64,000 nucleotides of DNA. Source: Octopus vulgaris (Eukaryota). Both the position numbers and the translations under genes were made by a program. Shown piece by piece: positions 1-64,000 of the stretch. The first letter of the stretch is position 1, and every line of letters begins with the position of its first letter. Location: assembly GCA_951406725.2 (NCBI GenBank), contig OX597830.1, positions 35,836,001 to 35,900,000 of the forward strand, in the 5' to 3' direction. Below the pieces are notes generated by a model, which did no database searches, had not been told where the DNA came from, and worked only from the letters and a program-made list of their open reading frames with translations.

Positions 1-215
1 TGATGATGACTAGACGACAACGGCGACCGCGACGATGATGATGATGACTACGACGAAAACGACGACGACGACAACGATGATGATGACGATGATGACTACG
101 ACGACAACGACGACCACGACGATGATGATGATGACTACGACGAAAACGACGACGATGACGACGACAACAATGATGATGATGATGATGATGATGATACCGA
201 GGACGACGATGCGAC
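1..215. repeat. Compound (GAT/GAC/AAC)n trinucleotide repeat
   Basis: Directly visible; explains the poly-T/M/V/I ORFs at 10-249. Confidence 0.95.
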
Positions 216-682
216 TTTTCTGACAATTATATCTTCCCCATGGAGACAATACGAAATTTCAGAAGACCGCATTAACAAAAAAAAAAACAAAAACAAAAAA
301 CAGAGAATCATATTTGGCGGGATGAGGTGGGACGGGTTGCGGAAGAATCAGAGAACTTTCTGAGCTGAACCAGACACAAAAACAAAGTCTCAACAAGTCA
401 ACATCCACATTTTGTTTTCTTTTTCTTTTTCTTTTTTTTTTATTCGTTAACCTAAACATTTTATATATTGGACATTACAATTATTTTTTACTACTTCACA
501 CTACTCTGCTATTAAAACTACAGGACAGTCATAAAAAAAAAAAACAAACAAACAAACAAAGCATTTAAAACATCTTTTTTTAATATTTGGCAACAAACAA
601 AGGATAGAATATATGCAAAACTGGACATCCCAATATGTTTATATTTTAACGATATCATAACCATTACCATCATCGTCATATT

Positions 683-683
683 T

Positions 684-757
<74 letters not shown>

Positions 758-771
758 CAGTTATTATTTTA

Positions 772-823
<52 letters not shown>

Positions 824-828
824 CATCA
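683..828. repeat. (ATT)n microsatellite
   Basis: Directly visible. Confidence 0.95.
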
Positions 829-1146
829 CGTAAATAAAATAGACATTATTAAACTCAAGTTTTGGCAATCTTTATAGTTAATATTCCTGTTGCACATTAA
901 CGTATTTATTTATAGAATTTTGTTTGCTGTCACACAATGGTTCTGTATAGAAGAATAGTCATTTCTTGGAAAGTACTACGTACACTTCATAGCTTCAATT
1001 AATAAAAATATTTCAAATGGAAAAATATTTATTTTGTTTTTCAACTAATAGCGTCTATACGAAGCGGAGCATAAGGGTAAATTCCATTTATGAAATTTAT
1101 TAAACGTACCATGAGCAAACAGACGTGAAGGGCAGTTCTCTCTTCT

Positions 1147-1585
1147 CTTTTATCTTTTACTTCTTCGTTCAGTCATGAGACTGCGGCCATGCTGGAGCAC
1201 CGCCTTCAATAATTTTTAGTCGAACGTGCTCATTCTTTTTCAGAATAGTACTTATTATATCGGTTTTTTTGCCGCGCCGCTAATTTGTGAGGAGGTAAAC
1301 ACGCCTTCACCGATTGTCAAGGGGTAGTGAGAGAGAGAGGCACAAACAAAAGACACACACACATTTACTGTGTATGTATATATATATATATTTGTGTGTA
1401 TACATGTGCGCGTGTACTACACACTTCTTTGAGATTCCGTCTACCAAATCAACATACGAGACCTTGGTCGATCCAAGTGTTCTCAAATGTGAAGAGGACA
1501 CTTGCGCAAGGTGGCACGCAGTGTGGCTGAACCGGTACTGTGTGGTTAGGAAGCGAACTTCTATCTACACAGCTACGCCGGCTCC
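1147..1585 (-). mobile_element. SINE family A, diverged full-length copy
   Basis: Reverse complement of the 8249-8635 element: head, cttgcgcaagtgtc core, internal (CA/TA) tract and ggcggtgctccagcatggccgcagtc tail. Confidence 0.85.
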
Positions 1586-1601
1586 TATTAAAAAAATTAT
1601 C

Positions 1602-1680
1602 TGTCAGAAGTGGGATTCGAACCCATGCACACATCCATAGACCAGTTATATATTTTTCATTTTTTTCCTTCCGTTCTGAC
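1602..1680 (-). pseudogene. tRNA-Leu remnant (3' half recognisable)
   Basis: Minus strand reads ctggtc...gcatgggttcgaatcccacttctgaca, matching the eukaryotic tRNA-Leu T-arm/acceptor end, then a T-run. A possible 5' start gtcagaacgg lies at 1680; D and anticodon arms are destroyed. Confidence 0.6.
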
Positions 1681-1756
1681 AATGGAGAAAAGATTAGTAC
1701 CATTAAACTTAACAGCTCGACTGTAGAAGCTGGTCTTCAAGCTATTAATATCTCGT

Positions 1757-2236
1757 TTAATCCTTTAGCGTTTAAACCGGTGATATCTGGTCCAAATATT
1801 TTTTCTCTTTTATGATCAAACTAGCCGGGTCTGGCCTTTTACACCAACATTGCAATGTCTTTCCTAAAGTAAAGAGTCACATCACTGAAAACACAAAGCT
1901 ACAAGACAATGCATGAGTAATTCAAAATAATGTAAATATATAGGCATTGCATTTGATAAAGTTATTTGGGAGGGTAAAGTTACTTTCTAGATTCATGCTG
2001 TCTCACAAGGGCCGGTTTCCCGGTTTCATGGCGTATAAATTCCCCACCCGGAGGGGACCCCAGTCTCTTGTATAATTACTCATTTTTGCCAGCTGAGTGG
2101 AATGGAGCAATGTGAAATGAAGTGTTTTGCTCAAGAACAAAACGCGTTGCCCGGTCCAGGACTCATGAGTTCAGCATTCCTAACTACTAAGCCACGCGCC
2201 TCGTTTGATAGCGTAATCTGAAATCTAAAGGGTTTA
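1757..2236. mobile_element. piggyBac-like MITE interrupted by a SINE
   Basis: Left end TTAA-tcctttagc; right end ctaaaggg-TTTA. Non-coding interior with a nested SINE C at about 2001-2202. Confidence 0.5.
2001..2202 (-). mobile_element. SINE family C
   Basis: Minus strand: tRNA-like head, ttcttgagcaaaacac...ttgctccattccactcagctggcaaaaatgagt core and gaaaccgggaaaccggccc tail, shared with the 17668 and 60757 copies. Confidence 0.75.
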
Positions 2237-2417
2237 CTCTTTAAAATTCAGTGCTGCAGGATAACATCTACAGGAAATATAAATTCAACGAGATTTCAGG
2301 GAGCGGATGAACTAGGAAGAAAGACGGAATAAAATGATTAGTACAAAAGAAGGATAAACTCCTTAAACCGAAGTGGCTGAGTTCGATGCTGCATTGTATG
2401 TGCTGAGAACCCTTTCG

Positions 2418-2696
2418 GGCATGACTGACCATGGGATTGCACCTAGAAAGTTACCCTCTCAGGCACAAGTCCGGTCAAGGTTGTTTATGGAAGGCCAGCA
2501 GTCGCCCATGCATTCTGGCCTCTCCACCAGTGTTATCCAAGGGAAAGGCAAAGGGGCCGATGCAGCTTGGCACCTGCGACATCGCAACTCATTTCTACAG
2601 CTGAGTGAACACAGCACGCAGCCCGGACTGGGATTCTAACTCACAACCTCGCGATCGTTAGCTCGACGCTCTAACCACTGAGTCATGCGCCTTCAC
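2418..2696 (-). mobile_element. SINE family C-related element with a different tail
   Basis: Minus head gtgaaggcgcatgactcagtggttagagcg...gagttagaatccc (A/B boxes) and core cactcagctgtagaaatgagt. Confidence 0.75.
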
Positions 2697-3513
2697 TACA
2701 TTGTATGTAGAAATATATTTATTTATGCATAAATATGTATGTGTTTGATTATAGAAGTATTTGTATATGCATGTACGTGTGGGTGTATATACGTGTGCGT
2801 TTGTTTGTGTGCGAATGTGTATGTGTGTCTATGTATATGTGTGCATGTATATATGAGTGCGTATCGTGCATGCGTGTGTGTATGCGCGCTTGTATGTGTA
2901 CGTGTGCATGTTCGTGTGTGAGCATGTGTATATGAGTGCATATGTGTACGTGCGTGAATGTATGTGTGCCTGTGTGTATATGTGTAAGTATATTTGCATG
3001 TAGTGTATATGTGCTTGTGTATATGACTATATCTGTAAGTGTGTGTGTGCATATGGGTGCAAATGCGTATGTGCTGGTATGTGTATGTGTGCATGTGAGT
3101 ACCTGTTCGTCTGTACATGTGTGCAGGATGTGTATGGATGCATGCGTATGTGTGAAAGTTTGACTGTATGTGCATGTGTGACTTTGGGTAGCCTGCCGAA
3201 AAAAAAATGAGAAATGGAAAATAGAAAATCAAAGGTGACAAGTACATGTGAAACGAAATATTTATCATTGTACGTTAGTGCAATATCAAACATTAAATGA
3301 CATTCTGTTCATAGCAGTTAAGGACATAGATTGACCAGACAAGATCAAGTGATAATACTATCGAAATATGATGGTGTAGTTCACCCTGAAGAATTTCATC
3401 ATAACTAGCGTTTTATAGCCGTTTCACTAGGCATATAATATTAATATTTCTATTCTGAACTGTAAAGGCCACGGAATTACACCTAGAAAGTTACTCTCCG
3501 AGTAACATACATA

Positions 3514-3545
<32 letters not shown>

Positions 3546-3581
3546 CATATATCTATCATATATATATATATATGTATGTAT

Positions 3582-3679
<98 letters not shown>

Positions 3680-3683
3680 AAAT

Positions 3684-3887
3684 GTGACCGCGTGTGTACC
3701 GTTGGCGATTTTTCCCCTCCGTCTTCCCTTCTCTGGATCTTTCCTTTTCCTATGTTTCTGACGAAGAGCTCCGCTCGAAACGTTAAGCCCTCCTTCTTCC
3801 CTTCCTTCCTGAGCGTCCAATAATACTATATTTGTTCCACGTCCTCGCGTTGTTGTGTTTTCTCTTTGTGTTTTCATGTTTGGATTA

Positions 3888-3890
<3 letters not shown>
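3684..3890 (+). mobile_element. Penelope-like terminal-repeat fragment with hammerhead-like core
   Basis: CTGACGA-a-gagc/gctc-GAAA-cgtt at 3758-3784. A near-identical inverted copy lies at 43787-43985; both sit in (TA)n. Confidence 0.7.
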
Positions 3891-3936
<46 letters not shown>

Positions 3937-4109
3937 TATATATAAAGATGTATGTATCTATACGTACGTATATGTATAATGTTTGTATATATATATATAT
4001 ATGATGTATGTATGTTTAATATATACATATGTGTGTATGTATGATTGTAAGTATGAAGTTATGCATGCAAATATATCTATGTATCACTAAAATATGTTCT
4101 AATTTTATT

Positions 4110-4300
4110 TCTATTTGATCCTGCCGTTATTATTCCAATTTGGTGGTTGCTGAATATGAAAGTTTAATAGTTTGCCTGTTAAAAAGTCCTTGATATTTGT
4201 GATAAGGTGAAAATTTCTGTCCATCAATTCATAAAAGATTTTCGCAGTCGGAGTTTTAATATCATTTATGAAGAGAGGATGAAACCAGCGATTTTGGTAC
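4110..4300 (-). pseudogene. Penelope-like element ORF remnant (RT to GIY-YIG linker)
   Basis: Minus-strand translation RWFHPLFINDIKTPTAKIFYELMDRNF/PYHKYQGLFNRQTIKLSYS (one frameshift) fits the PLE motif WFNPPF..VKT.IGK.F..L.DKHF...HKY..IFNR.TVKLSYS. Confidence 0.65.
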
Positions 4301-4773
4301 TTACTTCATTTTTATAGTATAACTGTTAGTCCAACAATTCCCAGGGCATGAGATTATGAGAATCAAATCGACGTTCTGAGAATTAGCATGTCCAGTGTCC
4401 TTTCTATCACTCATTATTTTGTTTTGATTATAACTGGGGTTTTTTTTATTTTCAGTGGAGACTATCGCCTTCAGTTCTAGCGTTATTAGCTATGGTGGAT
4501 TTAGTAGGTTTTAATGTGAGCCGAGTCCTGTCAATTGTTACTACATAAAATATGAATTGTAATTATAGAATTACAATTATTATTAACGCGGAACGCTTGT
4601 TTAAGCTTCAGGTTGTTAAACACTACATTTAAGGGTTGTTATTGTAATATTCAACCTTATTTCTAAATAGCCTACTGCTCGCAGAAAGGTTAGAAATCCT
4701 AACAGAAACAGTTCAAAGCTGTTTCTAACATATTTACTCCATAAGTAAAGGCACTCTCATTTCCTTTCTTTCT

Positions 4774-4815
<42 letters not shown>

Positions 4816-4899
4816 AAAAATATTTATATGTGTGCGCGCGTGGTGTGTCTATCTACCTAACTAGCCATCTATAAATACGCAATTACATATGTGTGTACA

Positions 4900-5238
<339 letters not shown>

Positions 5239-5495
5239 TGCAGTCTTATTATATTTAATATTATAAACATTGAGTGAGGAAAAAGCAATGAGCTGTTTTG
5301 TCCTCCAGAGATAAAATACTGAGATAACAGCAAACATTGTCATTAAATGATAGCCTTCCACAAACATTTAGCAGATGCAATAAATAATTTTAATATCATT
5401 GAGTTTTTTATGATCATATCAATAGTATTAAAGGTATGTGATGTAGCAGAAGTATAACTTTGTCAAGCAAAATTTAGCTGCAGTATATATTGTAT

Positions 5496-5544
<49 letters not shown>

Positions 5545-5598
5545 AGTATATATACATATATACATACATACATATATATATATACATACACACACACA

Positions 5599-7100
5599 CT
5601 TTTATTAGTCTTATCTCGTGGCCTAAGGCCATGCTGAGGCGGTACCGCCGTTGGGTAGCTACACTTTCTTTACTTGAAACCCTCTCTGGTATGTCGAATT
5701 TGCTGAATGAGAGAGAGAGTCTGATGCCGCTGCCCTCATCTATGTTTCTTGCCATGAGGTAAGCTCATCCGGAATCCTCGATAGGAAGAGGTCCAGTTTC
5801 GCTCTCAAGGTACCTACATCCACACCATGCAGTTCTCTCAAGCTTTTGAGGAAATATATTGAGGCATTGAGGTCCCTTGAACCCCAATCTATCGCAGTAA
5901 TTCGTACTATATTTTGATGGTGGTATTGAGATCTTTGGCACAATACTGTGACCTGCCGTTCACTGTTTGGGTAGCTTTCCATGCTAAAGCTTCATAATTT
6001 ATTTTGGCAGAAGTTTTCAGACGTATATCACCGCACATCTTTCCCGCCTTATTGTATCTGTATCCCATGGTGTTCTAGTTATGAACAGTTATGAATCAGC
6101 CTTTCCCACTAGCTGACCTGTCGAATTGAGACGATATCTTTCGAGTAGTTTCTCTGGATTGCTTCCATTTTCTCCGTTAATTTTACACTATGCAATGACC
6201 ATAGTTGGGAGCATGTTTCCTATCTCCTCGTTCTGAGAAGTTCTAAGGATCCGTCCGGGAAAGATACATTATTGCTCATGTCAATGCCTAGATCACGCAC
6301 TGATTTTGATTTCCGGATTGCAGTCTCTTTCGTCTACATTTCATTTAACTTCTTGTGTTAGTAGCGCAGTACTTGGACATTTCCAGTATTAAACTGCACG
6401 TTATTGCCCTTAGTTCACCTATATATAACATCCAACTCCTATTGCAGGTGTGCAACATTTGGTTTCCGTATCCTCCGAGAGAGTTTTGTACCATCTCTGT
6501 AGCTGAAGGAATATCTGAGAGGGCCATTATGATTAACAGTGAGCCTAACATGTGGAAGAACACTCATATATATAACATTTGTTTTCTTGCATGTGGCTCA
6601 ATTTCTCACTGCTATCTTAAAATGCCCTTAAGTTGGGATGCCCGTAAGGCTTGTGACGTATCATACTATGGCGAAATTTATCAAAGACTGTATCAGGAAG
6701 CTTCTATTAGGTCGAAATCTATGCTGGGTATCAGTCAGTAAGTCATTTTATTCAATGATTGGTTACCTTCTTAATATACGTTCTATGACTTTGCTGCTGT
6801 ATGAGATCAGAGACATAGGCCTATAGTTTTTGACATCTGCTCTGCTTCCTTCTTCAGCTTGCATGGGAGCTTACCACTCACAAGGAAGCTCTGAAAAAAA
6901 AGTTGCAGGAGTTTTGCAAGGGCTGGTTTGCCTGATTTGAGAAGGTTTGCAGAGAATCAATTAAGACTAGCAGCTGAGTTTACGTCTACCTAATCTATAT
7001 ATGGATACAAACACACACCGTTCGAAACTGATGATATATTCAATTATGACTCAGAGTTAGCCCTCTATGTGTAATATTTTGATAGCAAGGAATTTTGAAG
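5599..7100 (-). mobile_element. Decayed CR1/L2-like LINE: RT and C-terminal region plus 3' UTR
   Basis: Minus-strand fragments in order: SAA..FSANLLK..LAKLLQLFF, ADVKNYRPMSLIS..KVIERIL, LLTDTQHRFRPNRS, LGSLLIIMALSDIP, NNVQFNTG, VRDLGIDMSNN, EAIQRNYSK, RRERCAVIY, KSLRELHGVDVGTLRAKLDLFLSRIPDE. Many stops and deletions. Confidence 0.85.
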
Positions 7101-7847
7101 TTCACAGGTGAAGTAAGAAATGTTGCAATACAATGGATTAAATCATCAGTTTCTAAAGAATGTACAATGATTACTTTAAGGTAACATCAAATTCTTTCAA
7201 ATAAAGCTACTACCAACATTCTTACATGTTGTGAAATCCATGTAGATGCATCGCTAACTTTTTGTTTAACTTCTTTGGCATCTAACGTTTTATAATACGC
7301 ACTTTTAAACCATAGTTGAAAATAAAATGCTCAGCTAAAGACCATTAGCATTCTGATCGTAATTTAGAACCGTTGTCTCCTTGCTTTTATAAACGCTCAA
7401 CATCATTCAGATAATGAAAATTTTTTCTATAACCTAACCGATAAATTTAGTTAATGAGAGTCCTTGATATATATGTTCATCAAAATTCTATTTATAGTTT
7501 AGTAATTATTACTGACTTTCAAACACTCCATAAATCTATTTCTTTCTTCAAAGGATTCCTTGCACATATAACTAACTCATCGACGTCACCTAAAAACTAC
7601 ATCTTCTTGCCAATTTACTAGTTTCATTCTTTCAATTCCAATGGCATTTTCTCGTCATTTGAACCAACCACTGTAATCTCAAGGTTTAAATTTCACCTGC
7701 CCTAACAGGCGTGACAATAAAACTATTAATACACTCGTTTATTTTGCCCTTTTCTCCTATTTCTACACTATTCTACGACCTCTATTCAACTGAGACGTTA
7801 GATATTCATACAACAATAATATTATGTGTTAGAATATAAAAAAATAA

Positions 7848-8000
7848 TGTGTGTTTGGTGAAGAATTTGTTTCAAAGGACGTGGTTTTGGTTTCAGTCTC
7901 GTTGCGCATCACTTTGGAAAAGTGACTACTACTCTAGCCGCGGGTCGACCAATGCTTTTTAAAGGAATTTCGTTGCTGGAAACTGTATAAAAGTTTGTCG
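7848..8000 (+). mobile_element. SINE A, decayed 5' half
   Basis: Degenerate match to 8249-8410. Similar half copies at 21520-21690 and 52125-52285; a 3' half at 9790-10005. Confidence 0.6.
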
Positions 8001-8014
8001 TGTATATGTATATG

Positions 8015-8073
<59 letters not shown>

Positions 8074-8204
8074 ATATAAACATATACATATACATATATA
8101 CATATATATACATACATACATACATACATACATACACACACATATATATACATACATACATACATACATACATACACACACATATATATACATACATATA
8201 TATA

Positions 8205-8248
<44 letters not shown>

Positions 8249-8250
<2 letters not shown>

Positions 8251-8633
8251 CGCAGGAGTGGCTGTGTGGTAAGTAGCTTGCTAACCAACCACATGGTTGC
8301 GGGTTCAGTCCACTGCGTGGCATCTTGGGCAAGTGTCTTCTGCTATAGCCCCGGGCCGACCAATGCCTTGTGAGTGGATTTGGTAGACGGAAACTGAAAG
8401 AAGCCTGTCGTATATATGTATATATATATATGTGTGTGTGTATGTGTTTGTCCCCCTAGCATTGCTTGACAACCGATGCTGGTAAGTTTACGTCCCCGTC
8501 ACTTAGCGGTTCGGCAAAAGAGACCGATAGAATAAGAACTGGGCTTACAAAGAATAAGTTCCGGGGTCGATTTGATCGACTAAAGGTGGTGCTCCAGCTT
8601 GGCCGCAGTCAAATGACTGAAACAAGTAAAAGA

Positions 8634-8635
<2 letters not shown>
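8249..8635 (+). mobile_element. SINE family A, full-length young copy
   Basis: ggcgcaggagtggctgtgtggtaag (A-box-like), ggttcagtcc (B-box-like), cttgggcaagtgtc core, central (TA/TG)n, tail ggtgctccagcttggccgcagtcaaatgactgaaacaagtaaaagag. More than ten homologous copies in the window. Confidence 0.9.
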
Positions 8636-8666
<31 letters not shown>

Positions 8667-8706
8667 GAAAGAGGGTAGATGGATTATACGTGAATTTTCA
8701 TTATTA

Positions 8707-8777
8707 ATCATGACAATTGTTTCGACACATCTAGCATCGATCCCATATGGCTGTGCAGATGTGTCTCATTGGGTGAT
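8707..8777 (-). ncRNA. Minimal type I hammerhead-ribozyme-like motif (Penelope type), decayed
   Basis: Minus: atcac-CCAATGA-gacacatct(24 nt)agatgtgtc-GAAA-caattg-TC-atgat. Perfect 9-bp helix II, palindromic helix III, GUC site. Confidence 0.6.
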
Positions 8778-8956
8778 AAGTAGATACTACTCGTTAAAAT
8801 AACAAATCTGCAATATCATTTCTCATTTCGCAGAAAGAAAAGCGACAAACGAATGAAATGTCTTCCTTTATGAAGAAGATCAAAAATAAAAATCACAGAT
8901 GCAAAATAGAAGCGAACACGCAATACACCGAAAAACGTATTAAAAGAATATATATA

Positions 8957-9304
8957 GGCGCTGGAGTGGCTGTGTGGCAAGTAGCTTGCTTACCAAACAC
9001 ATAGTTCCGGGTTCAATCCCAAGTGTCTTCTACTATAGCCTCGGTTCGACCAAAGCCTTGTGAGTGGATTTGCTAAACGGAAACTGATAGAAGCCCGTCG
9101 TATATGTGTATGTGTGTGTATGTAACATACCAACTTCGTTGGTATGTTTACGTCCCCATAACTTAGCGCTTCAGCAAAAGACAGCCGATAGAATAAGTAC
9201 TAGGGATACAAAGAAGAAGTCCTATTGTCGATTTGTTCGACTAAGGTCGGTGCTCCAGCGTGGCCGCAGTCAAATAACTGAAACAAATAAAAAAGAATAA
9301 AAGA
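8957..9304 (+). mobile_element. SINE family A
   Basis: Same head, core and tail as 8249-8635, with small deletions. Confidence 0.9.
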
Positions 9305-9331
9305 ATATATATATATATATATATATATATA

Positions 9332-9459
<128 letters not shown>

Positions 9460-9561
9460 TGTCCCATATATGACTAAAAGACTTCACCTGGTGGTGCTAT
9501 TGAGTTTGACATGGTCTAGTCCTATACTGGCCGAAACCTATCAAAGTTATCAATGTTATAT

Positions 9562-9664
<103 letters not shown>

Positions 9665-10252
9665 TTGTTATAGATATATACACGTATGTATGTATATATA
9701 TATGTGTGTGTGTGCATGCATGAATCAATGGATGGATAGATATTGGGGTGTATGCATGTATATATGTACGTATATGTCTGTGCATGTGTGCATGTCTTTT
9801 TACTCTTCTCTCACTCCAACAGTTGACAACAGGTATTCGTCTTTTTAAGTTATCGTGACCTAGCGATTCGAAAAAATGTCTAATGGGGGTAAATATAAAA
9901 CTTGAAAGAAATAATGAATGGGATTGAATCATTCGACTTCATTCTTCAAGGTGTTCTTCCAGTATGGCTACGGCCCAATGGCTGAAACAAGAAGTAAAAG
10001 ATACAAAAATAAAACGATAAAAACCGAAGGGTTGATCGGTGGAAAAACGACAAAAAAAAATGCTCCGTAAAAACAGAGTTTAATTATTTGTTCAAAACTG
10101 AATATTTCGAAGATGGCTGCACCACGAGATTAGTCTTATATATTTGTGCGTTAATTCAGGTGACAAAGACAGAATTCCAGTATACCAAGATGGGGAGAAA
10201 ATGTAATGGACTGTAGTGTGCAGGGTGAAGATCAAATGAATACGCATACCAG

Positions 10253-10254
<2 letters not shown>

Positions 10255-10283
<29 letters not shown>

Positions 10284-10368
10284 TGTATGTATGTATGTAT
10301 GTATGTATGTATGTATGTATGTATGTATGTATGCATGTATGTATGCATGTATGTATGTATGTATGTAT
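10255..10368. repeat. (TATG)n microsatellite
   Basis: Directly visible; source of the MYVC-repeat ORFs. Confidence 0.95.
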
Positions 10369-10650
10369 ATCGCAAAGCCTTTCGGGTTTATTGATAAAAA
10401 ATATTATTTATGTAGTATCAAGACAATTTCAGTATATATTAACTAAATTTGACTAAAATGGATGGGTGAGCGTTTGGCCAATTAGATTCGCAAGGAGCCA
10501 TGATAGTGTCGATTTGTGAGTTCGATTCTGCCTGAGGTTAGCTCATCATTCTTCAATCATTTGTTTATATCTAAAAATTGTCGCTTCAAATAGGAGAATA
10601 AATATCATAATAATATATATTATATACAGTTATTATATATATATACACAG

Positions 10651-10687
<37 letters not shown>

Positions 10688-11159
10688 GAGGGGCACATAT
10701 GTACAAATATATTATATTTAAGCATTAGTGTGGACATGCGTGTGTGAAGGTATTTATGTTTATATATATACATCTGTATTTATGTATGGTAAATATATGT
10801 AAACATATATAGATACAGATATATTCGTTTGTATATATTTACATATGTATGGACAGATATAGATATACATGTGTATGGTTATGTATGTATGTACATGTGG
10901 GTGTGAATACGCATGTATAAATGTATTTTGCTTATGTATATGAATGTATCTTGCTCGAGTATATAAATACATCTAAATGTACATGCATATATAAACGTTT
11001 ATGTACATATAAGTATATATAAATGTATGTATATATACATACATATATATATATGTATATATATATATATTTCCTTATGCACATATATAAACATTTATGT
11101 ATATATACATATATGAATACACACACGAATTTATATATATGTATATATATATGTATATA

Positions 11160-11215
<56 letters not shown>

Positions 11216-11288
11216 TATATATATAAATGTACAGATATATATATATATATAGATAGACATATATACCGATAAACTCTCTCTTTCTCTT

Positions 11289-11324
<36 letters not shown>

Positions 11325-11725
11325 TCTTTCTCACGCACTTACACATACACACATACAACAAAAACAAACAGAAATTGCAGAGAATAAAAACAACAACAAC
11401 AACAATAAACACAACAACAATAGAGAAAAGATGAAATATCACGTTTTGATTTGAAAGCCATAAACAGAATCAAGGCATTTTTACAACTAATCTGTCGAGA
11501 GTAGAACAGTCAGTCACACAAACAAACGCCAGTTAATTTATTGTCCATAGATCAAAGTCCATTGTATTGAATTTATTGCTCATTTCTTGACTATTTTCTC
11601 TTTTCCTTGCCATCTCTCTTACAATCTATTTTCTCTTTATTTTTACTCTGATATTTCTTATTCTTCTTATTTTGTTTTTGTTTCCATCTCACATTTGTCT
11701 CTCCTCCTTCTCGCTCACTCACTCA

Positions 11726-11762
<37 letters not shown>

Positions 11763-11853
11763 TCTATCTCTCTCTCTCACTCTCTCTATCTCTCCCTCTC
11801 TTTCCATATATATGTGGTGGGGTGTAAGTGTGTTTGTATATACATACATATAC

Positions 11854-11916
<63 letters not shown>

Positions 11917-12026
11917 CATGAGTACATATACATGTTTATATTTATATACATATACATACATATGCAGATTAACATAGGATACCACGTACAGACACGTTTT
12001 AATGTATATGTATGTATGTATGTATG

Positions 12027-12057
<31 letters not shown>

Positions 12058-12071
12058 TTATATATAATGTT

Positions 12072-12133
<62 letters not shown>

Positions 12134-12142
12134 TATACATAT

Positions 12143-12178
<36 letters not shown>

Positions 12179-12215
12179 GTGTGTCAGCGGATCTACACAT
12201 AGCTGCATACATAAA

Positions 12216-12278
<63 letters not shown>

Positions 12279-12541
12279 AAGATCGAGAGAGAGAGAGAGT
12301 TGCTGTGCGCTGTGTCAGTGCGTGAGATTGCGTACGGGTTCATGTGTACATAGATACGTAAACGATCAGTGACATAAAAGAAATTATGTGACCATACATA
12401 AACAGAAGAATGCATAGACACACACACACACACACACACACATGTACACATACATACGTATACGGCACACGCACAAACACCTATACACAAATACATATAC
12501 ACACACGCGTACACACATATGTATATATATCAGTGTATGTT

Positions 12542-12584
<43 letters not shown>

Positions 12585-12893
12585 ACGTGTTAAATCGTTT
12601 GGAAACCAGAGCGACTGCTGCCATAAAATTTCATTTGAAGAAGTAATATTTGTTTATTTCCTTATCCTAAATATAATTTGTACAAATACAGTGAGAGATA
12701 GCAATAGAACTTATGATGGTGTCTTTGTTAGGCGGCTGATAGACCCTTAGATATCCAGCAATAGAAGCAGCTGTATGTATGTGCGCGTGTGTGTGTATAT
12801 GTGTGTGTGATTGCATGCATCTATGTAAGTATGTATACACACATATATATACGTATATATATATGTGAGTCTGTGTGTATCTGTATGACACGC

Positions 12894-12931
<38 letters not shown>

Positions 12932-13113
12932 ATTAATAGAGTTAGAGAAAAAGTGTTATAGAGAGAGCGTGAGAGAGAGAAAGACGAGGTGATTTACAAA
13001 GGCTTGATAGAAACAGAAAAAAATAAATATATTAGTAGATATTTAAACAGATGAATAGATCGTAAGCTAACTTGTTACATAAATAGATAGATTTCACAGA
13101 CAGACAGACGGTT

Positions 13114-13272
<159 letters not shown>

Positions 13273-13283
13273 CAGATAGATAA

Positions 13284-13350
<67 letters not shown>

Positions 13351-13697
13351 TACACCTCTATACACTCTAGAGAATACAAGCTAATAAACACACTTCCAAT
13401 GGATAAATCGATGTGTGGGTATATATATAAATATGTACATATATGTATATATATACATATATTTATCATATACTTATATACACATATATGTATATAAATA
13501 TATACATACATATACTCATATATATATACATTTATATACGTGTACATATGTACGTATATATGTATATATATCCTAATGTACACTTATACATATATGTATA
13601 TACATATGTACATGTATATATAGATATATATACACATATTTACACATATATTTACATATTTATATGTACGCGCATATGTATATAATATGTATATATA

Positions 13698-13740
<43 letters not shown>

Positions 13741-13743
13741 GTA

Positions 13744-13853
<110 letters not shown>

Positions 13854-14699
13854 CAGTTAGATAAACATCGAGATACTTATAGATATTGATATATGGCTAA
13901 CTAGAGAAAGTGATGTGTGATTCATAAATATATAGGTAATACAAATGGTGCTATTTACTTTGAACAAATTTACTGTTTATCTTGTGTGTTTTTATATATT
14001 TCTTTGTTGGTTTTTTTTTTCTGTTTTTCTTTTACTCTTTCTGTTTGTGTTCTACATATAAGTAATGTATAATTCGGTTCTTTTATTCCATAAGTAGGTA
14101 TTAATTCGCAATACTAATTTATAACCTATAAAAATCTCACCTTCCTCAGTGTCTTTTATAAGTAATATTTATTGTTAGCTTCATTATTATTATATAGGTC
14201 GACGACAGCGGTGAGGACGGTGACGGAGCCGAACGTTGAGGTGAGTGGCAGAATCATATAGTGCATTGGATGAAATAGTTTTACCCGTATTTAATGCACG
14301 TTCCTATATTTTTCTGTATCTGAAATACGGCCAGAATCAATATTTGCTTTTATCTTTCCAGGGCTCGATATACCACATACCCGTCGCGTATTGGGTGTGA
14401 TTCTATCAAGTTCAACATTATACGGTATTCGATATGTACCGTACGACCAGCTAGGCTTAGATAAGTATTTATTCCCATGAATGTCCAGGCCTCGATAAAG
14501 CGCAAGTATCGGGTGTGACTCAGTCGTGAATATCGTGTTACTGTAATGAAAATTTACTGTACGTCCAGTCCTAGAAAATTTACCGTACGACCACTCTGTA
14601 ATTTCCTTTTGATAGTAATCGTTTTTCTTATTTAGGCAATAAGAGAATCGGTGGGAAAAGAGTTCTTGTAGTTCATGGCTACGTCTCTTCGAGCTCTAA

Positions 14700-14925
14700 G
14701 CTAGGGAAATGTTTTTCTATCCATCAATCTTCTCTACCCATGGCATCTCCTCTACAGAGCCCTATTAGAAGCAGATTGCATAAGATTTTTTTTAGCTGGA
14801 TTCACAAGCACGACCAAATCAGACTGTGGATATCATACAACCATCTCGTTCATGGTCTACCCCAAAATCCACAGACTGATTTATCGCCGGCACGAATAAA
14901 TCTACCCAAGTCTGCAGTTTGAAAT
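14700..14925 (-). mobile_element. Decayed RTE-type LINE 3' fragment
   Basis: Minus strand gives GRP*TRWLYD followed by LIWSCL*I, resembling the RTE C-terminal GRPRTRW.D...L.WSRLGI. Confidence 0.4.
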
Positions 14926-15207
14926 GGGAAGTCATTCTTTATGAACAATTCTTACTCCATAAAACGGGTGTCTGTTTGCTTGTGAGTGTGTGTATGTGTC
15001 TGTGTCTGTGCCAGTATCCGTTGTGTGTATGTTTGACGTGTGTGTGTGCGTGTGTGATAGAATGGGCTTTTGTGTGCGTGTATTTTTTCGTATGTGTGTG
15101 AGTGTGTATGTATGTGTCTGTATATGTGGGTATGTATGTGTAAGTGTGTATGTGTGTTTGTGTGTATGTGTTTGTGTGTGTGTTTGTGTGTGTGTGTTTG
15201 CGTGTGT

Positions 15208-15240
<33 letters not shown>

Positions 15241-15728
15241 ATAGAATAGGCTTATACTGCTATGGATCGCAACTAGAGAAAAAGTTTTTCGATTTCGTTT
15301 CCCAGACCACTGAGAAGTGCAAACGAGAAACTCTGAATAAAAAGTCACGCAGATTTAGCCTTTAATATAGGAATAGTGGTTCTCGAAGCGCAACACAAAC
15401 AGCCATGCTACCTTCGGCCTTTTTTTTTTCTTAACCAAAAATGGTCTTTCAACTCAATATTTACATGCTTTTCTTAACAGATTTTTGTGATGTGCTTCGA
15501 AAACCATTATTCCCAAAAAGAAATATATATTGGCGCTTCATTATCTGTTACTTCCATGGGAAAGAGGGGAGATTTTAGCGCACACGAAGGAACACCATAA
15601 TATGTTATAAAAGTCTTTATCCTAACCCCTCTCATACTGTTTGCTTATTCTCTCATGCTTAGCATCTGTCTCATCTCTCTCTCTCACTCTTTTTCTCTCT
15701 TGCTCTCTCTCTCAACCTTTCGCTCGCG

Positions 15729-15782
<54 letters not shown>

Positions 15783-16383
15783 CTCTCTCTCTCTCTCTGT
15801 CGTATGTATATATATATATATAAGTCAACTTGCATGAACGGAAAGGTCAGCACGTAATATTTTAATGTATAACTTTTTCTCTAATGAAATTATATTCATA
15901 GCATATAAATGCAATTTTAAAGCATACATTTGTAATTTACATATTAAGCACTAATGGAACGGCTGTAAGAAGTAAGGGTTACCAAATTTTTAATTATTAT
16001 TATTATCTTAACTCTCCATTTCTTTCCTACATTTCACTGAACATGAATTTCGTATATATATATGTGTGTGAGTGTGTGAGAGAGAAATGGAAAACAGAAC
16101 CATAACTTGAACAGTTATAACTTCAATTTAATCTAAATATTTTATACAAACAAATGACACATCTCGTAAATTACAGCTGTTTCCGTTTCATTAATAGAAC
16201 GGAGTTTATCAAGAATAATCAAATCAGTTTAAATATGTAATAACGCTTCATCAGATAGACATATCTACTTAAATATTTGACGAAAAATATCCATTGAAAA
16301 TATTTATAATTGCTAAGGATATTTAATATCCCTTAAGTGTATGTTATATATAGATATAGAAATACACACACATATATATACAC

Positions 16384-16439
<56 letters not shown>

Positions 16440-16501
16440 GGCGGTGCCCCAGCATGGCCACAGTTCGTGAGCTGAAACTAGATAAAATATAAATAAAATA
16501 T

Positions 16502-17082
<581 letters not shown>

Positions 17083-17135
17083 TTATATGTATATGTATAC
17101 ATATATCCATCTCTCTCTCTCTCTCTCTCTCCCTG

Positions 17136-17168
<33 letters not shown>

Positions 17169-17209
17169 TATATATAATCAAAATAAGCAACAAGGATATC
17201 CAGAGGTAA

Positions 17210-17297
17210 TGCAGTACGATCGTTTCATGCAACTCCATTTAATTGACCAATACAAATATTACATCAAATTTAAGATGTAGAGCAATCTTCAGCTGCA
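17210..17297 (-). ncRNA. Minimal type I hammerhead-ribozyme-like motif with long helix II insert
   Basis: Minus: tgcag-CTGAAGA-ttgc(insert)gcat-GAAA-cgatcg-TA-ctgca. Intact core boxes, 5-bp helix I, palindromic helix III, GUA site. Confidence 0.65.
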
Positions 17298-17667
17298 AAA
17301 AAAATATAGAATTTATTTAAATTCGAAGGATTCATTTGTATAGTTTTTCTATTAACCAAAATCTACAACTATGGTGTTGTTGATGAAACATGTTCTTTTG
17401 TCTATCTACTTATCCTCTTTGTGATTTTTTCTACATATTTCATTTAAGTACATATTTTGATAAGGTTTATAAACAACCGAAACATGTAAAACAAGGTTTT
17501 TTCTTGTATTTATATAAAGAAATTTGAATGTACCTAATTTTTAAAAGTAGAATTTTCGTTCCTCTTTTTCATATATGTATGTGTGTGTATCTATCTGTCT
17601 ATGCATGCATGTATGCATATATCCATCCACCCATACATGGTGGTTGGTCCGCATTAATCCGTAAGGA

Positions 17668-17886
17668 GAATAGGTCGGTTTACCGGTTTCCCTAACATAT
17701 ATATTCCTTCCTGGACGAGACGCTGTTCCCTCAGAGGATTACTCATCTTTACCACTTGGCGGAGGGGGGCCGGAATAGAACAACGTGAAATGAAGTATTT
17801 TTGCTCAAGAATACACTGCGTTGCCCGGTCTCGGAATTGAAACCACAATCTTACAATTTCGAATCCAGCATCCTAACCAGGAAGTC
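17668..17886 (-). mobile_element. SINE family C
   Basis: Shares gtgaaatgaagt.ttttgctcaagaa and the ccggttt tail with 2001-2202. Confidence 0.7.
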
Positions 17887-18819
17887 AAATGCATACATAC
17901 ATACCTGTGATTATTGGGACACTAAGATATGTAACACACTGCCTAAATACAAATCTTGATAAATTAGGCTTCTCAAAACCAAAAAGGAAAAAGCTTATTC
18001 GAAGACTATACAGATCCAAGCCATCACCGGGACTGTAAAAATCTGTAAAACTTCCCAGAGGTTTATCGTTTATGTATATACGAGCATATCTAGACGTGCA
18101 ACTGTATGCCTGAGAATATATACGTAAAACACTACATACAAATCTGCACATATACATAGATACACACATACATACAAAAATACCCTGTTAATGTTGTTGA
18201 AATTCCAATGAAGAAGCCTTGGATCTACGTTAGAAACCGGTTCTATCTCTATTGCTAAGGAATCTTGAAATAAAACTGAAAAATGACATACTTGCGTACA
18301 TACATCAGAGTAAATAATATATTAGAAAGTTAATGGTCTACAGTGCAGTGATAGGTGGATGTTTTTTTTTTTTAATACATAGATAAGATAATGTTAATGG
18401 CAATAGTTTCGCGCAAAGAAGTTCCTGATTCTTCAATTGTAACTTGAATAAATCTGGCAGATCAGCCATTTTATCAGACAGAATAAAAACTAGGCTTCTA
18501 ATGAGATTTCGAACAATAACAGATGGCACGAAACCGAATGTAAATATTTAACTAAATGAGTAAAAGGAAGCTATCATTCAGAGCTTATAGAACTGGCTGT
18601 TTCTCTTGTGGGGTATGCCAGTGCTAACCGGCGGTGTTTTGACAAAATAAATATAAATTATATATTTGTGCATATATGCAATATAATGTATTAAATATTA
18701 GTATTGTGTAATTTTGCAATCGTTGCTTGATATACCACCTGAGAATTATACATTAATAAAAAAGACTCAAACATACGTCTGTATGTGTGTGTGTGTTTAC
18801 AACACGTAACTAGCATCAT

Positions 18820-18833
18820 CAATATCATCAATA

Positions 18834-18869
<36 letters not shown>

Positions 18870-18898
18870 GTATTAGTATTATTATTATTACTATTATA

Positions 18899-18955
<57 letters not shown>

Positions 18956-19000
18956 ATTATCACCAACATCATCATCATCTTCGTTATCATCATCATCATT
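18820..19000. repeat. (ATT/ATC)n microsatellite
   Basis: Directly visible. Similar tracts at 39285-39570 and (CAT)n at 53735-53960. Confidence 0.95.
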
Positions 19001-19009
19001 AATAATGTA

Positions 19010-19165
19010 GGCAGATGGCAGAATCGTTAAAGTGCCATGAAAAATTACAGCTATTCACGATTTGGAGTTCAAATCTCGCTGAGATCAACTTAGCCTTTTA
19101 TCCCTCAGGGATCGATGTTATATTTTATCAGTCAAGTATTGAGATCGATAGTATCGATTAATATG

Positions 19166-19196
<31 letters not shown>

Positions 19197-19680
19197 ATAC
19201 GCACACACACACACACTCATACGCACACTCGCACGCCTGAAAGTTACTCTCCTTAAATTAGAAATCATTATAACAGATGTGCGTTGGCTCAATCTTTTCA
19301 GCCTTGGAAAAACATACCTTGCAGCATTTCTGCAGGCTTTTTATATTCTGAGATAGAATTTCGCCGTGTCAACTTCCTATTTCTCCTTTCAGTATCGATA
19401 ACGTAAAGCCCAAGTCAAGTATAATGTCGATGGAATTGACTGAATCCGATTACCTAAAATAACTGGCTTTTTGCTATACTCCGAAACCATTACAATTCTT
19501 TATATTCTGGGTCCATATTTTGTCATGGTCACATTCTGTCGAGGTCACCTTATACAGAGGTTACATTCACCTTCAATCCTTTTGGAGCCGTCAAATAAGT
19601 ACCCGTTGAACACTGGGTTAATGTAATCGACTAGGTCTCAATACATCTCAAAATTGCTGGACTGGTGTCAAAATTCGAAG
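19010..19680 (+). mobile_element. Cluster of three decayed SINE B copies
   Basis: Fragments such as tggcagaatcgtta, gagttcaaat, ccttttatccctcagggatcgat, ccttcaatccttttggagccg and aaaattgctgg match family B. Confidence 0.6.
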
Positions 19681-19794
19681 CTGCTGTTTTTTTTATTCAT
19701 TGATGTTTTTGCACTGGCAGATGTTATACCGACATTATGCCAAAAGAGGGAGCCATATCAAATGGCCGAATGCCCTTTGGATCATTCCTCCTTC

Positions 19795-20400
19795 AACTTC
19801 CTAACACCCTCTTTAGGATCCTTGTTCCTAAGAAGCCTGTTTTCTGCAACAACCCCGTTCTCTTGGTAATTCCTAGCTTTCTAGTTCCTAGTTTCCTAAT
19901 TTTCCACTTCAGCTTCTGATATTTCTCACCTTTCTTCTCATTCACCCCGTGCTTCACGGTGAAGTGATATCCACAATAATTACTTCTTTTCTACGACAAC
20001 AATGTCAGACTCTCTAGCCACAATAAAATGGTCACACTAGATGGTGAAGTCCCGCAAGATCTTATACTGTTCGTTTTCAGCCACCACTTCCGGTTGGTGC
20101 TCACGCCATCTCGCACCTCTGTTCATGTCCTACGTGTGACAGCGCTTCCAGTGAATCATAATGACGATGCTGTCGTGTCTTCTCTTGTCCTCTTTCTGTG
20201 CAAGCATCTTATAGTCACTAATACTGTGGTTTATTGTTTTACCTTTCTCATTATATAATCTACAAAGTGGGCAAGTCATTGACTTCTCAAGATTGAACTT
20301 AGTTCGATCCCAGTGCCTGTTTTCGCACTGCAAAGATAAGATCTTAAGTTCCAACTCTCAAGTCGCTTTTCCTAGTCCATTCCCAAATCTTCAATGGTTG
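19795..20400 (-). mobile_element. R4/Dong-like non-LTR retrotransposon C-terminus (zinc knuckle plus restriction-like endonuclease), decayed
   Basis: Minus: PLCRLYNEKGKTINHSIS..MLAQKEDKRRHD.IV.MIHW, W.EHQPEVVAENEQYKILRDFTI*CDHFIVARESDIVVVEK..IIVDITSP, EKYQKLKW, LLQKTGFLGTRILKRVL. Confidence 0.8.
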
Positions 20401-20962
20401 TAAAGCGATCTTAACCACACAACCATGCATGCGCGTATGTAGTATTTGTTTTCTCTGACTCTGCTTACAAGAGCCGTAACGCAACTCTAATAAAACAGTG
20501 AGTTTAACTGATATAAACTCTACGGCTTGTTATTGTTATCAGTCTTTTATATATATATATATATCTGTCTATCTGATTGTTTAATTTCTAAACAATTCTA
20601 TTGCTCTGCATTTGTTTATATTTACTTAGCGATTCGTCCGCTGCTATGTCAGTAAAGTAAGCAAGAGAAAGGCTTCACTTCAACGAAGATGTTCACTGAC
20701 GCAGAAACATGTCCGGAGTTGTCTCCCGTACTGTACTCGCCGGAACTATATGAAAGATTAATATCAATCAACGACTAATAATACATTTGTTCCACTGCAT
20801 ATTTAATTCTTACTTCAGCTTTTTATGGTCGATGCATTACATATTCTGATACGGACTGACATCTTTTACTTTCTCTTTCCCTCTCTCTCTTGCTTCCTCT
20901 CTCCCTCTATCGTATATATACATACACACATAAATATATATACATATATATACACATACGCT

Positions 20963-21007
<45 letters not shown>

Positions 21008-21095
21008 TGTATATATATATGTGTGTGTATATCTATCTATATATATATGCATATATGTACGCATATATATATATATGTATATATATGTGTGTATA

Positions 21096-21154
<59 letters not shown>

Positions 21155-21187
21155 CACATATATATACGTATATACATATATATATAC

Positions 21188-21245
<58 letters not shown>

Positions 21246-22877
21246 ATACATACACGTGCTTTATTTACCTTCTTGTGAGTATGAATCTATTTATCTTCGT
21301 CTATCGTTGTCTAACAATATATTTTTTCACTACCAACCAAGCCTTCTGTTTTACTATTTAACTATTTCCAAGACAGAACACTTATCATTATAGCTATCGA
21401 TCCGACAATCTATCTGTTTCACTTTGATGCGCTTTTTTTCTTTCCTTTTCTTATTTTTGCTATTTTTTTGTCTGTTTTCTTCTTTATCTATTCACATTTG
21501 TAGTTTTATCTATGCAGGCAGGCGCAAGCATCGGTGAGTGATTAAGAACTCCGCTTCGCAACCAAGAGATCTCAGTTTCGATACAACTGCACAGCATCTT
21601 GAGTAAGTGTCTTTAGAGTATCCTTTGATCTACACAAGTCTTGTGAGGAAAACTGGGAATATGGAAATTGTGCGGAAGCCTACCGTTCAAAAGTTCAATT
21701 TTGTCCCGCAGGACTAGCAGTAGGTATCACTTTTACGTTACGAACGTAACGTGGAACAATCAGCAACTTACATTTTCATTTAACGAACCGTACGTTCAAC
21801 GGAACGAACAGCTTAATGGTTATATACATAGATGTGTGTGTGCGCGCGTGCACGTATTATATATATGCGTGTGTGTGTGCTTACATGTATAGATAATATA
21901 TGAACACATATGTGTGTATATATATGTGAGTGTATATATGTGTATCATATGTACGTATGCAAGCATGTGAGTACACATGTATGTTCATGACGTGTGAGTG
22001 TTGCTTGCACGTGTGTACGTGTTCGCGTGCATGCACCTGAATTAAAAATACCCATGTAACTTAATTTAGTTAAGTGGTGAATACCAAAGTAACGATGGCA
22101 AAGAATGGGGCGACCCTTCAGTCTTGTATGCCTTCAACGTGGGGCAATCAATGAGGAGATATCGAGAAAAGAAATGCAACAACAAAGCATTACCAATGAA
22201 AATAATTCTGAGAAGCAAAAATAAAAAAAAAAGAAGAAGGGAGAGAGATGGTGGTGGTGGTGGGGGAGGAAGAAATGAAGAACAGAAACATTCACAATCC
22301 GGGCATTCATAGAATTACTAATAACTGCAATTCTTGAAGTTACAACAACAACAACACAACATCGCTCTAATCAAGAATATATAACATACAACACTATATA
22401 TATATATACTTGTGTGTGTATTTGTGTGGATGGCTGGATGTGTGTCTATGTTTGCTTGTGTGTGTGTGTGTGTGTGTACAAGTATTATGTATATATGTGC
22501 ATATATGTATAACTATAAACAGCTACATATTACTTGACTAGAAGCGTTTATGCAAATAACGCAGCAATACAAATCAATCTTCCTTTGTTTTGTTATTTGT
22601 TTTTAGCCCTTTCTATTTTTAAGTTGGAAGGTCAAAGGTTCAAGCGACTTTTAACAAACTAAAGAAAAATTGAAAAAAGTAAACTAAAGATTATCCCATT
22701 ATCATAATCATAATTACTGACATTATCGTTTCTGATGTCGCTCTCATGACAAGTAACACACCAAAGCACAATTGCTGTGACATCAACAAAAAATAACAGT
22801 TACATCTATTTCAAATCTTACTCGAACATCGTTTTCAAGAAAGATAAGACGCTCTGGATACTGTAGTCTCATATACT

Positions 22878-23204
22878 GCAACTGGCTCTCTGTCGGTTAT
22901 GATGACGAGGGTTCCACTCCATCCGATCAATGGAACAAACTGCTGGTAAAATTTACCTGCAAGTGTCTAAGAACAGCCCCCAAAACGCGTACCTTTAACG
23001 TAGTTCTTAGGAAGATTCAGCGTGAAACAACGTGACAAGGCTGGCCCTTTGAATTAAAAGTAGAACTCATTTTTGCTAGCTGAGTTAACTCGGAGCAATG
23101 TAAAATAGATTCTTGCTGAAGGTTACAATGCAATGCAAGGAATCGAATTCCCGACCATACGATCTTGGCCGTATGTTCCTATTCACTAAGACATACACCT
23201 CCAC
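22878..23204 (-). mobile_element. SINE family C (long-tail subfamily)
   Basis: Core actcatttttgctagctgagt; the body is the reverse complement of 25305-25615. Confidence 0.75.
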
Positions 23205-23329
23205 ATATATAAAATGTTGGAATAGAATGAGGGAATTCTTCGTAACTGATACGTCGTTGGCCACCAATCTACTCGGTCAGACATTAAAAATGTTAGACAT
23301 TAAAAATGACAATAATAACAGCCATGAAG

Positions 23330-23522
23330 CATCTAATTTTATGGTTCTGTTTGCTAGAATTAACAGTCAAACGTCTCTTAAATCGCACTCTACCCCCTGG
23401 GAAAGGTTACACTAATCAAGGTATTTAGAAATGCTGAGAAATATAGAATGGCTGGAATGGCTTTTACAGAAGATCTGCTCCATTAGACATGACCTGGAGA
23501 GAAACAACATCAACAACAACAA
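23330..23522 (+). repeat. Dispersed repeat E (ctagaa..agcagccaaa...gacctggggctaaacaacaac)
   Basis: Homologous segments at 24330-24535, 24700-24900, 25640-25790 and 32200-32385. The (CAA)n tail suggests a retroposon. Confidence 0.55.
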
Positions 23523-23544
23523 TATTATACAGTTCAATATTTAA

Positions 23545-23794
23545 GAGATGAGGAATTACGCACATTATTTACATTATTTACATTTGACGGATATTTGTTC
23601 TCATCTTTTTTATTGTTAACATGACTTATATGGCGTATTGGTTAAGAGCGCGGGCAACTAACCACAAGATTCCGAGTTCGATTCCAGGCAGTGACCTTAA
23701 TAATAATAATTATTATAATTAGTAGAAGAAGAAGAAGAAGAAGAAGAAGAAGAAGAAGAAGAAGAAGAAGAAGAAGAAGAAGAAGAAGAAGAAG

Positions 23795-23830
<36 letters not shown>

Positions 23831-23998
23831 AATAACAACAATATTGAAAAATACCTTGGGAATGAGAACCCAGGTTCGAAATTTTCCCAAGACACCTGAT
23901 GAAGGCTGGAGAGTATATCAGCCAAAATGTTGTGTTAGCAACAAACAAGATGAGGACAAATATCCGTCCTCATCTTATGCAAATAATGTGAATAACAA
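23545..23998 (+). mobile_element. Composite element: inverted terminal segment, tRNA-like head, microsatellites, hammerhead-like motif
   Basis: A box TGGCGTATTGG 23631-23641; B box GAGTTCGATTCC 23674-23685; (TAA)(GAA)(CAA)n; acac-CTGATGA-a-ggctg/cagcc-AAAA-tgtt-gtgt at 23892-23935. 23585-23621 is an inverted copy of 23933-23968. Confidence 0.65.
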
Positions 23999-24009
23999 TA
24001 TTTTACATA

Positions 24010-24108
24010 CAGGGCGTAGCAATATAACCTCTGATTCACCTTTCTTTATAAGCGTTTAAAACGTTTATTAAGATTTGGGAATCTGAGTTGGGTTTCTGCC
24101 GCACCCTG
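24010..24108. mobile_element. Tc1/mariner-type MITE (about 100 bp)
   Basis: TA|cagggcgtagca ... tgccgcaccctg|TA: imperfect TIRs with TA on both sides. Confidence 0.65.
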
Positions 24109-24219
24109 TATGACTGATGTCAAAATCCAAAATTAGCAGCAATAAGAGGAATAAGAGCAGAGTCGGTCTCAAAACCATCAGCATCAACAACAATGAAAAT
24201 GTGAAAATTAAAAATCAAC

Positions 24220-24930
24220 AACGATGCTTCAACATAGTCACGGGCAACATGCAACCATGAATTATTTTAGTTGTGCGACCCGTTTGATGATGAGTGATGT
24301 CTCATTCGGCTTATTTCTAAAAAAAAAGTTGCCTCTGCCTGCTCTATATTATCCCCCGACATTTTAGAAATAGCAACCAAGAGTCACACCGTGTTGCCTG
24401 CACAAAAAAAAAGAGAATAGATTGGATAATGTTGCCCTGTATACACCATACTGAAAAAAATGGTGTGGTTTGCTGCAGCGTCATTGATTATAGATCTCCT
24501 TAATCAGGACCGACCTAGGGCTAAACAGCATCAAACTCAAGATTAAAAATAAGGGAATCTACCGAAAATTAGAACTCAACGAAGATGCTTTTACATTAGC
24601 CATGGGCAACATGCAACCCTCGAGCCGATGAAGTTACTGAATGACACGCTCAACGAAAGATTGCCTGTTGATGAGCCATGTCCCATGCGGATTGTAAAAG
24701 GGTACACATGCTTGCTCTGTATTATCACTCGACATTCTAGAAATAATATACAAAATTTATACCCCATTTCCTTAAAAAAAAAGAAGAATGTTGTCCTGTA
24801 TACACCATACTGTTAAAACTGGTGTAGTTTTTGCTGCAGCGTCATTGATCACAGATCTCTTTGATCAGGACCGACCTTGGGCTAAACAACGACAAAATCA
24901 AGTATAAAAACTAATGAAGCTACCGAATTT
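24220..24930 (+). repeat. Old tandem duplication, two units of about 360 bp
   Basis: Shared blocks in order: gatgctt, gggcaacatgcaacc, ctgtatacaccatactg, tgctgcagcgtcattgat, atcaggaccgacct.gggctaaaca, ctaccgaa. Confidence 0.8.
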
Positions 24931-25304
24931 CGTGAGTCTTATTAATTCGTAGTTTTTACTATTTATTGTAGATGTTGTTTCTGTTGTTTAGCTCAAATAT
25001 ACATTTCCCCAATCGCTAACTTCTGTATGTTTTCGTACTTTGCATATATGTTTATTAACATTAGGAAAAACTTTGCATCTCTTTACATTCTAAATCTAAA
25101 TCTCGCTATCGTTCACTTTACGTACTAAACTTGACTTTAAATCAAAATGGTGTGCGATTTTATCGAGTTTTGATCGTATATTTTTGCTGCATTGAACAAG
25201 TGAATAACATTTGTTTTTTCGTCTTCCGAGTGTTGATAAATTAATAACTCCTGACGTGCTGGAATTAGATCCACCCGTACATTCCCCTATCGAACTAGTG
25301 AAAC

Positions 25305-25615
25305 ACTAGGTTAGGGTATTAGGCTCACGATCGTAAGGTTGTGAGTTCGATTCCCGGCAGCGCATTATGCTCTTGAGCAAGACATTTTATTCCACGTTAA
25401 TCCAGTTCGCGCTCAGCTGGCAAGAATGAGTAATACCTTTAACAGAAAGGGCCAAACTTGTTGCATTCTGTGTTACACTGAATGTCACCGAGAACTATGT
25501 GAAAGGCTCGCGTGCTTGTAGACTGCTCAGATGCTTGCACATTAATTTCAGGAGAATGCTGTTCCGTTGATCGGACCAACTGCTACTCGCATCGTCGCAA
25601 CCGATGGAGTGCCAC
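25305..25615 (+). mobile_element. SINE family C
   Basis: ggttagggt..gagttcgattccc (B box), then ctcttgagcaagaca...ctcagctggcaagaatgagt. Confidence 0.8.
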
Positions 25616-25922
25616 GTTTCTTATGAACGAAACCTCAATTTGCGCATTAGACATGCCACAAATAGCAGTCAAATCTCTATTAAATTAATTTCAAGGATCT
25701 TTAAAAGTGAAGGGCACGCTGTTGCGTTATATAGTCAATATTAGATGAATCGAATGGTTATGGCAGAAATATCTTTCATCATAATTCTGGCAGCAGAAGG
25801 CTTTACGATGTTTATTCTAAGCCTTTCAGGTCTGAGTTCAAATCTCATGGATATAACTGCTGCTTTACATCACTTCAGGATCCGAAGTCAAGTATTCGCC
25901 AAGTACTAGGGTCCGTTTATTC

Positions 25923-25975
<53 letters not shown>

Positions 25976-26334
25976 CTCTCTCTCTCACTCCCACTCTCTC
26001 CCTCTCTTTCTCAGTCGGTATCTCTTTGGTCCTAAATCACTAGTATGATGTAGCCACTTACAACCGTTTCTCCAGCACTCGGGGACACGAAATTAAAGAC
26101 AGGTTGACAAGGGGTTTCGGAATATTCAAGAACGACAAAAATTATACAACAGTAAGAACAACCACAACAACAACACCCAAAACTATCCTCTTCTTCATTA
26201 TCATTACTATAACAAATATTATACACTATACACACACATAAATGTTTGTCATGCACACACGCACGCACACACACATATATATATACATATAACATATATA
26301 TACATACATGTTTATCTCTCTCTCTCTCTCTCTC

Positions 26335-26373
<39 letters not shown>

Positions 26374-26447
26374 GTGTTTATATATATATACACATACACA
26401 CACACACCTATATCATATATACATATATATTTAAGCACACAAGTATT

Positions 26448-26498
<51 letters not shown>

Positions 26499-26566
26499 GC
26501 ATATATTTTCAAACATAGAAGCATGTATATAGATACACACACAAACATGCACTCAAACACACACAA

Positions 26567-26630
<64 letters not shown>

Positions 26631-27110
26631 GCATGTATATGTGTACGTAGGTACGTATATATCATTGAAAGAGAGATAACTTTGTTGGCACTTCCTCTAA
26701 TTTATCCTAATAAACACAATCACAATCTGACAACTGCTTTTTAAAATCGAGTTTGTCTTTCGTTCTTTCCGATGCCTTCTCGAAAGCAGAGGAATGTCTG
26801 TTGTCTTTTCTCTTAATGTGTTTTATTTTTGGTTTCTTTTCTTCTGTTATTTTTTCCCCTCTCCCTGCAAATTCGGGCCATTTATTTATACATCTATCTA
26901 TATAACTATCTAATTGGCCTTCTCACAATCAGCGAATCAGAGACTTTGGCTGCTTTCCTTTCCTTTTCTTACTCTATTTCTGTCTGTATAACTATCTAAA
27001 TGTAGATGTATGCAAATGCGCATGTGTTCATATATATATATATATATATACATGGACATATTATTCGTGTCTGTATGTGTGTGCACGTCGGTGCCTGTGT
27101 TTCTGTGTGC

Positions 27111-27186
<76 letters not shown>

Positions 27187-27266
27187 ACAACGCACGCACA
27201 CAATTAGGCAAATATTACAAATATTGACAGGTGTGTGTGAGTATATATATATACACTCATACAGAA

Positions 27267-27302
<36 letters not shown>

Positions 27303-27511
27303 GCATGCAGGTATATACATATACATATATAGGAATGTATATATATATACATGTATATTTATATATATGTTTGTATTTACATACATGCATGTGTGTGTGC
27401 GTGTGTGCGAGTGTGTGTGTGTGTGCCTATATCAGTTTATCTATTCAGATGCGAAGAACTATCTTTAAATATAAGTATTTCATTTCCCCACCCTTCCTAT
27501 CTCTCAGTAGA

Positions 27512-27566
<55 letters not shown>

Positions 27567-28114
27567 TATGTATATGTATATGTATATACAGTATGTAGAG
27601 ATGTATGTTTGTTCATTGATTTATAATTTCTTACACAGACACATTCAAACACAGAATTAAACGCATATACGTACACACTTATCGACTTATCGTTATTTCA
27701 GTCTCTCTAATTTAATTATCTATCTATCTATTTGTCTGCCTATTTATCTATCTATCTATTTATCTATCTATGCTAACAATCTATCTATCAAATCATTTAT
27801 TCTCATCAGCCAGATTAATGCTACAGGTTCTGTTTCCAGACCAATGTCTGGCAGAAGAATATTTTCGTGCCTACGTTCTGAGATTTTTATTAATCTGTCG
27901 GTATTTTTCTAATGAAATTTACGTCTAGTTTGCTAAGTTGGAATGATAGATTGCTATATGCTTTATCGTCCCCTGCAAATGCACAAATGGAAATGGCAAT
28001 AAAACGTGTAACTATTAAAGACATTTAGCTACCTTCGCATGCAAATAAATTCAGCTATATGTGCGTGTGTGTACATATAGAGATAGATATACATGTATAA
28101 ATATATGCATATTT

Positions 28115-28171
<57 letters not shown>

Positions 28172-28221
28172 TTTGTGTATGTATATATATATGTACATAT
28201 ATATACAAATATATATATATA

Positions 28222-28290
<69 letters not shown>

Positions 28291-28392
28291 CATTTACACA
28301 TACTTAATAAACATAAGTATAGAATACACGTGTATACGCAAATGTATATGTATAAGTATATATATGTGTGCGTGTGAGAGTTTCTTTCTATA

Positions 28393-28426
<34 letters not shown>

Positions 28427-28727
28427 CGCACATAATATATATGTATCAAATGCATGTATAAACGTATATATATATATATATATATACTATTACACATACG
28501 TATATGCATGTGTGTATGTGAACTATAGGTGCGCTCATGTATATATATGTGCTTGTCTATCAAGTACACACGGAGTGAATGATACACTCAGAGAGTATGA
28601 TAGATTTGGATTATTACATGAATTGCTAAATAGGCGGCGAAGTTATGTATATAACAATCATACAAATACATCTCTTCACTCACTATTACTATAGTATCTA
28701 CTTCTCTGTTATCCTTTATACAACAAG

Positions 28728-28762
<35 letters not shown>

Positions 28763-28913
28763 TTTTGTGTTTATGTTTTCGTTTCTCATTGTGTTCGACG
28801 TATTTTGGTGTCCTGTACCCATATATGCATGTATATATACATGTAGAGGTAGGTACGTACATATATGTATGTATATATGCATGTTTTATTTATTTATTAA
28901 TTTATATATATAG

Positions 28914-29031
<118 letters not shown>

Positions 29032-29113
29032 CGTATAGATCGATCGATAGATAGATAGATATGAATATATATATATACATAAAATTAGAAAAAAAACACC
29101 TTTTATCAATTCA

Positions 29114-29149
<36 letters not shown>

Positions 29150-29659
29150 TTATATGTGCCTATATGTGTTTATTTGTGTGTGTGTATGTGTGTGCGTGTG
29201 TGTATGCATGCGTGTATGTATGTATAAACATATACTTTTGAGATCAGAAAAAATATAACATAATTCTCACGAGTTAAAACATTAATTTACAAGATAAATA
29301 CAAAAGTTCAGCAAAAACTACCACAGCATTTTTAGCCAAAGAAAAGTATTAAACATTGCTTAGATGCGAAATAAAAATAATTTGGTAGTCATACATCACT
29401 AAAGTAAATACCTATTTGCCGGAACAAAAGGGAAAATGATTTACTCGTCTACATAAACGAGGTAATAAGTTTCTAATTGTCTGCAAAAGAACAGTTTAAG
29501 ATATCTATAAAGGATGTATGGAGTTACACTTCATCTATTGATCAGTGGAGGATTTGTGAGAGTTTATCTTTTGTCTTGCCAAAAACTGACGACGATACAT
29601 GAAAGCGAGAATAACTGGTGAGCTATGCACTTGCTCATAAATTGGGACCCCAGTATATC

Positions 29660-29895
29660 TGGGGTTTTTTATTACCCACAAGGGGTTAAACATAGAGGGG
29701 ATAAAGAAGGGCGGATAGACGGATTAAGTCGATTACATCGACCCCAGTGCGTAACTGGTACTCAATTTATCGACCCCGAAAGGATAAACGGCAAAGTCGA
29801 CCTCGGCGGAATTTGAACTCAGAACGTAACGGCAGACGAAATGTGACTACGCATTTCGCCCGGCGTGCTAACGTTTCTACCAGCTCGCCACCTTC
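29660..29895 (-). mobile_element. SINE family B monomer with 17-bp target-site duplication
   Basis: TSD tgggaccccagtatatc at 29643-29659 and 29896-29912; the body is the reverse complement of 58117-58349. Confidence 0.92.
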
Positions 29896-30736
29896 TGGGA
29901 CCCCAGTATATCGAACGACTGAACACAACGGTCATGGCAAAGACCGTTAGTAGACATGTTTGTGCTTGTTTAGTTGTCAACATTGTCGCACAATAAGGTA
30001 GGCTTTAAGCACAGAGGTCGCTAGAAATAAAAATGGTCCGCAATTTATATGAACACATATGACATTGAAGACAAAAGAGGTACTGTGAATATGTGTCCAT
30101 TTTTGGGTGAAAAAATAAAGTTAAGAAAGCTGTGCAGGAATGGATGTTATGCTCGTGTCAACACGGGACATTTCAGAGCTTTCTTTGCAAAGGTAATGGA
30201 AAAGTGTAGAATGAAATACAGAAGAGCGAACGCACGACCAACAACAGTGGAATTTACAAGCTGTCATTTCTAACACCACCCTAGGCACATTTCTGACTGC
30301 AGCCTTGTTTATAGGACAATACATCGTCTTGTCATCAATGATAGAAGCAATCGACCAGTATTTCGCTGGTTCGAATACACACTGTCGTACCACCGTATAA
30401 ATTTTCAACAATAAGAGAGGCATGGAGACTCCTGCAGTAGGAAAATCTCCCTAATATAAAAGTCGAACTCAAATGAAAGGCAAGGTGACATACGAGGAAA
30501 GTTCTATCTACTCTATGAAGTTACAACGTTGACATTGCTCCGACACATGAATTACACAAAGACGTCTTCAAGTCTGCATTTTTAGCACCGGGATACGGAG
30601 AACATGGGATCAGAAGTGGACCCAATTTTAAACCCTGTGACATTTTCTTTCCTGAATATATGTGAGTGGATGTGCTTTGTTTTATCGTTTTGTACTTTAA
30701 TTTTCTTTGTAAGTATATTTATGTTTAATATGCATA

Positions 30737-30793
<57 letters not shown>

Positions 30794-31211
30794 ACACGCA
30801 CATTAAGATAAAAGAAATAGTCTCAATACATTGTATAACGTCTTTTGACTCACAGCTCGTTTTATGATCCTTTCAATAAAGACCACTGCCCCCCCCCCAC
30901 TCTCTCTCTCCCTCTCTCTCTCTCTCTCTGTTGGATGCCAGGATGTTCTTCTTTTACTACATGATGTTTTATGGATGAATGTCTCTGGTGGCAAGAAAAA
31001 GTATTTATTATTATTGTTTGATTTACGTTTTCAATAATTTCGCGTTATTTACTTACATAAGGTGAACGGGGCAGCGTGCACAGCTATTATATAAACAGGC
31101 TAAGTTATAAATGCAAAGATGTTAGCATTCAGTGCAATATGTGTAAAACAGTATGGATAGGCAAGAAATAGGGTGAAGGCGAGAAAAGAAACCCGGAGAC
31201 ACAGATAGCTA

Positions 31212-31246
<35 letters not shown>

Positions 31247-31603
31247 AGAGAGAGCGAGAGATAGAGAGAGAGATTCTAAGTGAGAGAGCAAATGAATAAA
31301 TGAGAGTGAGAATGTGAGAAATAGGATAAAGGATAAATATAGCGGAAGAAATAGAGGAAAGTAAAGGCGAGTGAGATTGAAGAGAGGGAAGTCAGTATCT
31401 GAAGTTAAGAAAGCAGTTTTATTAAGAGGGCCTGCAGTGGAATGGAACTCCAAATATGTATGGTAATGGATAAGAAACCTAATTGTATCAAGTGGACTTG
31501 GAATATATTAATCCACAGCTCACCTAGTATCAAGGAGCTGAGATTCGTAGCGTTACTGTAGAAATACACCCGAGATAACCGCAGAAACGATGGTGCCCCA
31601 TAC

Positions 31604-32025
31604 CAAGTCGGTGAGCTGGCAGAAACGTTAGCAGACCGGGCGAAATGCTTAGCGGTATTTCGTCTGCCGCTACGTTCTGAGTTCAAACTGCGCCAAGGTT
31701 GACTTTGCCTTTCATCCTTTCAGCGTCGATTAAATAAGTACCAGTTACGCACTGGGATCGATATAATCGACTTAATCCGTTTGTCTGTCCTTGTTTGTCC
31801 TCTCTGTATTTAACCCCTTGTGGGTAGTAAAGAAATAGGTATTTCGTCTGCCGTTACGTTCTGAGTTCAAACTCCGCCAAGGTTGACTTTGCCTTTCATC
31901 CTTTCGGGGTCGATAAATTAAGTACCAGTTACGCACTGGGGTCGATATAATCGACTTAATCCATTTGTTTGTCCTTGTTTGTCCCCTGTATGTTTAGCCC
32001 CTTGTCGGCAATAAAGAAATAAAGC
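31604..32025 (+). mobile_element. SINE family B dimer
   Basis: Head plus two 184-bp units starting ggtatttcgtctgcc at 31654 and 31838. Imperfect TSD aacgatggt.cccc.ac at 31586-31603 and 32026-32042. Confidence 0.92.
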
Positions 32026-32489
32026 AACGATGGTTCCCCTACAACGTCAAATACAGGAAGTGTGGCCACAAGTAGAAAATGTCAAATGAAGGATTCTTTA
32101 AACAACTCTCTACGAATTACAGCTTTTCTCAAAGATAGATAAGTTCGCATAATGGACATTTCCTCTTGAAAATGAAATGTGCCAATGAAGAAATGTCTAC
32201 GTGTTGGTTCGATTTATTGGAAATGGCACACAAAATGTTTTCCTTAAATCCTTCTTTATCGAAAAACACATTAGATTATTTAGACATGGACACTGTCCAA
32301 AAGTTTGGTTACTCTCAAAGTAACTTTCCCATAAATCTGCTGCAGGATCGAATGTCACCGGGGTGGGGGGTCATCGTAACAAAAAAAAAAGAGAAAACTA
32401 AATCATAGAACAGAATTGATTAGCTGATGGGTTTAACATATCACGTCTGCACTACAAGGTGTTTACGGTCATTATAAAAACTGACAAAA

Positions 32490-32918
32490 GCAACGAACTA
32501 CCAGAATCGCACGCGAATAAAACTCTTCACGTATTGAATTCAAATATCGTCGCAGTATTTCGTCCGTCTTTACGTTCTGAGTTCAAACTTCGCCGTGGTT
32601 GAGTTTGCCTTTCATAATTTCGGGGTCGATAAAATAAGTAACATTTGAGTACTGGGGACGATGTAATTGACTTAGCCCCTCCCCTAAGATTAGTGGCATT
32701 GTGCCAAAATTTGAAGCCACTATTTAGCAATCGTAGGCGGTAAAATGCTTAGCGGCATTTCAACCATTTGTACGTTCTGAGTTCAAATTCCGCCGAGGTC
32801 GACTTGCCTTTCAACCTTCTGGGGCCCGGATAAAATATATATCTGTGGAATACTGGGGTCGATGTAATCAATTTAGCAAATTCTCGTAAATTTCTGGCAT
32901 TACCCCAAAATTTGGAAT
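32490..32918 (+). mobile_element. Two SINE B copies (short-tail subfamily)
   Basis: tacgttctgagttcaaa..cgccg.gg..gccttt..gggg.cgat occurs twice; tails are of the ggcattgtgccaaaatttg type. Confidence 0.8.
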
Positions 32919-32925
32919 TTATATA

Positions 32926-34271
32926 CAAGGTGGGAAAGCAAAACTTGGCATATTTTTGAAGCCTTATTTTCCATATATTCATGAGCGTAAATACTAAAAT
33001 ATTGTTTTCTATTTTAGGTTGGAAATATATAGAGTTATTATAAGCAGAAGTTCCAGTAATGCGATCTAGTATGTCCACTCAAGAAGCTAGAGACAACGCA
33101 TTGCAGATATGCTTCGTACCGCGGTTGCAATTAGACGTACTGCTGAGACTGTCGGGACCTCAGTGAGCACTGTATACAACGTTAAGAACCGAATGCTGGA
33201 TATAGGAGGCGCAAACGCACGGGCGGGCAGCTGAAGACCTGGGCAACGACGATAAAGGAGGACCTCTCCGAACTGTCAGGTCCGCAGGTGGTCGGTCTGC
33301 GCAGATGGAACCGCGAATGGCTCGCTATCTCCAGTGACCTCGCACGGGACCGTCGAGCCTGGGCCGCCATGGTTCGTGATGCCGTCAAGACCAGAGAAGA
33401 AGTCGGCTCACCCCACCCTGGGTGAACACCGTCACAAGAACAAATACAAGTAAGTCATATGTGCGGACCCCGAGACACCTATTGACCCATGCAATGGAAA
33501 CCAGAAGGCATGAAAGGGCCAAAATGTGTTTCGATGCCTGAAGCACAATGGACAAACAGTCAAAATCTTTTCAGATGAAAAATCTTTACCATTGATGCTG
33601 TTTCAAACCGTTGCAATGCTCGGTACATTGCTAAGTCACCTTCTGTAGTAAAGGGCGTTTTTAGGACCAAGCACTCAGCTCAAGTCATGTTACTTGGTGA
33701 CGTGGCGTCTGACGGGAAAAAAAGATACCTCTTTATTTTTCCAAGTCTGGGGAAAATGTGAGGGCTAAAGTTTATTATAAAGTCCTGCGGTATAAGGTCT
33801 TGCTTTGGCTGAAGTCTAACTTCTCCAACGGTAACTATGTTTGGATCCAAGATGGTGCGCCTGTTCATATAGCGAGGAAAGAGCAGAAATTCTGCGAAGA
33901 CAACTTCATCAACTTTTGGCCTGCCAACTTCGGGCCTTCTTCCAGCCCAGACTTGAACCCTCTGGACTATGCCGTATAGGGCAAATTGGAGCACTCTATC
34001 AACAGAACATCACAGTGTTGATTATTCTAAGCGAATCCTGACGGAAGGGTGGGACAACATGACTGAGTACTTCATCATGAAGAGTTGTGACGCCTTCAAG
34101 CGGCATGTGAAGGCTGTGGTGGACAATGAAGTTGGACATATTGAACGGAGTGTCTCTTTATACCCCTTTAAACTTGTGTTACAATTATATTTACGTCAGG
34201 TTGCTTCTTGTCGTAAAATAAACAATTTGGTGAATTATCTATTATTTTCCAAGATTTGGTTCCCCACCTTG
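32926..34271 (+). mobile_element. Decayed DD37D (maT) Tc1/mariner-superfamily transposon
   Basis: TIRs caaggtgggaaagcaaaacttgg (after TA) and ccaagatttggttccccaccttg. Pseudo-ORF from ATG 33071: HTH (IADMLR..AETVGTSVSTVYNVK), KSYVRTPRHLLT, VKIFSDEK, VASDGKK, WIQDGAP, then SPDLNPLDY with 37 residues between the last two Asp. Frameshifts and stops. Confidence 0.92.
33198..33455 (+). mobile_element. 5'-truncated RTE-clade LINE 3' end nested in the maT element
   Basis: Stop-free frame RRKRTGGQLKTWATTIKEDLSELSGPQVVGLRRWNREWLAISSDLARDRRAWAAMVRDAV...PG* ending at 33425, then a short caagta-type tail. Confidence 0.85.
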
Positions 34272-34304
34272 TGGTGTGCTTCCCGAAGCACGCCGAGAAA
34301 TTGT

Positions 34305-34665
34305 TTAGTTCAAATTCCGCCGAGGTCGACTTTGTCTTTCATCCTTTCGGGGAAGCCGAATAAAATTAGTATCTGCGGAACACTGGGATCGATGTAATCA
34401 ACTTACTCCCTCCCCGTAAATTTCTGGCCTTGTACCAAAATTTGAAATCAATATAGTGTGCTTCCCGGAGGGGATAGGCTGGCAGAACCGTTATCATGCC
34501 GGGCAAAATGTTTAGCGGTATATCAACCGTCGCAGTGTTTTGAGTTCAAATTCCGCCGAAATCGACTTTGCCTTTCATCCTTCCGAATAGAATAAGTACC
34601 AGTTGCGCACTGTGGTCGATGTAATCGACTTACACCCTTCACCCAAATCTGCCAGAATTTGAAAA
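34305..34665 (+). mobile_element. Two SINE B copies (short-tail subfamily)
   Basis: gttcaaattccgccga..tcgactttg.ctttcatcctt repeated. Confidence 0.85.
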
Positions 34666-35254
34666 CAGTAAACTACGTGTCTCGAAGTACTGCACTTAAC
34701 GTATAAACATTGGGCTAAAAAAATCATTTGGATTTGAAAAGTCGAAGGCCACACTTGGATCCGGGCCCTCGACTTATCTCATCAAAAGAGTTTTTAAAAC
34801 GACATTTACACTCTATAATTTATAGCTTTATTTGCTTCAAGATCCACTGATTCAAAACTAGAAACAATTGTTTCACGTCCTCTTCTTATGTTCTTATGAC
34901 ATCAACAGCACTTAATATTTATATGACTAAGATGAGTAAGTTGTGGTAGTTGGAAGTTGGCTTTCGGTCCCAGGAGCATACAATACTGCAAAATAGCAGA
35001 GAGAAATGATGGAATTCAGTTGATACTCACTTCATCTGCCGGGGTACCTCCTCCGATTCATGCATCAGCCATTAAATGGACGAAGGTGTTTCTTTCATAA
35101 TTTATCACTACAAACACTGGGAAATCGTATCAATCTTCACAATGGATCCTCACCAACACAAACACAGCCAATCAGATAGACATACATAGAGATACACACA
35201 CACATATACACATACATACATATATATATACATATATACATACAACATGCATGC

Positions 35255-35285
<31 letters not shown>

Positions 35286-35349
35286 CACAAAATACACACA
35301 CACATATGTGTATACGCTATACGCACATATACGTATATGTATATATGTG

Positions 35350-35412
<63 letters not shown>

Positions 35413-35486
35413 CATATGTGCACACACACACATATATATGTCAATTTACATATGTATATACATATATGTTTATATACATATGTATG

Positions 35487-35558
<72 letters not shown>

Positions 35559-35975
35559 TAGATAGATAGGTATGAATATATATATATATGTGTGTGTACA
35601 TATATATGTGTGTCTATGTATACACACACACTATACTCATATGCATGTGTGAATGCGTTCAGATGTGCAACTTTTCATGGTGTTTCACACACCAGTGAAT
35701 TCATTAACTGTTTAGGATGTCAGGAGCAAGTCAGCTTGGCGGAGACCATCATTCTCCCAACTTACTCAGTTTGGACAATTCAGAAAAGAAGGATAAACTC
35801 ACCTAACCCACCCCGTATATATATATATGTGTGTGTGTGTGTGGGTGTGTGTGTGTGTGCGTGTGTGTGTGTGCGTGTGTGTATATATCAATACATATAC
35901 ATATATATATACATCGGTATATATATATATATATATATATATACATGCTCATATGTATATTTATATATGTGTATA

Positions 35976-36022
<47 letters not shown>

Positions 36023-36972
36023 ATAGATAGATAGATATACACATATATACATATATGTAAATGTGAGTGTGTATATTTATATATATATATGTTTTGTGTA
36101 TGTGTATGTATGAATGCATGTATGTATGGTATTATGTATGTATGTATGTATGTATGTATGTATGTATGTATGTATGTATGTATGTATGTATGTACACGTA
36201 GAGGAGGATACATACAAAATACATACATACTGATTTGAGCAGCGCTGAATTTATTTTCACTTCTTTATTTATTTTTACTTATCTTTTTTTTTTCTTTTTG
36301 TCTTTCAATGTAAGATTTTGCAATTTAGAAATTTATCCAGTGCGCCTCTTTGTCTATATACCTACCATTGCCGCCATGTGCATTCCAGAGGGATACTAGT
36401 GAAAATGAAAGAAGTGGTGGGGACGATGATTATAAAGTGTTCCTGTGTGAACAGTTAATTTGTCCATCTATCATGGCGTATTTTTCTCCGTTAGACATTT
36501 TTTTTTTCACTTCTCTTAGCTTGCTGCTTCCGGAATTGAATACTGCTGCAAGACGATGAACCAAACCAAAACTGCACAATTGATTTGCCTATAAATAATA
36601 TTACAAGCATAATAAATACGTACAGAGATCAGTATGTAAGTATATGCGTTGTTATTTATAACATAGGCACACGATTCTACAGCATGCACTTAAGCACAAG
36701 TAATTACACACAAATACACACACACAAACACACATAAACACACTCATGCATACACACACACACATACAAGCAAACATCAACACATACAGGCACGCGTTCA
36801 TGCACACATATCCAGTAGCTATATGTATGTGTATGCGTCTGTGTGTTATTGTGAGAATACCTATATTCAGGTCCGTATACACGTACAAACACGCAGATAT
36901 ATACATATGGATGAATTTATATATCAAACTAACATATACACACATATGTACTTGTGTGTATAGATGGATAGT

Positions 36973-37012
<40 letters not shown>

Positions 37013-37712
37013 TGTATAAATATATGTACACACACGCATATACATATATATATATAGATAGAGATAGATGTCTATATATATATATACATAACCTCCAGAT
37101 CCACCCTCTCATTGAACCAGTCATGCAAAAGTACCAAGCCTAACGACAAGCGTCCATTCGTACGTATGCCACAAGCCTGGCGACGAGAGTCTGAAAAGAT
37201 CGATTTTTTTCCCCTTCTCTCACCACGAAAGATATTCGTTGCTTGACAAAAATTCGGATGAATATTTCCTTAACGCGGTTCTTTTCTCTTCCTTGAGTCA
37301 GCCGAGGTAAAGAACGCGGTCCTTAATATTTTCCTTCATTGGCAGATAGCCTACTGTTTAATTCACTGCATCCTGCCAATTCAGTTCGGAGTTGTTAACT
37401 GCAAGTGCACCAGTGAATACGCTCACACATTTGTGTTTTCATGTGTGTATGTATGTATATGCATATATATATATATATATATATATATGCATATATACGT
37501 ATATGTATGTATATAGATAGATATATAGGTAGGGAGGGAGGTAAGTAGGTAGGTACATACGTACGTATTTAGGTAAGTAGGTAGGTAGATATGTAGGGGG
37601 ATAGACAGACATACACACATATAATGGTATGTTGGGAGGGAGAGAGCAGGAAGACCGACAGAGAAACAGACAGACGGACGAACGGATAGATGGATGGATG
37701 GATGGATGGAAT

Positions 37713-37782
<70 letters not shown>

Positions 37783-37791
37783 AAGGGAGAC

Positions 37792-37836
<45 letters not shown>

Positions 37837-37855
37837 AAGCGATAAATAGAAAATT

Positions 37856-37904
<49 letters not shown>

Positions 37905-38145
37905 TGTAACTTCGATGTTTGTCCCAGAATTTATATCAGGTATAATCAAATGCGTAGGTATGTATCATTGTATATGTGTTGTTGTTAGATCCTCGTGAAA
38001 GCACAGGAGTCGTTTTTAAGTATTCTTGGAGGAAGCATTGCACTCCTATAGACGTGTGTCTGAGTTTTCTATGTTTAATATATGCATTGCCTCTCCTCAC
38101 GGATTTCCAGAATTTCAAATTCCTGGAGTTCGGCTGGGGACGCAA

Positions 38146-38249
38146 GTCACGTGAATATTCAATTGGCGAAAGCTGTAGTGACGTCAGTATTGTGGCAATG
38201 AGTTTTCCTGCTGGCGTATTATATGTACGAATATAAGCATGCGGTAAGT
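38146..38249 (+). promoter_or_regulatory. Candidate promoter/enhancer motif cluster plus 5' splice site
   Basis: GTCACGTGA 38146-38154, ATTGG 38162-38166, TGACGTCA 38179-38186, then ATGCG|GTAAGT with the donor GT at 38244, all in non-repetitive sequence. Confidence 0.35.
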
Positions 38250-38509
38250 TTTGAGACGAGAAATCACAACTATTCATATATATATTACATATACGCCTGT
38301 GTGCCTGTATGTATGTAAGTATGTACATTAAAAATGTATGCATGAATATATTCGGATGTGTATACACACACATACACACACACACATACGTATATAACAT
38401 TATACATATCCTCTAAGTTCATTTACGGGAAACGTTTTGAATATGCGTATAAAAGCTCCAATTCTATTATGTCAGCAACAGCCTAACACCACACACACAT
38501 ACACACACG

Positions 38510-38549
<40 letters not shown>

Positions 38550-38713
38550 CACATATACATATATATATACATATATATACATACACACACACGCACACAC
38601 ACACATCTGTACATATACCCTCTGTCACTTTTGTAACAACTGTTAATTTTGCTTTTAGGTTCTAATTGCTAATAAGCCACCCTTTTTAATTTGTTTAAAT
38701 ACATGTGTGTGTG

Positions 38714-38761
<48 letters not shown>

Positions 38762-38935
38762 ACCGTCATTAAATATGAGTGAGGGTGCAAGTTTGATGAC
38801 TGTTGTAGTTTCCCTTTTGTGTACACATTTGCCCACCGCTGCCTAAATCAAATAGTTATATGTATGTTCCTTCTAGTATGTAAGGCGACCTGTTAAGGGT
38901 CACCTCATTTGTGTTTAAATGTACACTATTTTATA

Positions 38936-38988
<53 letters not shown>

Positions 38989-39076
38989 TGTATATATATA
39001 TATATATACAGATATATACATATACATATATATGTGTGTGTGTGTATGTATATATATATATATATATATATATTGT

Positions 39077-39139
<63 letters not shown>

Positions 39140-39300
39140 TCTATGAATATATATGTGTGTGTCCATGTATGTATATGTATGATTTATGACAATCAGTAAG
39201 CTGTCACTATAGTACTCGAAGTTTCGAATGTCGAAGCGAAGAGCTACGATGCATTCGCGAGGTCTCATTCTTTTGTTGTCACTTATAATTATTATTATTA

Positions 39301-39412
<112 letters not shown>

Positions 39413-39474
39413 CATCATCATCATTATTATTATTATTATCATCATCATCATCAACATCATCATCATCATCATCA

Positions 39475-39544
<70 letters not shown>

Positions 39545-39807
39545 CATTATTATTATTGTTATTATTATATAGCTATTCAATAACTTACATGGCTTCATAC
39601 ATGTCTGAATACATGCACAAATACAGATACCCACAAGTAATGTACATAACTATATATACTAATATGCGTGTGTGAGTGTGTGAGAATGTACGCGAGAGAG
39701 TGAGTGAGGGAGGTTTAAGAAAGACAGTTAGACAAACCGATAGACAGATAACAGACAGACAACAGACAGATAAAAAGACAAAGTGTGTATCTGTGCGTTT
39801 GTGTAAA

Positions 39808-39909
39808 TACTCTCGTATAAAACGTGTGTTTATGGTGGACATACTCTCGTATAAAATCGTTGCTTATGGTGGACATATTCTCGTATAAAACCGTTGCTTA
39901 TGGTGGACA
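39808..39909. repeat. 34-bp minisatellite, three units
   Basis: ta.tctcgtataaaa...tg.ttatggtggaca three times head to tail, without spacers. Confidence 0.9.
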
Positions 39910-40766
39910 GGGAAAGAGTAAATCGCAATATGCACATTTGTATATGTGCCCGAGTATGTGTGTTTCCATCTGTGCCTTTACTGGTATACGCTTATTTATT
40001 CTGATCGCAAGTTTTCACTGATTTGTGTATGTATTTCTGTGTTAAAGAGGAAAGGTCCATGGATACACGTACATATTATTCATACAACCTTACGCAAATA
40101 CATAAAGCGGTTATTGTTTCCCTTATTGCTTTTCTGTAATATGTTTTGTTTATTCGTTTATATCTTTTGCTTTTGTCTTGTTTATTTGTAGCTTTTTTTA
40201 ATTTATTTCAGTTATTATTTATTTATGTTCTTTTCAATGAGGTTTGAAAGAAATTAATTGTTCGTCGTAAAAGAGGTAAATATGGAAGCAACACTAAATA
40301 CGATGCCAGCAGCAGCAGCAGGAGCAGCAGTAGCAGCAGAAAGAATAGCAACAACAAATATGACGGCGATGACAAAAACAAGAACTGGTAATAGCGACAC
40401 CACCAGCAACAGCAACAACAACAACATCAACAACTACAACAACTACGAGGTTTGCAGCAGAAACGTTATCAACAATATCAACAACTGCAAGAGTAACAAA
40501 CAACACGAACGTAATGAAAAATACCAACAACAACAAGAATAAAAAGAAGGCAAAAATAACCAAGAATATTGCAAGAAAAATGAGAAGAACCACGATAGCA
40601 ACAACAACAGTAGCTGCAGCAGTAACCGTAGACCGACAAGCAACAATAAGAGAAACATGTAAAACGAAGAGAAAAGCAAGAGCAGAAAATGCGAAAAAAT
40701 AAAAAAAAACACACTTAAACAAAAATAACAACCACTGCTATTACTACTACTACTACTACTACTACA

Positions 40767-40799
<33 letters not shown>

Positions 40800-41131
40800 G
40801 CTACTACCACCACCACCGCTACTACTACTGCTGCTGTATATATATGTAGACAACATAAATAAGCAGAAAAATGTCTTGAGACAGTTGAAAAGTGACTCAG
40901 ACAAGCCAAGACTGAGACAAGATTCCTACCGCCAGATTCGGGATGAATTGGAGAGGGGGAAATTGAAAGTAATAGGAAGAGGTGAAATGAAGAGGGAGGA
41001 GAAGTGATGGGAGAACAAAAGGCCGTGTCTGTGGGCACATATGTGTTGAACTATCTACACACACACACACACACACACATGCACACACACACAAACACAC
41101 ACATGCACACACACACACACACGCACACACG

Positions 41132-41202
<71 letters not shown>

Positions 41203-41203
41203 A

Positions 41204-41626
41204 GGCGCAGGTATGGGTGTGTAGTAAGAAGCTTGCTTGCGTACCAACCACATGGTTCCGGGTTCAGTCTCACTGCATGGCACCTTGGGCAAGTGTGTTG
41301 TGCTATAGCATCGCGCCGACCAAAGCCTTGTGAGTGAATTCGGTAGGCGGAAACTGAAAGAAGCCTGTCGTATACATACATATATATATATGTGTGCGTG
41401 CGTGTGTGTGTGTTTATATTTATGTGTTTGTGCCTCTGTTTGTACCTCCACCATCGCTTGATAACCGACCTTGGTGTGTTTACCTCCCCGAAACTTAGCG
41501 GTTCGGCATAAAATATCGATAAAATAAGTACGAGTCTTACAAAGAATAAGTCCTGGCGTCGATTTCTTCGACCAAAAGGAGGTGCTCCAGCATGACCACA
41601 GTCAAAATGACTGGAACAAGTAAAAG
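41204..41626 (+). mobile_element. SINE family A
   Basis: Full-length homologue of 8249-8635. Confidence 0.9.
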
Positions 41627-41684
41627 TGCAGAAGTACATACACATTTATTTGTATCTAGATGCATACATATACACACACAAACA

Positions 41685-41718
<34 letters not shown>

Positions 41719-41774
41719 TACACACATACATATATACAAATGCATAGATAGATAGATAGATAGATAGATAGATT

Positions 41775-41841
<67 letters not shown>

Positions 41842-41898
41842 TGATAGATAGATATACAGACAGATAGATAGGTGTGTGTGTATGTATGTATATATATA

Positions 41899-42062
41899 TT
41901 CTTTTATTCTGTTATTTGTTTCAGTCATTTGATTGCAGCCATGCTGGAGCACCGCCTTTAATCGAGCAAATCCATCCCAGGACTTATTCTTTATAAGCCT
42001 AGTACTTATTCTATCGGTCTATTTTGCCGAATTGGCAAGTTACGGGGATGTAACCACACAAG
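41899..42062 (-). mobile_element. SINE family A, 3' half
   Basis: ttgtttcagtcatttga..gcagccatgctggagcaccgcc is the reverse-complement tail. Confidence 0.85.
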
Positions 42063-42348
42063 CGATAGAGGGGGCACGTGAATCTGTCTCTTCATTGCTA
42101 GAAGATGCAAGTAGTCTCACAAACGTCTTCATGCACCAGTAGATTGCTATTTCGAACAAACACACGTTTTCTTTGTAAAGCTATATTCAGTTTTCAAATC
42201 ATTGTATTTCACACAGACATTTTAGCATTCTCAGTAAGTGTAAATATCTCGATTAGACGAGACGTGGCTATATGAATGTAGAAGTTTTTATGTATGTGTG
42301 TGCATGTATGAGAGAGAGAGAGAGATATAGAGAAAGAGAGAGAGAGAG

Positions 42349-42412
<64 letters not shown>

Positions 42413-42516
42413 TGTGTGTTGTTTAGTAAGTCTGATACAGACCTATGCAACTTAAAGTGTCGTAGGCTCGTTCATCGAGGCTAACTCCTCAAATCCAAAG
42501 TTCCGAATCATATATA

Positions 42517-43388
42517 TGAGTTCTGGTCAATAAGTATCAGAAGTGTTGCCATAGTAATGAAGCTAAAACAAGCAGAGTGAAGCCACTTGACACAGGTTGG
42601 CCTTGAACTCCGTTGTAAATGAACATTAAGTTTTAATGTTCTAGCTCAATTCTGCTGTTTAGAGCAGTGCTTGGAAGGAAGGTGTGTAGCGTGTCATTGT
42701 CGCATTGACCATGACAAACTTGTCATGGCGTTACCTGCTCAGAGGCCTACGCAAGGTTGCAGAAAATGTATGGAGAGAAGAGTATGAGCCGCAGAAAAGT
42801 GTACGCTTGGTTTAGACGTTTCCAAGATGACCGAAAAAATGTCCATATTGACTGACGTTCTGGGAGACTTGCAACCAGCAGAACTAAGAAAAACATCGCA
42901 GACGTGCGTACAGCTGTGAGGGAAAATCGTCGAATTACCATCCGTGAGTTATCAGAGGATGTGCAAATGACTTATGGCTCAGTTCAGTCTATTATCACTG
43001 AAGCTTTGGGTATGCGAAGCGTGTCCGCAAAGTTTGCGACAAAACTGCTTTCAGTTGACCAAAAGGACTTTCGGGTTTCAATTGCACAAGATCTCTTTGA
43101 TTGTGTCGAGAACAACGAAAACTTTTTGAAAACTTTGCGTAGTCCTATGAGCAGGTATCGCCAAGCTTTTCGCAAAATTTGACGCAGATTTTTTTTTCAA
43201 TTTTCTCTTTCATGGTCAATGCGACGATCACATGCTACACATCTTCCTCCCAAACACTGGTGTAAACAGCGAAAGGGAGTTAGAACATTAGAGAGTTTCA
43301 GGTTAATCTGTGCCAAACAGGCTTTACACTGCGTGCTTCAGCTTCGTTACAATAGCAACAGTCCGGATACTTATTGATCAGACCACAC
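42517..43388 (+). mobile_element. Non-autonomous mariner derivative with long (about 240 bp) inverted ends
   Basis: Ends TA|tgagttctggtcaataagtatc and gatacttattgatcagacc. Internal N-terminal transposase LQKMYGEKSMSRRKVYAWFRRF..RSGR..VRENRRITIRELSEDV..GSVQSIITEALGMRSVSAKF..LL. No catalytic domain. Confidence 0.9.
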
Positions 43389-43609
43389 ACACACACGCAC
43401 ACGCACACATATGTATAAATAAAAGGAGTAAAGATACTGAAGATTCAGTATACACCACGTGGTAAAATTATGAGTTGAAAATATGTGGAAAACATGTATA
43501 AGAGGTGGAAGAGAAATGCTTTCATTTCACATAGTTTAATATCTTTTTATGAAGAAATTTTTTTATATGCATGCATATTTTATAGATGTCGTGTATGTAT
43601 GTATATAGT

Positions 43610-44045
<436 letters not shown>

Positions 44046-44047
<2 letters not shown>

Positions 44048-44421
44048 AGTGGCTGTGTGGCACGTAGCTTTCTTACCAACCACATGGTCCCGGGTTCAAT
44101 CCACCTGCGTAGCACCTTGGACAAGTGTCTTCTACTATATCCTCAGGCTGACCAAAGCCTTGTGAGTAGATTTGGTAGACGGAACTGGAAGAAGCCCGTC
44201 CTATATGTATGTATATGTATATGTATGTGTGTCTGTGCTTGTTCCCACAACATCGCTTGACAACCGATGCTGGTGTGTTTACGTCCCCGGTTCGGCAAAA
44301 GAGACCGATGGAATAAGTACTAGGCTTGCAAAGAATACGTCCTGGAGTCCATTTGCTCGACTAAAGGCGGTGCTGCAGTATGGCCGCAGTCAAATGACTG
44401 TAACAAGTAAAAGAGTAAAAG
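44046..44421 (+). mobile_element. SINE family A
   Basis: Full-length homologue flanked by (TA)n. Confidence 0.9.
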
Positions 44422-44911
44422 GGTATATATATATATATATATATAAATGCACATACATACATGTAATATAAATGAGCTTTTATAGTAAGTTTTAATATAA
44501 GGAAGAAAGGTGTAGATATATGGACATATATGAATAGAAAGTAAAAATGAACTGAGGGAGGACGTAAGCAAGATAAATCATAAAATGCCAAAATTGCAAA
44601 ATAACCAAAATATAGAAGAAATAATTAGGAAAACAGCAGAATCAGTGTTACCTGACAGTGGCAGAAATTGGACATGTTCTCGCAAATGATCATGGTTATG
44701 TCCAGAAATAATGATGGACATAACAATTTCACTGTAGCATGCTCTGGAAGAAATTATATTATTTCTTCTAAATGTTGTTGTTTTTCTGAATTTTTATGTT
44801 GTTTTTCGTGATTATTTGCATTATTTTTGCTGCTCGTATATATTTATATATACGTTGCTAATGGTGTTGCTATTGTCATGATTTCGTTACTGACATTTTT
44901 GTAGTCATCAA

Positions 44912-44912
44912 T

Positions 44913-44990
<78 letters not shown>

Positions 44991-45001
44991 ATGGTGGTGG
45001 A

Positions 45002-45043
<42 letters not shown>

Positions 45044-45135
45044 TGTTGTTGTTGTTGTTGCTGTTGTTATTGTTAATAGCCGATGATGACGACGACGACC
45101 ACCAAGATGATGATGATGGTGATGATGACCACGAT
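44912..45135. repeat. Compound (TAG)n/(TGG)n/(TTG)n/(GAT)n repeat
   Basis: Directly visible. Similar (CTA)n at 40735-40830. Confidence 0.95.
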
Positions 45136-45655
45136 GATTCTGCAGTCGGAGTCACCGTTGGTGTTGTTTATCACTGCTGCTGGTTTTATATAGATGCTGT
45201 TGTTGCTATTGTTGTTTTTCTTTTTATTCCTGTTGCTGAAGAAGGCGCACCTCTAATGACGTGTTCGCTTATTTAATTCTGCTCTGTGCCTCTATTCTCT
45301 GATATTTTTACAATCTATTTATCTCAAATCCCATCCCCCTCACACACACTCTCTCTCTCTCTCTCACTCTCTCTCGCTCTCTGTCTTTCTTTGCTTCTCT
45401 ACCGAGCACATTGGAACCAACTCTCACTTCCACTCTCTGAGAATTTCCTTCGTGACCGATGACCTTCGACAATTGTAGCTTGAGCAGTTCAACAACAACG
45501 CCTTTCGTAGTGGAACGTGTCAGCATGGCCGCAGTGTCTATATGCAGTCTTTGATGATGTTTATTCCTTTTCTTTTTGTTTTTCTTTATATTATTTTGTT
45601 CTGTGTAATTCATACACACACACACATCATTATATATATATACAAGCATACAAAC

Positions 45656-45804
<149 letters not shown>

Positions 45805-45831
45805 CAGAGACAAACATCTAAATATGTAATT

Positions 45832-46175
45832 TCTCTTGTTTCAGTCATTTGACTGTGGCCATGTTGGAGCACCACCTTTAGTCGAGCAAATCGACGCCAG
45901 GACTTATTCTTTGTAAGCCTAGTACTTATTCTATGGGTTTATCTTGCCGAACCGCTATGTTACGGGGACGTAAACACACTAGCATCGTGGGATAAACATA
46001 TATACATATATACGACGGCCTTCTTTCAGTTTCCGTCTACCAAATCCACTCACAAGGTTTTGGTCGGCCCGTGGCTATAGTAGAAGACACTTGCCCAAGG
46101 TGCCACGCAGTAGTACTGAACCCGGAACCATGTGGTTGGTAAGCAAGCTACTTACCACACAGCCACTCCTGCGCC
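45832..46175 (-). mobile_element. SINE family A
   Basis: Reverse complement ending cttaccacacagccactcctgcgcc. Confidence 0.9.
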
Positions 46176-46968
46176 TATATGCAAATTTAGATTATAAAGT
46201 ATAAAATGTATGCAAAGATAGATTAAAAAGTATAGATACTTGCGGTAATTTGATCGACTGTGTGCTCCAGTATGGCCGTTGTCCACTGACTGAAACAAGT
46301 AAAAAAAAGCGCTGATTGAATGTAATATATTTTCAGTTATCCGTATCTGTTTTGTTACACGATATTCAAGGGTATGCGCTGTTATTACCTGCAAGAAAAT
46401 GAAACAACACGGAATTTGAACTCATCATACACGGGTACATAGATGAATAGATCGTCCACGTGACCATTTCCCAACTGATCTGTAAGCATGTTGCAGGGCA
46501 TGTTATATATGCAAATTCTTTTAATTATAAGTCATCTTCATTTTCGAGAGCGCATTATATATTCCAACAGCCCGGTTTCGATTTTCATGCGGAAATTACC
46601 CTGTTTGCTATGGCATCAATGTTACAAGACATTTTTCAAAGCAGGTGGAAATATTCCATTTTCGACTGTTTCCATTGAAATTAGTTTCTGTGTTATCTAC
46701 AAAACCTCACATTTAATATAGAACGGGAAATGAGTTGCGGAAGCAGCATTTTCGGTAACTTGCTCCTAATGCAAACTCTTTCCAGTTTTATGTAGTTTTT
46801 GATTTTGTTTGCTTGATTTTTTAAGAATTTTTACATGAGTGCCGTGGTTGGGGAGTTTACTTTTAAACTTCATACTGTTGGGTTCAATTCCATTGCGCAA
46901 AAATCATTGCACTATGTATTTGTGCATGCATAGACAAACACAGAGTTGATTTTGTTACAAGTGTTACA

Positions 46969-47556
46969 TATTTCTTCATTGCCCACATTGAAGAGACAAA
47001 CAAGGACAGACAAACGGATTAAGTTGATTACATCGACCCCGGTGAGTAACTGGTACTTAATTTATCGACTCCGAGATGATGAAAGGCGAAGTCGACCTCG
47101 GCGGAATTTGATCTCAGAAAGTAACGGCAGACGAAATACCTATTTCTTTACTACCCACAAGGGACTAAACACAGAGGGGGCAAACAAAGACAGACAAACG
47201 GATTAAGTTGATTACATCGACCCCGGTGAGTAACTGGTACTTAATTTATCGACTCCGAGAGGATGAAAGGCGAAGTCGACCTCGGCGGAATTTGAACTCA
47301 GAACGTAACGGCAGACGAAATACCTATTTCTTTACTACCCACAAGGGACTAAACACAGAGAGGACAAACAAGGACAGACAAACGGATTAAGTCGATTATA
47401 TCGACCCCATTGCGTAACTGTTATCTATATAATCGACCCCGAAAGAATGAAAGGCAAAGTCGACCTAGGCGGAATTTGAACTTAGAACGTACGATAGACG
47501 AAATACCGCTAAGCATTTTCTCCGGTGTGCTAAAGATTTAGTCATCTCGCCGCCTT
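46969..47556 (-). mobile_element. SINE family B trimer
   Basis: One head and three tandem units with 184-bp period; junctions at 47133-47146 and 47317-47330. Confidence 0.92.
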
Positions 47557-47989
47557 TAATAATAATCCTTGCCTTCTTCAGCAACAGGAATAAAAAGAAA
47601 GCAACAACAGCAACTATATAAAACCAACAGCAATAATAAGCAACACCGACGGTGACTCTGGATGCAGGATCATCGTGGTCACCATCACCATCATCACTAA
47701 CGTCGTCGTCGTCATCATCGTCGTCACCCTGTCTTCATCATCGCCTTTGTTATAAATGTTACTGGCTAGCAGAGGGGAAGCAATCAATACTTCACTTCTT
47801 CCGGGACTACTTTCTTTTTCCGCACTAATCAGACCTAAGTCTTTTCATCACTTATTGTCACGCAAAATCTCGTTTGCAATCTCGTTTGCCCTCTCGCCTC
47901 ATACGATTGCCTACTTGCCCGCATCATGCAAACTATAGTTGAGTCATTGCAAATATATTCGCAAGAAATGAATAAAAAGGAAGAATAAG

Positions 47990-48056
<67 letters not shown>

Positions 48057-48475
48057 TGCACTTAATGGAGTCTGAATCCACGCTGTTAAGAGGTTCATAA
48101 TAAGGTGAATAACGTATAGAAAAACAAGAGATAAATAATGGTTCATTCACTACAGCTGTTTCCAACGAGTTTTTAAATTGATGAACAGCGATATTACATC
48201 ATGCGAAAAGCAAACCGTTTTATCGGCAGAATCTACGTAAATTACACATTTAAAACATTCCAAAAGTGACCAGGTTGTGCCACTTCATGATAACCTGACT
48301 AGTAATAGTCCTCGCAGCCGCTGCCACTCAGGCGAAGTATACAAATTACGCGACGAAAAGCTTGTGGCGAAAAAATATATATATACTGATGATATGCAAA
48401 TGTTCCCGAAATTGCAATGACATTAGAAGCAGAATTTGCAATACCTCTCGCAGCATCTCCGACGCTTATTTCACC

Positions 48476-48527
<52 letters not shown>

Positions 48528-49155
48528 CGGGATTATACATACATGTGTTTGTGTGGTTTTGTTGCTCTGCTGTGGATGGCGGAATTTAGAACCTACGGTA
48601 GTTTGTAAGTTCTTCCATTTTTCGCTAAACTACTTCATTCTCTTTCGATCACTTTCTTTTCGTTTTCATCTGTCTTCATATTTTCTTTCATTATGTTTAC
48701 CCTCTTTTTTTCCTCTCTTTTTTTAGCAGCATTTTGTATTCTTTATGCAACATCTAAACATCTAAATGATGAAATACGCCAATACACACACACACACACA
48801 CATACAAGCACGCACGCATGCACACACATATATGCATATATATATATCTTGTAAATATTTTGTATGCCATCTTATTTTATATATAAAATAGATATATATG
48901 CACAACACACACACACACATATACATATATATTTATATACACACTCACATGTATATATGTACATGTGTGTGTATAAGCATAATTATATAGATGAAGAATT
49001 GTAAACGTAAGAGTGTTTTCAGTGCTCATTCGACTGTTTGTACTCTCAAACATGCATATGCGCATACACACGCATGCCACACTTATACACACATACACAA
49101 ACACAGAGGAAAATGCGCAGAAGTGTTCACGGAGGTACTCAAATATATACATATG

Positions 49156-49186
<31 letters not shown>

Positions 49187-49233
49187 TTGTATTTATATAT
49201 ATATATACATACATGCATATAATATATATATAA

Positions 49234-49301
<68 letters not shown>

Positions 49302-49727
49302 GTAAGTTCGCACACTCATTCACACAACTATAGCAGTGAAAAGCAACACCTCCTTATCAAAGCTTCCCAGTAATATATTCCCACTTCTCTTCCCTTTTTT
49401 CTTTCTAATAATTTTACTATGATCTCCATCTTTACATATATGTATTGTTTTGTTTTCGCATATATTTGTTTTGTTTATCTTCATATCAATAACTTTGTTT
49501 TCTTTTCTTTCTTTTTTTTCATTTATTAATCCTTTATATTTATTGTAGTTATTTTTTTTCCTTATTCGTTTTTATTACGTTCTTGGTCATGTAATTTCAA
49601 AGAAGTGTTATCTTTTCTGTTTCTCCTTCGCTCTCTCTCCCTTACTTTCTTTCTCTCTGTCTCTCTCACTCTCTCTCTCTCTCTCTCTCTCTTGCGCGCG
49701 TGCGAGCTCTCTCCTTCTCTCCTGCTA

Positions 49728-49793
<66 letters not shown>

Positions 49794-49846
49794 ATGTATA
49801 TATGTATATATATGTATGTATGTATGTATATATATATGTATATGTA

Positions 49847-49895
<49 letters not shown>

Positions 49896-50142
49896 ATATA
49901 TATATGTGTGTGTGTATATCTTAAAATGTATATACGTGTATTGTATACATGAATGTATATATGTACGTGCATATAAGTGTATGTGTGTGTAATACCTTTA
50001 TAAATACAGGTATTTTTGTGTGAAACTTCATATATTTATAAGCATATACATATATATGCACATGCACACACACAAACATACACACATATATATATTTATA
50101 TATACAAACATACATATATATATATGTGTATGTATGTATACA

Positions 50143-50195
<53 letters not shown>

Positions 50196-50239
50196 GTAGA
50201 TACACATTTGCATATATATTGCTATACCTAAGCGAAATA

Positions 50240-50365
<126 letters not shown>

Positions 50366-50585
50366 CACTCACATACACATGTACACACAGTTCATAATAA
50401 TGCATTTAAGTGTATCTGTGAGCATACCTCTATGTTCGTGTCACGGTGCCAACGCAAATGTTTGCCTACCTGAGAATGTGTTTGCATACGCGCATTTGTA
50501 CGCGTTTGACTAAGTGCGCGTTTGCGTATATAACTGTGTGACGTATAATTACCTTCCTCTTTCTCTTTCTTCTTATTTTTTGCAG

Positions 50586-50651
50586 GTGTGTTTTAGCAAA
50601 GGTGATAGAACTGTTAACTAATCAACAATATCGATGGGAGAAGATCAACTG
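50586..50651 (+). other. Candidate 66-nt internal exon
   Basis: About 30-nt polypyrimidine tract plus TGCAG|G acceptor; weak donor TG|GTAAAG. The phase-2 frame is open (CVLAKVIELLTNQQYRWEKIN); no recognisable homology. Confidence 0.35.
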
Positions 50652-51068
50652 GTAAAGGAATAATATATTAATTACAGACTTTCTGTTGCCAAAGATATGA
50701 AAGGAATTACGCGAAAAGGCTGCCATAGAAGTGGTGGTATCTCCAAGCATTATTCATGGCAATATGAATATAAACCAATCTTAATTTCTTGTGTTTAGCA
50801 TCTGAACTCGTTAATTAAGCGCGGTAGCATTTCTTTTATAAGTGTGTTCATAATATTTATTTTCGTTACCGTCTTCCAACTACCGAATATCTGTATTAAC
50901 GCAAACGTCTGTATGTGTATATGTATGCGACTCAAACTCATGCACACATATAGATTTATAGTCGTAATCAACGAACATCACATACATACACACGCACACA
51001 CACACACCTATACACCTATACAAACACGCCAACGGTAATACATACATCCATTCATACATTCATATATG

Positions 51069-51146
<78 letters not shown>

Positions 51147-52480
51147 CATATATATATATACATATATATACATATATGTATGGATGGATGGATGTTTGTA
51201 TATGTATGTGTTTGCGTGTGTGTGTATGTCTGTGTGTATCTGTCTGTGTTTGTGTGTGTGCGCGTATGTGATATTCATTGATTACGACTGTTTCCGACAA
51301 TCTTTCGTGCGCCATTGTAGTTCCATATGATATTATGTATGAAAGTATAAAATCTCTAATCGTTGATTTTCTACATAACAAATGTTGAATTTTATATGTA
51401 CATTAAACGCACGCATACACACACACACAGAGTGAGAGAGAAAGAGATACATACATATACACATACATATACATACACAGATATGCATGTATGTATGTAG
51501 GAAGAGCATACATGCATATCTGTGTATGTATAAGTATGTATGTGTATATGTATGTATCTCTTTCTCTCTCACTCTGTGTGTGTGTATATATATATATATA
51601 TATACCTGTGTGTGTTTGCGTATCTCTTTCTCCCTCTCTTTGTCTTTTTCTCTCTTTCTTTCTCTGTCTTTCATCATTTTAGGAGTTTATCACAAATGCA
51701 TCAGTCTAAGACGAGTGTAATCGACTCAACTTCTCCCTTAAAATCACTGTCCTTGTGGCAAACTTTGAAACTATTTTTTCATAGAAGGAACTGGTGTAAG
51801 AGACGCCGTGAGATACGTAGTACTCGTGGATGGTGGGATATCTGTTAATATGTAATATTCATCAGTATCAAATAGTAGTGATTATCCATCGCGTTTTAAG
51901 TCAGAAGTGTGTGATTTTTAGGAGATTTCGTCATTCAGTTGAGACTACACCGTTGGCTCTCTTCTGTTAGTTTTAGTCCTCACAATGAGATCTTTAGAGA
52001 AGAGTTTCCAGAAGGAACAATGATAAGCATGGATAAACAATGGCAAAGAATAGTGATTCAATAGTAACGGCGGAATTCCTAAGAAGATCTAAATATGAAT
52101 CAGGATGTGGATGTTTAAAATGGCGCAATTATGGCTGCGGGGTTTAAACGTTCGATTTGGAACTCTGTGGTTTCTAATTCGATTCCACAAGTTTTTTCTT
52201 GGCCATGTATCTTCTACCACATGTGTTTTTGACCAAGCCGTTGTAATTCTATTTTGGTGGACGGTAACTGTGCGGATGTCCCTTGGAGAGACGCTGCATG
52301 TTTCTGCGTATTAGATATAATCCCTCTCCGAGTTTAATTCTATCCGGAATTTTTGTACTGATCGCCGTTGGGGCGTTCCACTTTGTTTCAATGCTAGAAA
52401 TTTCTATTTAAGAAAATTAATAACAATTGCGTGGGATGAAACCACCTCAGTGGTCTTAAAACATAAAGCTTCAAAACATA

Positions 52481-52929
<449 letters not shown>

Positions 52930-53763
52930 GAAAAATAAACTGCAAATGCTCAATAAATTATTCCCCTTTTTATTTTACCGTTTCCTTTCTTTTACCTTGA
53001 TGAAGGGCCCTGCCTAATTCATCTGGTCTGGAAATAACTCACACCTTGTCTCTCAATACATTTTGAGAAAATTAAAAAATAACTGAGAGAAGGGCTCATA
53101 TCGCTGACATTTTTTCTCTGGTTAAGCTCTTTAAAAAATTGGGTATAGATTTCAATCGTTGCGCAGAGATACGATTCAGATTCACAATACAAGTTTTAGG
53201 TGTAAATTAAAGATGCTCTCAAAGCATCATTCATTTCCTTTTGTATTTGCTGACGGCGCTAATTCACGTGTTCCAGATATTAAGTCGGAAAAGTGACACC
53301 TTCAAGCTTACTACGTCAGACGTTCTTTTTTATGAGTTAAATTCTTAGTCTTGTGTAGGTCTTTGAAGGAAAATGGGATAGCGTGTGAGAGAGACAGACA
53401 GAGAGACAGAGACAGAGACAGACAGAGTGTGTATGTGTGTGAGTGTGTGAATTGAAGGTACGTTTATGGGGAGAGGATATGTGTTTATGTGTCTGCGTGA
53501 CGAGGGTATAAATGTATGTGTTGTAGCATTTTCATTTCTTTATTTCTTTTAACGTGTTAAGGTGTCTTTTTTTTTATATTCTCATTTAAGGACAAGAATA
53601 CTAAAAAAAAATAAAGACGCAAGAAAAAATCACAGCAGTACATGAATAGGAATGATAGGGCAGGGAAGGTTCTGGGATGAAGGGTAAGAAGAAAAAAGAA
53701 AGTGAAACCGAAGAATAAAAGGATAAAAAATAAACCATCATCTCTATCATCATCATCATCACT

Positions 53764-53823
<60 letters not shown>

Positions 53824-54227
53824 TCTATCATCATCACCGTCATCATCATCATCATCATCACCATCATCATCACCATCATCATCATCATCTCTATCATCAT
53901 CATTATTACCATCGTCATCATTATCATCATCATGTTCATAACGATGATGATCATGATCATGATGATAAGAACACTATCAAGAAGGAGAAGGCACAGAATT
54001 AGTAACAACAAGAAGAAAAAAATCTTACTAAGTGACGTATTTATTTGAACAATAAAATAAAATAAAGGCAAAATGAAAAAAAAAAGAGAGAGATTTAAAT
54101 AGTTTGTGTCTTTTGATGCTGTTTGAGGTTTATTGAAGGAAAGAGAGAAAGAGACGAGGAAGAGAGAAAGAGGGAGATACAGAGACAGACAGAAGAGAGG
54201 TTGAGAGACAGACAGTCAGGCATCGAA

Positions 54228-54270
<43 letters not shown>

Positions 54271-54936
54271 AATAATGACAGTTTAAAACACCATCAACAA
54301 CAACAGCAACAACAACAAAGAACTCAATAACATTTGTAGCAACAGCACCCACAAACCCAATCAACAACAAGAACAATAACAACAGCAATAAGGAAAACAG
54401 CGAGAAGCGTATTGTCGACACCAAAAAGAACTTTTACAACAAATAAATGCTAAATAACTTAGAGGAAAATCAACAACAGCAACAACGAAAACAACAAGAT
54501 CAACCACAATCAACAACAATAGTAATAACAACATGACTACATTCAAACAACAACACGACGAGCGCCATCTACACCAAGAGTAAAAACAACAAGTAAGACG
54601 AGTAGCAACAAGATTTGGAAGGAGGTTTTCATAAAAAAAGCAAAACAAAAAAAAACAGTGATAAAAACACAGAAAAATAAAAGTGGAACGATAAAATGTA
54701 ATGAAAGGAATAGAAATATTTAGTAAATAATAAAACAAACAAACGTAAAAAAATTGCCGAGTGGTGGCGCCACATGGTGCTCCGGCAGGAAACCACCTCA
54801 TTTCATTGAACAAGTGAATTTTTATTTAGTCATAAAGTCGTGGTGTGAGGTGGCATATTGGTGTAGTAGCAACAGTAAGCTTTGTTTCCATGGTGGTGAT
54901 GGTGGTGGTAGTGAGAGGTAGTGTGGTGGTTGAAGG

Positions 54937-54968
<32 letters not shown>

Positions 54969-55306
54969 GGTGGTGATGATGATGGTGGTGGTCGTCGCGG
55001 TAGTCGTCGACGTGCAAGCTTCTAGACGTCGAAGTCGTTGTTTGTTTTGATGGTTATAGAAATTATATAGTGTTGTTGCTGATGATACGGTTATGGCTAA
55101 GTCCTACTAAAGCCACGTGCATAAATCTAACTAGGGCTATCCTGTTTTATTTTACACACAAATCACTAAAACAGTGGTTTCTAAACATAATTTTCCAAAT
55201 CTTTATTTTCCATTTTAATTCATAACACGTATCTTAATTTTAAAGGCGAAGTTTTAATCCGTTAGGGCCTCAGCTGATCAATGTTGAACTAAACTTTCAA
55301 TGATAT

Positions 55307-55599
55307 TGCGTGGCACTTTGATCAAGTATCTTCTATTATAGTTCCGGGCCGCCCAAAGTCTTGTAAGTGGATTTAGTAGACGGAAACTGAAAGAATGCCA
55401 TCGTGTAGACACACAGAGAAAGAGATAGATACCTATTTAGACAGATAAATAGACAGACAGCCAGACAAACAGACAGGTAGATAGATTTTACGGACAGACA
55501 GACAAACAAATAGATAGAGAGATAGACAAACAGATAGATAGATAAATAGATGGATACATAGATTGAGAGATAGGTAGATTTACGGACAGACAAACAGAC

Positions 55600-55663
<64 letters not shown>

Positions 55664-55825
55664 GTCTTTGTGATTATGTTTGTCCCCTTCTACTGCTTGA
55701 CTACAAGTGTTATTTTGTTCTTGACTCCATAGCAGTTCGGTAAAAGAGACCGATAGATTAAGTACGAGGCTTACAAATTAGTAATGGGATCGATTTGTTC
55801 GACTAAACCTTCTAAGGGATGTTGG
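55307..55825 (+). mobile_element. SINE family A with internal GATA/GACA expansion
   Basis: The 5' part (gtggatttagtagacggaaactgaaagaa) and 3' part (gttcggtaaaagagaccgatag) are separated by about 250 bp of tetranucleotide repeat. Confidence 0.8.
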
Positions 55826-55827
55826 TG

Positions 55828-55970
55828 TGGGGTGGGGATGGTGGGGTGGGGTGGAGATGATGGGATGGGGATGTGGATGTGGGGTGAGGATGGGGATGTG
55901 GGGTGAGGATGGGGATGTGGGATGGTTTGTAGATGTCGGAATGGGGTGTGTGGCTGTGAGTTGTGGGTGG
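55828..55970 (+). repeat. G-rich (GGGGATGT-like) repeat
   Basis: Many G3-G4 runs with short spacers. Confidence 0.85.
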
Positions 55971-56173
55971 AGCGGTATCAATAAAGAGAGAAAGTGGGTA
56001 GGAGTGGAGGAAGTAGGTTTCAGAGCGAGAGAGGAGTGGAGGTGGGTAGGAGTGAAGAGAGATTGTAGGTGTCAGATGAAGAGAGGAGAGGTGTTGAGCC
56101 CATGTGACGCAAAGGAGCGAAGAGAGAAGATTAAAATCAGTTCACGACGATGGCGGGAGTCCGGATAGCCCCA

Positions 56174-56660
56174 TAAAGACGGACGAAATACCTATTTCTT
56201 TACTACCCACAAGGGGCTAAACACAGAGAGGACAAACAAGGATAGACAAACTGATTAAGTCGATTATATCGACCCCAGTGCGTAACTGGTACTTAATTTA
56301 TCGATCCCGAAAGGATGAAAGACAAAGTCGACCTCGGCGGAATTTGAACTCAGAACGTAACGGCAGACGAAATACCGTTAAGCGTTTCGCCCGGCGTGCT
56401 AATGATCCTGCCAGCTCACCGCTCTATATAGAAAGAAATTTTGATTTCAAATCTTGGCACAAGGCCAGCAATTTCTGGGGAAGGTGTAAGTCGATTACAT
56501 CAAACCCGGGAAACAGCTGGTACATATTTTATCGACCCCGAAGGGAATGAAAGGCAAAGTCGATCCCGGTGGTATTCGAAATCAGAAAGAACGTAAAGAC
56601 GGACGAAATGCCGCTAAGCGTTTTGTACGACGTTCTAATGATTCTGCCATCTCGCCGCTC
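56174..56660 (-). mobile_element. Two adjacent SINE B copies (long-tail and short-tail types)
   Basis: 56174-56425 has the long tail plus the multimer junction at 56185-56198. 56445-56660 has the short tail. Both heads are flanked by gctctat.tagaaagaaat. Confidence 0.88.
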
Positions 56661-58046
56661 TATGTAGAAAGAAATATTGCAACCAGTTTTCACAGTGTCT
56701 AACGATCACTTAACCTCTTTTATAGGCAAATATGCTGCTGTTTTGAATTTGTAACTCGCTAATCTATCGACTGTAAAACTCTGTTAAAGTACTTCTCAAA
56801 TACATCTTAATTGTGCATTGGAAAACCAATAAAAACTGGTAGGGTTACTTAAAATAACTAATCTTCATCTTAGAATTAGTCCTTTTTGTCCTGAAGCCAA
56901 CAAATATTGTAAATCTATATATTTAGATTAAGCATTTTTTTTTTAAATTTCAATTACCCCCTGTATAGCTCAACAGCACTTTGTGACTTATATCACAACA
57001 CTAAGTTTGTACTTTTACTGAATATGACATCAGTGGTGTGTCAGCGGATCAGCGGGTGTTAGCAACAATGCCTACTCCTTCCGGCTAGTGAAAACATAGC
57101 GTGAACAAAAATGCAATTAATCTTAGGAAGTTTTACAAAAGCTTTAAGATAAATGAATTGAAAATTATTATTGATGTGTGGTGTAAAGTAACAGCGAACA
57201 ATGTGATAACTGTTTGGAAAAATAAATAAAATTCTTCACTATGCAAAGAATTTCGGTAGATTTGAAATTGGAGTTACAAGTGCTGAAACAGGAATCACTT
57301 AAGTTTTTTAAATAAGATTTTGCCATTTAGTAATTGTAAATTCTAATACTCTGGTGTTCTTGCGGGAGCGCTGCGCGCAGTAGTCCAAGTAATTTTGTAT
57401 TTACATACATTTGGAGCATAATAAGTAGAATTTGTTATTCAACATGGTATAATCAGAAATCAAAGCATGAACCATGTTAAAATAAATATATGCATTAAAC
57501 TTATCTCTTATTCTCACTCTAGTGTCTACCTTGTCAGAGAGATCATAAGAAATGAGCTGCATATATCTCGTAAATATATAAAGCTTGCATTCGAGAAAAT
57601 GGTGCTGTGTGATTGGGAGATATTCACGGCACAGGGAAGCTGTCAGCTTACGAAGAATTTCTGCTACTTTGTGTGACATGACGCAGAAATTTGCCCAAAT
57701 TACCTGGCGTCGGCAAGCTGGCGATGTTCTCTGCTGCAGTCGAATCACGTGATGTGGGACATTACTAAAATCATATTTCTTCCCATTTGTTCCATTACAC
57801 GGTAAAAGGCACAACTTCAAATCCGAATCGAAATTAAATTTGAATTCAAACCTTGATAGAGCCTAAAACCGAGCAATATCTAATAAGTAGATCGTTATTT
57901 ATTTTCATAAATCTCGTCAGTGTTACCGTAAGCAGAGTGTTCAGCGCAGCATGTAAAGAGAAATATGTATATATAGATCTGGAGTAGAACCTATAGAATA
58001 TAAATATAACGAGTGTCACAACAGCAAATCAACAAGCCAAATATAT

Positions 58047-58116
<70 letters not shown>

Positions 58117-58117
<1 letters not shown>

Positions 58118-58349
58118 AGGCGGCGAGCTGGCAGAAACGTTAGCACGCCGGGCGAAATGCTTAGCAGTATTTCGTCTCACGCTACGTTCTGAGTTCAAAT
58201 TCATCCGAGGTCGACTTTGCCTTTCATCCTTTCGGGGTCGATAAATAAAGTACCAGTTACGCACTGGGGTCGATGTAATCTACTTAATCCCTTTTTCTGT
58301 CCTTGTTTGTCCCCTCTATGTTTAGCCCCTTGTGGGCAATAAAGAAATA
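58117..58349 (+). mobile_element. SINE family B monomer (reference copy)
   Basis: aaggcggcgagctggcagaaacgttagc (A-box-like), gagttcaaattc (B box), gcctttcatcctttcggggtcgataaa.aagtaccag central domain (resembles the Meta-domain type as I recall it), tail gggcaataaagaaata. Confidence 0.92.
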
Positions 58350-59254
58350 TATATATATATATAAAGATAAATATGACAGAGAATACTTTCAAAGAAGTTA
58401 CTAGACAAGGGAACAAGCATACATATATGAAAACATGGAGTAAGGTGAAAGCATTTTTATATTAAGACAGGCGAATAAACGGGAAAATTGCACAAAATAA
58501 ATTATAAATATGTGCATATATAAATATAACAAATGAATATAATAAAGCTAAACAAGACAACCCACCTAAATATGAATGTGGAACCACCATATAGGTTACA
58601 TCTGAGCCGGAATATCTTCTTTTGACAAGCGAATCTTTATCTTTTTAAAATGTATATAACGTCAACAGTGATCGCTAAAATATGGAACATGAAAGAATTT
58701 ATGATGATGATGATGATGATGATAAATTCGGAGGATGCTGTCTGCACCAATAATATTTTCCCAACACACACGTACACAAACGCATAGATTACATTCACTC
58801 ACATAAACGTACTTTTCCATAATCCTCGGCTTGAAATACTCTGAAAGAAATTACTTGTTGTATTTTTGCCCTGGTGATTTGTAATAATAAATGGATAAGA
58901 TATTAATCGAAATGAATCATTCAGAAAAAAAGGGTAGCGATAACGAAACTGATATTTTTTCTGCTTGTCCCAATATGTGCTCGAGTGTTGTGTTTTTAAC
59001 ATGGCTAAATATGCAGGAAAATCAAGCACACAATCAACATTTTTATCATAATGAAACAAGGTTACGAGCATTTATAAAGATTGGATCAAGACACTTTTCC
59101 TTCAATATTACCCTTGATAATCGATGAGATCGTTAAGTCTGTTGATTTAGATAAGCACAAAAAAAGAATAAAAAAAAGAAAAGTTAAAATGAAATGACAA
59201 ACATGTTATAGTAAAATAAAATGGAGCGTAAAAACACAACACTGTGACAAATAC

Positions 59255-59530
59255 CTCACAGGAAGTAAGTCTGACTAGAAAATAATGACTTAAAAGATCT
59301 GGACAAACAGAAGAGACAGAAGGTCTGATTTTAACTGCAAGGAAACAAAACTGAGCCACAGGTAATTATAACACTAAGATATATATTAACATCGTTTGCA
59401 GACAATGCAATTAATACAACGAAAAAATCTGATCACATCATTTCCGGTTTCTCAAACTCCGAGTGTAATGAAAAACACAATTGTGTCGGCGGCCATGTCC
59501 ACTGGGTAATATGTCGATATTTCGACAAGA
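59255..59530 (+). mobile_element. Decayed R4/Dong-like retrotransposon fragment
   Basis: LKRSGQTEETEGLILTA..Q...TGNY..CRQC...E..DHIISG..HNCVGGHVHWVIC fits ETEG.I.AAQDQ..CRLC..ET..HI.SGC..RH..V...HW. Confidence 0.7.
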
Positions 59531-60429
59531 AAACGGATAAGAGCTGGTCAGCATTTCTTTCTCATCCGTTTACATGTGCAACAGACATGGCTGTGTCATG
59601 CCTTCCAAGTTTTACGTATTGTTGTTTTTGTTCATATAAATCGAATCAAAAGTATATTATGTTTTCCAATATCACAACAAGTGTTGTATTATTTTTAGAT
59701 TCACTGATGAGCGAAATTGAATATTGCCGCAATAAGATAGGTCTAAAGGAAGAATGTATTTAGAACTCACGCTGGGAGTTACACTCACACACACTCATAC
59801 AAATATGGACAAACATGTATGTATTATAAGTACATGTGTGTGTATATATATATATGTGTGTGTGTGCGTGCATATAGATAGACATATACATATGTACTTA
59901 CAAATTTATATATATACATATATATGTATGTATGTGTGTGTGTGTGTATGTATGTATATGCACATCTATATGTATAGGTGTGTGTATAAGGATGCATATA
60001 TTGATGCATATGAGCTTGCTGTCAGAATATTGCCAGAAAGGAAAAAAAAAGTTCTTTAATTCTCTAAGATTCTATAAATAGTGGTTAAATTATTATATGT
60101 TTTTTCGACTTCATAAAATTTAATTTACTTTCACAATCTGACAGCACGCCAAATTAATAAAGTCATGTCATACAAGGAAAAACTCTTTCTACCCTAGACA
60201 TTTCATAGAATATTTCATGTATAAATATCTACAAACTCTATATTCTACTTATTATTTGAATAAACTTCGAGAGGAGACTTGATGACACAGTCAATATCTA
60301 CGTATAATAACTTCGATTCTTTTAAGCGTATTGAGTCCCTTTATTAGTAAATATTTATTTATCAGTCATTTAATCTTATTTAATAACTCACTTGATAGTG
60401 TATACATACATACATATATATATGGGGAA

Positions 60430-60507
<78 letters not shown>

Positions 60508-60756
60508 GTGTGCAGTTGATAATAAATAAAATACGGACGTAGTCTACAGGCTAGATTATAATTAGTCTTACAAAGATTTTTTTCATTAAACTGCTCAATA
60601 AATTTTCGTAGAAATTTATGAATTATCTACCGTTACAGCATTGTGTCTATGCAGTGAAATAAACGAAAGGACAAACTTTTCATACAACAAGGAAATGCAC
60701 GTAGTGAATTCTTTTCCAGAATCTTCTGTTCCGCGAAATCTATACCTCATTGTTGT

Positions 60757-61028
60757 TGTTGTTGTTTGTTCCTTCTGGAGCTATGCCTGGCTTATAAGGA
60801 CCGGTTTTTTGGTTTCATTGGCGTATAGGTTCCCTACCTGGACGGGATGCCGATCTGTCGCAGGTGAGCTGCTAGAGGCAGGAGGAAAGAGTGAGAGAAA
60901 GTTGTGGCAAAAGAGTTAGCAGAAGATCGTCATTACCTTCTGCCAGAGCCGCATGGAGCTTAGGTGTTTCGCTCATAAACACACACATCACTCAGTCTGA
61001 GATTCGAACCCGTATAGAGTGCCTCCAC
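60757..61028 (-). mobile_element. SINE C-related element
   Basis: Tail gaccggtt..ggtttcattggcgtata.gttccc.acc.gga.ggga shared with 2001-2202; gattcgaacc is a reverse B box; (TTG)n end. Confidence 0.7.
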
Positions 61029-62092
61029 TCTATACCTCATTAGGCTGCGTAAAAATAGAACAAACGAATTACTATTTCTATAGTAGTTACGTAGCTGTTA
61101 GTCTCGTCGAATAGGACGCACAAGTTTCCTTATCAAAGAAATGCCTCGAGAACCGATATGGCTTATACTGTAACCGTCGCGCCATTTTTCGAGGAAAAGT
61201 TTATACAAAATACTGAATGTAAAATTTACATTTCAAGAGTCACATACACTCGATTGTGAAACGCATAAATACTCAATAATGTAAATTATAATTAAAAATA
61301 TTTAAGTATTTTTCAGCATTCTTGATGTTTATATATATCATTTAGTCTACAACATAAGGGAAATACATTTGGTTGTATATCCTAGCCTACACACTCACAC
61401 ACTCTCATACACATTAAATATTTAATAGATGCCATAAAAATTAAATTTTGACATTTAAATATTTAAAGGAGTAAATACATCAATGCATTAGCGGTGCCAC
61501 GTTCATTACTTACTCGCATAATTGCTTAATTAATTATTTTAAATGTTATATTTCTAATTTTTATGAGATGCGAAGTCATCGCATGCTTTACGGCATAGCC
61601 ATTTTAAAGTAAAATATTGTTTTCATAAACGGCGAAGTAAATTTAAGCGTAAACGCGTGTTGAAAATCCAAATTTTCCTCCGCTGTTTTCAGAATGATCT
61701 CTCCGCAATGAAACAATTATGTTTGTATACATATTTACTAACTAGTGTGTACTAACCAGAATAAATTTGTATAAATCCAATATCACGATTCACTTATCAC
61801 AGGTGACATATCGCGGTTGATTATTTAAATCGATTCTTCCGTGGTGTTTTGCATTTATAATGAAATAAATATATACAAATTATAAACGCAATTTTAAAAA
61901 AATATATACTGTACTGTTTCTACTTTGGAGATTTTCACCTATTGCGGGGTGTTATGGAACGTAACACACGCGATATTCGAGGGGTTAATGTATATATTCA
62001 TTTATTCATTTATATATATATACGTATGTAACCACGCATGTAAACCCGCACATGTGTGCGAGAATATGATTAGTGTGTGTGTGTCTGTATAG

Positions 62093-62135
<43 letters not shown>

Positions 62136-62713
62136 CATACGTACATATATACGCACATAAATAGATACATACATACCATACATGCACATATGTAAGTATG
62201 TATGTATGTATGTATGTATGTATGTATGTATACTGTGTATGCCATAAGGTCTGCAAACCTAACGGACGCCTCAAAAGACATTTTAAGGTTCACAAAGATC
62301 ATACCACCGGGATCGACTCCGCCTTCCATCCTTTCGGGCCCGATAAAATATGTACCACTTGATCACTAGGGTCGATCTAATCGATTTATCCCCAGCCTCA
62401 AAATTGCTCGCCTTCAGCCAAAATTTGAAACCAGTATTTCTTCATCAAATAACAAATTTTTAGACATTCCTTTCCAAAATTATTCCGTTTCGGCGACGTT
62501 CATAATTTATCCATCGTCATTAATACTAACATCTTAAACTTTCGTTGAAACATCTAGATGCTGTACCGTTATTAACCCTTCTACTTTGCTTTATAAACCT
62601 AACAGTATGGATTCCAGGCTGATCTTTAAACCAGTAAAGGCATCCAGAGCTTAATTTCTAGAAGATATCTCGTTAGTCTACATTTCAATTTCGTTTCCTA
62701 TTTCCAGTTTTCT

Positions 62714-62931
62714 AAGGCGGCGAGCTGGCAGAATCGTTAGCACGCCGGGCAAAATACTCAGCGGTATTTCGTCTGCTGTTACGTTCTGAGTTCAAATTCC
62801 GCCGAGGTCGACTTTGCCTTTCATCCTTTCGGGGTCGATAAATTAAATTCCAGTTGCGTACTGGAATCGGTATAATCGACTGGGGCCCCTCCCCCAAAAT
62901 TTCGGGCCATGTGCCAAGAATAGAAAAGTAA
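62714..62931 (+). mobile_element. SINE family B (short tail) with 12-bp TSD
   Basis: TSD ttccagttttct at 62702-62713 and 62932-62943. Decayed relatives at 62270-62435 (+) and 63235-63445 (-). Confidence 0.92.
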
Positions 62932-64000
62932 TTCCAGTTTTCTTTGGATTAGTTTAAGCTTAGACTTCGTTTTTATGGTTGCTTGACTTAAATTTATGCA
63001 CTAAGTTTTCTATCTCACGTGACAAAAGGCGCTAAAATCGCTAACAGAAATATTCCAAGTTCAGTAATTGCAATTCTTCTGTTTCCTGTTCCATGAAAAT
63101 ATGGCTGACGAAACAACGCTTTCTTCCTATTGTTAATAAAAATCATGCAGTCTGAATATCGTTATGTATAGTTGGTATACTGATAATGTTGTCTTGGCCT
63201 TTCTTAGCCCAACCCATATGTACTCTAATTATTGATTTCAAATGTCGGTACAAGACCAGCAATTTTGGGAGAGTGGGGCTTGTCGATTACATCGAGTCCA
63301 GCACTCGATTTTTACTAATTTTACCAACCTCTAAAAGATTAAAGGCAAAGACGACCTCAGTGGGATTTGGACGCAGAACGTAGGCGAACGAAATGCGGCC
63401 AAACATTTTGCCTGGTGTGCGAACGCTTCTACCAGCTTACCGACTTATTTGCTCTGTTATTGGTAACTTTGGGGATAATCCTAATAACTTCTCTGTTTCT
63501 CATCAATTGTACAATTGTACAAGCAGTAGTAATTTATTTAGAATTCATACCAATAATTTGAAGGTTTGGAAATATAGTAAACTCTAGACTGCTACGTCAA
63601 AATTATCGAATAACACGGTATATACACTAATACCAAATCACGTATATGCAGTATATGTACGCCTACCGACGTTACAAGCAACTTAAGAAATATATTTCTA
63701 TCAGGTCACAATATTTGGCTGCGACTACATGAAGAGAAAGGATTTTGAAAGGGTAAATGTGTGACATTAATTTTATATTTCATATTTTAATATTTTATAT
63801 CTCAGTCAATCGAATAATAATGCGCAGTATCTGAACTATAAACTGCATAATATCGGAAATAGCATTATTTTAACCGGCAATAATCGGGACATTTCCGTTT
63901 ATTCCAATTTAAATGCAGCATTGAAAATATGATGGATTATAGAGAATATAGCGTTGAATTCTCTGAACTAAATGATTCTAAAATGTTTGTTGTCTGTCAT

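Follow-up and report, generated by a model that had tools for sequence, protein, structure and literature searches.

A stretch of 64,000 nucleotides from Octopus vulgaris (referred to here as the window) contains a short insertion in which a tRNA-like A box and B box stand ahead of a hammerhead-like motif. A first-pass annotation, made from the letters alone, read this as a SINE or retrozyme that is driven by Pol III, carries a ribozyme and is moved by the machinery of a Penelope-like element (PLE). Does such a combination represent a separate non-autonomous element, a chance nesting of two repeats at a single place, or a part of the PLE itself?

The window insertion and its family

The coordinates of the insertion are given in Table 1. 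The A and B boxes, the spacer, the hairpin, helices I and II and the CTGATGA core of the first-pass annotation were all found where it had placed them. The insertion is 5'-truncated with an inverted end, and its identity as the pseudo-LTR of an autonomous PLE is close to certain. As had been noted, the sequence that follows the hammerhead is repeated in inverted orientation upstream of the head (E 2.6e-9), but the left limit of this repeat is at approximately 23529 and not 23545. A target-site duplication, which the earlier reading did not mention, flanks the whole. The inverted arm starts 1 nt past the predicted hammerhead cleavage site, and there is only one hammerhead in this copy. The region 23850-23945 forms a fold which includes the hairpin and has a z score of -3.64, with 0/200 shuffles equally stable. 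Searches of the window locus and of a cleaner copy against Rfam matched neither tRNA (RF00005) nor a hammerhead, and no tRNA was detected in the window by ARAGORN. The small rearrangement in the tail yields a near-perfect 30-nt inverted repeat at 23947-23976. Elsewhere in the window, a B-box-like match at 25335-25360 (+) is part of another tRNA-like head.

Table 1. Features of the insertion (positions in the window).
Feature	Position	Strand	Remarks
Left target-site duplication	23518..23531	+	13/14 identical to right copy; last bases overlap element end
Inverted arm, PLE tail with long (~+35 nt) end	23529..23621	-	
6-nt junction between inverted and direct arm	23622..23627	.	sequence
Direct arm	23628-23993		
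tRNA-like head of pseudo-LTR, +5 to +74	23628..23697	+	95.7% to family majority; tRNA +1 would be 23624
A box TGGCGTATTGG	23631..23641	+	one change from family majority
B box GAGTTCGATTCC	23674..23685	+	
(TAA)(GAA)(CAA) microsatellite spacer	23698..23842	+	(AAT/AAC)n, length variable across family
Hairpin upstream of hammerhead	23855..23889	+	includes TTTT at 23882, absent from most copies
N-terminal relic of PLE ORF	23862..23990	+	frame spans hairpin, hammerhead and tail
Minimal type I hammerhead	23892..23935	+	predicted cut 23931/23932
Hammerhead helix I	ACAC 23892-95 / GTGT 23932-35		
Hammerhead CTGATGA	23896-902		
Hammerhead helix II GGCTG/CAGCC			
Hammerhead AAAATGTT	23924-31		
PLE tail, short end	23936..23993	+	small local rearrangement near 23969-23979
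Right target-site duplication	23994..24007	+	pairs with 23518-23531, 13/14

The family is large. In the microsatellite-rich genome of 2.8 Gb, a query with the hammerhead and tail returned 3,755 candidates, the best 40 of which were 89-97% identical, and an exact 29-mer of the tail occurred 4,870 times compared with 0 for its reversed control. Nine insertions were present in 80 evenly spaced 10-kb stretches, which extrapolates to some 31,000 in the whole genome, with a Poisson range of roughly 14,000-60,000.

The combined head and hammerhead recur in many copies, as the first-pass proposal needed: 28/29 loci selected on the head also hold the hammerhead, and the head was present in 22/29 and 16/29 loci of two sets selected on the hammerhead. 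In 864 kb of unselected DNA, every match to the head was part of this PLE. A SINE head and a PLE end that were nested by chance at the window locus only would show neither pattern. Nothing was found in favour of such nesting, and this family-wide co-occurrence rules it out, leaving it a negligible probability.

The terminal repeat of an autonomous Penelope-like element

The pseudo-LTR of an autonomous PLE comprises all of these parts, from the head through the (AAT)n spacer, hairpin and hammerhead to the tail. An endonuclease-like frame ends just upstream of the head at locus L003, and 27/29 loci selected on this region run through a short UTR into the head, with RT motifs upstream; an autonomous element with the same terminal segment, which the earlier reading had suggested looking for, exists. 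The RT matches Pfam RVT_1 (E 3e-8, L063) and has the motifs GLAMGSPLSP and LRYVDD, with the motif YSIPCSCG..YKGET placed C-terminal to it. The putative endonuclease region has no direct match in Pfam; the C-terminal region matches P0015 (E 2e-23), which itself hits PF01541 (GIY-YIG). From its domain order and linker features, the element probably belongs to the Penelope/Poseidon clade. The repeat, ORF and repeat follow each other in direct order at L500 and L501, and the pseudo-LTR also adjoins the beginning of the ORF (L137 and L141 among other loci). An open frame crosses the hairpin, hammerhead and tail, running on into the ORF in L148, and the ORF relic in the window resembles the N-terminus of P0005, a homologue from another organism (E 3e-5). 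On inspection by eye, the single frameshift in the majority sequence traces to the scaffold copy, from which a gap of 10 nt was carried over.

The 3' ends fall at two sites approximately 35 nt apart, 46 short and 44 long among 90 coordinate-ordered copies. Once three duplicates were removed, an inverted arm was found in 51/87 insertions, and in 45/51 of these a long end is paired with a short one. The target duplication score was at least 7 in 25/51 two-armed insertions, compared with 1.7% of 299 mismatched pairs. Both arms share the same variant at hammerhead position N7 in 69/75 dimers, indicating that the two arms come from one RNA or one source. The earlier suggestion of Penelope machinery with a Penelope-style inverted end was right, and two-site tails, inverted arms and target duplications are described as PLE signatures (PMC8557442, PMC3846280).

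Several further observations were made on the junctions. The two flanks of L334 are mutual reverse complements, and thus the inversion reaches into host DNA. Arms truncated within the (AAT)n spacer often abut (AAT)n ends of other repeats (L271, L294, L337, L378, L340, L344, L385, L384, L278 and L354), which suggests 5' joining by microsatellite homology at these arms. Recurrent junctions lead from the ORF at about 250-280 nt to the pseudo-LTR (L133, L138, L140, L149, L152 and L157), three of them to approximately -6 of the head, and this part of the ORF is possibly an acceptor for template jumps. Fragments of other PLE families were also seen (L196:7144-8250, L212:5616-6074 and L117:2816-3152); these have 26-43% identity to homologues and contain sense TTTT.

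It may be asked whether the short copies are a non-autonomous lineage in their own right, a SINE or retrozyme that branched off the PLE and is propagated by solo masters. The family has the tRNA-related head with A and B boxes that is one mark of a tRNA-derived SINE, and ORF sequence accompanies only 1/9 randomly sampled insertions and about 9/90 pattern-selected copies. Because promoter and tail are both retained in solo copies, these could be transcribed anew and mobilised in trans. However, a comparison of short with ORF-attached copies (36 vs 43 arms) gave 0 diagnostic columns at p<0.02, and divergence was equal for arms that begin at the head, ORF-attached arms and 5'-repeat arms (5.3, 5.7 and 6.1%, respectively). 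As neither columns nor age differ, no separate SINE lineage is seen, and in 27/29 loci the head follows the ORF. Most copies are solo or lie head-to-head; they do not form head-to-tail arrays, which argues against a retrozyme. The separate SINE or retrozyme of the first-pass annotation is therefore not supported, since the whole unit including the tRNA head is the pseudo-LTR of the autonomous PLE, and we consider a split lineage improbable.

The majority sequence of the hammerhead, taken over 300 arms at loci not selected on it, is ACAC-CTGATGA-A-GGCTG-loop-CAGCC-GAAACGTT-GTGT, with its core also written CTGATGA..CCGAAACGTTGTGT, and represents a minimal type I hammerhead within the pseudo-LTR. 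The consensus thus restores the GAAACGT core, as had been predicted. CTGANGA is present in 193/238 arms and GAAACGTT in 106/238, with both in 89. The two deviations of the window copy both lie on CpG sites of the family majority, in agreement with their earlier attribution to CpG decay, by which G12 and C15.2 were lost. G12 has a role in hammerhead activity, and because of its loss the window hammerhead is likely to be inactive. Outside CpG sites, one core position is clearly polymorphic, N7 (49 A of 253), at which hammerheads tolerate variation. The motif has an extra base after A9, a G10.1-C11.1 pair and a palindromic 15.2-16.2, the three features described for the minimal hammerheads of PLEs, and is an ordinary member of that group (PMC4209133). 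Its predicted activity requires either dimerisation through the AACGUU palindrome or assistance from protein.

There is a slight excess of arm 5' ends just past the predicted cut and at the homologous sites, the inverted arm of the window included. Among 339 arms, 14 end at positions 89-93 and eight at 67-88, about four being small deletions or fold-backs. This is no more than a hint that templates cleaved by the hammerhead lie behind the excess, since the signal is confounded by a GTTAAC palindrome.

Another high-copy repeat, unrelated to the first, was observed at 3685-3885 (+) in the window and also has a minimal type I hammerhead (~3749-3786, CTGACGA...GAAACGTT). It is about 200 nt long, T-rich and lodged in (TA)n with a fixed, sharp 5' end. 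No A or B box was seen in it, and no link to an ORF was found in 13 copies. A search gave 1,319 candidates, of which the best 40 were 96-100% identical, and it occurs in 7/80 random stretches and twice in the window.

The tRNA-like head and the proposed start of the RNA

The pseudo-LTR opens with a 74-nt tRNA-like segment in which the A and B boxes of the majority sequence match the consensus. Of 35 distinct genomic tRNA sequences it aligns best with Arg(TCG) (z 8.1), only slightly ahead of further isotypes, and it has neither a cloverleaf fold nor a match to RF00005. A comparison with 81 PLE loci of other organisms, only some of which extend beyond the end of the ORF, gave no match to the head and no case of an A box and B box followed in order by a hammerhead, although a lone B-like match was seen in L449. 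An initial scan of metagenomes found no relative.

The positions at which the arms end were determined for 79 head-bearing arms, after correction by hand, in which one duplicate was removed and three arms that had small deletions were counted as ORF-attached. For arms that reach +4, 31/41 end within -7..+4 of the tRNA start, compared with 1/10 arms passing -8 that terminates within the following 53 nt (p 1.6e-11). Inspection by eye placed an end at about -6..+4 in 5/9 randomly sampled insertions. In contigs from the runs of three other organisms, the commonest loose ends are at -7 (76, 83 and 66 contigs) and at +1/+2 (25, 27 and 28). Three RNA runs of a related organism gave reads on both strands with no sharp start or end. 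The end of the ORF or its UTR was found by eye in direct order before the head in 0/30 loci with a junction of repeat and ORF start, of which only about five reach the head. Strand transfer was also considered, as deletions of at least 3 nt cluster in the head of ORF-attached copies, but was set aside since these loci are mostly selected on the endonuclease and are biased.

The reading preferred here, at a probability of roughly 0.6, is that the tRNA-like head with its A and B boxes acts as a promoter which fixes the start of the RNA approximately 6-7 nt upstream of tRNA +1, and that the polymerase, as we infer, is most likely Pol III. Any repeat whose boxes are intact would give rise to an RNA that begins at about -6/-7, with help from TATAA where an ORF precedes. 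The RT of the element would then prime inside the tail, which is the start of the ORF, at one of the two sites and copy to the 5' end of the RNA; priming at the ORF start has been reported in vitro for Poseidon_Ac (PMC11167929). Such priming would give a SINE-like cDNA of about 300 nt that is inserted as it is, and a switch onto a second strand would give the inverted arm. Copies with ORF sequence would arise where a long RNA is primed at its 3' tail, or where synthesis jumps from the 5' end of the RNA to a copy lying downstream, and many junctions of ORF start and repeat fit template jumps.

An alternative is an ordinary PLE pseudo-LTR with Pol II as the polymerase, directed for instance by the TATAA at the stop codon of the ORF; the A and B boxes would be left over from an old capture of a SINE or tRNA, and the pile-up of ends would be due to a Pol II start or to self-priming at a palindrome. 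TATAA is located at -34, overlapping the stop codon, in 26/30 ORF-attached copies, and as it would place a start near -6 it fits Pol II equally well. TATA-like boxes were seen by eye before the hammerhead in the control PLE repeats L420, L422 and L498, and one is described for Pen2a_Av, in an account that also reports palindromes at the 5' ends of PLE pLTRs and at their inverted junctions (PMC3846280); in Penelope, an internal promoter lies within the pLTR (PMC2377424). The second hammerhead repeat has its sharp 5' end without A or B boxes. A short palindrome, TGCCC-AC-GGGCA, coincides with the pile-up in the octopus family, and several -7 ends, as well as the loose-end consensus of the contigs from other organisms, are fold-backs. 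Many ends at -7..-2 are nevertheless not self fold-backs, being joined to unrelated flanking sequence or to a different portion of the element. The Pol II reading further needs three coincidences, namely an end at the start of an A/B-box promoter, boxes that match the consensus and a body free of TTTT, and it appears unlikely, although it is the more serious competitor of the promoter reading than a split SINE lineage.

The third of these coincidences concerns TTTT on the sense strand, which is present 0 times in the 2,429-nt majority body compared with 4.2 expected (P 0.012, all copies counting as one ancestor); on stricter nulls the deficit is weak (P 0.089 for Markov-1 and P 0.12 for a synonymous shuffle). 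In 121.9 kb of natural copies there are 42 sense TTTT against 239 expected (0.34 per kb), compared with 318 against 233 expected in the 81 PLE loci from other organisms and 3.0 per kb in other PLE ORFs. TTTT is absent from 3/40 control PLE loci of at least 1.2 kb. One of these, L435, has 4.3 expected and is free of TTTT without a tRNA head, which counts against the promoter reading.

Tentatively, the promoter reading may be extended to the coding element, which could be transcribed by Pol III from end to end, from a captured tRNA promoter into a terminator-free RNA of about 2.7 kb. We hold this to be possible but distinctly less probable than a promoter-set start. Internal priming on the 5' part of this Pol III RNA would then mass-produce the SINE-like copies. 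Pol III RNA is uncapped, and its translation would need an unusual route.

Related systems and significance

The octopus family shares with the EN+ PLEs of the Penelope/Poseidon type, Poseidon_Ac (PMC11167929) and Adineta Pen2a (PMC3846280), a single ORF with RT and a putative C-terminal endonuclease, a pseudo-LTR that includes the start of the ORF and overlaps a minimal hammerhead, an optional tail of 30-40 nt at one end, an inverted 5'-truncated arm and a short target-site duplication. The promoters described for such elements are internal and TATA-less in Penelope (PMC2377424) and a putative TATA/Inr in Pen2a, and the sections on them do not mention a tRNA-like A/B-box head. A PLE with a minimal hammerhead is ordinary, and the unusual part is the tRNA-like A/B-box head within the pseudo-LTR.

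The SINE-like Sm-alpha repeats of Schistosoma likewise have a type I hammerhead downstream of a Pol III-type promoter; they differ in being non-coding tandem repeats and are not described in the account cited as the terminal repeat of a coding element (PMC6765202). In the TRIMp3 elements Cassandra, Helenus and Ajax, the terminal repeat contains a Pol III promoter of tRNA or 5S origin, an arrangement that has been proposed to originate by insertion of a SINE into the repeat. They are, however, non-autonomous LTR elements with PBS and PPT, whereas the octopus repeat belongs to a coding element, and their autonomous partners are argued to need Pol II (PMC10886601). Non-LTR retrozymes (bioRxiv 10.64898/2026.07.22.740005, PMC7761336) and non-autonomous Chlamys elements such as MRC1 (PMC8557442) are likewise short PLE-related units, with or without a hammerhead, that are thought to be moved by PLE enzymes. 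The retrozymes form head-to-tail arrays and are said to be promoter-less, whereas the octopus copies are solo or head-to-head and indistinguishable from the repeat of the autonomous element. Octopus SINEs and PLEs have been catalogued in accounts that draw no link to a tRNA head (PMC13282606, PMC8967140). No paper on a tRNA-headed repeat of a coding PLE was found in the literature searched, and the family may already be catalogued in Repbase, Dfam or the repeat library deposited with PMC13282606. It is likely that many of the short copies are wrongly annotated as SINEs of tRNA type or as tRNA pseudogenes.

The accepted view is that Pol II transcribes autonomous retrotransposons and Pol III transcribes SINEs (PMC10886601). 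A coding PLE with an A/B-box promoter in its terminal repeat would blur this line and would offer a direct route from a PLE to a SINE-like element. As the putative RNA start, the two putative priming sites and the target duplications are marked in tens of thousands of copies of this family, the origin of PLE pseudo-LTRs and inverted ends becomes directly testable. Should transcription by Pol III from end to end prove true, the PLE would be its own SINE, and the octopus family would provide a snapshot of the birth of a Penelope-dependent SINE or of a repeat like Sm-alpha.
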